Origin: an uncultured Chloroflexota bacterium
GTDB lineage: Bacteria; Chloroflexota; Dehalococcoidia; GIF9; AB-539-J10
Reading direction: 5' to 3'
Assembly (NCBI GenBank): GCA_903884455.1
Contig: CAISEW010000003.1
Span: 41,313 to 105,312 of the forward strand
DNA length: 64,000 nucleotides
The notes beneath the pieces were generated by a model. It was given only the letters and a program-made list of their open reading frames with translations. It ran no database searches and was not told the DNA's origin. How positions within the stretch are numbered: position 1 is the first letter of the stretch; each line of letters opens with the position of its first letter. Both the position numbers and the translations under genes were made by a program. Positions 1 to 64,000 of the stretch are shown here, in pieces.

Positions 1-1204
1 TGGCGGCACTGTGGGGGATATTGAAGGACAACCTTTCCTCGAAGCTATAAGGCAAATGAGAAAGGAGGAAGGCAGGGATAACGTGCTATATATCCATGTC
101 ACCTTTTTGCCACACATTGCTGCCACCGATGAACTAAAGACCAAGCCCACTCAACATAGCGTCAACGAGCTGAGGAGAATTGGTATTCAACCTGATGTTA
201 TATTGTGTCGCAGCGATAAGGAAATATCTGGAGGGATAAAGGACAAAATATCGCTATTTTGCGATGTAGATAAAGAAGCGGTTATTCCTTTGGTTACCAG
301 CGAAACCATTTATGAGGTGCCTCTACTGCTTGAGGATGCTGGGTTAGGGGAATTCATAGTTCGCCGATTGGGATTAAGGGCCGGGAAAAGCAATCTAGAA
401 GAATGGCGAGGCATGGTAGCCAGACTGAAAGCTCCTAAGGAGCCTGTAATCATTGGAGTAGTAGGCAAATATGTGGAGCTCCGAGATGCATATTACTCTG
501 TGCGCGAAGCGTTGTGTCATGCAGCACTAGCTCACAATCGCGGAGTGAAAATAGAGTGGTTGGATTCAGAGCAATTGGATGGCATGGCCAATGATAAACT
601 GAGGCAAGTTCAGGGTATAATTGTTCCTGGTGGCTTTGGTTATCGAGGAATTGAAGGCATGATAAAAGCTGCCAAATTTGCCCGAGAAAGGGGAATCCCT
701 TACTTGGGTCTATGCCTGGGGATGCAAATTATGGTCATCGAACTTGGTCGTCACGTTTTTCATTCTGACAAAGTAAATTCCACTGAGTTTGATGCTAGTA
801 GTGCCTATCCTGTTATCGACCTCCTCCCTGAACAGCGTAGCGTGGAGCAAAAGGGAGGGACTATGAGGCTTGGGACTTATCCTTGTCATCTGGTAGCAGG
901 AACGATAGCAGCTCGTGCCTATGACACCGAAGTGGTCTATGAAAGGCATCGCCACCGTTATGAATTTAACAATCATTTCCGCCAGCCATTGGAGGAAGCC
1001 GGTCTTGTACCCTCTGGGTTATCCCCCGATGGGAGATTAGTGGAAATTACTGAATTACGAGATCATCCCTGGATGCTTGCCTGCCAATTTCACCCTGAGT
1101 TTAAATCTCGCCCCGATTCTCCTCACCCGCTATTCTTAGGATTTATTGGGGCAGCCAAGGAAACACTTGTTGAAGGTGCTCAAACAAGCCTACCTTTAAA
1201 TTAA
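1..1204 (+). CDS. pyrG: CTP synthase, C-terminal glutamine-amidotransferase part; 5'-truncated by the window edge
   Basis: Frame is open from the window start. Class-I GATase motifs (GLCLGMQ, HPEF) and CTP synthase C-terminal similarity. Confidence 0.9.
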   Translation, partial: GGTVGDIEGQPFLEAIRQMRKEEGRDNVLYIHVTFLPHIAATDELKTKPTQHSVNELRRIGIQPDVILCRSDKEISGGIKDKISLFCDVDKEAVIPLVTSETIYEVPLLLEDAGLGEFIVRRLGLRAGKSNLEEWRGMVARLKAPKEPVIIGVVGKYVELRDAYYSVREALCHAALAHNRGVKIEWLDSEQLDGMANDKLRQVQGIIVPGGFGYRGIEGMIKAAKFARERGIPYLGLCLGMQIMVIELGRHVFHSDKVNSTEFDASSAYPVIDLLPEQRSVEQKGGTMRLGTYPCHLVAGTIAARAYDTEVVYERHRHRYEFNNHFRQPLEEAGLVPSGLSPDGRLVEITELRDHPWMLACQFHPEFKSRPDSPHPLFLGFIGAAKETLVEGAQTSLPLN

Positions 1205-1208
1205 GAAG

Positions 1209-1871
1209 ATGAAGATATTTTTAGATACTGCCAATATAGAGCATATTCGTCATGGGGTGCGACTAGGGGTGGTTACAGGGGTAACTACCAACCCTAGCCT
1301 TGTATCGAGAGAAGGCAAGGTTAATTATCGAAAGTTAGTCCAGAAAATCTGTTCCATTGTCTCTGGCCCAGTATCTACTGAGGTGTTAGGCCAGGATGTC
1401 CAAACAATGGTGGCTGAGGCCAGAGAAATAGCTAAGTGGGCGGAGAACATCGTGGTTAAGATACCCGCTAGCCTTGAAGGAGTGGAAGCTACCTCGGTGC
1501 TGGCCAGTGAAAACATAAAGGTGAATTTCACTTTATGCTTCACCTTGAACCAGGCTTTGCTGGGGGCAGCAGCAGGAGCAACTTTTATAAGCCCCTTTGT
1601 GGGCAGATTGGATGACATCGGTGAGGATGGTATGAAGGTGGTGGCTGACATTGTGGAATACCTCGATTATTATCAACTACCCACTCAGGTTATCGCTGCC
1701 AGCATCAGACATCCTCAACATTGTTTAATGGCAGCTAAGGTTGGTGCTCATATCGCCACAATGCCCTACGAGGTGTTACTACAAATGATACGACACCCTC
1801 TAACAGATATCGGCATTGAGCGTTTTAGGGATGACTGGAAGAAGGTGATGGCGAGGGAGAAATTACTATAA
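1209..1871 (+). CDS. Transaldolase / fructose-6-phosphate aldolase family protein (short Fsa/TalC type, 220 aa)
   Basis: N-terminus MKIFLDTANIEHI...VTTNPSL is typical of Fsa/TalC class-I aldolases. ATG with SD; 4-nt gap after pyrG. Confidence 0.8.
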   Translation: MKIFLDTANIEHIRHGVRLGVVTGVTTNPSLVSREGKVNYRKLVQKICSIVSGPVSTEVLGQDVQTMVAEAREIAKWAENIVVKIPASLEGVEATSVLASENIKVNFTLCFTLNQALLGAAAGATFISPFVGRLDDIGEDGMKVVADIVEYLDYYQLPTQVIAASIRHPQHCLMAAKVGAHIATMPYEVLLQMIRHPLTDIGIERFRDDWKKVMAREKLL

Positions 1872-1926
1872 AAGCTCCTGCAAAACCATAAATATAAAAA
1901 GGAAAGGTATTTAAAGAGAGGTTACT

Positions 1927-3192
1927 ATGTCAACTATGGCGGAACTAGAAAGCAAAAATCGGGATGAGCTGGAGGCGATGGCTAAGGAGTGTGGCATCAT
2001 CGGCTACACTACTTTGAAGAAGCCCGAACTTGTCTACCGCATCTTGCAAGCGGAAGCACAGCAACAGGGAAATATGTTTATAACAGGCGTACTGGAAACC
2101 ATCAGCGAGGGCTATGGTTTCTTACGACAGGATACTTTCCGGCGTGGTGCTAATGATGTCTATGTATCAAATTCCCAGATTCGCCGTTTCAACTTAAGAG
2201 ACGGCGATGCTGTTTGTGGCCAGGCTAGACCTCCTAAAGAAGGCGAAAAATACTACAGCTTACTTCGAGTAGACAGTATCAATGGACTTGACCCTGAACT
2301 AGCGAGAACACGCCGCAATTTTGGTTCGTTGACGCCCACCTTCGCTAACAAGCTCATCAATCTGGAAACAACGTCAGATGAGTTATCCACTCGTCTAATC
2401 AACCTGGTGACACCTATAGGCCGGGGGCAAAGAGGGCTTATTGTATCACCACCTAAGGCAGGCAAGACTGTGCTTCTTCAAAAGATTGTCAACGCCATAA
2501 CTACAAACTACAATGATATCCACCTCATGGTTTGCCTTATTGGAGAGAGGCCCGAAGAGGTCACCGATATGAAGAGGTCAGTTAAGGCCGAGGTTATTGC
2601 TGCCACCTTCGATGAACCGGTAGAAAGCCAGACTCGGGTAGCGGAATTAGCATTAGAGAGAGCCAAAAGGCTAGTAGAAATGGGCAAAGATGTGGTCATA
2701 CTCCTTGACGGCATTACCAGACTTACAAGAGCTTACAACTTAGCCCTGCCCCCTAGCGGGCGTACTTTATCTGGTGGTATTGATTCAACAGCCTTGCATC
2801 CTCCCAAGCGATTCTTCGGTACTGCTCGTAACATTGAGGAGGGTGGGAGTCTAACCATCATTGCTACTTGCCTCGTGGATACCGGCAGCCGCATGGATGA
2901 ACTCATATATGAGGAGTTTAAGGGAACAGGTAACATGGAACTCCACTTAGATAGAAAATTATCTGAGCGAAGGATCTTCCCGGCTATAGATATTATGCCT
3001 AGCGGCACAAGGAGAGAAGAGCTTTTGCTGGATGAAAATACCTTGAAACAAGTATGGCTGCTCAGGCGTGTGGTTAATATGATAGATAGCGACTCACCTA
3101 ATCACGGCGAGGCTACACAAAGGATCCTCGAACGGCTAGCCAAGACAAAGAATAACGCTGAATTCTTAGCCACTCTATCCAAGGATATGTAG
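1927..3192 (+). CDS. rho: Transcription termination factor Rho
   Basis: N-terminal Rho_N (ELESKNRDELEAMAKECGI), RNA-binding CSD, Walker A GQRGLIVSPPKAGKT, 421 aa. Confidence 0.95.
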   Translation: MSTMAELESKNRDELEAMAKECGIIGYTTLKKPELVYRILQAEAQQQGNMFITGVLETISEGYGFLRQDTFRRGANDVYVSNSQIRRFNLRDGDAVCGQARPPKEGEKYYSLLRVDSINGLDPELARTRRNFGSLTPTFANKLINLETTSDELSTRLINLVTPIGRGQRGLIVSPPKAGKTVLLQKIVNAITTNYNDIHLMVCLIGERPEEVTDMKRSVKAEVIAATFDEPVESQTRVAELALERAKRLVEMGKDVVILLDGITRLTRAYNLALPPSGRTLSGGIDSTALHPPKRFFGTARNIEEGGSLTIIATCLVDTGSRMDELIYEEFKGTGNMELHLDRKLSERRIFPAIDIMPSGTRREELLLDENTLKQVWLLRRVVNMIDSDSPNHGEATQRILERLAKTKNNAEFLATLSKDM

Positions 3193-3200
3193 GGGATATT

Positions 3201-3404
3201 ATGGCCCCGCCTGTCACTCCGAACGAAGTGAAGAAGCGAAGCAATCCCATCTGGCTAGACAAATTTAAACTGAGGGTCAAAAAAGCTTTGGGCATGCATA
3301 TTTTCCTGTGTGGCAGTTGTCAATGGGATTGGAGGAGTGCTTGTCATCGCCCTGAGCGCCCCAACGCCACCTGGTGCCCTGATTACGCGAAGAAGGGAAA
3401 ATAA
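3201..3404 (+). CDS. Small basic Cys4 (zinc-ribbon-like) hypothetical protein, 67 aa
   Basis: ATG with GGGGA SD 8 nt upstream. CxxC...C...C arrangement. Position after rho resembles the rho-rpmE arrangement, but the sequence does not match L31. Confidence 0.4.
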   Translation: MAPPVTPNEVKKRSNPIWLDKFKLRVKKALGMHIFLCGSCQWDWRSACHRPERPNATWCPDYAKKGK

Positions 3405-3450
3405 CTAAATTCCCAGTTGGCGTAAGCGTCATGTCTGATATGTCACCCGA

Positions 3451-3479
3451 GCGAAGCAAAGAATCTCTGAGATTCTTTG
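3451..3479. repeat. Perfect 11-bp-arm palindrome CAAAGAATCTC-T-GAGATTCTTTG preceded by GCGAAGCAA; short relative of the dispersed CGAAGCAATCTC repeat
   Basis: Read directly in the sequence, about 110 nt upstream of the alaS start. Confidence 0.5.
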
Positions 3480-3586
3480 TCGCCCAAATTCATTTAGACT
3501 CCTCAGAATAACATTACTAAACGCTCTCTTACAGCCCGATTGACATTAAAGCTGACACCTTCTAAAATCAAGAGGGTGACTGGTAA

Positions 3587-6256
3587 GTGACTGGTGACGA
3601 ACTAAGGCAAGCCTTTCTGAGTTTTTTTCAGGATAGAGGACATAAGATTATCCCCAGCTCCTCCTTGGTGCCTCATAAAGACCCCACTTTGCTGTTGACT
3701 AGCGCTGGCATGGTGCAAATTAAACCATATTTCCTGGGATTGGAGGCCCCACCTAGCCGGCGATTAGCTTCCTGCCAGAAGTGCTTTCGCACCACTGATA
3801 TAGATTCGGTGGGTGATAGCAAACACCTTACCTTTTTCGAGATGCTGGGCAATTTCAGCGTTGGCGACTATTTTAAAAAAGAAGCTATTTTGTGGGCGTG
3901 GGACTTTGTTACCAAGTATTTGAAACTGCCTGAGGAGCGGCTCTGGATAACTATTTACCGTGACGATGACGAAGCTTTCGCCTATTGGCGACAAATTGGC
4001 GTCCCCGCTGGGAAGATATTGCGATTCGGTGAAGAAGACAACTTCTGGGGTCCCGTTGGTGATTCTGGTCCCTGTGGACCATGCAGCGAGATTCACTATG
4101 ACCTTGGTGAAGAGTTTGGCTGTGGTAAAGCTGAATGTAAGCCTAATTGCGACTGCGGTCGCTTCTCCGAGATATGGAATCTGGTATTCACCCAATACAA
4201 TCAAGACCAAAGTGGACAACGCACTCCTCTACCCAACCCCAACATTGATACTGGTATGGGACTGGAGAGAACTTTAGCCGCTATTCAGGACAAGCCCTCC
4301 CCTTATGAAACAGCCCTGTTTTCTCCTTTGGTAGACCGAATTTGTCGCTTGTCTGGGAAAGAATACAGTCGGGGTGAGAATACCGACCGAGCCATTAGAA
4401 TTGTGGCTGAGCATTCACGCGGCATTGCCTTTCTTGTCGCCGATGGCGTAATGCCTTCCAACGAAGGCAGGGGATATGTCCTGCGACGAATACTCAGGCG
4501 GGCTTCGCTCTTCGGCAGGAAACTGGGATTAAGTGACCCTTTCCTTAATGAAATGGCTGAAGTCGTCGTTAGCACAATGAGCCATATATATCCCGAGCTT
4601 ATAGCTAATCAGAGCCTGATTACCGAAGTAATTAAGGTCGAGGAGGGAAAGTTCATTGCTACCCTGGATACCGGCCTCAACTTGGTGGAAAAGCTCATTG
4701 GCGAAGCTTCAGCTCAAGGGAGAGAAGGGCTGACAGGCGTCGAAGTATTCCAGCTTTACGATACCTATGGTTTTCCCCCTGAATTGACTGCTGAGATAAC
4801 CAGAGAAAAAGGCCTATCTATAGACTGGGAAGGTTTCCAGACTGAGATGGAGAGACAGCGAGAAAGGGCTAGGGTCAGCCAAAAGATCGGCACGGGGGGT
4901 GTTCAATTGAAAGCCGAGTACAAGGCTAAGACCATGCGTAGGGTCGTACGTAAGCAAACACATTTTGTTGGCTATCAAAAATACAGATCTAGGTCAAAGA
5001 TCCGCGATTTGATAATTAAAGAAAACTCTATGCGAGGTGTGGCTGAAGGTATTGAGGTTGACGTGATTCTTGACAGAACTCCTTTCTATGGTGAGATGGG
5101 CGGGCAGGTAGGCGATAGTGGCGAAATCGATAGCCAGAAGGGAAAGGTAGTCGTCATAAATACTATCAGAACTCCTTCGAACATGATAATACATAGGGGA
5201 AAGGTGGTTAAAGGGAGTATATCTATCGGTGACGAAGTGGAAGCCAAGGTTGATGTCGCCCGCCGCCTGGATATCGCTCGCAACCATACTGCCACTCATC
5301 TCATTCAGGCTGCTTTAAGGCAGACTTTGGGAAGCCATATTTACCAGAAGGGTTCGCTAGTAGAGCCTGAAAGGTTTAGATTTGACTTCTCTCACTTAGC
5401 TCCCATAACTGAGGAAAAGTTCAAGGAAATTCAGAGGCAGGTGAATGAATGGATACGCCAGAACTTGAAAGTGAAAGCAAAAAAACTCTCTTATACACAG
5501 GCCATCGCTGAGGGTGCTATTGCCTTATTTGAAGAAAAATACGGAGAAGAAGTTCGGATGCTGGAAATCGGGGAGCCGGCAATAAGTAAAGAACTCTGTG
5601 GTGGCACTCACGTGAGTTCAACGGGAGAAATTGGCATATTCTTGATAACCAGTGAAAGCAGCATTGGCACAGGACTGCATCGTATTGAAGCGGTAACGGG
5701 AAGAAAAGCTGAATCTCTAATTGAATCCCGTGTAGCAGCCTTGCAGAGCGTAGCCAAGGAAGTAGAAGGCTCGCTCGAAGAGGTTCCTAGCAAGGTGAGA
5801 GCTCTCATTAGCGAGCTAGGGGCAGAGCGTAAGAGAGTGCTTTCACTGGAAAGGGAGCTATCACGCAGAATAGCGGAGGATTTGCCTGAGCAAGCCGAGC
5901 AGGTGAGCGGTGTGACAGTTCTGGCTGCCAAGGTACCAACATTGACCCTGCCTATCCTCAGGGAAATGGGCGATATATTGCGAGACAGGCTAAAGAGCGC
6001 CATAGTGGTTTTGGCTACAGTTTATAATGGCAAGCCGAACTTTTTAGCCATGGTGACTCCTGACCTGATAGCCAGGGGATTTTACGCCGGCGATATTATT
6101 AATCAGGTAGCTAAGGTTACTGGTGGGGGTGGGGGTGGCAAGGCTGCTATGGCTCAAGCCGGCGGAAAAGATGCAGCCAAGGTTGACGAAGCTTTGAAAT
6201 TAGTCAAAAGTGTCATTGCAAGCCAAATCTCTATTTCCTCAGAGGGTAAAGATTAA
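3587..6256 (+). CDS. alaS: Alanine--tRNA ligase
   Basis: 889 aa. N-terminus RQAFLSFFQDRGH, editing-domain HxxxH motifs, C-terminal Gly-rich DHHA1 tail. GTG start. Confidence 0.95.
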   Translation: MTGDELRQAFLSFFQDRGHKIIPSSSLVPHKDPTLLLTSAGMVQIKPYFLGLEAPPSRRLASCQKCFRTTDIDSVGDSKHLTFFEMLGNFSVGDYFKKEAILWAWDFVTKYLKLPEERLWITIYRDDDEAFAYWRQIGVPAGKILRFGEEDNFWGPVGDSGPCGPCSEIHYDLGEEFGCGKAECKPNCDCGRFSEIWNLVFTQYNQDQSGQRTPLPNPNIDTGMGLERTLAAIQDKPSPYETALFSPLVDRICRLSGKEYSRGENTDRAIRIVAEHSRGIAFLVADGVMPSNEGRGYVLRRILRRASLFGRKLGLSDPFLNEMAEVVVSTMSHIYPELIANQSLITEVIKVEEGKFIATLDTGLNLVEKLIGEASAQGREGLTGVEVFQLYDTYGFPPELTAEITREKGLSIDWEGFQTEMERQRERARVSQKIGTGGVQLKAEYKAKTMRRVVRKQTHFVGYQKYRSRSKIRDLIIKENSMRGVAEGIEVDVILDRTPFYGEMGGQVGDSGEIDSQKGKVVVINTIRTPSNMIIHRGKVVKGSISIGDEVEAKVDVARRLDIARNHTATHLIQAALRQTLGSHIYQKGSLVEPERFRFDFSHLAPITEEKFKEIQRQVNEWIRQNLKVKAKKLSYTQAIAEGAIALFEEKYGEEVRMLEIGEPAISKELCGGTHVSSTGEIGIFLITSESSIGTGLHRIEAVTGRKAESLIESRVAALQSVAKEVEGSLEEVPSKVRALISELGAERKRVLSLERELSRRIAEDLPEQAEQVSGVTVLAAKVPTLTLPILREMGDILRDRLKSAIVVLATVYNGKPNFLAMVTPDLIARGFYAGDIINQVAKVTGGGGGGKAAMAQAGGKDAAKVDEALKLVKSVIASQISISSEGKD

Positions 6257-6307
6257 TAAACCATACTTTACTCTCCCTTGGGGGGAGAGAATTAAGGTGG
6301 GGGTGAA

Positions 6308-6802
6308 ATGCGCAGCTTAGGACTAGATGTCGGAGGTGAGAGAACCGGGGTGGCTGTAAGCGATCCTCAGGGGATTTTAGCTACTCCTTTAACTGTGCTT
6401 GCCAGTAAAGACGAAGATGCCCTTATAAATGAGATTCTCAAGCTTGTGGAACGGTATAAGGCAGAGTGCGTTGTGGTTGGCTTGCCTCGCCGCCTAAACG
6501 GCGAGTTGGGAAAACAAGCTGGTAAGGTAACAGTTTTCACCGACAAATTGTCATGGCAGGCGAAGCAAAACAATCTCAACCAGCTTGATATACAATTATG
6601 GGATGAACGACTCTCTACCAAAGCTGCCAAGCGCTTGAAGATGGAAGCTGGAGGCAAAGGAAATAAACTGCGCCACGGGGCGAAACGAGGAGGCAAAAAT
6701 CACAGCTTTTCGGCTAAAGCCGGAGTAGATGCCATAGCGGCGGCCTTTATCCTCCAAGGTTTTCTGGATAGCCACCGCCTGAGCAATAGCGAAGAATCTT
6801 AA
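6308..6802 (+). CDS. ruvX: Holliday-junction resolvase-like protein RuvX/YqgF, with a Lys/Gly-rich C-terminal extension
   Basis: MRSLGLDVGGERTGVAVSD...DERLST motifs of the YqgF RNase H-like family. Confidence 0.85.
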   Translation: MRSLGLDVGGERTGVAVSDPQGILATPLTVLASKDEDALINEILKLVERYKAECVVVGLPRRLNGELGKQAGKVTVFTDKLSWQAKQNNLNQLDIQLWDERLSTKAAKRLKMEAGGKGNKLRHGAKRGGKNHSFSAKAGVDAIAAAFILQGFLDSHRLSNSEES

Positions 6803-6805
6803 GCG

Positions 6806-7696
6806 ATGTCGAGATACATAGGCCTCATAGGTTATCCCCTTAAGCATTCTATCTCTCCTTATTTCCAGCAGGCAGCTCTGGATTATTATCGACTTGATAT
6901 TCGGTATGAAACCTGGGAGACTGGTCCAGCCCGACTTCAAGACATAGTGAATAATCTAAGAAAACCTCACAATGTTGGAGCTAACGTAACCGTACCCTAT
7001 AAAGAAGCAGTTTTACCTTTATTAGACGAAGTTGACGATCTGGCAAGTTCGATTGGTGCTGTCAATACCATAGTCAAAAAAGATGATAAGCTTGTGGGTT
7101 TTAATACTGACGCCTATGGTTTTATCGAGGCGCTAGACAAGGAAGGGCACTTTGCCCCTGAAGGAAAGCAGGCGGTCATCTTGGGTGCTGGTGGAGTGGC
7201 CAGGGCAGTGGGCTTTGTCCTGGTGCAAAGGAAGGTAGCCTCACTGGCCATTACTGATGGTATCTTTGAGCGCGCAAGCGCATTGGCCGAAAACTTGGTG
7301 ATGTATATCAAAGGAGCTTCACCAAGCTCGAGGAATTTAGAGCCAGCTATCACTGCTTTTCAGTGGCAGGATCTAAGCTCAGCCAAAACTCTTGATAACT
7401 GCGATTTAATAGTCCATTGCACTACCATAGGAATGAAGCACAGTTCTCAAGAAGGACAATCACCTTTGAGCCTTGAAGTGCTTCCTAAAAACGTCTTAGT
7501 ATATGATGTGGTATATAACCCCTGGCTAACACCCTTGTTAAGGTTAGCACAAAAAGCCGGGGCCAATATACTTGGCGGCCTACCTATGTTAGTATATCAG
7601 GGAGCGGCTTCCTTCAAACTATGGACAGGAAGGAAAGCCCCAGTTGACATAATGTTTAATAAGGCCAAGGAAATATTGACAGGAGGACAGGGGTGA
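6806..7696 (+). CDS. aroE: Shikimate dehydrogenase
   Basis: N-terminus YIGLIGYPLKHSISP; Rossmann GAGGVARAV; 296 aa. Confidence 0.85.
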   Translation: MSRYIGLIGYPLKHSISPYFQQAALDYYRLDIRYETWETGPARLQDIVNNLRKPHNVGANVTVPYKEAVLPLLDEVDDLASSIGAVNTIVKKDDKLVGFNTDAYGFIEALDKEGHFAPEGKQAVILGAGGVARAVGFVLVQRKVASLAITDGIFERASALAENLVMYIKGASPSSRNLEPAITAFQWQDLSSAKTLDNCDLIVHCTTIGMKHSSQEGQSPLSLEVLPKNVLVYDVVYNPWLTPLLRLAQKAGANILGGLPMLVYQGAASFKLWTGRKAPVDIMFNKAKEILTGGQG

Positions 7697-8616
7697 AAAA
7701 AAGGGCCATCATTATCAGTTTGTGCATATTAGCATTGCTTGCGGCGGTACTAATTCCGATTATCTTACTTTCCAGACCGGCAGCAGGTAAAATTGTTGTA
7801 ATCTCGCTCAGTGGGACTATTACCACCGGGGATCCTTCATTGTCCTCTAGCTCGACCATTACCCCGGGGTTGGTGAGGTATTATTTATCGAAAGCGGAGG
7901 CAGATAAAGCAGTCAAAGCAATTGTTTTTCGCATAGAGAGCCCTGGCGGTGAGATAGAGCCCTGCCAGGAAATCCTGTTGGAGATAGAAGGAGCTAAGGC
8001 AACAAAAACCATTGTGGTGAGCATGGGGGGCATGGCTGCCTCAGGCGGCTACTATATCTCAACTCAAGCGGATAAGATTGTTGCCCTTCCCACCACACAG
8101 ACGGGGGCCATCGGAGTTATTTCTGCAGCAATAAACGTCAAGGGGCTCTTGGAAAAGCTCGGTATCCAGATAGAAATCTTCAAAGGCGGCAAGTATAAGG
8201 ACATGTATTGGGGATTGAGAGAGCTGACGCCGGAAGAAGAGACGATCATGCAGCAAATGGTTGATGAATATTACGAGCAATTTATTGATGTGGTGGCTGA
8301 GGGGAGAGGGCTAAGCCAGGAAGTAGTCAAAAATTTAGCTACGGGGCAACTTTACAGTGGCGTCAAAGCCAAAGATTTGGGTCTAGTTGATGAGCTAGGT
8401 GATCTGGATACAGCTATAAATTCGGCAGCAGAACTGGCTGGCATCAAAGCTCCAGTAGTGGAGTATTATAAACAACCTGGATTAATAGGGAGGTTGCTAT
8501 CCGGACTTGTCAACGCCATACAGACGAGGATATCGGGTTTGAGCGCGCAGGATATGATTTTATTGGAAGTCTTAAGCCATAACTATCCCCAACCTCTATT
8601 TCTATATCAAAGTTGA
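7693..8616 (+). CDS. sppA: Signal peptide peptidase SppA (36K type; ClpP/crotonase fold, single N-terminal TM)
   Basis: FRIESPGG...SMGGMAASGGYYIS motifs. GTG start overlaps the aroE stop (GTGA). Confidence 0.8.
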   Translation: MKKRAIIISLCILALLAAVLIPIILLSRPAAGKIVVISLSGTITTGDPSLSSSSTITPGLVRYYLSKAEADKAVKAIVFRIESPGGEIEPCQEILLEIEGAKATKTIVVSMGGMAASGGYYISTQADKIVALPTTQTGAIGVISAAINVKGLLEKLGIQIEIFKGGKYKDMYWGLRELTPEEETIMQQMVDEYYEQFIDVVAEGRGLSQEVVKNLATGQLYSGVKAKDLGLVDELGDLDTAINSAAELAGIKAPVVEYYKQPGLIGRLLSGLVNAIQTRISGLSAQDMILLEVLSHNYPQPLFLYQS

Positions 8617-9785
8617 TGGGACAATTTCGTTTTCTTACTGGTGGAGAATCCCATGGGAAGGGTTTGGTAGCCATCGTAGAAGGGATGGTGGCTGACCTCA
8701 CCCTGGAAGAGGGATATATCCATAAGGAACTCAAACGCCGCCAGCAGGGCTACGGGCGTGGTCCTCGCATGAAGATTGAAGAAGATAAGGCGGAAATTAT
8801 GGCCGGTGTTCGCTATGGGTTCACTACAGGTAGCCCCATCGTCCTCTTTATCATCAACCGAGATTGGCAAAACTGGCAGGAACAGTTAAGCGTTTCCCCG
8901 ATAGAGAAAGAAATCGAGCCTGTAACCTGTCCCCGCCCGGGACATGCCGACCTGGCCGGAGTGACTAAATATGGTCTCAAAGACATCAGGCCGATTATGG
9001 AAAGAGCCAGTGCCCGGGAAACAGCCGCCAGAGTAGCTGTCGGGGCTATAGCCCGAAGATTTCTGGAGGAGTTGGGCATTGCTATCCACAGCCACACTGT
9101 GGCAATTGGGCAACATAGCTGGGAGCGAGGAGAAGCAAACTCTATAGATTGGCAGCAAGTAGAAACCTCTCCAGTCCATTGTGCCCATGCCAAGCTAGAA
9201 AAAGCGATGATGGCAGCTATCAATGAGGCCAAAGCTAATGGCGACACATTAGGAGGCATTTTTGAGGTGATTGCTATTGGTGTCCCCATTGGCTTGGGCA
9301 GCCACGTTAGCTGGGATCGCCGTCTCGATGGCCGAATTGCTCAAGCGATAATGAGCATCAATGCTGTGAAAGGGGTGGAAATCGGAGCAGGATTTGCTCT
9401 AGCCGAACTTAAAGGTTCGCAAGCCCACGATATTATCGAACCCAGCCCACGTAGCAAAGCGAAGGGGTTCCCCTGGCGACATGGCACTAACCGTGCCGGT
9501 GGCATTGAAGGTGGCATAACCAATGGCGAGGACATAATAGTCAAGGCAGCAGTCAAACCTATTGCCACCCTAGCTAGTCCTTTACCTTCTATAGACCTTC
9601 GCAGTGGAGAAGTAGCGAAGGCTCACTATGAACGCAGCGATATTTGTGTTGTCCCGGCCGCCGGAGTGATTGCCGAAGCCATGTTAGCCATTGTTCTGGC
9701 TGACGCTTGCCTAGAGAAATTCGGCGGCGATAACTTAAAAGAGACCCTGGCAAATTATCACAATTATTTGAGCAATATATCTTGA
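8613..9785 (+). CDS. aroC: Chorismate synthase
   Basis: N-terminus GQFRFLTGGESHGKGL, 390 aa. Start overlaps the sppA stop. Confidence 0.95.
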   Translation: MMGQFRFLTGGESHGKGLVAIVEGMVADLTLEEGYIHKELKRRQQGYGRGPRMKIEEDKAEIMAGVRYGFTTGSPIVLFIINRDWQNWQEQLSVSPIEKEIEPVTCPRPGHADLAGVTKYGLKDIRPIMERASARETAARVAVGAIARRFLEELGIAIHSHTVAIGQHSWERGEANSIDWQQVETSPVHCAHAKLEKAMMAAINEAKANGDTLGGIFEVIAIGVPIGLGSHVSWDRRLDGRIAQAIMSINAVKGVEIGAGFALAELKGSQAHDIIEPSPRSKAKGFPWRHGTNRAGGIEGGITNGEDIIVKAAVKPIATLASPLPSIDLRSGEVAKAHYERSDICVVPAAGVIAEAMLAIVLADACLEKFGGDNLKETLANYHNYLSNIS

Positions 9786-9848
9786 TTGAGCAACTATTAT
9801 CCCAAGGCAAATGAGGCAGCATCAGCGAAAGCCTGTCAAAAGGAGTTT

Positions 9849-10535
9849 CTAGAGGGGATAATTCTGGAGGAAAGGATTTCCTCGGCGTTCATCACCGATA
9901 GTGGTGGATGGTCCGTGGCCAGGGTAGACAATGGTTTCATCAGGCAGAACCATGAGTTTTTCATGAATGCTTTTCATCAGCCGTTCGTGGCTGCAACCGG
10001 GAAAGTCGGTCCTGCCAACGCCGAGATTAAATAGAGTATCACCGCTAAAGACTACTCCATGCCCGGAAAGACAGATCCCACCAGAACTATGCCCGGGGGT
10101 ATGGAGTACTTCAAAGTGTAAGTCGCCTATATCTATGCGGTCACCGTCCTTGAGTAACCTGTCCGGCCGAGGGGGTGATTTAACAGGGGTAAGGCCTAGT
10201 GATGTTAGCATACGCATGGGCGCGGTAAGTAATAATCCCTTCTCTGCTTCGTGAATGGCAAACTGGGCATGAGTCTTTTCTTGAACTGCATGAAGGGCAC
10301 CAACATGGTCCATATGGGCATGGGTTATCACGATTAAGGATATGGATAACCCTGTTTGCTGCACCGTTCTCAAAATAGTCTCAGCTTCAGCACCGGGGTC
10401 AATAATCATTCCTTGCTTCGTTGTGGATGAACCAACGATATAGCAGTTGGCGGCAAAAGGACCGACCACTAACATCTTTATAACCATTGCTCTTTTCTCT
10501 AGTAATTTTACAGTCGAATTCGTGAAGTATAGCAT
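9849..10535 (-). CDS. MBL-fold metallo-hydrolase (glyoxalase II-like)
   Basis: THAHMDHVGA metal-binding motif. The true start may be the internal Met at about 10487. Confidence 0.75.
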   Translation of the reverse strand: MLYFTNSTVKLLEKRAMVIKMLVVGPFAANCYIVGSSTTKQGMIIDPGAEAETILRTVQQTGLSISLIVITHAHMDHVGALHAVQEKTHAQFAIHEAEKGLLLTAPMRMLTSLGLTPVKSPPRPDRLLKDGDRIDIGDLHFEVLHTPGHSSGGICLSGHGVVFSGDTLFNLGVGRTDFPGCSHERLMKSIHEKLMVLPDETIVYPGHGPSTTIGDERRGNPFLQNYPL

Positions 10536-10638
10536 GAGTTTACACTCTGGGAAAAATCACTGGTAAATGAAATCATTCTCGTGCAAAGCTAATTCTTGCT
10601 CTAATCTAGATTTTTCAATATACTGAAAAGATAACTGG

Positions 10639-12360
10639 ATGAAATTAGACAAGCGAATAACTAATCTCATTATCACAGGTTTCTCAGGCACCGGTAAATC
10701 TCTGGTAGCTATGGATGTAGCCCGGAGATTAAATTGGGATTTCCTGGATACCGATGATGAGATAGTTAGACAAACTGGCAAGCCTATCGCCGAGATTTTT
10801 CGTCAGGATGGGGAGGGCAAGTTTCGGGAACTGGAACGCGAGACGATTAGAAAAGCTTGCCAGCAAAGGCAAACAGTCATAGCTATTGGCGGTGGAGCCA
10901 TAGTTGACCCTCAAAACTATAAGTCGCTTGCCAAAACTGGGTTAATTGTTTGCCTGGAGGCTAAACCCGAGACAATTTATGAGCGCTTATTCCGTGAGGC
11001 TGCTCGTAGTCCTGAGACCGAAGTTCGTCCCCTTTTAGCTGTTGATAATCCCTTGGAACGTATCAGGCAGCTTAAAGCCTCCCGGCAACCTTACTACGCT
11101 AAAGCGGATTGGACTATCCATACTGACGGCTTAAGCGTCAGTGAAGTAGCAGAGGAGGTAATAAGGGCTTCGAGATTGCTTCATCGCACTGATAGCTTTC
11201 AGCTTTCAGCTTTCAGTGACAAAGATGTTGCTTGCATGGTGAAGACTGCTACTCAAAGTTATCCTCTCTTTGTTGGCTATGGTTTATTGGACAAACTCGG
11301 TGAGAAGATGAAACAAACTGCTCTATCTGGCACAGCCACCGTAATTAGCGATGAGAACGTCTTCTCTCTTTATGGCAGCAAAGTTGAGGGAGTCCTCAAG
11401 GGAGCTGGTTTTGCCATTAATTCCTTTGTGGTGCCGCCGGGTGAAGAAACGAAAAGCATGGACTATGTCATCAAGATTTACGATTTCCTTGTTGAGCATC
11501 GAGCGGAGCGAGACGATATTATCATCGCCTTGGGTGGGGGCATGGTAGGTGACTTAGCGGGTTTTGTCGCTGCCACCTTCTTACGAGGTATGTTCTGGAT
11601 ACAAGTGCCAACCAGTTTGGTAGCCATGGTTGATGCCAGCATCGGGGGTAAGGTCGGCGTTAATCATCCTGAGGGAAAGAACCTTATTGGTGCCTTCTAT
11701 CAGCCTGACCTGGTTTTGGCTGACTGTCAGACTCTTACCACTCTGCCTCAGCGTGAACTGACCTCAGGCTGGGCTGAAGTTATTAAGCATGGCTTGATTT
11801 TAGATGAGGAATTTTTTCAATTCCTAGAGAGCAATGTTAATAAGCTGACAAAGCTAGAGCCGGAACTGTTCACCCGAGCTATTGCCCGTAGCGCTACTAT
11901 CAAGGCTCAGGTCGTCAGCCAGGATGAAAAAGAAAGGGAAGGGAAACGCACCATTTTAAATTACGGACATACTATTGCTCATGGATTGGAGGCGGCTACT
12001 CAGTATAAGCGCTTTCTTCATGGCGAAGCGGTAGCCATTGGCATGGTGGGAGCTGCTAAGCTCAGTCAGCGATTGGGGCTTCTGCCTTCAGTGGCAGTGG
12101 AGCGCCAACAAGCCCTATTGCAAAAATTTGGCCTGCCCACGTCATTGCGAGCCGAAGCTGCGAGCCAAAGGCGTGGCAGGCAGCGAAGCAATCTCAAGTT
12201 GAGCCTGGCCGGGGTAACCAGGGCCATGGAACTCGATAAAAAAGTGAGAGGAAAGGCAATTCGCTGGGTGCTGTTACAAGATATTGGCAAGGTAGTAATT
12301 CGCAGTGATGTGCCTCAGAAGGAAGTGTTAGCCGTTCTTCAGGAGCTAGCGGAGCAGTGA
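10639..12360 (+). CDS. aroKB: Bifunctional shikimate kinase / 3-dehydroquinate synthase (AroK-AroB fusion)
   Basis: N-terminal P-loop GFSGTGKS with the shikimate-kinase LID region. From about residue 190, the DHQ synthase motifs GGGMVGDLAGF and DASIGGKVGVNHPEGKN. 573 aa. Confidence 0.85.
   Translation: MKLDKRITNLIITGFSGTGKSLVAMDVARRLNWDFLDTDDEIVRQTGKPIAEIFRQDGEGKFRELERETIRKACQQRQTVIAIGGGAIVDPQNYKSLAKTGLIVCLEAKPETIYERLFREAARSPETEVRPLLAVDNPLERIRQLKASRQPYYAKADWTIHTDGLSVSEVAEEVIRASRLLHRTDSFQLSAFSDKDVACMVKTATQSYPLFVGYGLLDKLGEKMKQTALSGTATVISDENVFSLYGSKVEGVLKGAGFAINSFVVPPGEETKSMDYVIKIYDFLVEHRAERDDIIIALGGGMVGDLAGFVAATFLRGMFWIQVPTSLVAMVDASIGGKVGVNHPEGKNLIGAFYQPDLVLADCQTLTTLPQRELTSGWAEVIKHGLILDEEFFQFLESNVNKLTKLEPELFTRAIARSATIKAQVVSQDEKEREGKRTILNYGHTIAHGLEAATQYKRFLHGEAVAIGMVGAAKLSQRLGLLPSVAVERQQALLQKFGLPTSLRAEAASQRRGRQRSNLKLSLAGVTRAMELDKKVRGKAIRWVLLQDIGKVVIRSDVPQKEVLAVLQELAEQ
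11194..11216. repeat. 3x tandem heptamer AGCTTTC at the AroK/AroB domain junction
   Basis: Read directly in the sequence. It is in frame (21 nt), encoding SFQLSAF in the inter-domain linker. Confidence 0.6.
12141..12195. repeat. Intragenic copy of the dispersed repeat GTCATTGCGAG...CGAAGCAATCTC (55 nt, in frame within aroKB)
   Basis: The 11-mer and 12-mer termini are identical to the intergenic copies at 18211 and 43139. It encodes an extra segment (...SLRAEAASQRRGRQRSNLK...) in a normally short AroB C-terminal region. Confidence 0.6.
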
Positions 12361-12373
12361 CCTCTTGGTTCAA

Positions 12374-12402
12374 TTGAAAGCCCCCCTTTTATAGGCTATA
12401 AT
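12374..12402 (+). promoter_or_regulatory. Sigma70-type promoter TTGAAA-17-TATAAT upstream of aspS
   Basis: Hexamers read in the sequence with exact 17-bp spacing. AAGGAG SD precedes the TTG start of aspS. Confidence 0.5.
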
Positions 12403-12428
12403 AACCAATCCAGAAAAGGAGACTATTC

Positions 12429-14231
12429 TTGCTCAAAAGCCATAACTGCGGGGAACTAAGGGAAAAGCATGCCGGACAGAAGGTAAGTTTAGCTGGCTGG
12501 GTGCACCGGCGCCGTGACCATGGCGGGAAGGTATTCATTGACCTGCGTGACCGGGAAGGCATAGTTCAGGTAGTGTTCAATCCCCAGGTATCACAAGAGG
12601 CATACGAGGTAGCTGGTTCGCTCCGTAGCGAGTATGTAATTCAAGTTACTGGAGAAGTTGCCACCCGCCCTGAAGGGACGGAAAATCCCAAATTGGCTAC
12701 CGGAGATATTGAAGTCATAGCACAAGATGCTGTTATCCTTAATCCATCGAAAACGCCGCCATTTTACATAAGTGAAGATGAAGAAGTTGAGGAATCACTT
12801 TGCCTCAAAAACCGCTACCTGTACCTGAGAAGACCTAGGCTGAGGGACAATCTTTTGTTACGCCACAGGATGATAAAGTTTATGCGAGATTTCCTTGACG
12901 CTAAAGGATTTGTTGAAATTGAGACACCTATTTTGATTAAGAGCACGCCGGAGGGAGCCCGGGACTATCTTGTGCCCAGCCGTGTCAATCCTGGCAAGTT
13001 TTATGCCCTCCCACAATCTCCACAGCAGCTCAAACAACTCCTCATGGTAGCCGGGTTTGATAAGTACTTCCAGATAGCTCGTTGCTTCAGAGACGAAGAC
13101 CTCCGGGCAGATCGCCAGCCCGAGTTCACCCAGCTTGACCTGGAAATGAGCTTTGTTGAGGCACCGGACATATTGCAGCTAATGGAAAAACTTTTTACCT
13201 CGCTTGTAAAGACTATTAAGCCTGATATGCGATTACTAGAGCCCTTTCCTCACCTTTCCTATAAAGAAGCGATGGAGAGGTACGGCACAGATAAACCGGA
13301 TATCAGGTTTGGCCTGGAGATCAAGGATATATCTGACATTGCCGCTAACACAGATTTTCAAGTTTTCCGCTCGGCCCTCGACAACAATGGCAAGATAAAA
13401 GGGATATGTGTCCCCGGTTGTGGCCATTATACTCGCCATCAGCTTGATGAATTAATTGACTTAGCAAAAAGTTGTGGTGCTCAGGGGTTGATGACCATGG
13501 CTTTTACAGGAGAGGCAATAGCTTTGGATGAAGTCAAGTCGGCGGCTGCTAAATATTTAACATCTCGCCAATTAGAAGAAATAGCCAATAGATTCGAAGC
13601 AAAGCCTGGCGACCTTGTACTCATCGTCGCTGATAAACTGGGGGTTGTTAACAAAACACTGGATGAATTACGCCGCCAGATGGCAGAGCGGCTTAATCTA
13701 GCTGATGCTAAGTTATTGGCTTTTGCTTTTGTAGTTGATTTTCCTCTGCTGGAGTGGAATGAAGCCACGAATCGATGGGAACCCATGCACCATCCGTTTA
13801 CTGCTCCTCGATGGGAAGACGTGGTACTTCTCGATAAAGAACCAGTTAAGGTCCGTGGTCAACATTATGATGTAGTGTGCAATGGTTGTGAACTTGGCAG
13901 CGGCAGCATCAGGATTCATAAACGACAATTTCAAGAGAGGATGTTTAGCCTCCTTGGTTATAGCCAAGAGGAAATGGAAAGCCGATTTGGATGTCTCTTA
14001 GAAGCACTGGAATATGGAGCACCACCCCATGGCGGTATTGCTATAGGACTGGACCGTTTGGCAATGCTTTTTGCCGGGGAGCGGAGCATCAGGGAGGTTA
14101 TTGCTTTCCCGAAAAATCAGAATGCCGTTGATGTTATGTTCGATAGCCCCTCTTATGTTGACAAACATCAGCTTGACGAGCTGAACCTTAAGCTAAAGCA
14201 CGAGGTTCTTCACCACAATGACAAGGTATGA
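12429..14231 (+). CDS. aspS: Aspartate--tRNA ligase
   Basis: 600 aa, class II aaRS motifs, N-terminal OB fold. TTG start with strong SD. Confidence 0.95.
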   Translation: MLKSHNCGELREKHAGQKVSLAGWVHRRRDHGGKVFIDLRDREGIVQVVFNPQVSQEAYEVAGSLRSEYVIQVTGEVATRPEGTENPKLATGDIEVIAQDAVILNPSKTPPFYISEDEEVEESLCLKNRYLYLRRPRLRDNLLLRHRMIKFMRDFLDAKGFVEIETPILIKSTPEGARDYLVPSRVNPGKFYALPQSPQQLKQLLMVAGFDKYFQIARCFRDEDLRADRQPEFTQLDLEMSFVEAPDILQLMEKLFTSLVKTIKPDMRLLEPFPHLSYKEAMERYGTDKPDIRFGLEIKDISDIAANTDFQVFRSALDNNGKIKGICVPGCGHYTRHQLDELIDLAKSCGAQGLMTMAFTGEAIALDEVKSAAAKYLTSRQLEEIANRFEAKPGDLVLIVADKLGVVNKTLDELRRQMAERLNLADAKLLAFAFVVDFPLLEWNEATNRWEPMHHPFTAPRWEDVVLLDKEPVKVRGQHYDVVCNGCELGSGSIRIHKRQFQERMFSLLGYSQEEMESRFGCLLEALEYGAPPHGGIAIGLDRLAMLFAGERSIREVIAFPKNQNAVDVMFDSPSYVDKHQLDELNLKLKHEVLHHNDKV

Positions 14232-14234
14232 GAC

Positions 14235-15527
14235 ATGAAAGTAAGCACAGAAAATTTGGAAAATTGTCAGATAGCCCTCAATATAGAGGCTGAAGCCAGT
14301 GAGTTAGATAAATCGCTGGACGAGGCTTATCATCACCTGGTTAATGAGGTATCCATACCTGGTTTCCGTAAAGGAAAGGCACCGCGGGCCATTCTGGTGC
14401 AGCACATAGGAAAGAAGAATTTGTTGGATGAGGCATTGGAGCATCTTATACCGCAACTTTATAAACAGGCGATCGAGTCTCAGGAACTTAAGCCCATTGC
14501 CGGACCACAAATAGAGATTACTCAAAGAGAGCCTGTGATTTTCAAAGCCATAGTGTCTCTCAAACCTGAGGTTAAGCTTGGCGATTACCATAGCATAAGG
14601 CTAGAGCCTACCCCCGCAATAGAAGTTTCCGAGGAAAAGGTTAATGCTGCTATGGAAGAGTTCCGGAAAAGACAAGGAGCGTGGGTGCCTGTAGACCGCC
14701 CTGTTGAACTGGGTGACTTAGTTACTATGGACATCCAAGCCAATGTGGACGGGAAACCCTGGTTAAATCACAAAGACATATTATATGAGATGGATAAGGA
14801 TTCACGTTCACCTGTGCCGGGATTTGCCTCTCAATTGCAGGGCACTGAGAAAAACAAGGAAAGGACTTTCAGCTTGATTATTCCAGATGACTACCCCATT
14901 AAGGAAATGCGTGGCAAAGAGGGCACTTTCAAAGTCACTGTTACCGAAATAAAGGCGAAACAGTTACCAGAGCTTAACGATGAATTGGCTAAGAATGCCG
15001 GCTATGGTAACCTGGAGGATATGAGGACGAAAGTGGCTGCTGATTTAAGAGTCAAAGCTGAGGCTAGGAATCGCTTAGAGTTGAAGCAAAAGGCGCTTGA
15101 CGCTCTGGTGGAAATCAGCGAGGTAAACTATCCCCCTATTTTGGAGGACGAGGAAATTACCGAACTTCTTAGAAACGAGGCACAGCGCTTGGGCTTTAGA
15201 GAGATAACCGATTACCTGAAGAAAGCTAATAAAACGGAGGAGGAAATTAAACAAGAGCTGCGTCCTATAGCGAAAAAGCGGCTTACTGAAAGTCTTGTCC
15301 TGGGGAAATTAGCTGAAGAGGAAAAGATTGAAATTAGTTCCACAGAGGTAGATAATAAGGTAGATGAGATTACCAGTGATGCTGAGGATAAGGAAAAAGC
15401 AAAGCAGTTCTTCTCACTGCCCCAGATTAAGCAATCAATTGAACAATCTCTGCGTACTCAGAAGACAATGGACCAATTATTACAAATAGCTAGTGGCAAT
15501 GCTGAAAATATAACAAAGGGGGAATGA
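14235..15527 (+). CDS. tig: Trigger factor
   Basis: GFRKGKAP ribosome-binding signature; PPIase and C-terminal arm; 430 aa. Confidence 0.95.
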
Positions 15528-16132
15528 TGGAAACAATATCTCAAGTGATAATTCCTACGGTGACGGAGACCAGTGCTCGGGGTGAACGTATTTTAGACAT
15601 ATATTCTCTCTTACTCAGGGAGAGAATCGTTTTTTTGGGCACGCCGATCAATGACCAGATAGCCAATCTTATTATTGCCCAGCTCCTCTACTTGGAGAGA
15701 GAGGATCCGGAAAAGGATATAAACCTTTATGTTCATTGCCCCGGTGGCATTATCAGCGCTGGCTTAGCCATTTACGATACTATGCAGATTCTCCGCTGCT
15801 CTATATCCACCATTTGTATTGGTCTAGCAGCTAGCATGGGCACCGTGCTTCTTTGTGCCGGGACTAAGGGTAAAAGGTATGCTTTACCTAATTCGACTAT
15901 ACATCTGCACCAGGCAGTTGGTGGTGCTCAGGGGCAGGCGGCAGATATTGAAATTGCCGCCAGAGAAATCATGAGGATGCAGGAAATGCTACGTAACATC
16001 ATAGCTAAGCACACCGGTCAGCCGGTAGAGAAGATTGCCCACGACACCGACAGAGACTTTTATCTTAGCGCTGAACAAGCAGTGGAATACGGCATTGTAG
16101 ACGAAATACTTAGCAAGCCGGCCAAGAAGTGA
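15524..16132 (+). CDS. clpP: ATP-dependent Clp protease proteolytic subunit
   Basis: [26 protein letters not shown]...GLAASMG catalytic Ser context; 202 aa. Overlaps the tig stop. No clpX follows. Confidence 0.95.
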
Positions 16133-16237
16133 AATAGAAGCACCGCGGTTAGCAGTAGCGAGAATTTGGATCAGATTAGCCTGTCCGAATGGTGCTGTCT
16201 GTAAAGGCTAAGGCGTCTTTTAGTTTTAACTGGTAGG

Positions 16238-16405
16238 ATGGTAGTTGGGATGCCAGACTGGATGGAGGCAAGTGCTACAGTTTATGCTGTAGGTGAGGCA
16301 TTCGGTGGGCTGGGCAAAGGGGGCTTAATTACTATCATCGTCGTTTCCATAATCGCTATTGTTGCCTTCGTGTGGATTTTCCTTGAGACTGGAAAGCGAG
16401 AGTAA
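16238..16405 (+). CDS. Small predicted membrane peptide (about 51-55 aa); not in the ORF track
   Basis: ATG at 16238 or 16250 to TAA at 16403-16405. Hydrophobic core GLITIIVVSIIAIVAFVWIF. Lies in the tail-to-tail gap after clpP. Confidence 0.3.
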   Translation: MVVGMPDWMEASATVYAVGEAFGGLGKGGLITIIVVSIIAIVAFVWIFLETGKRE

Positions 16406-16415
16406 GTAATCTATA

Positions 16416-17405
16416 TTAGCCCAGTTTGGCGGCTTCCTCTCTAACCAGGCGGCGGATCCTTTTATGGATTTCCAAAGCAGGCGTTATATCCTTAGTTCCG
16501 TCTAACCAATGTAACCATCCTCTATCCTTTGCCCCCCCCGTTTTCTCCCTCTTTTTGACCACTCTTTCAACATCCTCGCGGCCACCTTTCTCCCAGGCTT
16601 CCAGAACTACCAATAAATCATATAGACTTACCGATGCCAGACCCAGAGTGGAATAAGGCAAGGCATATTCATTAGCGTTGAAAGCAATGGCTAAGCCACT
16701 TGCTTTATCCACAGCCCGAAGCATTTTGAAATCGGTGATGCTATCACCTACAACCGTCCAATGAGAAAGCGGTTTTCCCATTCTTGTGCTAAAGTTCTCC
16801 AATGCCTCTACCTTGCGCCTCCCTCCCACGGGTTTCACTTGGCTTATAATTCTTCCCCAACTTGTTTGAGGCAATTTCTGCCAATAAAAATAGTCCAGAT
16901 ATTCCCTTATTCTAGTATCGTCAGTAAAAGGATTAAGATTCACAATTTCATGTTCTGTTTGCTCCAGTAAGGCAAATTCATTTTGGCTTAATAATTGGCG
17001 AACCTGCGCCAGGGGAAAGGAGGTGCAAGCTACATTCTCACTGGGTATGCCCAGTCTCTGTGTGATGGGGAAGGCATATTGTTCATAACTGGTACTAATA
17101 CAAAATATGTACCACCCTCGAGATTTAAGTTTGGAGATTAATTCAGTTGCACCTGGGGTTAACCCGGCTTTCTGCCCCATAGCTGTGCTTTGTTCCTCTT
17201 CTATTCCATGATAAGCAAGGAAAGGAATGATGAGAGCAAGTGTATCTCCCGGCTCATAGTCAGGCCGACCTTCTAAAGTCAGCAAATCATCATAACGGCT
17301 GATGACCTCAAAAATCTTGTCGCCACGGGGGAATAGCTTCATCAGTTCATAGGCATTATCTTGGGGAGCTAAAGGGCCCTCGAGGTCAAAGCAAATCAAG
17401 TTCAT
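16416..17405 (-). CDS. Divergent HAD-superfamily hydrolase-like protein (motif I DLEGPL, motif IV GDSITD)
   Basis: 329 aa. ATGA overlap with the upstream formyltransferase-family gene, implying translational coupling. Confidence 0.55.
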   Translation of the reverse strand: MNLICFDLEGPLAPQDNAYELMKLFPRGDKIFEVISRYDDLLTLEGRPDYEPGDTLALIIPFLAYHGIEEEQSTAMGQKAGLTPGATELISKLKSRGWYIFCISTSYEQYAFPITQRLGIPSENVACTSFPLAQVRQLLSQNEFALLEQTEHEIVNLNPFTDDTRIREYLDYFYWQKLPQTSWGRIISQVKPVGGRRKVEALENFSTRMGKPLSHWTVVGDSITDFKMLRAVDKASGLAIAFNANEYALPYSTLGLASVSLYDLLVVLEAWEKGGREDVERVVKKREKTGGAKDRGWLHWLDGTKDITPALEIHKRIRRLVREEAAKLG

Positions 17406-18160
17406 TTAAGATTTTTCTTCACCTCCTCATCTACCTTACCGCTGAGATTATAGCCACTGATTAACTTTCCTTGGGCATTGATTACTCTCCTGTTCTTTAT
17501 GCTGACCTCACCCCGACTCAGAGATTTTAATGTCAAGGTGATAAGAGGGAATTCCCTAGCAAGTTCGTGCTGGCGAATAAGCCGAAACAGCATGTTTTTG
17601 TCGTCCTTCCTCCAATATTCAGCGAAGGGCTCACCTTTAATAGAGAAGAGGCAGTAGCTAACTACTGGACCCCTATCTAGCTCAGGAGTAACCAAGTGCA
17701 TCATTGCCCCGGCAGTCTCGGCTTTATTTTGTATTAATGCCCATATTACCTTCTGCCAGCTACCCGTAGGTCCACCGGGAGGCGCAGGATGAAGATTAAT
17801 CATATCGTATTTTTGGCATAGCTCTGCACTCACGATGAGCATATAGCCAGCAAGAACACAAAGGTCGGGAGCAAATGGTTTAATCTTCTTGTTTACCTCT
17901 CTATCGTATTTGATACGCCACTCTTTTTCTTCTCCGACAGTCTTAAACTTTCTGTAAGATAAACAGACAAGAGGAATGTTGTAGCTCCGAACAAGCTCGA
18001 AGAACCGGTCGCTTTCCTTCGCCTCGCCAGGTTCTCGGTTGCTAAACACGAAGCTGATTTCCCCGTTAATGTCGCTGCTGTGGCTCTTATCCCACACAGC
18101 TTGCAAAAGCTGTCGAGCAGCTTCATCTCTACCTGTGGAAAACCAGCCAATGTTCAACAA
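17402..18160 (-). CDS. Formyltransferase-family protein (PurN/Fmt N-domain fold) with an atypical NLHPAPPGGP motif
   Basis: Matches PurN-like motifs (FSNRE..., LAGYM, HP, ...LDRGPV). The H-P-A-P-P-G-G-P motif deviates from canonical HPSLLP. Confidence 0.65.
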   Translation of the reverse strand: MLNIGWFSTGRDEAARQLLQAVWDKSHSSDINGEISFVFSNREPGEAKESDRFFELVRSYNIPLVCLSYRKFKTVGEEKEWRIKYDREVNKKIKPFAPDLCVLAGYMLIVSAELCQKYDMINLHPAPPGGPTGSWQKVIWALIQNKAETAGAMMHLVTPELDRGPVVSYCLFSIKGEPFAEYWRKDDKNMLFRLIRQHELAREFPLITLTLKSLSRGEVSIKNRRVINAQGKLISGYNLSGKVDEEVKKNLK

Positions 18161-18210
18161 GAACCCGTTTTACCTTCCTCACTCATGTCATTTTGAGCCC
18201 TTCGCTTTTT

Positions 18211-18238
18211 GTCATTGCGAGCGAAGCGAAGCAATCTC
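18211..18238. repeat. Intergenic copy of dispersed repeat GTCATTGCGAG-CGAAG-CGAAGCAATCTC, preceded by a T5 run
   Basis: Read in the sequence between the PHP gene end and the formyltransferase gene start. Confidence 0.65.
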
Positions 18239-18245
18239 CTAGTGC

Positions 18246-18917
18246 TCAGGATAAACTCTGCAAAGAATATCCAAATATATGTTTCCTTATCCTGGCCCAC
18301 GTGCTAGCAAAATGAGCTAAATAGCTAGATTTTTGCCCGAATATTTTGCCCTGAGCTAAAGACTTTAGGAAGTCGTCAGGTCCATCGAATTCGGGCATTT
18401 CCACATATGCTTGGCCGATTTCGCCTAAAGTATGGGCATCGCTGCCAGCGCTGGCAGCCTTTCCCTGCTCTTCGGCTAGTTTCCGTGCTTTGGCGATACT
18501 ACTAGAAAATGGCGTACGAGAATTAAAAGTTTCGATAATATCCACCTGGGATAAAACTTCCGTTGAGGTTAATATGTTAGCATTCCAAGGCAAAGACCTG
18601 CCAAATGGATGGGGAATAGCCACTAGACCGCCCTGGCTTCGGATTTTAGATATTGTTTCCTGGGGAGACAATCTCTGGGAAACTTCTTCGCCAAGAAAGA
18701 GACCCATTATTTCACCCACAGGCGTTAATATCTCCTCAGCAACAATTACTTTAAACGGAGCAATTTCCCTTAACTTTAAGGCGCCAGCAATGGTGTTGTG
18801 GTCCGCTACAGCAATACAATTTATGCCCAGCTTGAGGCAACGCTCGACTATTTGCTCCAAAGGTGTGAGACAATCTATAGAATAGCAAGTATGGATATGT
18901 AAATCAGCTTTTATCAA
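18246..18917 (-). CDS. PHP-domain metal-dependent phosphoesterase
   Basis: N-terminus MIKADLHIHTCYS and ADHNT motifs of the PHP family; 223 aa. Confidence 0.8.
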   Translation of the reverse strand: MIKADLHIHTCYSIDCLTPLEQIVERCLKLGINCIAVADHNTIAGALKLREIAPFKVIVAEEILTPVGEIMGLFLGEEVSQRLSPQETISKIRSQGGLVAIPHPFGRSLPWNANILTSTEVLSQVDIIETFNSRTPFSSSIAKARKLAEEQGKAASAGSDAHTLGEIGQAYVEMPEFDGPDDFLKSLAQGKIFGQKSSYLAHFASTWARIRKHIFGYSLQSLS

Positions 18918-18933
18918 ATAGCTTACCTAAATC

Positions 18934-19494
18934 TTAGCTAACCTTCTCCAGGTATCCCCCAGTGCGTGTATGGACTTTGATGATGTCGCCTGTATTAATG
19001 AAAAGAGGAACCTGGATGGTTACTCCCGTTTCTAGTTTAGCTGCTTTAGTGCCCGCTGTGGCTCTATCTCCCTTGAAGCCAGGCTCTGTCTCCGTAACCC
19101 GAAGCTCTACCGAAGCGGGTAGCTCTATGGCTACTGTATTCCCCTTGCAGGTCTGAATCTCTAGTACCAGGCCCTCTTTTAGATAATTTGTGCCATCTCC
19201 TATCTGAGTCGAAGTTAACATAAGCTGCTCGTAACTTTCGTTATCCATGAAGTAATAGAGGTCGCCATCGTTATAAAGGTACTGGACGGGGCGATGCTCC
19301 AGAAATACCGTTGCAACTTTATCCCCGGATTGGAAATTCCGCTCGACGAAATTCCCGTTACGAACACCACGAAGTTTCAACTTAATTACAGGCTGCCTTT
19401 GCTGCATCTTAACATGTTGATATTCCAGAATCTGGTATATTTCGCCATCTAGCTCTATGACGGCTCCCTTTCTCAATTCTCCAGCATCAATCAT
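18934..19494 (-). CDS. efp: Elongation factor P
   Basis: 186 aa; KOW-like N-domain and two OB domains. Conserved Lys of the KLKLRGVRNG loop. Confidence 0.95.
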   Translation of the reverse strand: MIDAGELRKGAVIELDGEIYQILEYQHVKMQQRQPVIKLKLRGVRNGNFVERNFQSGDKVATVFLEHRPVQYLYNDGDLYYFMDNESYEQLMLTSTQIGDGTNYLKEGLVLEIQTCKGNTVAIELPASVELRVTETEPGFKGDRATAGTKAAKLETGVTIQVPLFINTGDIIKVHTRTGGYLEKVS

Positions 19495-19566
19495 TTAGTA
19501 TCCTCCTGGTTAAACATTCTGCCTCAGTGCTAGTTTTGTTTCTGGTTGCTGAAAAACCGATAGGTG

Positions 19567-20694
19567 CTAGGTATCCTTACTTGCCTTGGTGAGCACTCTG
19601 GCCTTGCCATTTTCCAAAACTACCATATCCTCAATTCTAACACCACCCTGTCCCGCAAAGTAAATTCCTGGTTCTATGGTAAAAATCATGCCATCTGCAA
19701 GTGAATCAAAGGAGCTGAGACCAAGCCTGGGAAATTCGTGTACAGCTAGCCCAACACCATGTCCTAGACCGTGTCCAAAGGCATCTCCATAGCCAGCTTG
19801 TTCAACAACACTTCGAGCCAATCGGTCTGCCTGAGAAGCATCCATAGCTGATTCAATTCCTTCCATAGCAGTAGTCTGTGCTTTGAGAACTATATTATAA
19901 ATTTCCTTGAAGGTTTTGTTTGCTTTGCCTAAGAATAAAGTGCGACTAAGGTCGCTGCAATAACCACTGATTCTGGCTCCCATATCAATCAGCACTGGTT
20001 CACCAGAGCGAATTGTTTTCTCTGTGGGTCGAGCATGAGGCAAAGCTGAATTTGGGCCTGAAGCCACAATGATTTCAAAAGGTATTCCTTCACTGCCTTT
20101 TTGGCGAAGGATTTTTTCTATCTCCCAGGCTATCTCCTTTTCCGTTATACCAGGACGAATTATGGCCTTTGCCTGTTCAAAAGCAGCATCAGCTAGCTCT
20201 ACTGCTTTTGTGATAAATCCCAGTTCTTCGGGTTCTTTTATGGAGCGAAGCTGTTCTACTATGCCAGTGGTGGGAATAAGCTCAAGATTAACTTGCTTGG
20301 TCTTTACTGCCTCGCCGAGCTTATGATAACCATCGTAAGAAATAAAATTTGCCTCGAAGCCTAATTTGTGCCACCCCAAATCAGAGACCAAACCAGGAAG
20401 CCAGTCATGTAACTCTCCTTTAATTCGGATAATTTCAAAATCTGGTGACTCTCCCTTAGCTTGTTCCACATAGAGAAAGTCAGTAGCTAAAATAGCATTC
20501 CGTCCTGAAATGAGTAGCCATCCGGAGCCGGTAAATCCCGAGAGGTAGCGGAGGTTCTCCGGCTGAGAAAGCAGGAGAGCATCTAGTCCCTTTTCGGCGA
20601 TCGACGTTCGCAGCTTCCGTAATCGCTTTATTTTCGAATTTCTCTTCTCGCCTTCCACAATTCTATTCGTCATTTCGGGTTTCCCTTTATCCAT
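19567..20694 (-). CDS. pepP: Xaa-Pro aminopeptidase (M24B)
   Basis: M24 pita-bread metal ligands (D...D...H...E...E). Creatinase_N-like N-terminus. Conserved pepP-efp adjacency. Confidence 0.85.
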   Translation of the reverse strand: MDKGKPEMTNRIVEGEKRNSKIKRLRKLRTSIAEKGLDALLLSQPENLRYLSGFTGSGWLLISGRNAILATDFLYVEQAKGESPDFEIIRIKGELHDWLPGLVSDLGWHKLGFEANFISYDGYHKLGEAVKTKQVNLELIPTTGIVEQLRSIKEPEELGFITKAVELADAAFEQAKAIIRPGITEKEIAWEIEKILRQKGSEGIPFEIIVASGPNSALPHARPTEKTIRSGEPVLIDMGARISGYCSDLSRTLFLGKANKTFKEIYNIVLKAQTTAMEGIESAMDASQADRLARSVVEQAGYGDAFGHGLGHGVGLAVHEFPRLGLSSFDSLADGMIFTIEPGIYFAGQGGVRIEDMVVLENGKARVLTKASKDT

Positions 20695-20771
20695 AAATTC
20701 TCTATTTTACCCCCGTAAGCTGATTACAATGCTTCCAGCGCCAACCCCCAGGAAGATCTTCCCTCATGTTA

Positions 20772-20810
20772 CAGATAAACAAAAACCCCACGTCCGTTGG
20801 GACGTGAGGC
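20772..20810 (-). terminator. Intrinsic terminator on the minus strand
   Basis: RNA stem-loop CCUCACGUCC-CAAC-GGACGUGGGG (10 bp with one G-U pair) followed by UUUUUGUUUAUC. No equivalent on the plus strand (an A-C mismatch, no T-run). Confidence 0.75.
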
Positions 20811-20937
20811 ACACACGCCTCAATCACAAACCTCCACCAAAACAAGTCCCACCACCATTGAACGAAAATAGCAATCTATCGCTCTTTATGGTCGGGATCT
20901 GGGGATGATTCCATTCCCTTGTCTTATATCCCGTTCC
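20775..20937 (-). ncRNA. Candidate ~165-nt structured small RNA or cis-acting leader/attenuator of pepP-efp
   Basis: Bounded by the consensus promoter (20945-20973) and the intrinsic terminator (20772-20810). Nested stems CGGGAU/AUCCCG and GGGA/UCCC. An alternative hairpin GAGGC-GUGUGU-GCCUC overlaps the 5' arm of the terminator. Confidence 0.45.
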
Positions 20938-20944
20938 AGAAGGG

Positions 20945-20973
20945 ATTATAGCCCGCCCATACAATCATGTCAA
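20945..20973 (-). promoter_or_regulatory. Perfect-consensus sigma70 promoter TTGACA-17-TATAAT (minus strand)
   Basis: Minus-strand reading is ttgacatgattgtatgggcgggctataat. -35 at 20968-20973, -10 at 20945-20950. Confidence 0.7.
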
Positions 20974-21002
20974 TCTAAAAAGGCTTGAGCGGCAACAGCA
21001 TT

Positions 21003-21020
21003 ATGAAAGAAGTCTTTCAT
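21003..21020. promoter_or_regulatory. Perfect 18-bp palindrome ATGAAAGA-AG-TCTTTCAT between the sRNA promoter and the response-regulator gene
   Basis: Read directly in the sequence; 8-bp arms. Confidence 0.35.
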
Positions 21021-21082
21021 ATTAATTTCTTAACATTTCTGATATAACATTAGGGGCTTGAAGAATCACCAGGAGGCCAGGG

Positions 21083-21772
21083 ATGGCAGGCAAAAAGGTT
21101 TTGGTAGTTGATGACGACGTAAAGACTGTGGAGTTGGTCAGGCTCTACTTAGACCGGGACGGCTATCAAGTTCTAACTGCTTATGATGGTGTTGAAGCTC
21201 TGCATCTGGCTCGTGAAAGCCACCCCGACCTCATTGTTCTTGACCTTATGCTGCCAGACATCGATGGCCTTGAGGTCTGTCGTACCCTGAGACACGAATC
21301 TGATGTACCAATTATTATGCTTACTGCCCGGACTACTGACCAGGATAAGCTAACGGGCCTGGACCTGGGCGCCGATGACTATGTGACCAAGCCTTTTAGC
21401 CCTAAGGAACTAGCGGCTCGAGTGCGGGCAGTGCTAAGACGTCTTCCCGGAGAGCGCGGCCCTGAGGAGATTAAGAGTGCTGAACTTAGTATGAATTTTA
21501 CGAAACACGAGGCGTGGTTTGCCGACAGACCATTGAATTTGACCAGTGTTGAATTTAAATTACTGGGAGTTCTCGCCAAGGAACCGGGCAGAGTCTTCAG
21601 CCGGGCAAGCCTTATTGAAGAAGCTTTAGGCTACGATTTTGAAGGTTTCGACCGCACCATTGATGTTCACATCCTCAACCTGCGCCGAAAGCTGGAGCCA
21701 GACTCCAGCCACCCCAGGTATATAAAGACGGTATATGGAGTCGGCTATAAGTTTGTCGGAGGGGAACAGTGA
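21083..21772 (+). CDS. OmpR-family two-component response regulator
   Basis: REC domain (VDDD...D...K) plus winged-helix Trans_reg_C; 229 aa. Confidence 0.9.
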
Positions 21773-23115
21773 CACATCGGTTGTGGTTTCGTCTCTCGAT
21801 AGCTTTCGCTGTGATAATACTGGTGGCCGTCGGCACCATATATTTCTTCGTCAGTCAGCGCATCGCTATCGAAATGGAATATTATAAGACAATAAGTGCG
21901 CAATATCGTTCCGATCAAATACGATCCAAGCTATATCTCCACTATTATGACAAAGGAAGCTGGGAGGACGTCCAGCCCGTAGTTGCAGCATTGAGTGTCT
22001 CCGGGACACACATTATATTGGTCGGTGCCAACGGGACAGTCATAGTTGATTCAAAAGGAGAGCTTTTGGTAGGGACGAACTACACTGACTCATCAGACAG
22101 TCCTCTCGGTCTGAATCTGACCTTGCACAAAGAGTTTCTGGGAAAAGTCTACATCAGCTCTGACCCGGCGGCAGAACCATATGTTGCTCCATTTCTAAGA
22201 CTCTCCACGTCAATAAATCGCTCTCTTCTCCTAGGAGGCTCACTGGCAATCGCCATCGCTTTGATATTGACTTTTGTCCTGTCGCGGAGAATGACGTCAC
22301 CCATCGGTGTCCTTGCCAAGGCTGCCAGACGACTGGGACGGGGAGACTTGTCCCAGAGGGTTCAATTACAGGGCGAAGGCGAAGTTGCGGCATTGGCTCA
22401 AGCCTTTAACTCCATGGCAGCTGACCTGGAGCACGCCGAGCAATTACGACGGAATATGGTTGCTGACGTTGCTCACGAATTGAGGACTCCTCTTTCTAAC
22501 ATTCAAGGCTATCTGGAGGCAATTCGCGATCGGGTGATAAAGCCAGATGCCGCTACTATCCGCTCCCTCAATGAGGAGGCAGCTCTGCTTTCACGACTGG
22601 TTAATGAGCTCCAGGAGCTAAGTCTTGCTGAAGCCGGCGAACTGAAGCTGGTTTATCAAGAGGAAGACATCGCCAAGTTAGTTAAGCAGGCAGTAACTCC
22701 CTGGCAGCCCCAGCTGGCAGCAAAGGAGATATCGCTGTCTCTCGACCTGCCTGATAATCTGTCACCGGTTAACATTGACTGGCAACGGGTCAACCAAGTG
22801 CTGCATAACCTTCTGGAAAATGCGGTGGCTTATACTCATAAGGGAGGCACCATTAATGTGGCTGCTATAACACAAAGTGACTGGGTAGAGGTTAGCGTAT
22901 CGGATACTGGCGAAGGCATTCCTGCTGAGGATTTGCCTCACATTTTCGAGCGCTTCTATAGAGTGGATAAATCTCGTGCCAGAGTCACCGGAGGTAGTGG
23001 TCTGGGTCTTACTATTGCCAAGCGGCTGGTGGAAGCCCATGGCGGAACAATCACAGTCCAAAGCAAGCTGGGAAAGGGAAGTCGTTTTTCATTCACCCTC
23101 CCTATTGCGAAATAG
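21769..23115 (+). CDS. Sensor histidine kinase (2 TM, HAMP, HisKA, HATPase_c)
   Basis: H-box [12 protein letters not shown]; N, G1 and G2 boxes; overlaps the response-regulator stop. Confidence 0.9.
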
Positions 23116-23384
23116 CATTCACCATTTCTACATACGTGATGCTTAGTTATTGAGTATGGCGCAAACCCTTTCCTTTTGTTTGACGTTAGAGTATTATACA
23201 AGCTACCTACTTGGCAAGGATTTTACATATGAATAGAAAGCTATTGATTGGTTTACTAGCTTTGGGTGTGGCAATGATAGTGGTAGGGTTGGTGATAGTG
23301 TTTGTGGGCTTGCCTTAGCTTAATCGCTCTTGCAATTTATTAGTCTTTTAGCGCTTCAAGGTTCCTGGCCAAATACCAAACAAG

Positions 23385-23409
23385 TTACCACTGGACAAAC
23401 ATTGGGATG
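23385..23409. repeat. Left direct repeat (attL-like): displaced duplicate of the dnaN 3' terminus
   Basis: TTACCACTGGACAAACATTGGGATG versus 27404-27428 TTACCACTGAACAAACAT-GGGCATG. In the minus frame it encodes ...IPMFVQW*, matching the dnaN C-terminus ...MPMFVQW*. Confidence 0.7.
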
Positions 23410-23439
23410 TTAGCCATTCCATGCGTATGTCGCAATGGT

Positions 23440-24288
23440 CTAGCGGCGCTTTGGTTTTTGGCCTAGACCCCATCCTTTTTGACAAGTTCGGAGTATTTTT
23501 GCCTTTTCTTGTTCGGTATATTCAAAGAAATAACTCCTGAATTCGAACATATCGTAAGGGCCCATAATAACAAAGAACTTGCCTTTGGTAGCAAAAAACA
23601 GAGGATTAATATCGCGGCGAACGACATCGGCTAGCCAATTAGCTGCTTTCGTGGCCTCTTTAACGTGGTTTTGGCATTTACTTTGCCAATCCTCATATTC
23701 TTTGAAAAGCTGCCGATATTCTTCTTGTTGTAGCCAGCCTTTAGATTTGTAGAATTTTTCTTCAACCAGTACGCCGTCTGTAGTCTTGCTAGGTTGAGAG
23801 TGTTGAAGAAATGTCTGGTTAGCTTCGTAAATCTCATGTGTCAGTTTTTTCAAAGCACATTCTAGCTCAGGTAGAGTCTTTGGCCATATTGCACCAAGTA
23901 TCTTATTATAGAAAGCGAATAGTCTGACAGATGCGGATTCATCCCAGTTCATATTAACAGATAGTGCTCGAGTCGCCCACTTATCCCAGGTACTAAGCTG
24001 ACAGGCTTCTACGGCGGCATCTATCAAATCTGCATAGATGACGGATTGAGCAGTCGTGGTAGAGTCTTTTGATTGTGAGAGGGTGCGTTCTACCCAGTAT
24101 TCGTGTTGGTCTTTAAAGAGGTGTAGCTTCTCAACCGTATAGTCCTGAGGATTCTTGTCGACCAATGTATGATGAGTGGGACAGAGTAGAATGAGATTGA
24201 AATAGGAGTTTCTTTCTCTCTTGGTCAGATTGCTCTTTCCTCTGGCGTCGTTTTTGCCAAGTCCGACAATATGTGCCTGTTCCCCCAA
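23440..24288 (-). CDS. HNH-endonuclease-domain protein with a roughly 200-aa uncharacterized C-terminal domain; N-terminus apparently disrupted
   Basis: HNH core AHIVGLGK...N...LILLCPTHH. The first Cys pair (CSFPDCE) lies upstream of the track start in the same frame. The only upstream ATG (24423, AAGAGG SD) is followed three codons later by an in-frame TAA (24412-24414). Confidence 0.55.
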   Translation of the reverse strand: MGEQAHIVGLGKNDARGKSNLTKRERNSYFNLILLCPTHHTLVDKNPQDYTVEKLHLFKDQHEYWVERTLSQSKDSTTTAQSVIYADLIDAAVEACQLSTWDKWATRALSVNMNWDESASVRLFAFYNKILGAIWPKTLPELECALKKLTHEIYEANQTFLQHSQPSKTTDGVLVEEKFYKSKGWLQQEEYRQLFKEYEDWQSKCQNHVKEATKAANWLADVVRRDINPLFFATKGKFFVIMGPYDMFEFRSYFFEYTEQEKAKILRTCQKGWGLGQKPKRR

Positions 24289-24516
24289 AGGGAAGCTCTG
24301 AGAAGCCGAGCTTTTGTCCTGGGTCAGCTTGATTTCACAATCAGGGAACGAACATCTTTCAGCTGCCCTTCCCCAAAGTAACTTTATGTCTTTTTGTGCT
24401 ATGTAGATGGTTTAATGCTCCATATTGAATTGATTCTACCTCTTATTGCACCAACATGGGGATGTCTGCCCTTACATGAATGCGTTAGTAGAGGTTTTGT
24501 GTAAGGTCTAATATTA

Positions 24517-25416
24517 TTACTTTTTACTTTGTCCTGTAACATATCTTTTCTTCAGGTTTACAAGTTGATTGTTACGCTTCTGCAACTGGATGCGGATATC
24601 ATCCCAATTCAAAAAGATTGGTATCTCTTCTATTTTAGTTTTGCCATCGAATACGTAGGCAGTGAGTCCCAAGGGGTCTTTTTTATAAACTTCTCTGTAG
24701 TCATCTATAGCTGTTTGTATGGTCGACCTTGCTTCGTTGACACTTTTGGAGGTCATTTGTCGCACTTTATTATGAATTGAACTTAATGCTTCTATATAAC
24801 CTCTTGAAGCAGAAATCAAATCGACCTTGTCTGGCATTTCGTCTAATACCTGTTTCTTAAAACTGCCGTCTGAAGATATAAATTTTCTATCAGCGGAAAA
24901 ACTTGATGAAAACTCCAGTAGACCGCTGATATCAAGAGCAGTCCACCTGCTTCCAAATGCTACCTGGTGAACGGGAGTGCCACTATGTTGGGTGTAGTTT
25001 CTTAAAGCTTCCATAAACCTATAGTCGAAATTTCTATCATACTCAGTTGAACGTAACAATTTTAATCGGTCCTTAATTCCGGTCTCTCTTGGTAAACACG
25101 CACAACAATGGTCAGTCAATCTGTCGGTATAAAGCCTTACTGACGTTAGCAAATTCATGAGCTGTCTGTTCACGGCAAGCCGAGCATCAAAAGAATCAAT
25201 ATACCCACGATAGTTTCGAACCATATATGATATTGAGGCGTTTGTCGACTCCTTTTCCAAATCAATATAGTTGGAAATCATCATTTCGTATTCTTCCTCC
25301 AACTGTAACGCCTCGGCGAGAATATCTCTTGATGCTTTGAGAAGTGAGAATCTCTGACTATCAATAGTTAGTGGTGGAGAATCCCCGAGCGCATTAAGTC
25401 TCAAAAAATATTCCAT
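24517..25416 (-). CDS. Hypothetical protein with an HEPN/Abi-like R-x4-H motif (ALRNYTQHSG)
   Basis: 299 aa, low GC, upstream of and co-oriented with the HNH gene. The Rx4H motif is characteristic of HEPN RNases (AbiD/AbiF-like). Confidence 0.45.
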   Translation of the reverse strand: MEYFLRLNALGDSPPLTIDSQRFSLLKASRDILAEALQLEEEYEMMISNYIDLEKESTNASISYMVRNYRGYIDSFDARLAVNRQLMNLLTSVRLYTDRLTDHCCACLPRETGIKDRLKLLRSTEYDRNFDYRFMEALRNYTQHSGTPVHQVAFGSRWTALDISGLLEFSSSFSADRKFISSDGSFKKQVLDEMPDKVDLISASRGYIEALSSIHNKVRQMTSKSVNEARSTIQTAIDDYREVYKKDPLGLTAYVFDGKTKIEEIPIFLNWDDIRIQLQKRNNQLVNLKKRYVTGQSKK

Positions 25417-25756
25417 TGTACTAGTTAATTAATTTCATTTTTATACGATAGGGTTAGTTGTCATGTGGAATATTATGTACTGAATGGTAAAATACTTCAA
25501 TATGGAAAAATGAAGCGATCGACTTAAGGAGTGAATAAAATTAAGACTGTAGCGGAAAACCATTCATGGTTTAGAGGCACTCCTTATTACTGGGCATCCG
25601 CATCATTACCTTTAGCATATGCGGTGGCGTGTGTTGAAGTTGCTTGTGAAATGTCAAGAAAAGCCAGCTACTCACCTGGTTGACGAGGCTATCAAGATGG
25701 GTGCAAAAATTGTTTCGGTTGGTATTGGAAAACTCGGGTATCGCGTAAAAAGGGTA

Positions 25757-25785
25757 TTGACAAAAAATCAGAATAGTATTACTAT
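25757..25785 (+). promoter_or_regulatory. Promoter TTGACA-17-TACTAT for the gene at 25844
   Basis: Hexamers and spacing read directly. AGGGGGTG SD 8 nt before the ATG. Confidence 0.55.
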
Positions 25786-25826
25786 ATAGTAGCGCTATTG
25801 TTTATATACAACAGTAGTAATACTAT
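25773..25826. promoter_or_regulatory. Pair of near-identical palindromic operator-like sites (ATAGTATTACTAT / AGTAGTAATACTAT) bracketing the -10 and +20 region
   Basis: Each site is internally palindromic around AGTAwTACT. The two form an inverted repeat about 40 bp apart. Confidence 0.5.
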
Positions 25827-25843
25827 AAAGGGGGTGAATTTTC

Positions 25844-26446
25844 ATGGATAAGACACAATTAGCTAAGTGGAAGGAAGAAATAGAAATGGAATTAGCTGAG
25901 GTTGAGAAACAACTAACAGTGATAGAAAAGGAGCGAGCCGCACTTAAGGCGCAACTGGGAGCGGTTAGGACACTACTTTCTCCAACGGAAGAAATAACCG
26001 CAATTGAGAATTATGAAGTGAGAGACCTTGTAGGTGCGTTCATAGCAGATTTGAAAGTGAATGGTTGGTCTGTTCGGAAGCATGCAGGGAAAATTAGGAG
26101 CTATGACGCGAACCGAGGCGGTCAAAGTGTTGAACTGTGGATAATATTCAGTAAATTTCACGAGGTAAGCGAACGATATTGGTTTGGTGTGAATCCAGAC
26201 CATCTTGAAAATAGGAATGGCGGGGTTATCTTGCTGCTCGGTACTCACAAGAAGTACATTTGCTTGCCGTTTACTAAACTACAGGAGATGCTGGAGCGTT
26301 CAAAGAATACGATAACTGGCAAGAAATTCGTGGTAAGGGAGAAAAGCGGGCAAGTTGAGCTCCAGCCTGCAGGAATCGGCGGCAAATGGATAAATGTTAC
26401 CGAGTACTTAAATGAGGAAGGGCTAAAGAGAATTGGTATTAACTAA
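25844..26446 (+). CDS. Hypothetical protein, N-terminal coiled coil plus a C-terminal globular domain
   Basis: 200 aa, strong SD, islet cargo; no recognisable family. Confidence 0.55.
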   Translation: MDKTQLAKWKEEIEMELAEVEKQLTVIEKERAALKAQLGAVRTLLSPTEEITAIENYEVRDLVGAFIADLKVNGWSVRKHAGKIRSYDANRGGQSVELWIIFSKFHEVSERYWFGVNPDHLENRNGGVILLLGTHKKYICLPFTKLQEMLERSKNTITGKKFVVREKSGQVELQPAGIGGKWINVTEYLNEEGLKRIGIN

Positions 26447-26470
26447 GAACAAGAAGGAAGTAAATAGAAA

Positions 26471-26581
26471 ATGATGAAAGTAGCTATCTATTGCCGTGTA
26501 AGCACTGAAGGTCAAGAACAGTGTCCAAAATGCCGTTCTCCTTATTGGAATAAGCCGAAACGGAAGGGAATAACTAAGTAA
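26471..26581 (+). pseudogene. Relic of a large serine recombinase: 36-aa ORF joining the catalytic N-terminus (AIYCRVSTEGQEQ) to a C-terminal zinc-ribbon remnant (CPKCRSPYWNKPKRKG)
   Basis: The RVST-x2-Q N-terminal signature is followed directly by a CxxC zinc-ribbon tail, implying a large internal deletion. Its stop overlaps the next gene's ATG (TAATG). Confidence 0.55.
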
Positions 26582-27177
26582 TGAATATTAAGGTAACCCC
26601 TGCACCCGCAAAAGCAGCAGCCGCTACTCATCCACCGACAATAGCAATGCGGAAAGAACTGTATATATTGATGTATGACGTAGCCCAAAAACATAGGGAT
26701 GAAGCAAAAAAAGTTGATGGCAAAAATCAGACTGAAGAAATTCAGCATTCAATGATATGTATTTTATTCTGCTATACATGTTTGGAAGCATTCATCAATA
26801 CTGTCGGAAAAGACAAGCTAGGTGAGATATGGGAGGAAAAATGGGGGAAATATAGGAGACCTCAAACTGAGGGTAAATGGATGGGAGTGTCCAATCTTCT
26901 ATCAAACAAGAAACACAGAAAACCACACTCGGTTTTCAAAAATAGCGAGGATCCCTTCAAGTCATTTCTATATTTAGAGAAAATCAGAGAAGATTATTTA
27001 GTCCATAGAAAAGCGGAATTTAGCGAAGTTGTTAAAACAAAATATGGAAACACCGAGGGGACAATAAACATTTTGAATGCTAATACAGCAGATTGGGCTT
27101 GCAAAACGGTAAAACAAATGGTGCTTAAACTAGTTGAGAATATGGATGACGCGCCAGAAGTGAAGTGGGTTAAATAA
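26581..27177 (+). CDS. Hypothetical protein (198 aa) with a possible HEPN-like R-x5-H motif (IREDYLVHRK)
   Basis: ORF within the islet; no housekeeping similarity. Confidence 0.5.
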   Translation: MNIKVTPAPAKAAAATHPPTIAMRKELYILMYDVAQKHRDEAKKVDGKNQTEEIQHSMICILFCYTCLEAFINTVGKDKLGEIWEEKWGKYRRPQTEGKWMGVSNLLSNKKHRKPHSVFKNSEDPFKSFLYLEKIREDYLVHRKAEFSEVVKTKYGNTEGTINILNANTADWACKTVKQMVLKLVENMDDAPEVKWVK

Positions 27178-27192
27178 TATTAGGAATAAAAA

Positions 27193-27351
27193 GTGAAAGC
27201 TGCAATCTACTGCCGTGTAAGCACTGAAGGGCAAGAGCAAGATGGCACAAGCCTGTAAACTCAACTGGAATCTTGCCGTAAATATTGCCAGGCTAGGCGG
27301 TATGAAGTCGGGCACGAGTTGAACGAAGCATGGTCCACCAGAAACGAATAG
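27193..27351 (+). pseudogene. Relic of a second large serine recombinase: N-terminal ~50 codons with an in-frame TAA, then truncated
   Basis: VKAAIYCRVSTEGQEQDGTSL-TAA-TQLESCRKYCQARRYEVGHELNEAWS fits the recombinase N-domain consensus (RVSTxxQ...SLxxQLExCRxYA...GxEV). About 39/45 nt identical to the 5' end of the other relic (26476-26520). Confidence 0.6.
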
Positions 27352-27385
27352 GCGTCTGATTTGCACCAGACGCCTGTTTCAATTT
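27350..27385 (+). terminator. Intrinsic terminator, probably bidirectional (also closes dnaN)
   Basis: AGGCGTCTG / CAGACGCCT 9-bp stem with an 8-nt loop, followed by GTTTCAATTT. T-rich on the other side as well. Confidence 0.55.
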
Positions 27386-27403
27386 ATGCGAAACTAAAAT
27401 CTA

Positions 27404-27428
27404 TTACCACTGAACAAACATGGGCATG
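27404..27428. repeat. Right direct repeat (attR-like): the functional 3' terminus of dnaN
   Basis: See the repeat feature at 23385-23409. Confidence 0.7.
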
Positions 27429-28540
27429 ACCACGTGAACATAATTGTCCACGCCTATAGGGCGAATAGTTCCCGGGCTTGAGGGGGTGGTGAGTTCTAGA
27501 GCGACTTGGGCTTGGGAAAGGACAGATAAAACATCGGAAAGATATCTTACATTAAAAGCGATTTTCGCCTCTTCTCCGTCAGTGAGAGCGTCCACTTCAC
27601 CAACATTGTCGCCAACCTCTTCAGCCTGAGCTGAAACAGTTATCTTTCCTGGAGCAAGTTCACTACCAGGGGTAATGACCAGGCGAACTATACCACTGGC
27701 ATCGCGAGCAAATATGGAGGACATTTTAGTAACCCGCAAAAATTCATTAATGTCCACTACAGCTCGCGTGGTATAGCTTTGAGGAATAACCTGGGAATAA
27801 TTGGGGAATGAACCTTGAATAAGCTGAGAAACCAGCTCAGCATCCTTGAGGCGGAAGAGAACCTGGCTCTTTTTTTCGTTTACGGTGATTTCTACGGGTT
27901 CCTCCTGTTCACCAATAAGGCGATTCAGTTCATTAAGGGTTCTCGCTGGGATGATAACCGTAGTCTTTTCTTTGACTGGTGAGCTAAGAGTTGTCTTATG
28001 AACAGCTAGCCTGAAGCCATCGGCAGCCGCCAGGTTGAGCTGCTCGCCATCGAATTCAGTGTTAATTCCGGTTAATACCGGGCGGGATTCTTCAGTGGCA
28101 GCAGCAAAGGCGACCTGCGCAATCCCTTCCCTGAGGCTAGCTGCCTCAATGGTGGTAGTTATGCCATCGTTTATCTGAGGGATAGGTGGGAAATCCGCGG
28201 CATCAATGCCATGAATATGAGCTTGAAAATGGCCGCTCTTAAGCTCCAGGATGCGACTGTTAGCGGGAAGATTGACTTCAATTAGGTCGTTGGGTAAGGA
28301 ATTAACAAAGTCGCTGAGCAAGCGAGCAGGTACAGTTATGTCTCCCTTCTGTTTCACTTTAGCACCAACCCAGCACGTGATAGCCATTTCCAGGTTGGTG
28401 GCTGACAATTTGAGACGTGATTGCTCAGCGGATAAAAGGATATTTTGGGTGATAGGTAAAGTGGACCTCGTGGCTACAGCTCTCCCTACAATGCTTAGCC
28501 CCCTATTTAAGTTTTCTTGAAGACAAGATAATTTCATGGA
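27404..28540 (-). CDS. dnaN: DNA polymerase III beta subunit (sliding clamp)
   Basis: MKLSCLQENLNRGLSIV... three-domain clamp. The ORF is open to 28582, but the canonical start is MKLS at 28540. No dnaA is adjacent. Confidence 0.9.
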   Translation of the reverse strand, partial: SMKLSCLQENLNRGLSIVGRAVATRSTLPITQNILLSAEQSRLKLSATNLEMAITCWVGAKVKQKGDITVPARLLSDFVNSLPNDLIEVNLPANSRILELKSGHFQAHIHGIDAADFPPIPQINDGITTTIEAASLREGIAQVAFAAATEESRPVLTGINTEFDGEQLNLAAADGFRLAVHKTTLSSPVKEKTTVIIPARTLNELNRLIGEQEEPVEITVNEKKSQVLFRLKDAELVSQLIQGSFPNYSQVIPQSYTTRAVVDINEFLRVTKMSSIFARDASGIVRLVITPGSELAPGKITVSAQAEEVGDNVGEVDALTDGEEAKIAFNVRYLSDVLSVLSQAQVALELTTPSSPGTIRPIGVDNYVHVVMPMFVQW

Positions 28541-28734
28541 ATACCTCCCCCTCTGTGAATAATGACAGTATACTATCAACAAGTGTAATAATCAATGATT
28601 CTATTTGACATAATACTGGATTCGTTAAAGGCACATTACCACTGGTTATTATGGTTAAGCGAGCTTACTTTCTTAGCTGTAGGCTGGTATTTTCAATCTA
28701 ATAAACCCTCTGCTACAAGACCACCACGCTGTAA

Positions 28735-30258
28735 TTACCGTCTAGAGAGTGCAGTTAATTTCTTTAGCCTGGCTTTGATTTCTTTGGTCAGCATATCAGG
28801 CACAAAACGCCAACACCAATTCCCCTCTGTGGTACCTGGAAGATTCATCCTGGCTTCGCTACCCAATCCCAAAATGTCTTGCATAGGGATGATGGCGGTA
28901 TCGGCAGGGGACATCAAGGCTAGGCGGATGAAATCCCAATTTATCTCGTGACCATCTGTGCCCAGATACTTCAGGGCGACCTGCTTCTCTCTTTCCCTTT
29001 CTTTCCTGCTCTGAGTGCTGTCATTAACATCTTCCTCTCTGAACCAGCCAATAGTGGTATTGTTGTCATGCGTGCCGGTGTATACGACACAGTTTCGTGA
29101 ATAGTTATGCGGCCTGTAATCATCAGCTTTGGGGTCACTGCCAAAGGTAAACTGGAGAACTTTCATGCAGGGAAAGCCGAATTGCTCCCTCAGGGCATCT
29201 ACCTCCGGTGTAATCACTCCTAGGTCTTCAGCAATGATGGGTAGAGCGCCTAACGCGTTCTGCACTGCTTGGAATAGTTCAGCTCCTGATCCGAGGACCC
29301 ACCTGCCATTTAGGGCGGTGGTATCTGTTGCCGGAATCTCCCAGTATTTCTCAAAACCGCGAAAATGATCCAGCCTGATGATGTCCACCATGTCACGTGT
29401 TGCCCGGAAGCGCTCAATCCACCAAGCATAGCCATCCCTGGCTATTACATCCCAGTGATAGAGAGGATTTCCCCATAACTGTCCTGTCTTGCTAAAATAA
29501 TCCGGTGGCACTCCAGCAACCACGGTTGGGTTGTCGCTGTCGTCCAGATAGAACATTTCAGGATGCGACCAGACCTCGGCGCTATTCAGAGCAATAAATA
29601 TAGGCATATCACCGATGAACCTGATCCCGCGCTCGTTGCAATACTTCTTTAGCTTAGACCACTGCTTGAAAAACTGGTATTGCTGATATTTGTGGCAGTA
29701 AATCTCATGAGTCAACTTCTTGCTCCAGCGTTCCAGAGATTTCGGGTGGCGCCTCCGGATATCTTCCTCCCAGGTGTTCCAGGCAGCGAGGCCATGAGCC
29801 TCTTTCAAAGCCATAAACAAGGAGTAAGTTTCAAGCCAGGAGGCATTCTGTTGACAGAAAACCTCGAATTGCTTTTGCTTACCAGGAGCAGCTTTTCTCT
29901 GGAAGGTCTCAAAGGACTTTTTCAACAAGGGCGTCTTAAACTTGATGACTGAGTCATAGTCAACTCTGTCTTTGGGGAAGGAAGGTATATCATCCAAGTC
30001 AGCGGGTTCCAGGGACTTGTCTTCGACCAGTCTTTCCAGACTTATAAGCAGCGGGTTTCCAGCGAAGACCGAAAGGCACTGGTATGGAGAGTTGCCATAG
30101 CCTGTGGGGCCTAGAGGTAAAACCTGCCAAAGGCGCTGCCTGGTGCTAGCCAAGAAATCTGCGAACTGATAGGCCTCCTTTCCCAAGTCTCCTATTCCGA
30201 ATTGGCTCGGGAGTGAGGTTGGGTGCAATAATATGCCACTTGCTCTAGGAAAGCTCAT
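28735..30258 (-). CDS. malQ: 4-alpha-glucanotransferase (amylomaltase, GH77)
   Basis: N-terminus GILLHPTSLPSQFGIGDLG and GH77 catalytic motifs; 507 aa. Confidence 0.9.
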   Translation of the reverse strand: MSFPRASGILLHPTSLPSQFGIGDLGKEAYQFADFLASTRQRLWQVLPLGPTGYGNSPYQCLSVFAGNPLLISLERLVEDKSLEPADLDDIPSFPKDRVDYDSVIKFKTPLLKKSFETFQRKAAPGKQKQFEVFCQQNASWLETYSLFMALKEAHGLAAWNTWEEDIRRRHPKSLERWSKKLTHEIYCHKYQQYQFFKQWSKLKKYCNERGIRFIGDMPIFIALNSAEVWSHPEMFYLDDSDNPTVVAGVPPDYFSKTGQLWGNPLYHWDVIARDGYAWWIERFRATRDMVDIIRLDHFRGFEKYWEIPATDTTALNGRWVLGSGAELFQAVQNALGALPIIAEDLGVITPEVDALREQFGFPCMKVLQFTFGSDPKADDYRPHNYSRNCVVYTGTHDNNTTIGWFREEDVNDSTQSRKEREREKQVALKYLGTDGHEINWDFIRLALMSPADTAIIPMQDILGLGSEARMNLPGTTEGNWCWRFVPDMLTKEIKARLKKLTALSRR

Positions 30259-30462
30259 GCTAACTTATCCCTTATGAGGGTCACCCGGGTCTATGATGAA
30301 ATAGCTGACAATTTCGCCGTGCTTTCGATTGTCCACGACAGATTTGCTATCTTGGAATCTTTGTTTACATCAGTATACAATAGGACATAGCAGTAAACAA
30401 TGCTTGTTGGTAGGAGGGGCTGCGAGTGGGAATAGGGTTTCCTGTACTAACGGGGAGCAAAA

Positions 30463-31455
30463 ATGTCTGAGGATATAACAACTTTGACTCTGGGCATTGA
30501 CCTTGGAGGCACCAAGATACTGACGGCGGTAGTTAATTCTCAAGGTGAAATGCTTTCGAGTGATGAGTGTATAACGCCTGCCACAAAGAGTCGCGAGGCA
30601 GTAATCCAATCCATTTTGGATTCGGCACATCGTGTCTTGAAGCAGGCTAGTGTTGTCATTTCAGAGATTTGTGCCATAGGAGTTGGGGCTGCCGGCATCT
30701 CCAATCCTGAAGCAGGCATACTGTTTACCTCGCCGAATTTGCCCGAGTTAAGAGATGTTCCCCTAAGAGACATAATGCAAGAAAGGCTGGGTAAGAAGAC
30801 CTTTCTCCTCAATGATGCCAATGCCGCTGCACTAGGGGAATTTTATTTTGGCGCCGCCCGGGGTGCTCATAACTTCATCTATATTACTCTTAGCACTGGC
30901 ATCGGCGGAGGCATTGTCATCGACGGCAAAATTTATACTGGAGCCATTGGTGCGGCTGGAGAAGTGGGACATATGACCATTGATGACAACGGCCCCATTT
31001 GCAACTGTGGCAACAGAGGTTGTTGGGAAACGCTGGCCTCAGGGACAGCTCTGGCCAGAGAGACTAAGAATAGGATTAAAGAAGGAGTCAGAACTTCTAT
31101 TCTGGAGTATGCTGAAGGGGACATAGAAAAGGTGACGGCGCAGGTCATTCATAGCGCGGCACAACAAGGTGATAGCCTGGCCAAAGAACTTATTGCTCGG
31201 ACTGGTTACTATGTAGGTGTAGGGCTAGCCAATTTAATAAACATATTCAACCCCGAGTTGATAGTTATTGGTGGTGGTTTATCAAACATCGGTGATATGT
31301 TACTCGGGCCAGCTTTCAAGGTGGTTGAAAAAAGAGCATATAAGGAGACTTTCCAAGCTGTGCGTTTCGCTTCCGCCGAGCTGGGTCGAAATTCCGGCGT
31401 GCTCGGCGCTGCTGTCTTTGCTCTCCAGGAGATGAGAAAGCTCCTTTGTGAGTGA
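30463..31455 (+). CDS. glk: ROK-family glucokinase
   Basis: GIDLGGTK ATP motif; ROK zinc motif CNCGNRGCWE; 330 aa. Confidence 0.8.
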   Translation: MSEDITTLTLGIDLGGTKILTAVVNSQGEMLSSDECITPATKSREAVIQSILDSAHRVLKQASVVISEICAIGVGAAGISNPEAGILFTSPNLPELRDVPLRDIMQERLGKKTFLLNDANAAALGEFYFGAARGAHNFIYITLSTGIGGGIVIDGKIYTGAIGAAGEVGHMTIDDNGPICNCGNRGCWETLASGTALARETKNRIKEGVRTSILEYAEGDIEKVTAQVIHSAAQQGDSLAKELIARTGYYVGVGLANLINIFNPELIVIGGGLSNIGDMLLGPAFKVVEKRAYKETFQAVRFASAELGRNSGVLGAAVFALQEMRKLLCE

Positions 31456-31488
31456 AAGAAAAGACAGGGTCTATCATGAGGTGATGTA

Positions 31489-32499
31489 ATGAACATATCT
31501 ATCGGCAAGCTAAGAGGGCTCCAGCAATTGGCTGATTCCAGGGGCATGATGACAATGTGTGCCATTGACCACAGGGAAGCGCTTAAGCGAGCCCTGAACG
31601 AGAAAAACTCTGCTGCGGTGAGTTACCAGGATATAGTTGATTTTAAGCTTGACCTCTGTCAAGCGGTAGCACCTTTTGCCAGTGCCATATTGCTTGACCC
31701 GGAATATGGAGCTGGTCAGGCTATAGCTGCGGGCCTCTTGCCTGGGCCTAAGGGGCTTCTTGTCAGCATGGAAAAGACCGGTTATAGTGGCGACAGTACC
31801 GCCAGAATCACTGAGCTTCTGCCCGGCTGGAGCGTGAAAAAGGCGAAGAGAATGGGGGCTTCAGCTGTCAAGCTTTTAATCTACTTCAGGCCTGACATAA
31901 AGGATGTCGCCTCAAAACAGCTCGATTTGGTGGCAAGGCTAGCTGCCCAATGCATTATAGAGGATATAGCCTTTCTGGTTGAGCCGGTAAGCTATCCTAT
32001 TGAGGAAAAAGAACGCATAATTCAAGGCGGGACATCCTCGAAGAAGTTTGCTGAGATAAAGCCTGGTCTGGTAATCGAAACTGCCCGGCAGATTACTACC
32101 TTGCCCATTGATGTGTTGAAAGCAGAATTCCCGGCAGATATTAAATTTGAGCAAGATGAAGGAAAGCTGCTGGGGTTATGCCAAGAGTTAAACCAGGCAT
32201 CCCGGCTACCTTGGGTGCTGCTCAGTGCTGGCGTTGATTTCAACTCATTCCAGAAACAAGTAGAGATAGCCTGTAAGGCGGGAGCTTCTGGTTTCTTGGC
32301 AGGGCGTGCCCTGTGGCAGGAGGGCGCCCAAATTCGGTCTCGGGAAGAAAGAATGAATTTTTTCCAGAATACGGCTGCTCCAAGGTTGAAGGAATTGGCA
32401 GAGATAGCTGATAGCTATGGTAAGCCGTGGTATTCCAGGCTAGGGGCTGGAAACGGCAAATTCGCCCCGGTGACAGAGGGCTGGTATCGGAGTTATTGA
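31489..32499 (+). CDS. LacD-family class I aldolase (tagatose/fructose-bisphosphate aldolase-like)
   Basis: ALKRAL...ILLDPEYG...EKTGY...AVKLLIYF matches tagatose-1,6-bisphosphate aldolase (LacD) signatures. Confidence 0.7.
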   Translation: MNISIGKLRGLQQLADSRGMMTMCAIDHREALKRALNEKNSAAVSYQDIVDFKLDLCQAVAPFASAILLDPEYGAGQAIAAGLLPGPKGLLVSMEKTGYSGDSTARITELLPGWSVKKAKRMGASAVKLLIYFRPDIKDVASKQLDLVARLAAQCIIEDIAFLVEPVSYPIEEKERIIQGGTSSKKFAEIKPGLVIETARQITTLPIDVLKAEFPADIKFEQDEGKLLGLCQELNQASRLPWVLLSAGVDFNSFQKQVEIACKAGASGFLAGRALWQEGAQIRSREERMNFFQNTAAPRLKELAEIADSYGKPWYSRLGAGNGKFAPVTEGWYRSY

Positions 32500-32531
32500 T
32501 AGGTAATACTTTGGCAGAGAGAGGCGGTGAT

Positions 32532-33968
32532 ATGAAACGCTCCAGCTTTTTTGGAAAGCGAACCAAAATAGTGTGCACTATTGGTCCGGCTACTGGCTCG
32601 GCTGCAGTGATTGAGCAACTGATAAAGGCTGGCATGAACGTCGCCAGATTTAATCTATCTCACGGTACCTACAGAGAACAAACCCGTCATATCCAGACTG
32701 TAAGGAAGCTGTCCCATCGTCTGGCAATCCCTGTTGCTATACTTATAGATTTGCCAGGGCCAAAGTATCGCACGGGCAAGCTGAAAGATGGTCAAGCCAG
32801 ACTGAAAAAGGGTGCGCAGATTATCCTCACCACAAGGCAAGTAAAGGGAGACGATGGAGTGATACCAATTAATCTTCCTACCCTTCCTCAAGATATAAAA
32901 GTGGGGGATACCGTATTGCTTGATGACGGTGCCATGCAACTCAAGGTACTGGAGAGGCAAGACACAGAGGTTAGATGTAAGGTCATGGTTGGGGGAATAC
33001 TCACAGAGGGACGGGGGCTAGTGGTGCCTGGTATGCGTACCTCTGCCCCTTTCATTAGCGATACTTTACGAGAATGCATTCTCTTTGCTGTCAGGCAGCA
33101 ACCTGATTACCTGGCTCTCTCCTTTGTCAGCAATGCTGAGGATGTAGCCAGTGTCAGAGCTATATTATGTGAGAACGATGCAGATATAGCAATTATTGCC
33201 AAGATTGAAAGGGGCGTGGCAGTTGACAAATTTGACAGCATACTAGCAACTAGCGAAGGCATAATGGTAGCGCGAGGAGACCTCGGTGTGGACATCCCCC
33301 TGGAAAAAGTGCCGCTGGTGCAGAAGGAGATTATCAAGAAATGTAACCAGGCAGGCAAGCCAGTGATTACCGCTACGCAAATGCTGGAGTCCATGGTGAA
33401 CGCCCCTAGGCCAACGCGGGCCGAGGTCACTGATGTGGCTAATGCCATATTTGATGGTACCGATGCCATCATGCTCTCAGAGGAGACCTCCACGGGGAAA
33501 TATCCAATACAGGCAGTAAAGATGATGGTGAAGATTGCCCGTGAGGTAGAAGGCAAACTGCCCTACGAGCAAATGCTGTCAGAACGAGGCAGATGGCTGG
33601 AGCAAAAGACGGATGAATTGATAAGCTATAGTGCCTGCCACACGGCGCAAAGTCTGGGAGCAGCGGCTCTTGTGGCTTTTACCCGGTCTGGCAGCACGGC
33701 AGGGCGGGTATCAAAATACCGACCGAAGATGCCCATTCTGGCGATAACCACTGGTGCTGTGGTTGTGGGGAGATTAATGCTGTGCTGGGGTGTTTATCCC
33801 TTCCAAATAGCCGGGCCCTCGTCGGTGGAAGAGTTATTCGCGATGGGGGCTAAGCTTTCTAAAGAACTAGGTCTGGCAAAACCGGGTGATTTGGTAGTGA
33901 TTACCGGTGGCATTCCGGTTGGGGTGGCTGGATCCACAAATCTGCTCAAAGTGGAAAAAGTCCACTAG
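32532..33968 (+). CDS. pyk: Pyruvate kinase
   Basis: TKIVCTIGPA...ARFNLSHG...MVARGDLG. The track ORF starts at 32427, but the canonical ATG with SD is at 32532. Confidence 0.9.
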   Translation: MKRSSFFGKRTKIVCTIGPATGSAAVIEQLIKAGMNVARFNLSHGTYREQTRHIQTVRKLSHRLAIPVAILIDLPGPKYRTGKLKDGQARLKKGAQIILTTRQVKGDDGVIPINLPTLPQDIKVGDTVLLDDGAMQLKVLERQDTEVRCKVMVGGILTEGRGLVVPGMRTSAPFISDTLRECILFAVRQQPDYLALSFVSNAEDVASVRAILCENDADIAIIAKIERGVAVDKFDSILATSEGIMVARGDLGVDIPLEKVPLVQKEIIKKCNQAGKPVITATQMLESMVNAPRPTRAEVTDVANAIFDGTDAIMLSEETSTGKYPIQAVKMMVKIAREVEGKLPYEQMLSERGRWLEQKTDELISYSACHTAQSLGAAALVAFTRSGSTAGRVSKYRPKMPILAITTGAVVVGRLMLCWGVYPFQIAGPSSVEELFAMGAKLSKELGLAKPGDLVVITGGIPVGVAGSTNLLKVEKVH

Positions 33969-34044
33969 TCGTGCTAGGGTAATCTTGTCATATTCTATGT
34001 GGTGTAAGAGTTTTGCAGCGTGTTGCGGAAATAGCTACCTCGTC

Positions 34045-36135
34045 TCACTGTGAGGATTTAAAAAACACAGCGGCCAGGGGCGGCAGGGTAATGGTCAATG
34101 AATAGGGGCGGCCATGCAAGGGAATCGGCGCTGCTTCCACTCTGCCTAGATTGCCTTGACCGCTGCCTCCATATTCCCTGGCATCGCTGTTTAACAGCTC
34201 TCTCCAGAATCCTGGTTGCGGTACTCCGATTCTATAGTTGAAATGGGTCATGGGGGTAAAATTACACACGACGGCAATAATGTCGTCGCGAGACCGTCCC
34301 TTGCGAATGAGACTAATCACGCTGTGTTCCACATCGTTACAGTCAACCCACTCGAAGCCTGCTGAGTCAAAATCCACCTGGTAAAGGGCAGGCTGACTCC
34401 GATATACACGGTTTAAGTCGCTGACCCACCGCTGAAGACCGGAATGGGGTAAGTATTGAAGCAGATGCCACTCCAGGCTCTCGTCGTGTACCCACTCCCG
34501 CCACTGGCCAAACTCCCCTCCCATAAATAGGAGCTTTTTCCCAGGCTGGGCATACATAGATCCCAGAAGGAGCCTCAAGTTGGCGAACTTTTGCCAGTCG
34601 TCTCCCGGCATCTTCCCTAAGAGTGAACCCTTGCCATGTACAACTTCATCGTGAGAAAGCGGCAGGACGAAGTTTTCAAAGAAAGCATAAATCAAGCGGA
34701 AAGTCAGGTTATTGTGGTGGTATTTTCGATATACGGGATCCTTGGTCATGTACTCCAGAGTATCATGCATCCAGCCCATGTCCCACTTCAGGCCGAAGCC
34801 TAGACCTCCGACATAAGTCGGCCGGGATACCATGGGCCAGGCAGTCGACTCCTCAGCGATGATTTGCACATCAGGTTTCTCCTGGTAGATCGCTTCGTTT
34901 AAGCGTCGCAAGAAAGCGATAGCCTCCAGGTTTTCACGTCCTCCATATTGATTGGGTATCCAGTCACCTTCTTTACGGCCGTAATCCAGATAGAGCATAG
35001 AGGCCACCGCATCTACACGCAAACCATCGACATGATATTTATCGAGCCAGAACAATGCGCTGCTAAGAAGAAAGCTCCTCACTTCTTGTCGACCATAATT
35101 GAAAATAAAACTGTTCCAGTCGGGATGAATGCCCTGTCTCGGGTCACCGTGCTCGTAGAGATGTGTTCCATCGAAATATCCCAGTCCGTGTTCATCATTA
35201 GGGAAATGAGAAGGTACCCAGTCGAGGATGACACCTATGTCATGCTGGTGCAAATAGTCAACGAGGTACATGAAATCCTGGGGGATACCGTAGCGGCTCG
35301 TGGGGGCAAAGTATCCTGTGCTCTGATAGCCCCAGGAGCCATAGAACGGGTGCTCCATTACCGGAAGAAACTCAACATGGGTAAATCCCAGCTGCTTCAG
35401 GTACTCAGCCAACCTGGGAGCCAGTTCCCGATAGCTGAGGTAGCGATTCCCTTCCTCGGGCACCCGCTGCCAGGAGCCCAGATGCACTTCGTAGATGGAG
35501 ATGGGGGCATCAAGTGCATTGTGAGTGCGTCGCTTCTCCATCCACGCCTGGTCTCCCCAGCTATAATCTAAGTCCCAAGCGATGGAGGCTGTTTTGGGAG
35601 GCGTTTCGCTATAGAAAGCAAACGGGTCGGCTTTTTCCACACAATAGCCACGGTGATGAGAGACAACATAATACTTGTAGATTGTGCCCTTAGCCACACC
35701 AGGTATAAATCCTTCCCAGACACCGGATTGCCCTTTTGGGCGCAGTGGGTGGCTTGACTTATCCCAACTGTTAAAGTCACCCATGACAGAGACCTGCTTG
35801 GCATTAGGTGCCCACACGGCAAAATAGGTTCCTTCCACTCCGTCCACCGTCAGGGGATGAGCTCCAAGCTTTTCATAAAGCCGATAATGAGACCCTTCAT
35901 TGAAGAGAAAAAGGTCGTCATTGCTCAGCATGCTTATGTCATAGCGCACTGATTGAGTATTTATCTTATCCTTTGAGGACACCTCTTTCCTTTTGTCCTT
36001 TCCCTCTGTCATTTCTGGATAATGTCTCCTGTCTGACATATATTCCGCGCTCGCAGATAAAGCTCTTCGTATTTTCTGGCCGAGGCTTTCCATGAGAAAT
36101 CTAGCTTCATATTGTGTCTCATCAGGTTTTGCCAT
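34045..36135 (-). CDS. glgB: 1,4-alpha-glucan branching enzyme (GH13)
   Basis: CBM48 and GH13 catalytic motifs. The start is uncertain (Met codons at 36135, 36012 and 35931); the longest ORF overlaps the glgA 3' end. Confidence 0.9.
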
Positions 36136-37442
36136 TCAGCCCGGTGATAGAAGCTCTCCTCGGCTCTTTTTATCGCCTCCAGCATTTCCAAGACGGTATA
36201 ATTTTGGAACACAAAGCCATTCCCGTTTCCTTCAGCCACGTCCTTCACTGTATCAGCCAGCCCCCCGGTATGTCGCACCACAGGGATGGCACCGTATCGC
36301 ATGGCTATTAGCTGCCCCAATCCACAGGGCTCAAAACGCGAAGGCATGAGGAATATGTCGGAGCCGCTGTAAATAAGACGGGCTAATCGTTCATCATAGG
36401 CAATAAATACCGAGAGGCGATCGGGGTACTTTAGCGCTGCCTCGGCAAGCAATTTATGGTAATGCTCCCTTCCCTGACCAAGGATAACCAGTTGTGCTTT
36501 TGTTTCTGTAATAAACGGGCCTATAGCCTGGAGCAGCAAATCAATCCCCTTTTGCTCCTCAAGACGAGACACCATGCCAAGCAAAGGGATGTCAGGGCTT
36601 TGCGGCAGCCCGCTCTTTCTTTGCAAGGCAAGTTTATTATCAACCCTTTTTTCTATCGTGGTGGAATCATAGTTCCTTTCCAGATAGGGATCGGTAGCTG
36701 GGTTATACTCATCATAATCTATGCCATTCACTATGCCATAAAGCTCATTGCCCCGATAGCTTAGTAATTGCTCCAAGTCCTCACCGTATTGTGGTGTCAG
36801 TATCTCTGAGGCATAGGTAGGGCTGACCGTGGTCACAATGTCAGCCAGAAGAATTCCCTGGCTCATGAAGTTTAGCGATGGCCTGGGAGCACTAACTGGG
36901 ATATATTCCTGCCATACGCGAGAAAGCCCGGAGCGTAGGAAAAACTGCTGGTCAAAGAACCCTTGATAAGCCAGACTGTGGATGGTAAATATACAAGGCA
37001 GCTTCATCTTTGCTTTCTTAAGCCATAAAGGGGTTAAGGCGGTATGCCAGTCATGGCAATGAATAATATCGGGGCGAAAATCAAGCTGGGAAATTATGCT
37101 GGGGATGCTTAGCGAAAAAAAGAGAAAACGCTCCAATTCGCCCTGCGTATAAATTTCCTCGGTCCCAAAGTAATCGTCGTTTTCCACCAGGTATACCGGT
37201 ATCCGCTTTTTTAGCCTGGTCATTTTCAGGGCTACTTGCTCATAATGCCCCATAAAGCTGACAACAACGTTCTTTCCTTGAATGTCTTGGATGGGGGCCT
37301 TTATGCTACCGTATTTGGGCAATATCAAACATGGCTCATGTCCCAAGTCTCGGAGGGCTATAGCTAGGGAACTTGTGACATCTGCCAACCCTCCTACTTT
37401 AGCTAAAGGGAAAGCCTCAGAGGCGATAAACAAAATTCTCAT
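36009..37442 (-). CDS. glgA: Glycogen synthase (GT5)
   Basis: N-terminus [20 protein letters not shown] with the KxGGL motif; 477 aa; one-base overlap with glgC. Confidence 0.9.
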
Positions 37443-38728
37443 TATTGAAATCGGGCTTGGAGAATGTTTTCTCCGCCTGCGACGGAACTACCACTGGGAA
37501 TAAAGAGAGTAGAGAAGTTGTTCTCCTGGACCTCGGAATCGATCTTGCAGTTTCGTCCGACTTTTAACCCTGGGGGCAACCTTGCTCCTTTGCCCACTAC
37601 AGTGATGCCACAATTTAGGTATACGGGTTCGTCCTTATTGGGAGTATAGTCATCGCCATAGCCAATGCAGCATCCTTGGGCGATATAGCATTTCTTGTCA
37701 ATGATGGAGCGGTGGACAACAGCATCTTTGGCAATAATGGTATCATCAAAAACAATGGAGTCTATCACTTGAGCTCCTGCCTCCACATAAACATGGGGAG
37801 AAAGCACCGAATTAAATACGCTGCCGTTTATAATACAGCCATTGCTGACAAGGCTTCTGCTTATTTGAGCCCTTGGTCCTAGTTTTACCGGGGGCATGTC
37901 TACCGAGGGTGTTCTTACTTGACTCCCAGGTTCGTAGAGATTAAATGGGGGCAAATCAATAATGAGGTCCATATTGGCCTGCCAGTAGGCTTCGATTGTG
38001 CCGACATCACGCCAGTAGCCTTGATACTTATAACCATAAACCTGATATTTGTCTATTACATCCGGTATGATCTGGCTGCCAAAATCTTGCAATCCGCGGC
38101 GATGAGCATCTTCTAAGACCTTGAAGAGGATATTCTTGTTAAAGACGTAAATGCCCATGGAAGCCAAGTTGCTTTTTGGTTGTGATGGTTTTTCCTCAAA
38201 GGCAACCACCCTGTTATTATCGTCGAGGAGCACAATGCCAAAGCGATTGGTTTCGTTCCAGGGCACCTCAGTGACTCCAATAGTAATATCAGCTCCCTGG
38301 CGGCGATGAAACTCAATCATCTGCTCGTAATGCATGATATAAACGTGGTCTCCCGAGAGGATGAGAACCTGCTCAACACGGCTGTCCTGTATAAAATCGA
38401 GGTTGTGATAAACAGCCTCGGCAGTGCCTTTATACCAGTGCATCTCTCCATTGGTGCTTACAAAGGGGGAGAGTAAAGCAATCCCCCCGACTACACGATC
38501 GAGGTCCCAGGGTTTGCCCACACCAATGTGGCGTGCTAACGAGCGAGGATTATATTGTGGTATAACAGCTACCGTGTCGATCCCGGAGTTAACACAATTG
38601 CTTAAGGCAAAGTCGATTATACGGTATTTACCACCGAAGGGGACTGCTGGCTTGGCACGCTTTTCTCCTAACACACTTAATCTTCTCCCCTCTCCTCCCG
38701 CAAGAATTAGAGCCAATACCTTTTTCAT
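37442..38728 (-). CDS. glgC: Glucose-1-phosphate adenylyltransferase
   Basis: LAGGEGRRL...[14 protein letters not shown]; left-handed beta-helix C-terminus; 428 aa. Confidence 0.9.
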
Positions 38729-38878
38729 TTACGCGTTACCTCACCCAACCAAATCCTCGATTTTGTGGGGTAAAATAAATTAGGCAATTACATTTTCTAA
38801 ACAGCCTTATAGTTATTTTAACCGCCCAGGAGCGCTATGTCTAATTCCATTCAATTGAGTTTCTTTTCGAGGTCAATT

Positions 38879-41011
38879 TTACTTGCGAGCTGCCGGTATA
38901 TACATTTGCTCGACATATTCCTTCAACATCCGCCGTGTACAAAAGCGAGGTACAATCGAGTCAATTGCCTCTTTGACCATATGTACCCAGCCATGGGGTA
39001 CCCCATTCCTGTCTCGTTGGTAGTAGAGAGGTATAATTTCCTCTTCCAGAAGGTGGTAGAGCGCCGCGGCATCTGACTTATCTTCCTCCCTGGGGTCATA
39101 TGCTTCGACGTCATCCCCGATGGCCCAGCCATTAATGCCATTATAGCCTTCGTACCACCAGCCATCTCGAACGCTGAGATGCAAGACACCATTGACTGCT
39201 GCTTTCATGCCGCTAGTGCCGGAAGCTTCCTGAAGGCGGCGCGGTGTATTCAACCACACATCTACCCCCTGGACCAGATAGTGCGCCATATGTATATCGT
39301 AATCTTCAACAAAAGCTATTCGTCCTTGGAATTCGCGGTCCGTAGCCAGAGTATATACATCGTGAAGGAGTTGTTTTGAAGGCAAGTCAGCGGGGTGAGA
39401 CTTGCCAGCGAAGATTATCTGGACTGGGTGCCATCTATCAGTGACAATCCGCTTGAGACGTTCTACGTCATGGAAGATTAGCTCCGGCCGCTTATATGCG
39501 GTAAAACGGCGGACAAAGCCGATGGTCAGAGTATCCTGGTCAAGCAAAGAGCCCATGGCCAGCACCTGTCGGGCCTTGCATTCACGTTCAGTGGAACATT
39601 GCCGTGCTCGCTCTACCATGGCGCCGATAAGTTTACGTTTAAGAATTTGATGCACTGCCCAGAGCTCTTCGTCAGGGATATTTAGCACAAGCTCCCGAAG
39701 GTTGATATCATCGTATCTTTTTGACACATCCTGCCCTAAGTGTTTCTCGTAGAGGCGGCTCATCTCTCGAGCAACCCAGGTAGGCACGTGAATCCCATTA
39801 GTAATATGGGAGATAGGCACTTCATCTTCTTTAACTTTGGGCCAGAGTCCATGCCACATCCTTCGGGTAATTTTTTCGTGAATCTGGCTGACGGCATTGC
39901 GATGGTCGGCCATTTTTAAGGCAAGCACGGTCATATTGAAGGTTTGGTCACTTGTGCCATCCTGTCGTCCCAGCTCCAGGAATGTTTCTCGGTTAACTCC
40001 CAGGGACTCCCAATAATTATGAAGGTATTTCTCCACAAGCGAGGCAGGAAAGACGTCATGCCCTGCGGCGACTTGAGTATGAGTGGTGAAAACGGTAGCC
40101 GCCTGTACCTTTTGGAGGGCTTCGGCGAAGGTGGCACCTTTTTCTACCTCTTCTCTGACACGCTCCAACATCATAAAGGCACAATGTCCTTCGTTAGCAT
40201 GCCATACAGAGGGTCTGATGCCCAGGGCTCGTAAGGCACGCACCCCACCAATTCCCAGCACAATTTCTTGCTGGATGCGCTGCTCTTGGTCAGCAGTGTA
40301 GAGACGAGCACATAGCTGTTGGTCCTGAGGCATATTTCCTTCAACATCACAACATAGTAGATAAAGGCTGCCCCGACCCAACCGCACCTGCCACACTCCG
40401 ATATAGAATGGTCTATCACCCAGCTTAAGCTGAATCAACGGGCCGCACCACTTAGAACGAGGGACTGGATTGATTGGGTTGATAGGCGCATCATCAAAAT
40501 CCAATTGCCTATAAACTTCCTCTTGCCAGCCCTCAGCGGAAATACGCTGGTGGAAATACCCTTGGGGGTACGTGAAGCCAATCCCAACTAAAGGTAGCCC
40601 TAGATCGCTTGCTTCCTTGCACATATCGCCAGCTAAAACTCCTAGCCCCCCAGCATATATGGGAAGAGAGTTATGTATGGCAAATTCCATTGAGAAGTAG
40701 GCAACAGGACCGTCTAAGACATTGGGATATTTGGTAGCAAACCAGCTATCCTTGTCTGACATGTCAGCATCGAAAGCTGACATCACAGAGTCATATAGAT
40801 TAAGAAAAGTAGGATCAGTAGCAGCCGCTGCTAACTTATCGGTGTTGATCTCATGCAGTTGCTTGACCGGGTTGTGCCCACTCAACCGCCATAGTGGATA
40901 GTCCAGAGCCCGGAACAAGTCACGCGCCTGAAGGTGCCAGCTCCACCACAGATTATTAGCTAGCTCCTCCAGTCGGCCTATTCGTTCAGGTATCCTCAAT
41001 TCTGATAACAT
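38879..41011 (-). CDS. glgP: Alpha-glucan phosphorylase (GT35, maltodextrin/glycogen phosphorylase type with DUF3417-like N-terminus)
   Basis: AYFSMEFAIH...GGLGVLAGD; PLP Lys region. The track ORF extends to 41155, but the GGGAG SD plus ATG at 41011 fits better. Confidence 0.85.
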   Translation of the reverse strand: MLSELRIPERIGRLEELANNLWWSWHLQARDLFRALDYPLWRLSGHNPVKQLHEINTDKLAAAATDPTFLNLYDSVMSAFDADMSDKDSWFATKYPNVLDGPVAYFSMEFAIHNSLPIYAGGLGVLAGDMCKEASDLGLPLVGIGFTYPQGYFHQRISAEGWQEEVYRQLDFDDAPINPINPVPRSKWCGPLIQLKLGDRPFYIGVWQVRLGRGSLYLLCCDVEGNMPQDQQLCARLYTADQEQRIQQEIVLGIGGVRALRALGIRPSVWHANEGHCAFMMLERVREEVEKGATFAEALQKVQAATVFTTHTQVAAGHDVFPASLVEKYLHNYWESLGVNRETFLELGRQDGTSDQTFNMTVLALKMADHRNAVSQIHEKITRRMWHGLWPKVKEDEVPISHITNGIHVPTWVAREMSRLYEKHLGQDVSKRYDDINLRELVLNIPDEELWAVHQILKRKLIGAMVERARQCSTERECKARQVLAMGSLLDQDTLTIGFVRRFTAYKRPELIFHDVERLKRIVTDRWHPVQIIFAGKSHPADLPSKQLLHDVYTLATDREFQGRIAFVEDYDIHMAHYLVQGVDVWLNTPRRLQEASGTSGMKAAVNGVLHLSVRDGWWYEGYNGINGWAIGDDVEAYDPREEDKSDAAALYHLLEEEIIPLYYQRDRNGVPHGWVHMVKEAIDSIVPRFCTRRMLKEYVEQMYIPAARK

Positions 41012-41228
41012 GTTCTCCCAAAATATGTTGCTCAGACGCCCGCTCAGGGCTCTTTCTTCATCTACTGTAAAAGAGTGCCGGCAATTTTTTCTAGTTGGTC
41101 GGTTATTATAGCAGAACACTGCTTGTGTTATCATGCGGGCGAGAAAACGCTTCATCGCAGTCAGTTCACGGGCACGTCATTGCATATACCCGACTGTCTG
41201 CAATTCGTCCTGATTCTGTTCGGCATTT

Positions 41229-41241
41229 GTTGTGATATAAT
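41229..41241 (+). promoter_or_regulatory. Extended -10 promoter (TGTGATATAATG) for the small gene at 41276
   Basis: TGnTATAAT read directly. AGGAGGTG SD at 41261-41268. Confidence 0.45.
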
Positions 41242-41275
41242 GTATTAGTAGTATCAAGTTAGGAGGTGTGTGAGC

Positions 41276-41587
41276 ATGGTTAAGATTGCCAAAATTAGCA
41301 AGGAAGAAGCAAAGAGACGCTTAGGGGATGTGCCGGATGATAAACGCTTCTGGTGTCATGATGGTAAAACTATTAAGAACCTCAAGGAGCTTAGAAAAGC
41401 TTTGAATGACATGAGTGATGAGACTTTTCATTATCATTTAGGTGGGGGGAGAAACGATTTCAGCAAGTGGATCAGAGAGGTGGTGGGGGATGATAAGCTG
41501 GCAGAGGACCTTAGTAAAACCAAGTCTCGTATGCAAGCCAGCCAGGCAGTAGCACAGAGAATTTCTTTTCTTGAGCATAAAATATAA
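41276..41587 (+). CDS. Conserved-looking small hypothetical protein (104 aa) embedded in the glycogen locus
   Basis: ATG at 41276 with a strong SD. The track ORF starts at 41270 (GTG). Confidence 0.55.
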   Translation: MVKIAKISKEEAKRRLGDVPDDKRFWCHDGKTIKNLKELRKALNDMSDETFHYHLGGGRNDFSKWIREVVGDDKLAEDLSKTKSRMQASQAVAQRISFLEHKI

Positions 41588-41630
41588 GAGAGTTTTGAGA
41601 CTTCATTAAAGGCGCGTCTTATCGGGGACT

Positions 41631-41690
41631 TAAAGCAACTAATAGGGTCTCGCGCTTTCTTCTTTTAATGTCAGACATCGTCGCCTAAGG
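41631..41690. terminator. Possible bidirectional terminator between convergent genes
   Basis: AGGCGCG...CGCGCTT stem with a long loop, then TTTCTTCTTTT. Confidence 0.3.
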
Positions 41691-41713
41691 CAGGAAAAGT
41701 TGCTCTGCGACTG

Positions 41714-43009
41714 CTATTGTGCAAATAGCTTATCTTCCAGTCTGCTTCTAATATCCCTGGCAGCAACAGCACGCCGATAATATTCTCGTTTTGTCTCCTC
41801 ACTGGCCCCGCTCTTATTTATAGCCCGGTAAGCGTTAACCACAGTTCGCCATTGGTCGAGCAAGCCCATGTGGATGAGATTGATGTCCCACATAGGGCAA
41901 TTACTGGCCCACCACATCTGGCAACTATGCTCAGCTCGATCCAGAAGTCCCCGGGCAATGGTAGCAGAGCGCCGACTTTCCTCATTATCCGCACACTCCA
42001 GCGCCTTATTCACCAACTCAATGCATATACCCAAGTGTTCCCACTGAAGATGGTGCACTTCATTGTTCTTATCCTGCCAAAGAGGGTAATAGTTACCAAC
42101 TTTCATATCATCGGCAGTGGTGCTCCAGGAGGATGGCTTGGGGTCTATCATTTGACTCTGAGGAAAGAGGTCGAGGAGTTCGCTCAAGGTAACCATCTGG
42201 ATTTTGGTGGCAGCTTCGCCATTGGTCAACAAAGAGATATGTTGCCCAGCTAATACCGTAGCCTGTTGAATATCTGGAGTATGTTCTGACCAAGGCTCTA
42301 GTTCTTCGTAAACCTTGGCCAGGAATATCCTTTCCCAACCCTGGATGTGATGGCCATAAGTTTCGGCATCCATAGCCGTGACTACATAAATATTCTCTCT
42401 TTTACCCTGCCACTGCTCCAGGTGGGCAATAAATTCTTTTGCTTCTACATTTCGAAAACTTATCCTATTGCTGAGCACATCGTCTCGGAAGAAAACCGCT
42501 ATTTCCTGTCCATCACACCCCGCTCTGTAAATAATATCTAGAGGCCATTCCGCAGGGCAGGCAATACCGCTCAGGATAATCCAGCGATACCCTGACTTGA
42601 TAATAGGCTGCAAAATGCCCTGGCTGTAGCACATCTCTGGGGGAAAAAATCCTTGGGGGGCATATGCCTTTCCAAAGAAGCGACGATTTGTCTGCATGTT
42701 CAGGTCTATCTGCCTCTTTACTTCCTCCGTGGGTATCAAGGGGAGAATAGGGTGATACTTGCCGGTTCCGGTGAATTCAAGTTGACCATTCTCAGCAAGG
42801 CTTCTCAAGCCATCGACTACATCTTTATGGCCGCAGTCCATCAGCATATCAGTCAGGACACCATTGAAGTTTATGGTTACTCGAGCGTTGGGATACTCTT
42901 CAAAAACGTGGAGCAGAGGGCGGTAAGATTCGTCGCATATCCTTTTTAGCATCGACGGTACCTGGGTTGGCGGCTGGTAGAAATGCAGTAGCTGAGCCCA
43001 GTAGATCAT
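41714..43009 (-). CDS. GH57-family glycoside hydrolase (alpha-glucan branching / 4-alpha-glucanotransferase-like)
   Basis: N-terminus LLHFYQP resembles the GH57 H-x-H-x-P motif; the context is glycogen metabolism; 431 aa. Confidence 0.65.
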   Translation of the reverse strand: MIYWAQLLHFYQPPTQVPSMLKRICDESYRPLLHVFEEYPNARVTINFNGVLTDMLMDCGHKDVVDGLRSLAENGQLEFTGTGKYHPILPLIPTEEVKRQIDLNMQTNRRFFGKAYAPQGFFPPEMCYSQGILQPIIKSGYRWIILSGIACPAEWPLDIIYRAGCDGQEIAVFFRDDVLSNRISFRNVEAKEFIAHLEQWQGKRENIYVVTAMDAETYGHHIQGWERIFLAKVYEELEPWSEHTPDIQQATVLAGQHISLLTNGEAATKIQMVTLSELLDLFPQSQMIDPKPSSWSTTADDMKVGNYYPLWQDKNNEVHHLQWEHLGICIELVNKALECADNEESRRSATIARGLLDRAEHSCQMWWASNCPMWDINLIHMGLLDQWRTVVNAYRAINKSGASEETKREYYRRAVAARDIRSRLEDKLFAQ

Positions 43010-43138
43010 ATGTACCTCCGAGTGAAAATCTTATCCAGGTAATTCAAAGAAAGTAGCGAATCTCGCTTATTCTAACATACACTTGGGTTGCAAAGTAACT
43101 TTTTGTCCTCGTTCAGTACCGTAGTGACACTTTTTTTT

Positions 43139-43173
43139 GTCATTGCGAGGAGCGATAGCGACGAAGCAATCTC
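43139..43173. repeat. Intergenic copy of dispersed repeat GTCATTGCGAG-GAGCGATAGCGA-CGAAGCAATCTC, preceded by a T8 run
   Basis: Read in the sequence between the GH57 gene start and the mutL end. Confidence 0.65.
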
Positions 43174-43328
43174 TAGGCGAGGTTTCTCAATCCAACTATA
43201 GCAGACTCCAGCTTCACAATGAGATTGCCACGCCTTCGGCTCTCAATGACACGGAAGGTTATTATTATTCTGAAGAAGGTTAAACCGAGGCAAAGCTCAA
43301 ATTTACCACTCCAGCCGGGGCCAAGGGG

Positions 43329-45008
43329 CTAGCTTATCCTGCCAAACTCCTTCTCTAGTTGATGAGAATTTAAATGAATCATAGTTGGCCGGCCGTGGGG
43401 ACAGGTGCGCGGTTGCTTGGTTTGCTCTAGCTGCTTTATTAGCTCCCGCATTTCTTCGTTGCTTAGCTGCTGTCCTGCTCTGATAGCACCATGGCAGGCT
43501 AAAGATTGGGCTATCTTTTCCTCCCAGGGATTAGGACTTTCCTTGCTAGCAAGGCTATCAAGCAGCGCACTTATTATCTCAATAATATTCGCCCTGGCCA
43601 CTAGTGCCGGTATGGCACGTATCAGATAGCTTCTATTTCCGAAAGGCTCAATGGCGAAGCCAAATTCGGCCAGAAACTCTTTACCAGCTTTCAGGGTCTC
43701 TTCCTCTCTGGGGCTAAACTCTATGGTTATGGGCTGGAGTAAGCCCTGGACTTCAACTTCCTTGTGTGACCACTGTGCTAAAATTCGGTCATAAAGTATG
43801 CGCTCATGAGCAGCATGCTGGTCGATGAGATAGAGTCCATCGGGTCCCTCGGCGATAATATAGGTGTTGGCTAGCTGCCCCAGTACCCTCAAAACTGGTA
43901 ATTCCAGGGTCGGCAGCTGGGCAACAACAAAGGCTGGCTCGTTATCCATTATCATGCGGGGGCTCTGCCACTGCCCTGAACTGACCGAGAAGGGCACAGC
44001 TTTCGAGCTGGCTATAGGCGTCCTGGCTAATCCCTCCTCTATGGCTTTCTGTACGCTGCTAAAGACAGTTTGTTCATGGCAAAACTTTATCTGGGCTTTG
44101 GCGGGATGGATATTGACATCAAGCTCTTGAGCCGGCAGGGAGACATTGATTACCGTAATGGGATGCTGTCCATCCATGAGTAAGCCACGATAGGCTTCCT
44201 CAGTTGCCCGAGTTAGTAAGGGACTGTGCACCCACCTTCGATTAATGAAGAAGCTGAGATAGTTGCGATTAGAACGGGCCAAGGAAGGTGGACTTGTTAG
44301 GCCACTGACTTTAGCCAGGCCATCCCTTTGTTCCACCTTTAGCATCCTTTGAGCTAGCTCGGAACCATATATCTCGCTTACCACCTCGCGCAGGTCGCCA
44401 TTGCCCGTAGTGCGCAGGCTCTGGCGTTTGTCAAGAACCAGGCTGAACTTAACCTCGGGGAAAGCCAGGGCGTACTGACTTACCAAATGGGCGATGTGGC
44501 TATTTTCGGTATTTGCCGATTTGAGAAACTTAAGTCGCGCCGGGAAATAGCGAAATAATCGGCGCACGGTTACGGTAGTGCCTTGTGACCTGGCTCGGCT
44601 CTCCTTGCGGACTACCTCCCCCTTTTTCAAATACATATAGCTGCCAATTGGATCTGATGATGTTTGGGTGGAAATTTCTACTTCGGCGACAGCGGCGATG
44701 CTGGGCAGGGCTTCGCCTCGAAAGCCAAGGCTGGAGATTTTCTCCAAATCGTCTAAGTTGCCGATCTTGCTCGTGGCATATCTGTGAAAGGCAAGCTCTA
44801 GCTCCGAGGCCGGGATACCTGTCCCATTATCGCTCACTTTGATTAGCTCTACTCCGCCGCCTTGGGCTTCTACGGCAATCTGAGTGGCTCCCGCATCGAG
44901 GGAATTCTCTATCAGCTCCTTGACCACCGAGGCCGGCCTCTCAATCACCTCCCCAGCAGCAATCTTGGAGACCACCTCAGTCGCTAAAATCTTAATAGGC
45001 ATCTGCAT
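43329..45008 (-). CDS. mutL: DNA mismatch repair protein MutL
   Basis: GHKL ATPase N-terminus (ELIENSLDAGA, GTGI). No endonuclease-motif check possible by eye; 559 aa. Confidence 0.9.
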   Translation of the reverse strand: MQMPIKILATEVVSKIAAGEVIERPASVVKELIENSLDAGATQIAVEAQGGGVELIKVSDNGTGIPASELELAFHRYATSKIGNLDDLEKISSLGFRGEALPSIAAVAEVEISTQTSSDPIGSYMYLKKGEVVRKESRARSQGTTVTVRRLFRYFPARLKFLKSANTENSHIAHLVSQYALAFPEVKFSLVLDKRQSLRTTGNGDLREVVSEIYGSELAQRMLKVEQRDGLAKVSGLTSPPSLARSNRNYLSFFINRRWVHSPLLTRATEEAYRGLLMDGQHPITVINVSLPAQELDVNIHPAKAQIKFCHEQTVFSSVQKAIEEGLARTPIASSKAVPFSVSSGQWQSPRMIMDNEPAFVVAQLPTLELPVLRVLGQLANTYIIAEGPDGLYLIDQHAAHERILYDRILAQWSHKEVEVQGLLQPITIEFSPREEETLKAGKEFLAEFGFAIEPFGNRSYLIRAIPALVARANIIEIISALLDSLASKESPNPWEEKIAQSLACHGAIRAGQQLSNEEMRELIKQLEQTKQPRTCPHGRPTMIHLNSHQLEKEFGRIS

Positions 45009-45044
45009 TCTATTTTACACGGTTTCGTGTATTTTGTCAATAGT

Positions 45045-47249
45045 TTATGCGGAAAAATCAAAGTCTTTCTCGATTTTTTCCAGGGGTGCCAGGCCGGCCA
45101 GGAGTTTCTTAACCCCCGCTTCTTCAAAGACTACGGTCAGCTCCTGGTCATCCCTTGTAGGATTGCAATTCATCACTATGCCGGGGCCAAACTTGCTATG
45201 GCGGACATGGTCACCGACCTTTAGCGTTAGAGTGCTAGAAGGCCGAGGTGAAGGCTGGGAGTCCCGATTAAAATCGGGACTGGCGACAGGAGTCGGGCTC
45301 TCTTCCCATAGTCCTCTCGGGCTTATTAAGTGGGGTGAGATGTCCTGGAGGAAGCGGGAGGGGGGATTTGCCGTGCTGCCGCCGAATAAGCTCCGACGGT
45401 AACTGCGCAAAAGGTAGAGCCGCTTCTTAGCTCTGGTTATTCCCACATAGCAAAGACGACGCTCTTCTTCCATTTGCTCCGGGTCGTCGAACGATTTCCT
45501 GTGTGGGAGAATTCCTTCCTCCAGACCAACAATAAAAACCGCGGGGAACTCCAATCCTTTAGCTTGATGCAAGGTGATCAGAGTCACAGCATCGGCTTTT
45601 TCATCCAGTTCATCTATATCCGATACCAGGCTTACTTTTTCCAAAAATGTAGTTAAAGCTTCTTCAGTGTCGAGCTTATCATATTCGCTGGCAACATTGC
45701 GCAGCTCCGTTATGTTCTCCCACCTCTCCTCCCCATCTTCCTTGTCCAGAATATATTCTCTATATCCGGTGTGCCCCAGTATCTTATCTAGTAGACGAGG
45801 AAGACTTAGCTCATGGCTTTGGGCAATGAGCTCAGCCATAAGAGCATCAAATCCCGCCAGAGCCTGGACAATGCGTGAGGGAAGAGACTGCTTCGCTTCG
45901 CCGGCAATGGTATTGTGACTCACCTGTTTTAGAGCCTCGAAAAGGGAGGTATTATGAGCTTTTGCCCAGGATTGAAGCGTGTTAATGGTCTTTTGCCCAA
46001 TGCCTCTGCCAGGCACATTTACGATTCGAGTCAAACTGACATTGTCCTGCGGATTATGGATAACTCTGAGGTAAGCAATAATATCTTTAACTTCTTGCCT
46101 TTGATAAAAGCGGGTGCCGCCAACGAGCTTATAAGGCACACCATACCTCAAAAAAGTTTCCTCTAAGGCTCGCGATTGAGCATTAACCCGATACATGACA
46201 GCGCAATCTTTAAGGGATATTTGCTCCTGGCCGATGAGCTTCTCTATCTCGCTGACCACGGATTGGGCTTCTTCCTCGGCATTATAACTTTCGATAACGG
46301 TTACCGAAGCTCCGTCTTCGTTTTCCGTCCAGAGCTTTTTAGGCTTGCGCAACACATTGGCTGAGATAACGTCTGAAGCTACCTCTAAGATTGTCTTAGT
46401 GGAGCGATAGTTCTGCTCCAGAAACACCACTTTGGCTTCGGGGTAATCCTTCTCAAAGCTCAGGATATTACGTAAATCAGCAAATCTCCAGGAATAAATA
46501 GATTGGTCAGGGTCGCCAACCACGCACAGATTCCGGTATTTTCCTGCTAGGTGCTTCATAAGCTCATACTGGGCGATGTTGGTATCCTGGAATTCGTCAA
46601 CCAAAATATGAACATACCTTGACTGGTATCTGGTGAGGATTTGAGGATGGTCACGGAACAACTGCACCGTCTTCATCAGTAAGTCATCGAAATCTACCGC
46701 TTGAGCCTGGCCAAGTAATTGCTGATAGCGTTGATAAACTCTGTGGACTATCTCCTCAAAATAACTGCTAACCCACTCAGCGTAGTCTTCAGAGCTAATG
46801 AGACGGCTCTTAGCTGCGCTGATGGCCGACCGTAGTGCCTGAGGAGCATACTGCTTGACATCGAGGTTCAGTTCTTCCAGGGTTTGTTTCATCAACTTTA
46901 ACTGGTCGTCCTCATCGTAGATAACAAAACTCGACTCAAGCCCGATAGTTTTGCCCTCACGACGGAGAATTCGAGCACAAATGGCGTGAAAGGTGCCTAA
47001 ACTCAAGGCCTCTGCCACCTGCCCCAGAAGCTGTTCCAATCTCTCTTTCATTTCTCGGGCGGCCTTGTTGGTAAAGGTAACTGCCATAATGTTGCGGGGG
47101 CTAACGCCGCAGGTTTTAATCAAATAGGCAACTCGATGGGTAATCACTCTGGTCTTGCCGCTGCCGGGTCCCGCCAGGATAAGTACAGGCCCCTTGATGG
47201 CCTCCACAGCTTCTCTCTGGGCAGGATTAAGCGTGGCTAAGATATCCAT
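45045..47249 (-). CDS. pcrA: ATP-dependent DNA helicase PcrA/UvrD
   Basis: SF1 motifs: Walker A AGPGSGKT, DEFQDT, and the rest of the UvrD-family order; 734 aa. Confidence 0.9.
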   Translation of the reverse strand: MDILATLNPAQREAVEAIKGPVLILAGPGSGKTRVITHRVAYLIKTCGVSPRNIMAVTFTNKAAREMKERLEQLLGQVAEALSLGTFHAICARILRREGKTIGLESSFVIYDEDDQLKLMKQTLEELNLDVKQYAPQALRSAISAAKSRLISSEDYAEWVSSYFEEIVHRVYQRYQQLLGQAQAVDFDDLLMKTVQLFRDHPQILTRYQSRYVHILVDEFQDTNIAQYELMKHLAGKYRNLCVVGDPDQSIYSWRFADLRNILSFEKDYPEAKVVFLEQNYRSTKTILEVASDVISANVLRKPKKLWTENEDGASVTVIESYNAEEEAQSVVSEIEKLIGQEQISLKDCAVMYRVNAQSRALEETFLRYGVPYKLVGGTRFYQRQEVKDIIAYLRVIHNPQDNVSLTRIVNVPGRGIGQKTINTLQSWAKAHNTSLFEALKQVSHNTIAGEAKQSLPSRIVQALAGFDALMAELIAQSHELSLPRLLDKILGHTGYREYILDKEDGEERWENITELRNVASEYDKLDTEEALTTFLEKVSLVSDIDELDEKADAVTLITLHQAKGLEFPAVFIVGLEEGILPHRKSFDDPEQMEEERRLCYVGITRAKKRLYLLRSYRRSLFGGSTANPPSRFLQDISPHLISPRGLWEESPTPVASPDFNRDSQPSPRPSSTLTLKVGDHVRHSKFGPGIVMNCNPTRDDQELTVVFEEAGVKKLLAGLAPLEKIEKDFDFSA

Positions 47250-47436
47250 GGAGACTCAGAAACTATTATAGCATTGAAGGGAGCAAGCCCCAAAGAGCGA
47301 TGGAGACTGGGCCTCGGGAGGATAACACAGGCTTTAATTTGGTGGAAATATGCCAAGCAAAAGTGATGAGAAGCTTCCCTGACCAAAGGCAAACGTTAGC
47401 TCTTTGTTATGTGCGTAAAGCTTCGATAACCGATGA

Positions 47437-47466
47437 TTGTCATGACGCAGTTCGAAGGGATATAAT
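47437..47466 (+). promoter_or_regulatory. Promoter TTGTCA-18-TATAAT for the amidase gene
   Basis: Hexamers read directly; a 9-bp hairpin (47478-47498) follows in the 5' UTR. Confidence 0.45.
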
Positions 47467-47549
47467 GTTACTATAGATTCTTGTAGTTGCTCCGATTTCA
47501 TCGGAGCACAATCGCTGAACTGCCTCTGTGACAGTAGGCAAGGAGGGTT

Positions 47550-49058
47550 ATGATGAGTGGCTTTAGTGACTATGACAAATATGATGGCCTCGGTCTGGCT
47601 GAGCTCGTGCGGAAGAAAGAAGTCAAGCCGCGCGAGCTGGTTGAAGAGGCAATAAGTCGCATCGAAAGACTCAATCCACAGCTTAACGCAGTAATCTACA
47701 AGATGTATGAACTGGCTCGAAAAGCTGCCGATGGAGACCTACCAGATGGTCCTTTCAAAGGTGTTCCCTTCCTGATGAAAGACATCATGATGGCTTATGC
47801 CGGGGTTCCCCTAACGAGCGGCAGTCGGTTTTTTAAAGACTACATACCAGACCATGATAGTGAGCTGGTCAAGCGGTTTAAGGCAGCTGGCATCATCGTT
47901 GTTGGCAAGACTAACACGCCAGAGTTCGGGCTGGTGCCTGTGACTGAACCTGAGCTGTTTGGCCCTACCAACAACCCCTGGGACCTGAGCCGTACTCCAG
48001 GTGGTTCCAGTGGTGGCTCGGCTGCCGCTGTAGCCGCGCGGATAGTTCCCCTAGCTCACGGGGTTGATGGTGGTGGTTCGATTCGAATGCCAGCCTCTTG
48101 TTGCGGTGTGTTCGGTCTTAAGCCAACCCGGGGTCGCAACCCAATAGGCCCTGATTTTGGTGAGGCTTGGCGCGGTTTAACTTGTGACCACGTTTTAACC
48201 CGCTCGGTTCGCGATAGTGCTGCCATGCTGGATGCCACTGCCGGACCAGATGTCGGAGCGCTTTACTATGCCGTGCCACCGGCGCGTCCATTCCTGAGTG
48301 AAGTTGGCACAGACCCGGGAAAGCTGCGTATTGCCTTCACCTCAGAGCCTTTTCTTGGTGGCGTTGTTGACAAAGACTGTGTGAAAGGGCTAGAGGCCAC
48401 GGCTAGACTATGCCAGGACCTCGGCCATGAGGTGGTAAAAGCAGCACCTCAAATCGACGGCAGAGCCTTTGCTAAGGCCTTTATGACGATAGTTTGTGTC
48501 GAAACTAGAGCCACAATCGAGGAGGCCGAGGTGCTATTGAACCGTAAAGCTTCGTTTAAGGATTTTGAACCTAGCACATGGGCACTCGGCTTGCTTGGCA
48601 GGCAGTGCCGGGCACCCGAGCTCTCCAAGTCTCTCAACTTGGTCCAACTTACAGCAAGGCAAATTGGTGAGTTTGTCGAAAAATACGATGTCATACTGAC
48701 GCCAACGCTGGCCATGCCACCCGTGGTTACAGGTGCGCTCCAGCCGAAAGGGATACAAGCTATGGCCATGAAGTTCCTGGGTCGTCTCAATGCCGGTGGG
48801 TTGATTAACACGCTGAGCGGAATAGATCTTCTTGCCCAACACGTCTTCGGGTTCATGCCTTACACGCCATTGTTTAATGTTACAGGTCAGCCAGCCATGT
48901 CAGTCCCACTCTACTGGAACGATGAGGGACTGCCTATTGGCATGCAATTTGTCGGACGATATGGTGATGAAGCCACGTTATTCCGTTTGGCCAGTCAACT
49001 GGAAAAGGCAAAGCCATGGTCTGAGCGCATTCCTCCAATCTGTGCCAAGACCAACTAG
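47550..49058 (+). CDS. Amidase-signature family amidase
   Basis: [13 protein letters not shown] with the Ser-cisSer-Lys triad context; 502 aa; no gatB/gatC neighbours. Confidence 0.85.
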
Positions 49059-49228
49059 TGGGCACACAAGTCTTTCAGTCTCCAAAATGCTTTCCCGCGT
49101 AACATTGGAAACCCCAACGTCAAGTACGTCGGGTAGTTGGAGACAATTGTTTGCCTGAAGGCATGAGCATTTGTAGGAGAGGGACAGGTTGAGATGGCTA
49201 AGCTTTGTTGCTATACTTGATTCCGAAA

Positions 49229-49927
49229 ATGGTTGATTGGAATGATTGCCAGAAGAACTTAGGAATATCTTTCCACCAGGAGTCTTTACTGGAGCAAGCT
49301 TTCGTGCATTCATCTTATTCTAACGAAAATCCCGACTTCGCCTGGCCTAGCAACGAGCGCTTAGAATTTCTGGGTGATGCCATACTTAACTTCATTGTAA
49401 CGGAAAAGCTGTATGAAGAGTTTCCCAAACTACCTGAGGGAGAGCTAACTGAAATTCGTGCTTCTCTAGTTTGCCGCGATACTTTGGCTGAACAAGCTTC
49501 TTCGCTCAAGCTTGGTGACTGGCTCTTGTTAGGACGAGGTGAGGAAGCAAACAGAGGAAGGGCGAAGACGAGCAACTTAGCAAACGCTCTGGAAGCACTG
49601 ATTGGTGCTTTATATTTAGACCAGGGGCTGGCCAAATCCAGGAGATTTATTCTCAGACAGCTCAAGCCGGAATTGGAAAAAATAAAGGCAGGGAAGACAA
49701 CCTCAAACTACAAGGCATTAGTGCAAGAGCTCATCCAGGGACAAAAGAGGCCAACACCAGTTTACCGTTTGGTGGAAGCTATTGGTCCTGACCACAGCAA
49801 GCAATTTACCGCCGAAATCTTGGTCGATGGGGAGGCACTGGGCAGGGGGACAGGAAAGAGTAAGAAAGTTGCTGAGAGCCAAGCAGCAAGAGCAGCTTGG
49901 GAAAAACTGAGGTGTAGCCATGGGTAG
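49229..49927 (+). CDS. rnc: Ribonuclease III
   Basis: ERLEFLGDA catalytic signature plus C-terminal dsRBD. The track ORF starts at 49205; the Met at 49229 fits known N-termini. Confidence 0.9.
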   Translation: MVDWNDCQKNLGISFHQESLLEQAFVHSSYSNENPDFAWPSNERLEFLGDAILNFIVTEKLYEEFPKLPEGELTEIRASLVCRDTLAEQASSLKLGDWLLLGRGEEANRGRAKTSNLANALEALIGALYLDQGLAKSRRFILRQLKPELEKIKAGKTTSNYKALVQELIQGQKRPTPVYRLVEAIGPDHSKQFTAEILVDGEALGRGTGKSKKVAESQAARAAWEKLRCSHG

Positions 49928-50066
49928 ACGAGATTATAGAAAGCGAGAGCCAAAGAAACCCAAGAAAGGGGAGCAGAAAAGCAAACCGATTTCGGAACTC
50001 GTGCCACAGCTGGAGGTAGAGGTAATCAAGAAAAAGAGAAAGCCCGCCGAGGAATACGAAGAATAG
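49920..50066 (+). CDS. Candidate 48-aa highly basic Lys/Arg-rich small protein; not in the ORF track
   Basis: ATG overlaps the rnc stop (ATGGGTAG) and ends at a TAG just before the radical SAM start; about 40 percent K/R. Confidence 0.3.
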   Translation: MGRRDYRKREPKKPKKGEQKSKPISELVPQLEVEVIKKKRKPAEEYEE

Positions 50067-50070
50067 ATAG

Positions 50071-51006
50071 TTGGCAACTTACCTGGAGCTTTACCGTAGT
50101 GGCAAGCTAAGGAATCGGGTAGATGCGGCTGTATCTTTACTGGAGAGTTGCTCCGTATGCCCTCTCAGTTGTGGTGTGAATCGCCTGGCTGGCAATGTAG
50201 GCAAGTGCCGCACTCCCCGCGAAGCAATGGTATCCAGCTATGGGCCTCACTTCGGCGAGGAAGCCCCATTGGTGAGCAGACATGGTTCGGGTACTATATT
50301 TTTCACTAACTGCAACCTTAGATGTCTGTTCTGCCAGAATTATTCCATTAGCCAGCTAGGCGAAGGTCAGAAGGTGAGCAAAGAAGAGCTAGCTTACATA
50401 ATGCTCTTCCTCCAAGCTAGAGGATGCCACAATATAAACTTGGTGTCCCCAACCCACGTAGTGCCTCAAATTCTGGAAGCACTGGGGCTAGCAGTGGAGT
50501 CAGGCTTACATCTCCCCTTAGTATACAACAGCGGTGGCTATGACTCGGTGGAGACCTTGAGGATACTCGACGGCATTGTTGATATTTATATGCCTGACAT
50601 GAAATACGACGATGAGGAAACTGCTCGAGAATTGTCGGGCATTGAAAACTATCCTGAAGTAAATAAAGCAGCAATCAAAGAAATGCATCGGCAAACAGGT
50701 GACTTGGAGATAAACGAGGAGGGAGTGGCTCAACGAGGACTCCTGGTTCGACACCTGGTTTTACCCCACGGTTTGGCAGGAACAAAAGGGATAGTGAATT
50801 TTCTCAGCAAAGAAATTTCCCGCAACACCTATGTCAATATCATGGCCCAATACCATCCTTGCTACAAGGCTCTTCAAACTCCAAGTTTAGGGCGGCGAAT
50901 ATCATCTGCAGAATTTCATGAGGCATTATCTTTAGCTCAAGAAGCAGGGCTAAGTCGGCTGGATAAAATCCATCCCGTAGAGATTCTTCACATTCGCTCA
51001 GAATGA
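50071..51006 (+). CDS. Radical SAM enzyme (PflX / AmmeMemoRadiSam-type)
   Basis: CNLRCLFCQN radical-SAM cluster motif plus an N-terminal CxxCxxxC...C cluster; 311 aa; TTG start. Confidence 0.8.
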   Translation: MATYLELYRSGKLRNRVDAAVSLLESCSVCPLSCGVNRLAGNVGKCRTPREAMVSSYGPHFGEEAPLVSRHGSGTIFFTNCNLRCLFCQNYSISQLGEGQKVSKEELAYIMLFLQARGCHNINLVSPTHVVPQILEALGLAVESGLHLPLVYNSGGYDSVETLRILDGIVDIYMPDMKYDDEETARELSGIENYPEVNKAAIKEMHRQTGDLEINEEGVAQRGLLVRHLVLPHGLAGTKGIVNFLSKEISRNTYVNIMAQYHPCYKALQTPSLGRRISSAEFHEALSLAQEAGLSRLDKIHPVEILHIRSE

Positions 51007-51021
51007 CAAAGATAATTGAGA

Positions 51022-51330
51022 ATGAAAAGGGTAACTCAGGATAACGAAATAGCTGTGGCGCACCTTTCCGCTACAGTTTATGGGCGGGTGCAAGGTGTTT
51101 ACTTTCGCTACTTCGTCCGGAATGTAGCCAGGAAGCTAAGTTTAAAAGGCTATGTGCGCAACCTTGCCAGCGGCGATGCCGTAGAAGTTCAAGCTGAAGG
51201 AGAGAAGCCACAATTGGATAAACTACTAGAGCAACTTAAGGCGGGCCCGCCGGGAGCCTGGGTCAAGAGAGTGGAGGTAGATTGGTCGGACTATTCAGGT
51301 CAGTTCACCGACTTCAGTATAAGATATTGA
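51022..51330 (+). CDS. acyP: Acylphosphatase
   Basis: VYGRVQGVYFRYF and GYVRNLASG signatures. The track ORF starts at 51016 (TTG), with an ATG at 51022. Confidence 0.85.
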   Translation: MKRVTQDNEIAVAHLSATVYGRVQGVYFRYFVRNVARKLSLKGYVRNLASGDAVEVQAEGEKPQLDKLLEQLKAGPPGAWVKRVEVDWSDYSGQFTDFSIRY

Positions 51331-51339
51331 GAGGAAATT

Positions 51340-51378
51340 AAAGTGCCAAACTTCTTAATTTTTGCACTTTTATTTTGG
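51340..51378 (+). terminator. Candidate terminator after acyP
   Basis: AAAGTGC / GCACTTT 7-bp stem with a 17-nt loop, then TATTTTGG. Confidence 0.35.
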
Positions 51379-51391
51379 CTTTTTGAATTTC

Positions 51392-52144
51392 TTAGTCTTC
51401 AAGTTGAACTCTGCCCTCATTAATCAGTCTTAAGTGCTCGCAGCCAACTCCAGCTATTTGAGAAGCCTTAAGGTCAATTTCATGGGGTTCGCCAATCAAG
51501 ATTTTTCCGTAATCATCCACTTCCCCTTTCGTGGGATCATCAGTGTAAAAGAACTTTTGATGGGCTTCGATAATGCCCAAATCGAAGGGCAAGGTGAAGT
51601 AAAGGTCAGCAAGGACTTTCTCAATGCCTAACTCATACAGAGCTCCCCAGCCACCCGACTTGCCCTTTTTATACTTGCTCACCGGCAACAGACTCAAAAG
51701 GTTTGCTACACTGAATTGACCAGAGCGACCACAAACCTTGAATGGGGTAACACTAATTAAGAAGTCGCTGCGCAACACTACATTGGGTACCCAGAAACTT
51801 TCCACAGCATAAAATTGAGATAAAGGATTCTGCACCTCTATAAAAATGGAATCCCTGATATCAAGCATGAGAACGTTATGAAAGTTATATCCTAAAGCTT
51901 GATATATTGGGTAAATAGATTCACCGCTAGGAGTCCCGTCCGCAATGAGGATATCGGCATTACTAATTTTTCTAATACCTCTAATAATAGCATTTAGCAG
52001 TTTGGGACTTGTCGTTACAGGGTATGGCAAGGGGTAACCGGCAGAGGGTTTGATTAAAACGCGTCTTGCCCAGGCCAGCTGTGGAGGAAGAGTAAACACA
52101 AAATCTGAATCTTTGACAATCATTGACTTCATATCAGCAATCAA
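51392..52144 (-). CDS. DUF362-domain protein
   Basis: RVLIKPS... N-terminal pattern of DUF362; 250 aa. Confidence 0.55.
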   Translation of the reverse strand: MIADMKSMIVKDSDFVFTLPPQLAWARRVLIKPSAGYPLPYPVTTSPKLLNAIIRGIRKISNADILIADGTPSGESIYPIYQALGYNFHNVLMLDIRDSIFIEVQNPLSQFYAVESFWVPNVVLRSDFLISVTPFKVCGRSGQFSVANLLSLLPVSKYKKGKSGGWGALYELGIEKVLADLYFTLPFDLGIIEAHQKFFYTDDPTKGEVDDYGKILIGEPHEIDLKASQIAGVGCEHLRLINEGRVQLED

Positions 52145-52154
52145 ATTTCAATAA

Positions 52155-52802
52155 CTACAAAGCTGGTTGCAATAACACGATTTCGGTAACAGCCGGAAGC
52201 TTTTCGCGCTCAAACTCCACTTCGCTACTTCCTACCTTTCTCACATTTTTCTTGCCCTTAAGGAAATCCTCAACACCGGCTATAGGATAGGCACACTTGG
52301 GCGTCTTAAAATGCATGGGAATAACTATTTTCGGCTTTAATTGGTCACATACCTGGCTAGCTACAGGGGCATCAATGGTGAAGAAGCCACCCACAGGCAC
52401 AAACAGTATATCTACAGCACCAACTTCAGTGACCTGCTCTGGACTAAGCACATGCCCTAAATCACCCAGGTGACAAAGCCTTGTGTCATCTACATCGAAG
52501 CGAAAAACAGTGTTCGCCCCCCCCCGTTTACCCTGAGAGTCATCATGGTAAGTAGCAATGCCCTTAAACTGAATGCCTTTGGCAGTTTTTTTGCCGCTAC
52601 CCTTAACCACTTCAGGTTTCCCCTGTACTGCAGAAACGTTACTGTGGTCGCCATGGTCATGGCTCACTACAACGACATCAGCAGTTTCCTTGATAGGAGA
52701 ATAATTAATACCTCCACCCACAGCATAAGGGTCGGTAACTACTCTTAAACCATCTCTGGAGGTAATCAAAAAACAAGCATGGCCTAACCACTTTACTTTC
52801 AT
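52155..52802 (-). CDS. MBL-fold metal-dependent hydrolase (UlaG/YtkL-like)
   Basis: MKVKWLGHACFLI...HDHGDH. Confidence 0.75.
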   Translation of the reverse strand: MKVKWLGHACFLITSRDGLRVVTDPYAVGGGINYSPIKETADVVVVSHDHGDHSNVSAVQGKPEVVKGSGKKTAKGIQFKGIATYHDDSQGKRGGANTVFRFDVDDTRLCHLGDLGHVLSPEQVTEVGAVDILFVPVGGFFTIDAPVASQVCDQLKPKIVIPMHFKTPKCAYPIAGVEDFLKGKKNVRKVGSSEVEFEREKLPAVTEIVLLQPAL

Positions 52803-54307
52803 ATAGCCTCCTGACTCTTTGCTTCGCTCAAAGCTAATTCGACTAAAGTTCTGACGCCGACTCCAGTAGCCCCTTTTACTATGTAGCCACTCTCCTTCGC
52901 CGAGAAAGCAGTGCCAGCTATATCAATATGAACCCAAGGGATATTGGCAACAAATTCAGCCAAGAAGAGGGCAGCGGTGATGGCCCCGCCATGCCTGTTG
53001 CCGGTATTCTTAACATTGGCAATTTCGCTCTTGTTTTGCTCTTTATACTCCTCGGGCATGGGCATTTGCCACATTCTCTCGCCGGTTCTTTCCGTAGCTT
53101 CGAGGACTTTATTTACCAAGTCTTGGTCATTGCCAAAGAGCCCGCTATAAAGGGTGCCTAAAGCAACACGACAAGCTCCGGTCAAAGTAGCCAAATCTAT
53201 CAAGGGAGATAAACCTTGTTTTACGGCATAACTCAGGGCATCAGCCAGGATAAGCCTTCCTTCTGCATCGGTGCTTATCACTTCTATGGTCTTGCCATTC
53301 ATCGCCTTCAGTACATCCCCCGGTTTCAGGGCTGTGCCACTGGGTAAATTCTCAGTAGCCGGAATAACGGCGGTGACATTAATTTTCGGTTTCAACTGAG
53401 CAATAGCCCCAACTGCTGTCATAACTGCAGCAGCACCAGCCATGTCATCCTTCATCTCATCCATCCCCTCCGACGCCTTAATGGAGATTCCCCCAGAATC
53501 AAAAGTTATGCCCTTGCCCAGAAAGCCCAAGGTTTTTTCAGAATGTTTATCTCCTTTATAGCTGAGAGTTATTAGCTTGGGGGGCTGGTTGCTTCCTTTC
53601 GCCACCCCTAAGAGTGCTCCCATGCCCATCGCCTCCATGTCCTCTCGGCCAAAAACTTTGAACTCTAAATTATATTTGCTAGCTATTTCTTTAGCTATTT
53701 CAGCCATCTGGCTAGGTGTCATGTAGTTAGCTGGTTCATTAACCATATCCCGAGCCAGGTTGGTAGCTAAAGCTACCGTTTTCCCCTTGCCAATAGCCGA
53801 CTCTAAGATTGGGACTTTTTCCCTTTCTCTTACCACTATCAGCATTTCTTCGATATCTTCATATTCAGGCTTTTTATATTTGGTGAAGTTATAAAGCCCG
53901 AGAAGAGCGCCTTCAGCTATTGCTTCAGTTGAAGCTTCAAGCTCAATATCACCTATGCTAGCACCATGGAGTATTGTAGCTATCTTGCGGCAATTCAATT
54001 TACGCAATGCCCGACAAAATTCTCCAGCCACCCCACGAATTTTATCCACATTGAAATCCTGGCGCTTGCCTAACCCGGCAATAGTGACTATCCTCGCTGG
54101 CAGTTTTCCCAACGTATGGATAATGCTAACTTCCCCAAACTTACCCTTAATCTCACCTCGACCGATGAGAGAGCTAATAGCTCCACTCAAAGCTTTATCC
54201 ACAGCAGCGGTAGCGCCGCCCGGTTGTTCCACACCTTCAAAAAGGTTTACCACAATGGCATCAGCTTCGATTTGAGCTATGTCTCCAACTATAACTTTAA
54301 TCTCCAA
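52799..54307 (-). CDS. pepA: Leucyl aminopeptidase (M17)
   Basis: NTDAEGRL and metal-ligand motifs; 502 aa. Confidence 0.9.
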   Translation of the reverse strand: MEIKVIVGDIAQIEADAIVVNLFEGVEQPGGATAAVDKALSGAISSLIGRGEIKGKFGEVSIIHTLGKLPARIVTIAGLGKRQDFNVDKIRGVAGEFCRALRKLNCRKIATILHGASIGDIELEASTEAIAEGALLGLYNFTKYKKPEYEDIEEMLIVVREREKVPILESAIGKGKTVALATNLARDMVNEPANYMTPSQMAEIAKEIASKYNLEFKVFGREDMEAMGMGALLGVAKGSNQPPKLITLSYKGDKHSEKTLGFLGKGITFDSGGISIKASEGMDEMKDDMAGAAAVMTAVGAIAQLKPKINVTAVIPATENLPSGTALKPGDVLKAMNGKTIEVISTDAEGRLILADALSYAVKQGLSPLIDLATLTGACRVALGTLYSGLFGNDQDLVNKVLEATERTGERMWQMPMPEEYKEQNKSEIANVKNTGNRHGGAITAALFLAEFVANIPWVHIDIAGTAFSAKESGYIVKGATGVGVRTLVELALSEAKSQEAI

Positions 54308-54399
54308 AATTCGTCTCCCTAAAATGTGTAAATTTTAGAACATTTATTTTACTTTATTTGGATGAAGAATTGAAGAGGTTAATAAAGGAATTTTTGCTC

Positions 54400-54984
54400 T
54401 TATCTCTTTGTTGCTCGCACAATCTTATCGATTACGGCAGTAATATCCTGCGAGGTATCAACAACAAGATGATTGCGAGAAATCTTTTCCCTTCGAGGCT
54501 TCATTTTATTATACACTTCCCAACTGGCTTCCGAGTCACATTGAAGCATCGCTGTTTTTTCTCGGGCCAGAAGGCGTTGCCGCACCACTCCGGTGGGAGC
54601 TTCAACCCAGACCAGGATGAGCTTTGCCCCGGCTCTTTCTGCAGCGCGGTAGAAATATTCTCGATGGTGCTCCAACAGATTTGTGGCATCAAAAATGACA
54701 GGTATTCCCTTCCTTAAAAGCTCTTCGATGAGAACATGGCAAGCAGAGAAAAGCCGCTTATTTTCATTTTCCTTATACTGGGGGGAAGGGAACAGGATTT
54801 TTCGCAAAGCATCGCTTGCTAAGATGAGAAAAGACAACCTCTCAGCTAGCTTGCGGCAGAAAAAAGACTTACCTGTGCCTGGCAAGCCACTAACCACTAT
54901 AAGCGGAGGCTCTACCTGGGGTTGGGGTAAGCCATTAAGACTTTGCCTTAATTTTTCTACGTCTTCATCTAAGCTACCTGCCAT
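54400..54984 (-). CDS. P-loop NTPase, predicted kinase (AAA_33 / zeta-toxin-like fold)
   Basis: Walker A GLPGTGKS; 194 aa. Confidence 0.55.
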   Translation of the reverse strand: MAGSLDEDVEKLRQSLNGLPQPQVEPPLIVVSGLPGTGKSFFCRKLAERLSFLILASDALRKILFPSPQYKENENKRLFSACHVLIEELLRKGIPVIFDATNLLEHHREYFYRAAERAGAKLILVWVEAPTGVVRQRLLAREKTAMLQCDSEASWEVYNKMKPRREKISRNHLVVDTSQDITAVIDKIVRATKR

Positions 54985-55086
54985 ACATCACAATTATCAC
55001 CATGAGTCAGCTTATGTGTCAAGATGCTATCCTCGTTCAGTACCTTGGGGATGACTATCAGGCGCACCGCTTTGCAGGCTTCGAGC

Positions 55087-56094
55087 CTATGTCTTCGTCA
55101 ATCCGACTGTGTTAAGGAATGCAGCGACGACAACTGGATCGAACTGAGTGTCAGCACAACGCTTAATTTCGTTTACAATGTCCGTGATGGACATTGCTGA
55201 CCGATACGGTCGGTCGGATATCATAGCATCAAAGGCATCGGCTACAGCCAGGATTCTGGCTCCCAACGGTATGTCACTGCCCGCTATAACTTGATGAAGT
55301 CCACTGCCGTCATAATGGTCATGGTGGTGTTCAATCATCTCGGTTATTTTCTCACTAACCAGCGGCCGCACAATCTCGGCGCCGATATGAACGTGAGTCA
55401 TAATGTGCTCGTACTCTTCACGTGTCAGCTTGCCGGGCTTATTCTGGATGACCTGGTCAACCGCTATCTTCCCGATGTCGTGGAGTAAACTTCCCCAGCG
55501 CAAGTCTTCCATATCCGGTACGGATAGGCCAAGTTCATTGCCTAAAGCTAATGCTATCTCGGTCACCCGGCGAGAATGTCCACCGGTGTACTTGTCCTTA
55601 GCTTCGAGGGCAGATACCAGTGCCTCGATGGCGCCCAGGAAAAGTTTTCTAATCTCTCCCGTCTGGTCTTCAATCTTTTCCTCCAGGTATTGCTGGTACT
55701 CCCTGATTTCGAGCTGTAGGCGCCTTTTCTCGAGAGCTTTTTGGACGCTCCGGGAAACCTCTTCCAGGTTAAAAGGTTTGCAGATGTAGTCATCAGCCCC
55801 CTGCTTCAGGCATTGAACGGCAACATTAACCTCATTAACAGCCGTAGCCATAATAACCGCTGTGTCAGGGTAGCCTGACTTTATTTCCGGGAGGAGTTCG
55901 ATTCCTGATTTACCGGGCATCTTTATATCCAGAATAACCAGAGCAATCGGGGTGGTTTCCAGTGTGTTCGAGATTTGCTCAGCAGTATCCGCTTCCTTAC
56001 ACTGGTAGCCTTCTCTTAATAATTTCTGGCAAAGGAGCCTCCTGATTGCAGCTTCATCATCGACGATAAGCAATGTTTCTCGCTGGCTAGGCAT
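55087..56094 (-). CDS. Response regulator with an HD-GYP c-di-GMP phosphodiesterase output domain
   Basis: REC domain followed by HD...HHHDHYDGSG (HD-GYP); 335 aa. Confidence 0.85.
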   Translation of the reverse strand: MPSQRETLLIVDDEAAIRRLLCQKLLREGYQCKEADTAEQISNTLETTPIALVILDIKMPGKSGIELLPEIKSGYPDTAVIMATAVNEVNVAVQCLKQGADDYICKPFNLEEVSRSVQKALEKRRLQLEIREYQQYLEEKIEDQTGEIRKLFLGAIEALVSALEAKDKYTGGHSRRVTEIALALGNELGLSVPDMEDLRWGSLLHDIGKIAVDQVIQNKPGKLTREEYEHIMTHVHIGAEIVRPLVSEKITEMIEHHHDHYDGSGLHQVIAGSDIPLGARILAVADAFDAMISDRPYRSAMSITDIVNEIKRCADTQFDPVVVAAFLNTVGLTKT

Positions 56095-56183
56095 ACCTTT
56101 ACTCCTTCTCAGCCAAGATATTCTTGGCCACTGTTTTTAGCTCCTTTTCATCTTTAACCACTAAAATGCTTTTCTCGTTGGCG

Positions 56184-59100
56184 TTAGCCTGTTTTAAGCA
56201 TATCTCCAATATGGTCACGACCGGTAATGTGCAATTCGACAAAAATGGTGGCCCCCTTACCCAGCTGGCTCCTGGCATATATCTGCCCACCGTGCTCGGT
56301 CACTATCCCGTGGCAGATGCTCAAACCAAGCCCGGTCCCTTTGCCTGCTTCCTTGGTGGTGAAGAAGGGGTCGAATATCCGCTTCAGATTTTCCGGTGGA
56401 ATACCCGGGCCATCATCAGCAATTGAAATCAGCACGGTATCGTTCTGTTTTTTGGTGGTGATGGTCAGGGTCCCTCTGTTATGTGCCGTAGTCATAAAAT
56501 ATTCGGCGTTGATAATGATATTCATGAAAACCTGCTGCATCTGAAAATAGTCAACCATGGTTTCGGGAAGGTCTGGGGCAAGATGTCTCTCGACCTCGAT
56601 ACCGTTTACCTTGCGTTCATAAGTACGTAATTCCAGCACGTCCTCGATAATGTTATTTATCTGGTTACGCTGCTTCACGGGTGCGTGCTTTCGGGCAAAG
56701 GCAAGGAGATTTTTTGTCACATTGGCAGCACGCTGAGCCTCGCTATAGATAATCTTCAGATCCTCATGAATGTCGTCGGGGACTTCCTTTTCCAGAAGCA
56801 ACTGGGAGAAACCGATAATGCTCGTGAGCGGGTTGTTAAGTTCGTGGGCGGTGCCGGATGCCAGTTCGCCAAGAGAAGCCAGCCGGTCAGCCAACATAAG
56901 CTGCTCATTCTGCCGCTTTTGCTCAGTAATGTCTGCAAAGGAAATTAAAGCTGCTAATTTGCCTTTATGCATAATCTTCGTAGCCGTTGTATTTATCCAT
57001 ATTTCTCGGCCGTCTTTGGTCACCATTCTAAGTTGATAGCCCTCGTGTGAGTTCTGTTCAAACACAGCCGTCTTAGTAATCTCAAGATATTTCTCTCTAT
57101 CCTCTGGAAGAATGAAGTCAAAGGGCTTTGCTTCAAAGGCTTCTCCTGCAGAACTAAATCCAAACATTTTCAGAGCAGCTTGATTAACCATCACTACTTT
57201 CATAGTTTCAGCATCCAGAAGAACCGTGCCGATGACCGAGCTATCGAACAAAGCTCGATAATTTTCCTCGCTTTGTCGCAGTGCTTCCTCCATCTTCTTG
57301 CGCTCGGTGATGTTAGTAATAGAAACTAAAGCCGCTAATCTGCCCTTATGCATAATCCTCGCACTCGAAATACTTATCCATCCTGTCCCGCCATCTTTGG
57401 CTATTACCCGAACCTCGTGAGTCCGCCGCAAGTCTTGTTCAAACTCTTTCGTGGCCATCTCAAGAATTTGCGCCCTGTCTTCTGGAATAACAAAGTCAAG
57501 TGGATTTATTCCAATGCCATCCCCTGCAGAACTAAATCCAGCCATTTCCGCAGCAGCTCGATTTCCTATCACTACTTGCATAGTTTCAGCGTCCAGAACA
57601 TACATGCCGATGACCGAGCTATTGAACAAAGTTTTGTAATTCTCCTCGCTTTGTCGCAGTTTCTCTTCTGCCTTCTTGCGCTCGGTGATGTCAGTAAAAG
57701 AAAATAAACCCGCTAATCTGCTCTTGTGCATAATTCTCGCACCCGTCACACTCAGCCATATTTCTCTGCCATCTTTGGTCACCGCCTGAATATCGACGGA
57801 CTTCCGCGAGTCCTTTTCAAACACCTCCTTCACAATAAGCTTAAGATTTTTCTCCCTGTCCTCCAGAGGAACGAAGTCGAGCGGATTTATTCCAGCGCCT
57901 TCCTTTGCGGAACTAAATCCAAACATTTTCACAGCGGCTTGATTACCCATCACTACTTTCATAGTTTCAGCGTCCACAACAAGCGCGCCGATGACTGAGC
58001 TATCGAACAAAGCTCGATAATTTTCCCGGCTTTGTTGCAGTTTCTCCTCTACCTGCTTGCGCTCGGTGACGTCACGCCCAACGCCACGGAACCCGATGAT
58101 CTCGCCCTTGTCATTTCGCAGAAGAGAGACCGATGTTTCGGCAAACCCGTGGCCCCCGTCTTTGCGGCTGGTTTTCCAAGGGAAGCCCTTGTTTGGCACA
58201 CCGGTCCGGTACACTTCATTAAAGACTCGAAATACGGATTCGATATCATCCTCAGCTATAAAGCCTTTATAGCTCATTCCAATCAGCTCTTTCCTTGAGT
58301 ATCCCAGGTCGCGGCACACCGAATTATTGACAAAGGTGAGGTGTCCGCCGAGGTCAACCTCGAAATAGCTATCTTCCATCTCCTCCAGTATAGTCCGGTA
58401 TCTCTCCTCAGACTGCCTCAGCGCTTCCTCTGCCTGCTTACGCTCGGTGATGTCTGTAAAAGAAATTAAACCAGCTAATTTGCCCTCATGCATAATCCTC
58501 GCACCCGTCGCACTTATCCATATGGTTCTGCCATCCTTGGTCACTGCCCGAATCTCATGAAGCTGCCGCAAATCCTGTTCAAACATATCCTCCATAGTAA
58601 GCTTAAAAGCCTTTCCCCTGTCCTCCGGAAAAACGAAGTCAAATACGTTTAGTCCGATGGCTTCCTCTGCAGAACTAAATCCAAGCATTTTTGCAGCAGC
58701 TGGATTAGCCATAATTACTTTCATAGTTTCAGCGTCCATAACAAACATGCCGATGACCGAGCTATCGAACAAAGCTCTATACTTTTCCTCGCTTTGTCGC
58801 AGTGCCTCCTCCATCTGCCTGCGCTCGGTGATATCCCTTGCAATCATCTGGACAACTTCTTTTTGGTCTGAAATTTTCGTGGGGATATATATGTGGTGGA
58901 AGTGTCTTCCCGTTCTTTCATCCTCGAAAATTTGGGGTTGCCACTCATCCAAAGCCTTCCTCACCATTCCCAATCGGTACTGCGCAACCTCTTGCGGCTG
59001 CACTTCGAATAATGTCTTGCCAATCAGTTCTTCCAAGGGAACTCCCAGGCTTCTTGCCGTCGCAGGATTCGCAGCAAGATATCTTCCCTCTCTATCTATC

Positions 59101-59918
59101 TGAGTGATGCAATCCAGAGAAGTTTCGAATAGCAGGCGGTATTTCTGTTCAGACTCTTTTAGCTTTTCCTCTGCCTGCTTGGGCTCGGTGATGTCACTGA
59201 CAAAAACCGAGATGCCACCTCGGGAGGGATAAGCGCTGATCTCAAAGATGTAGTGCCTACCATCAATATCCATATCGTTCACAAAAGTCTGAGGCTGCTG
59301 CGTCTTCAGCACGTTATGGTACACCTTTTCCGCCTTTCTCACACCAGGCGTGTCCGGGAAAATTTCCCGGAGGAATTTCCCAATCGCATCCTCCGCCCGA
59401 ATTCCTGTCAGAATTTCCGATGCCTTGTTCCAATAGATATATCTCAGGTGCTTGTCCATGGCGAAAAAGATGTCAGTGATGCTGTCGGCAAGCTCCCTGT
59501 ACTTCTCTCCGCTCTCTTTCAGTGCATCCTCTGCCTGCTTGCGCGCGGTGACTTCCATGTAACTTCCCAGGGTTGCCCGTCTCTCATGGTACCGGACGGA
59601 TTTAACTGCCTCCATAACCCACCTAATGCTACCGTCTTTATGAATCACCCTGAATTGATATGGTGGAATGAGCTCTCCCTTGAGCATCTTTATTTCATTT
59701 TCCCTGACCATCTCCCTATCTTCGGGAACGATAAGCTCCAAAGGATCCTTGCCCATCAATTCATCTGCCGTGTAGCCGGTGGCGATTGGGAAGTTGGAGT
59801 TGACATAGCAAAACTTTCCATCCTGTATAATGCAAACTCCGACTGGCGATTTGTCGCCCATAATCTTGAGCATCTCTTCTTCATCCATTCGCTTGACCGT
59901 TGATTTCATTGATTTCAT
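56184..59918 (-). CDS. Cytoplasmic multi-PAS (about 8 PAS/PAC) sensor histidine kinase
   Basis: 1244 aa with no TM segments. Repeated ERKxxEExLRQSEExYRxLF...TDIT PAS units, then HisKA (GTAHELNNPL) and HATPase_c (DDGPGI...GTGLGL). Confidence 0.9.
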   Translation of the reverse strand: MKSMKSTVKRMDEEEMLKIMGDKSPVGVCIIQDGKFCYVNSNFPIATGYTADELMGKDPLELIVPEDREMVRENEIKMLKGELIPPYQFRVIHKDGSIRWVMEAVKSVRYHERRATLGSYMEVTARKQAEDALKESGEKYRELADSITDIFFAMDKHLRYIYWNKASEILTGIRAEDAIGKFLREIFPDTPGVRKAEKVYHNVLKTQQPQTFVNDMDIDGRHYIFEISAYPSRGGISVFVSDITEPKQAEEKLKESEQKYRLLFETSLDCITQIDREGRYLAANPATARSLGVPLEELIGKTLFEVQPQEVAQYRLGMVRKALDEWQPQIFEDERTGRHFHHIYIPTKISDQKEVVQMIARDITERRQMEEALRQSEEKYRALFDSSVIGMFVMDAETMKVIMANPAAAKMLGFSSAEEAIGLNVFDFVFPEDRGKAFKLTMEDMFEQDLRQLHEIRAVTKDGRTIWISATGARIMHEGKLAGLISFTDITERKQAEEALRQSEERYRTILEEMEDSYFEVDLGGHLTFVNNSVCRDLGYSRKELIGMSYKGFIAEDDIESVFRVFNEVYRTGVPNKGFPWKTSRKDGGHGFAETSVSLLRNDKGEIIGFRGVGRDVTERKQVEEKLQQSRENYRALFDSSVIGALVVDAETMKVVMGNQAAVKMFGFSSAKEGAGINPLDFVPLEDREKNLKLIVKEVFEKDSRKSVDIQAVTKDGREIWLSVTGARIMHKSRLAGLFSFTDITERKKAEEKLRQSEENYKTLFNSSVIGMYVLDAETMQVVIGNRAAAEMAGFSSAGDGIGINPLDFVIPEDRAQILEMATKEFEQDLRRTHEVRVIAKDGGTGWISISSARIMHKGRLAALVSITNITERKKMEEALRQSEENYRALFDSSVIGTVLLDAETMKVVMVNQAALKMFGFSSAGEAFEAKPFDFILPEDREKYLEITKTAVFEQNSHEGYQLRMVTKDGREIWINTTATKIMHKGKLAALISFADITEQKRQNEQLMLADRLASLGELASGTAHELNNPLTSIIGFSQLLLEKEVPDDIHEDLKIIYSEAQRAANVTKNLLAFARKHAPVKQRNQINNIIEDVLELRTYERKVNGIEVERHLAPDLPETMVDYFQMQQVFMNIIINAEYFMTTAHNRGTLTITTKKQNDTVLISIADDGPGIPPENLKRIFDPFFTTKEAGKGTGLGLSICHGIVTEHGGQIYARSQLGKGATIFVELHITGRDHIGDMLKTG
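56925..58830. repeat. Tandem array of ~375-bp PAS-domain-encoding repeats inside the histidine-kinase gene (five units, four nearly co-linear)
   Basis: Nearly identical ~50-nt blocks (aaattaaagc/tgctaatt/ctgcc.ttatgcataatc.tcg) recur at about 56925, 57304, 57678 and 58441. The antisense-frame ORFs in the track share the same N-termini, which betrays the periodicity. Confidence 0.7.
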
Positions 59919-59930
59919 CTGTCACCCCCC

Positions 59931-60149
59931 TTAGCCGCTCCGGCTTATCGCGGTAACGTGGTTGGTCTTTGCTCTAATGGTCTCCACTTGAGCTGCGGTA
60001 AATAGTCTCCACCCCCGCCAGTCCCGGTATTCGACATCGGAAAATATCCCTTCTTTCAACCACCTGAAAAGGGTATTCCTACTGATGCCGACCATCCGGC
60101 AAACCTCGGTCGTTCTGTAATAGGTCCGGTCGTTAATAACAACAGGCAT
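59931..60149 (-). CDS. Small excisionase/MerR-like HTH DNA-binding protein (72 aa)
   Basis: TTEVCRMVGISRNTLFRWLKEG... matches the excisionase-family HTH. Lies 12 bp upstream of and co-oriented with the PAS histidine kinase. Confidence 0.6.
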   Translation of the reverse strand: MPVVINDRTYYRTTEVCRMVGISRNTLFRWLKEGIFSDVEYRDWRGWRLFTAAQVETIRAKTNHVTAISRSG

Positions 60150-60481
60150 ATCTTTTTTCCCTGAAATTACTCAACTATGCCAAACTATACTAATCAATAT
60201 AGGCTTGTGTGTTGGAAAGCGTCAATCACCCATTTGTACCAATTATTCTATTACTTTAGTCCTAGCCTGTTCAGTGACTCCTGTTGGGCAGATACCTGGT
60301 ACAAAGCGCTGACGCTGTTTCTACAATCTTCTATTCCGACTGGCCATCAGTGGAGTGGGGTCGCCACATTTATCATCTCAGACTATAGTGGGACGCGAGA
60401 TGAAATGGGTCGATTTCCCCAACAAGAAGGACCAAAGGAGTAACTTTAAGAAGACCCAACTTCTGGTGAACGACTGCCCGA

Positions 60482-62482
60482 TTATCGTTTCATCCGGGGC
60501 GAAATTAGTTCCTCGTCTTTTCTTAATTCGATAATGCGGTCGCGAATCATAGCAGCTTTTTCAAACTCCAGATTCTTGGCTGCTGATTTCATCTGGGATT
60601 CCAGTTGCTTGATGAGTTGAGCCATTTCTTCCCTGGAAATAGGAGTAACCGCATAAGGAGCCCTTGTCTCGGCTACTGCTCGAACTCTCTCAGTTATATC
60701 TTTAATTGCTTTTCTTATTCCCTGGGGAGTTATGCCGTGCTCCTTGTTGTAAACTTCTTGAACCTCGCGGCGGCGGCCGGTTTCCTCTATAGCCTTCCGC
60801 ATGGATTGAGTAATGGTATCAGCATACATTATGACATGAGCATTTAGGTGTCTGGCAGCACGCCCCATGGTCTGAATGAGCGCTTCCTCAGACCTGAGGT
60901 AGCCTTCCTTATCGGCATCGAGTATGGCTACCAGGCTCACCTCGGGCAGGTCCAAACCCTCACGAAGGAGATTAATGCCCACTACCACATCATAGACGCC
61001 AAGTCGGAGGTCACGGAGAATCTCCACTCGCTCCAAAGTCTCTACCTCCGAATGTAAGTAATGAGTCTTAATCTCCATTTCCCTCAAGTAGTCGCTTAAT
61101 TCCTCTGCCATTCGCTTGGTCAAGGTAGTCACCAAACAACGCTCCCCTTTAGCAACTCTGCTTTTTATTTGATAAATAAGGTCATCAATTTGCCCCTTAA
61201 CTGGCTTGACCTCCACGGTAGGCTCCAGTAAACCAGTGGGGCGGACTAATTGCTCCACTACTTGCTGGCTGCGCTCATATTCATAGGGCTTGGGTGTAGC
61301 AGAGACGTAAATAACCTGGTTGATGTGCTTGTTAAACTCCTCAAAATGCAATGGGCGATTATCCAGGGCTGAAGGGAGGCGAAAGCCATAATCAACCAGT
61401 GTTTGCTTTCGAGAAATATCGCCGTGGTACATGCCCCTTATCTGAGGCAGGGTCATATGGGATTCATCGATGAACAACAGGAAGTCATCAGGAAAGTAAT
61501 CCAGCAAAGTCCAGGGTGTGCTTCCCTGTGCCCGCCGCTGGAGATGTCGGGAGTAATTTTCCACCCCTGTGCAGTACCCCACCTCTTGAAGCATTTCAAT
61601 ATCGTAATTGGTTCGCGCCTCAAGCCTCTGGGCTTCCACTAGCTTTCCCCGGCTCTTTAACTCCTTTAATCTTTCCTCCAGCTCGACTTTAATATCCTCG
61701 ATTGCCGCCAGCAACTTTTCGTGAGAGGTAACAAAGTGCTTTGCGGGGTAAATATCCACTTGATCACTATTAGCCAGCACTTCACCAGTTAGAGGGTCAA
61801 CCTCCACAATGCGCTCAATCTTGTCCCCCCAGAATTCGATTCTGAGGGCTGTTTCCTGATATGCTGGCTGAATTTCCAGGGTATCGCCCCGGATGCGGAA
61901 TTTGCCTCTGGTGAAATCATAGTCATTTCTTTCATATTGCATATCCACCAAATGGTGGACCAGTTTGTCCCGCCTGTAGTGTTTGTCCCTTTCAATAGTA
62001 ATGGCAAAGCCCTGATATTCCTCAGGTGCGCCTAAACTATAAATACAGGAAACCGAAGCGACAATAACTACATCTCGGCGGGTGAAGAGGGACATGGTAG
62101 CGGCATGCCGTAGTTTGTCAATCTCCTCATTTATATCGGTTTCTTTCTCAATATAGAGGTCGGTGCTGGGGATATAAGCCTCCGGCTGATAATAATCATA
62201 GTAGCTGACAAAATACTCCACAGCATTTTCGGGAAGAAATTCCTTGAACTCGGTTGCTAGCTGCGCAGCCAAAGTCTTGTTGTGACAAATAACCAGAGTT
62301 GGCCTCTGTATCCTCTCGATGACGTTAGCCATGGTGAAAGTTTTGCCACTGCCGGTGACTCCAATCAGTGTCTGTTCTTGGTAACCTTTGTTCAAACCCT
62401 CGACCAGTTTGTCTACGGCCTGAGGCTGGTCGCCGGTAAGGCGAAAATCGGAAACTATTTTAAACTGAGTCATCGGGTTCAC
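60482..62482 (-). CDS. uvrB: Excinuclease ABC subunit B
   Basis: Walker A GVTGSGKT, beta-hairpin region, C-terminal UVR domain; 666 aa. Confidence 0.95.
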
Positions 62483-62652
62483 TCACCACAATAAAAAACA
62501 CCAACTCTTAATATATAAGAAACAACGAAATTTTGCATAAACGAGTGGAGAAGCAGCATTATCTACAAGTGACGTGTCAAATCAAGGTCTTGTTTGGAAC
62601 ATCAAGCCATGTTAAAATTTGGTATCTCGATAAAAGAAAGGAAACTGATGAC

Positions 62653-62895
62653 ATGAAGTCTTATGAGGAACTCGCTAAAGAGCAGGGGATGAGAGAAAGT
62701 AATTTCTTGACCGACTTGGGGGAAATGTCTAGTTTTGAGGCTGATTTGGGTCAGAGGCGGGACGAAATTTTGTTCAAGATAACTACTGAGATGGAGGATA
62801 CTAAAAATGCCCTCACCAATGTTGAGCAACTTGCTCAGAGACTTAGGAAATATCTGGACCGGTTAAGAAATATATATCAAACTCTCTCCAAATAG
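62653..62895 (+). CDS. Small coiled-coil hypothetical protein (about 80 aa)
   Basis: ATG at 62653 with an AAAGGAAA SD. The track ORF from 62533 lacks an SD. Confidence 0.4.
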   Translation: MKSYEELAKEQGMRESNFLTDLGEMSSFEADLGQRRDEILFKITTEMEDTKNALTNVEQLAQRLRKYLDRLRNIYQTLSK

Positions 62896-62923
62896 AGTTA
62901 GGCCGAGATTAGAATACAGCCCA

Positions 62924-64000
62924 ATGCAGTCTGAGTCGGAAACATCGGTTAGACTTCGTTTTGCTCCCAGTCCTACAGGGTATCCACATTTAGGCAACAT
63001 CAGGACTGCTCTATTCAACTGGCTTTTCGCTCGCCACCACGGCGGCAAGTTTATCTTACGAATTGAAGATACTGACATTGCCCGTAAGGTGGAGGGCGCA
63101 GTGGAGGTAATCCTAGATAGCTTACGGTGGCTGGGATTAAACTGGGATGAAGGGCCTTACCTCCAATCACAACGATTGCCCGTTTACCATGAAATTGCCC
63201 ACAGATTGATTGATGAGGGTCATGCATATTTATGCTACTGCTCTCCAGAGCGATTAGAGACGATGCGCCAAGAACAGGCAAAACGTAAGCAGCCACCGAA
63301 ATATGATCGCCGTTGTCGAGATTTAACACAACATGAAAGAACTCGGTTAGAGGCAACAGGTATTACTCCCGTGATTCGCTTTAAAACACCTCTCGAAGGC
63401 GAAACTACTTTCTATGACTTAATTTATGGCCCGGTAACTTTTAAGCATGATACCTTAGACGACTTCGTCCTGCTCAAATCCGATGGTTATCCCACATATC
63501 ACCTGGCTAATGTAGTAGATGACCATTTAATGGCTATCTCACATGTCCTCAGAGCCGAAGAGTGGCTCTCCAGCACTCCCCGCCATGTTTTGCTTTACCA
63601 AGCTCTAAACTGGCAAGCTCCGCAATTTGCTCATTTGCCCATGATTCTGGGACCTGACCGTGCCAAATTGTCCAAAAGGCATGGTGCTACCAATATCAGC
63701 GAATATCAAAAGCAAGGATACCTCCCAGATGCCATGATCAATTTTTTGGCGCTTTTGGGCTGGTCGCTCGATGATCGGACTGAGTTATTATCTCAGGAAG
63801 AATTGATAAAGCACTTCTCTCTGGAAAGGGTAGGCAAAACAGCGGCTATCTTTAATAAAGATAAGCTGGAATGGATGAACGGGGTTTATTTGCGCAAACT
63901 AAGCCCGGGAGAATTTGTCCAGCAAGCCATGCCATTTTTAGATAGAGATTTGCCAGAGTCGGTAGAACGCCCATTGGATAAGAATTACACCAGCCAGGTT
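62924..64000 (+). CDS. gltX: Glutamate--tRNA ligase, N-terminal part (runs off the window; absent from the track because no stop is reached)
   Basis: RFAPSPTGYPHLGNIRTALFNW... class I catalytic domain with KLSKR (KMSKS-type) at about residue 248. Frame is open from 62924 to the window end. Confidence 0.9.
   Translation, partial: MQSESETSVRLRFAPSPTGYPHLGNIRTALFNWLFARHHGGKFILRIEDTDIARKVEGAVEVILDSLRWLGLNWDEGPYLQSQRLPVYHEIAHRLIDEGHAYLCYCSPERLETMRQEQAKRKQPPKYDRRCRDLTQHERTRLEATGITPVIRFKTPLEGETTFYDLIYGPVTFKHDTLDDFVLLKSDGYPTYHLANVVDDHLMAISHVLRAEEWLSSTPRHVLLYQALNWQAPQFAHLPMILGPDRAKLSKRHGATNISEYQKQGYLPDAMINFLALLGWSLDDRTELLSQEELIKHFSLERVGKTAAIFNKDKLEWMNGVYLRKLSPGEFVQQAMPFLDRDLPESVERPLDKNYTSQV

Follow-up and report, generated by a model that had tools for sequence, protein, structure and literature searches.

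How does the beginning of a large serine recombinase (LSR) gene come to stand twice in a short stretch of DNA, once on either side of the same small gene, when neither copy leads into a recombinase? The question arises in the window, as the whole 64-kb stretch of DNA that was analysed is called here, next to the 3′ end of dnaN (ORF 27404-28582, minus strand), in whose product all three DNA_pol3_beta domains are present (Pfam). The original prediction saw in the two copies, relics A and B below, the decayed 5′ ends of LSR genes, and in this it was right, relic B by its match to a recombinase profile and relic A by the continuity of its DNA with that of a related locus, L034 (loci of this kind are given throughout by L numbers).

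The surroundings are those of a site-specific island at a gene 3′ end, with boundary repeats, foreign composition and a site at which relatives have intact elements. The last 25 nt of dnaN stand at 27404-27428 and again at 23385-23409 (direct repeat D3; 22/25 positions match), an att repeat that the original prediction had already mentioned, and on the minus strand the left copy encodes IPMFVQW* (here and below an asterisk is a stop), a displaced dnaN 3′ end. There are exactly two copies in the window, and the third one that might have been expected between the relics, as a sign of tandem elements, was not found there or elsewhere in the window at up to three mismatches. GC content is 0.37-0.43 between the copies versus 0.45-0.51 in the flanks, which gives a low-GC island of about 4 kb (23410-27403) in a Dehalococcoidia-like genome, with a response regulator and a histidine kinase to its left and dnaN and malQ to its right. 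L021, L025 (three copies), L028 and L024 all conserve the element arm that follows the left core, and an element-side arm, GGGATGTTTGCCCTTCCATGCGTACGT, is conserved across the attL-type copies, that of the window included. The right copy is without the LSR-side attR arm, GATTCGTACGTAC. The capacity for excision, for which an intact recombinase and two complete att sites are needed, has gone: both LSR copies are stumps, and with no recombinase and half of attR only, the island is fixed in place. The GC-rich hairpin beside the right copy was considered as the native downstream arm of dnaN (attB) and rejected, as the host-side arm at left att copies (…CCAAATACCAAACAAG) differs from it.

Table 1. 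Features of the island at the dnaN 3′ end (positions in the window; asterisk, stop)
Feature	Position	Strand	Basis or content
Left att copy (attL type)	23385..23436		Core 23385-23409, then conserved element arm GTTAGCCATTCCATGCGTATGT
HNH-endonuclease-like cargo ORF, 282 aa	23440..24288	-	Pfam HNH_2 E=8.2e-5; PADLOC PDC-M68A / HNH effector E=2.7e-22
299-aa island gene	24517..25416	-	Common to L007 and L008
Backbone relics of putative first element	25564..25786	+	blastn to L021, L025, L032, L034
200-aa cargo gene of putative element E1 (L034 type)	25844..26446	+	92% aa identity to L034 200-aa gene
Relic A, X half	26471..26521	+	Codons 1-17 of putative E1 LSR (MMKVAIYCRVSTEGQEQ), catalytic Ser region included
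Relic A, Z′ half	26522..26581	+	Last 19 codons of small zinc-ribbon gene (CPKCRSPYWNKPKRKGITK*); stop overlaps 198-aa gene start
198-aa HEPN-fold cargo gene of putative element E2	26581..27177	+	Between relics A and B
Relic B, putative E2 LSR pseudogene	27193..27351	+	Homology to intact LSRs through codon 48 (27335)
GC-rich hairpin	27350..27375	-	Scored intrinsic terminator on dnaN strand (terminator scan); within 70 nt replacing ~1.37 kb of LSR
Right att core	27404..27428		Functional dnaN 3′ end (..PMFVQW*); LSR-side arm absent

The genes within the island (HNH effector-like ORF, 299-aa gene, 200-aa gene, the relics and the 198-aa gene; Table 1) are of the defence-island type. The HNH-like ORF appears truncated at its N-terminus, its PADLOC match starting at profile position 43. 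The 299-aa gene, which has no Pfam family, lies in a segment (24459-25766) that matches L007 1452-2767 at 80.6%. In intact elements of the family the order is a gene of ~295 aa, one of ~83 aa, a Rep-like gene, optionally a small zinc-ribbon gene, one cargo gene and the LSR gene, and of this backbone the window retains, ahead of the 200-aa gene, an N-terminal fragment of the ~295-aa gene (25564-25651) joined to a C-terminal fragment of the Rep-like gene (25658-25786), with the peptides ...SLPLAYAVACVEV... and ...PATHLVDEAIKMGAKIVSV.... In L034 the 200-aa gene, for which dN/dS is 0.22, stands directly upstream of an intact LSR. Searches of the cargo proteins with Pfam and PADLOC, of PDB sequences, with Foldseek against the PDB and with Rfam yielded nothing further that was informative.

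How much of a recombinase is there in relic B? It reads VKAAIYCRVSTEGQEQDGTSL*TQLESCRKYCQARRYEVGHELNEAWSTRNE*, the in-frame TAA at 27256-27258 being codon 22, and with that stop read as Glu it scores 32.2 bits (E=1.4e-7; cut-off 23.3 bits) on Pfam Resolvase PF00239 over profile positions 1-43 of 145, so that the N-terminal resolvase catalytic domain with its Ser motif (..YxRVSTxxQ..) is recognisable, over those first 43 positions only. The profile search that had been put forward as a check is in this way passed by relic B; relic A by itself is so short that its alignment to Resolvase, of 13 residues, stays below threshold (E=0.15). The description of relic B as some 50 codons of N-domain with an internal TAA was accurate, homology running through codon 48, after which the ORF carries on past the break to end in TRNE*. 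The other check, tblastn with full LSRs, found nothing past codon 48 anywhere in the window, neither a Recombinase domain (PF07508) nor a zinc beta-ribbon domain (PF13408) follows downstream in one ORF, and no other frame holds a continuation of the recombinase. Relic B matches the LSRs of L021/L028/L032-type elements: its DNA is 90.8% identical over 142 nt to the 5′ end of the L021 LSR gene, its protein is the L021 N-terminus up to …HELNEAWS except for the first four residues and the stop codon, after which the two diverge, and residues 1-48 of the L004 LSR are matched at 71% identity. On these alignments relic B is to be read as a pseudogene fragment and not as a functional LSR. The islands of L007, L015-L019 and L024 have the same LSR truncation, together with two common stop codons that are absent from the window, and the TAA at codon 22 is specific to the window.

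What the intact state looks like can be seen in relatives, the LSR family having more than 1000 members in Chloroflexota/Dehalococcoidia. Intact LSRs of 503-517 aa overlap the dnaN 3′ end tail-to-tail by ~26 nt in L028/L029, L030 and L032/L033, and in L030 and L032 the elements with intact LSRs lie between the same host flanks as those of the window. In L021 the last LSR codons (…LTTGRTWG*) contain TCACCACTGGACGAACATGGGGATG, which matches the att copies of the window at 21-22/25 and whose other strand encodes …HVHVFIPMFVQW*, a mimic of the dnaN C-terminus. The att core of intact elements thus appears, on sequence, to lie within the LSR/dnaN overlap. L021 was also considered as a circular contig, which was rejected as it has no terminal overlap.

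Relic A (ORF 26471-26581, plus strand) has 36 codons and reads MMKVAIYCRVSTEGQEQCPKCRSPYWNKPKRKGITK; the last base of its TAA (26579-26581) is also the A of the ATG with which the 198-aa ORF begins, an overlap that had been noted. From well upstream of it, window 25661-26520 matches L034 7730-8590 contiguously with 93% identity over 861 nt, taking in the C-terminal part of Rep, the 200-aa gene, a spacer of 24 nt that is identical in both, and LSR codons 1-16 with their double-Met start. The match ends exactly at 26520/26521 (LSR codon 16/17), where L034 runs on as an intact 511-aa LSR, and it is this DNA continuity that shows the X half to descend from an LSR gene. Beyond that point the tail matches the 45-aa zinc-ribbon gene of L004 (tblastn E=2.6e-9), and its DNA is nearly identical to the intact zinc-ribbon gene of L028 from a common AACAG onward. 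At the junction the L028 zinc-ribbon gene reads …gccaaAACAG followed by TGTCCAAAATGCCGTTCTCC…, and the LSR 5′ end …gtcaagAACAG followed by GATGG…, by which the break maps within a 5-nt microhomology, AACAG. The R-subtype zinc-ribbon genes give this junction exactly; a crossover at CAAGAAC, common to N-subtype zinc-ribbon genes and the LSR, is 9 nt out of register and was rejected. The tail is accordingly homologous to the C-terminal half of an independent zinc-ribbon gene of 42-45 aa that precedes the cargo in intact modules, and relic A is without the first CxxC pair of that zinc ribbon. As to likeness between X and the att core, the 7-mer CACTGAA alone is common to the two and, on reading of the sequences, was judged to be chance.

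The gene between the relics had been called an orphan. Actually, its 198-aa product has 48 homologs, up to 87% identical, and the four-helix up-and-down arrangement of the HEPN fold, with R136 and H142 invariant across 34 sequences and spaced R-x5-H (the catalytic motif compared was Rx4-6H). There was no match to Pfam, PADLOC or PDB sequence profiles, any curated HEPN profile included. It is a conserved HEPN-type putative toxin or defence gene. From the HEPN toxins compared (SO_3166, PDB 5yep; HEPN/MNT, PDB 7ae2; AbiV) its protein differs in being longer than minimal HEPN domains, and where HEPN/MNT systems have an MNT nucleotidyltransferase as partner, this gene has a small zinc-ribbon ORF. 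In L004/L005 the order is zinc-ribbon gene, 199-aa homolog of the 198-aa gene and LSR: a 45-aa zinc-ribbon ORF (MINIYNCLRCKHEWAGRLDRAPKVCPKCKSPYWNKPKWKGIKKNG) overlaps the start of the homolog, and 19 nt downstream of the homolog a full LSR of 518 aa begins MKVAIYCRVSTEGQEQDGTSLQTQLEAC.... Between the 198-aa gene and the start of the LSR the window, L015, L007 and L011 have a conserved spacer of 16 nt. Given this three-gene module, the tail of relic A is the C-terminal half of the zinc-ribbon gene, and relic B the module's own LSR.

Could a single recombinase gene account for the relics? In relic A a CxxC motif follows an LSR N-terminus, and LSRs do carry a zinc-ribbon domain (Pfam Zn_ribbon_recom in L021), and it had been supposed that relic A is one LSR without its interior, its catalytic N-terminus fused to its own C-terminal zinc ribbon. 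However, the zinc ribbons of the family's LSRs read ...CGYCGSPLVGS...YYYCRG... and match nothing in the window, and the tail matches, in protein and from AACAG on in DNA, a separate small gene which in L004 stands upstream of the same cargo gene; the supposition is hardly credible. Alternatively the 5′ end of one LSR gene might have been duplicated locally and recently inside one element. The relics do begin as a direct repeat (D1, 46 nt, 26475-26520 and 27194-27239, 719 nt apart) with 87% identity, the figure given at the outset, and the exact 20-nt core of the repeat occurs at these two places solely in the 64 kb, against 0 expected. The likeness, however, starts at the start codon, with unrelated spacers upstream, and over the 48 nt from there the 8 differences are mostly synonymous (5 are synonymous, 2 fall in a single Val/Ala codon and 1 affects the start codon), in line with what had been noted. 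Moreover, each relic has closer relatives elsewhere, relic A in L034 with its 861 nt of flanking homology and relic B in L021/L028/L032. Local duplication is thus about as improbable as the internal deletion, and the claim that two different recombinase genes are involved holds.

We think it quite probable, then, that two related LSR-mobilised elements targeting the dnaN 3′ end were joined and later decayed into the present ~4-kb island. One, E1, would have been of the L034 type (Rep, 200-aa gene, LSR), and the other, E2, would have brought the zinc-ribbon gene, the 198-aa HEPN gene and an LSR. A deletion that began at codon 17/18 of the E1 LSR and ended near codon 24 of the zinc-ribbon gene of E2, with its break in the AACAG microhomology, would have produced relic A, a hybrid ORF of 36 codons with the ribosome-binding site and start of the E1 LSR and the stop/start overlap of the zinc-ribbon gene with the HEPN gene, and would also have removed any junction formerly present between E1 and E2. 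Relic B would be the E2 LSR, in which, by comparison with L032, 70 nt with the minus-strand terminator-like hairpin stand in place of ~1.37 kb (codon 49 to the end and the LSR-side att arm); its nonsense codon may have arisen after that truncation. The mini-ORF is now probably only a translated leader for the 198-aa gene. Of the tandem insertions earlier proposed, what stands is the composite of two elements as the best reading, and what does not is the third att copy as their sign; the former E1-E2 tandem itself, like the order of events, we infer. No locus was found in which E1 and E2 still stand unfused one behind the other; the family does accrete elements in tandem, as in L025, where an intact element has three additional att copies on its left.

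Is the fusion peculiar to the window? A search of protein databases with the 44-aa version from L007 matched one protein, a sign that such small ORFs are mostly not called, and DNA patterns were used instead. A scan for the junction pattern EGQE(Q/R) abutting CPK(C/W), by which codons 11-16 are fixed, found the same fusion in one Dehalococcoidia MAG and eight metagenome contigs, with no match in viral contigs. Three further loci came from the contexts of the 198-aa gene: L008 and L009 show the whole junction, and in L015 the contig ends inside X. Most of these loci are dnaN islands with the same truncated LSR. The chimera sits between differing cargo genes, with two copies in L007 and an additional decayed one in L017; one copy, in L021, is upstream of an intact LSR, so that one of seven distinct intact elements carries it. 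The sequence upstream of each X is that of the preceding cargo gene and Z′ is that of the following one, the identical junction being found with at least 8 contexts on its upstream side and at least 5 on its downstream side, and copies in unrelated contexts share homology confined to the mini-ORF. All chimeras are of one DNA subtype, distinct from most intact zinc-ribbon genes, and each chimera or zinc-ribbon ORF has its stop abutting or overlapping the start of the next gene. As the identical junction recurs in related islands, the fusion probably has a single origin and was later carried from one cargo context to another by crossovers in the conserved X and Z′. For this, recombination would have had to occur repeatedly, and possibly did, inside segments only ~50-60 nt long. 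It follows that the window may have acquired its fusion by recombination and not by a deletion of its own. At X positions 13-48 the window matches the chimera consensus at 36/36 and differs from L034 at 4/36, which, while not statistically significant, hints at a crossover inside X.

Two other views of the chimera deserve consideration, one concerned with its spread and one with its persistence. Might X, some 16-17 LSR codons with adjacent sequence, be a recombination site at which circular [Z′-cargo-X] cassettes insert and excise at the LSR 5′ end, as in an integron? Each insertion would rebuild the LSR start and leave an X::Z′ translated leader before the new cargo. The recurrence of one junction between many cargo genes, with the upstream side of X and with Z′ each following its neighbour, is as this would have it; related islands vary by whole [Z′-cargo-X] blocks (L007 versus the window, and L007 versus L008), the L021 array ends in an intact LSR and the X peptides of chimeras are well conserved. 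However, the att of the family (dnaN 3′ core with CGTACG arms) is unlike X::Z′, LSRs are usually strictly site-specific, and one DNA subtype with a simple 5-nt microhomology is what a single illegitimate deletion would be expected to leave. The arrays are short (at most 3 cassettes), most of the cassette variation is in islands where the LSR is already a pseudogene, and the chimera is carried by so few of the intact elements. The block structure, too, is predicted by homologous recombination, and the edges of the conserved unit, which are the start and the stop of the mini-ORF, are predicted by both site-specific and homologous recombination. There is, all told, a slight chance that insertion and excision at X, and the leader so rebuilt, are real. 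The hybrid mini-ORF could on the other hand have been kept by selection as a small protein, e.g., an antitoxin or regulator of the HEPN-fold protein, which would be compatible with the origin preferred here. With a small gene upstream that overlaps a HEPN-fold gene, the layout is like that of a toxin-antitoxin operon, and the mini-ORF is open in 10/10 copies examined despite 5-20% DNA divergence. In codons 5-16 of X the amino acid is changed once among 9 chimeras and four times among 9 truncated relics, a small sample and one biased by the search pattern with its fixed codons. Against this, the first CxxC pair is missing from the chimera, cargo genes that are unrelated to one another, those for membrane proteins included, follow the same mini-ORF, and in two copies (L008 and L019) the second Cys of the remaining CxxC is gone as well; that their frames are open nonetheless fits, and does not prove, a leader role. 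Selection for a small protein is therefore unlikely, though distinctly less so than cassette exchange at X.

With a two-element composite as the preferred reading, how new is an island of this sort? The closest described system is that of the ssrA islands (ssrA-GIs) of Dehalococcoides, which are mobilised by a CcrB-like serine integrase, DsiB, and have a 20-bp repeat of the 3′ end of an essential gene embedded in the integrase gene, tandem islands, and many members without the integration module (McMurdie et al. 2011, PMC3146451). Composite SCCmec islands are also treated in the discussion of that paper. Both the ssrA-GIs and the dnaN islands belong to the same bacterial class, and in both a serine recombinase inserts at the 3′ end of an essential gene of which there is one copy, a direct repeat of ~20-25 nt lies inside the integrase gene, islands accrete in tandem and many are without the integration module. 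However, the target of the dnaN islands is protein-coding, unlike ssrA, and its last codons are replaced by coding ones from the element; the backbones differ as well, with a Rep-like and a small zinc-ribbon gene in dnaN elements and DsiA/RecF/ParB/Mom in ssrA-GIs. A literature search combining LSR, dnaN and integration site found no paper on dnaN as an LSR target. In SCCmec, the classical analogue, and other SCC elements the serine recombinases CcrAB act at the 3′ end of orfX/rlmH; direct repeats and composite islands in tandem are seen, and remnants without ccr are common. These are likewise LSR-driven islands at the 3′ end of a conserved gene, but of a different phylum and with a CcrA/CcrB pair where the dnaN islands have a single LSR; the dnaN element is much smaller (4-8 kb), and in it the 5′ end of the integrase gene and a neighbouring gene are fused. 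Integrons (IntI, attI/attC) also have cargo-sized blocks bounded by a short conserved repeat, in arrays that end beside the recombinase gene, but IntI is a tyrosine enzyme working on folded attC, whereas the dnaN islands have a serine enzyme, a coding chimera of two genes and at most 3 units. The resemblance appears to be one of layout only, the repeat being unlike the att site of the family.

The locus is, then, a decaying LSR island of known type with one curious recurring fusion, and that fusion of an integrase 5′ end to a zinc ribbon at cassette boundaries is its sole unusual feature. If the chimera were a true recombination site, it would represent a new way to assemble gene cassettes, an LSR-run analogue of integrons in the defence islands of Dehalococcoidia. 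For the intact relatives a putative attP of ~54 bp with CGTACG arms, GATTCGTACGTAC-TCACCACTGGACGAACATGGGGATG-TTTGCCCTTCCATGCGTACGTT, and a putative attB, the dnaN 3′ end, can be proposed from the sequences, and their candidate LSRs could serve as integrases for genome engineering if the att sites are confirmed experimentally. For the organisms themselves, the island is an example of the decay of a small integrative island from a family that targets the dnaN 3′ end and carries defence or toxin cargo in uncultured Dehalococcoidia, in parallel with the ssrA islands, the vehicles of dehalogenase genes in Dehalococcoides.

The decay of the element that brought the Rep-like gene, a 200-aa cargo gene and a large serine recombinase (LSR) to the end of dnaN (E1) appears to have gone beyond the recombinase. 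Two short backbone fragments lie in a head-to-tail junction in the window, with the N-terminus of the ~295-aa gene joined there to the C-terminus of the Rep-like gene, which implies that E1 internally lost a further ~2 kb. The joined relics are common to the related loci L007 and L008. What took the place of the 3′ part of the LSR differs among strains, as hicAB lies between the truncated LSR and dnaN in L015, and hicB alone in L016, versus just 45 nt, hairpin included, at that position in the window. A homolog of the window's 198-aa HEPN-fold protein, of 197 aa, is accompanied in L001 by a shorter LSR stump, extending to about codon 24, and by an incomplete hairpin copy that is 95.7% identical to the window's over 23 nt; dnaN was not recognised among the neighbours of this homolog.

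In the chimeras, the first ~16-17 LSR codons (X) are fused to the C-terminal half of a small Zn-ribbon gene. The islands of L007 and L008 are near-identical, their sole difference being the part beyond the second chimera, where a second paralog of the 198-like kind is present in L008; it was called at a length of 108 aa and is possibly disrupted. L007 has an unrelated 150-aa gene there. Chimeras, too, undergo decay: L017 has a third X block, and the chimera tail behind it carries a frameshift and an internal ~25-nt deletion (KALIYCRVSTEGQEWDGISQSGRG*).

Coordinates of the features discussed
Feature	Locus	Positions (strand)	Detail
HNH effector-like ORF	window	23440-24288 (-)	TTG start codon
~295-aa gene, N-terminal fragment	window	in 25564-25786	…SLPLAYAVACVEV…
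Rep-like gene, C-terminal fragment	window	in 25564-25786	…PATHLVDEAIKMGAKIVSV…
hicAB module	L015	864-1357	
hicB	L016	1741-2007	
Membrane-protein cargo	L016	2072-3370 (-)	
197-aa homolog, LSR stump, partial hairpin	L001	6600-6740	
Part beyond second chimera	L008	4636-5100	
Part beyond second chimera	L007	4858-5440	
Third X block, chimera tail	L017	~4100-4180 (-)	
Restriction-modification system	L021	3950-5815	Dam-like methylase, endonuclease, controller HTH protein
Extra attL-type copies	L025	1768-1812, 2563-2610, 3846-3890	
Sources of attP	L021	8334-8404 with 101-148	also L025, L030

The HNH effector-like ORF is probably truncated at its N-terminus; the first matched profile position is ~43 (PADLOC) or ~13 (Pfam). 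Its island position is occupied by AbiGi in L007 and by a PtuA/AriA-like ATPase in L016. Between Rep and chimera, the intact element of L021 harbours a type II restriction-modification system that is complete, and other members of its family carry AbiJ, AbiGi, AbiTii or SIR2 genes. Some cargo genes behind the Zn-ribbon ORF or chimera encode multi-pass membrane proteins of 190 and 205 aa (L016, L018, L019, L024) that match no family, and because the small ORF also precedes such cargo, it is not a specific partner of the HEPN protein.

To the left of the intact element in L025 are three extra attL-type copies, each bounding one gene (DUF2812, a 142-aa gene and a Glug protein); this left part is a tandem array of older, stripped-down islands at the dnaN site. 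The reconstructed attP, of ~54 bp, has CGTACG palindromes as both its outer ends, and its 25-nt core mimics the C-terminal codons of dnaN, so that an integrating element would be predicted to rebuild the end of the essential gene.
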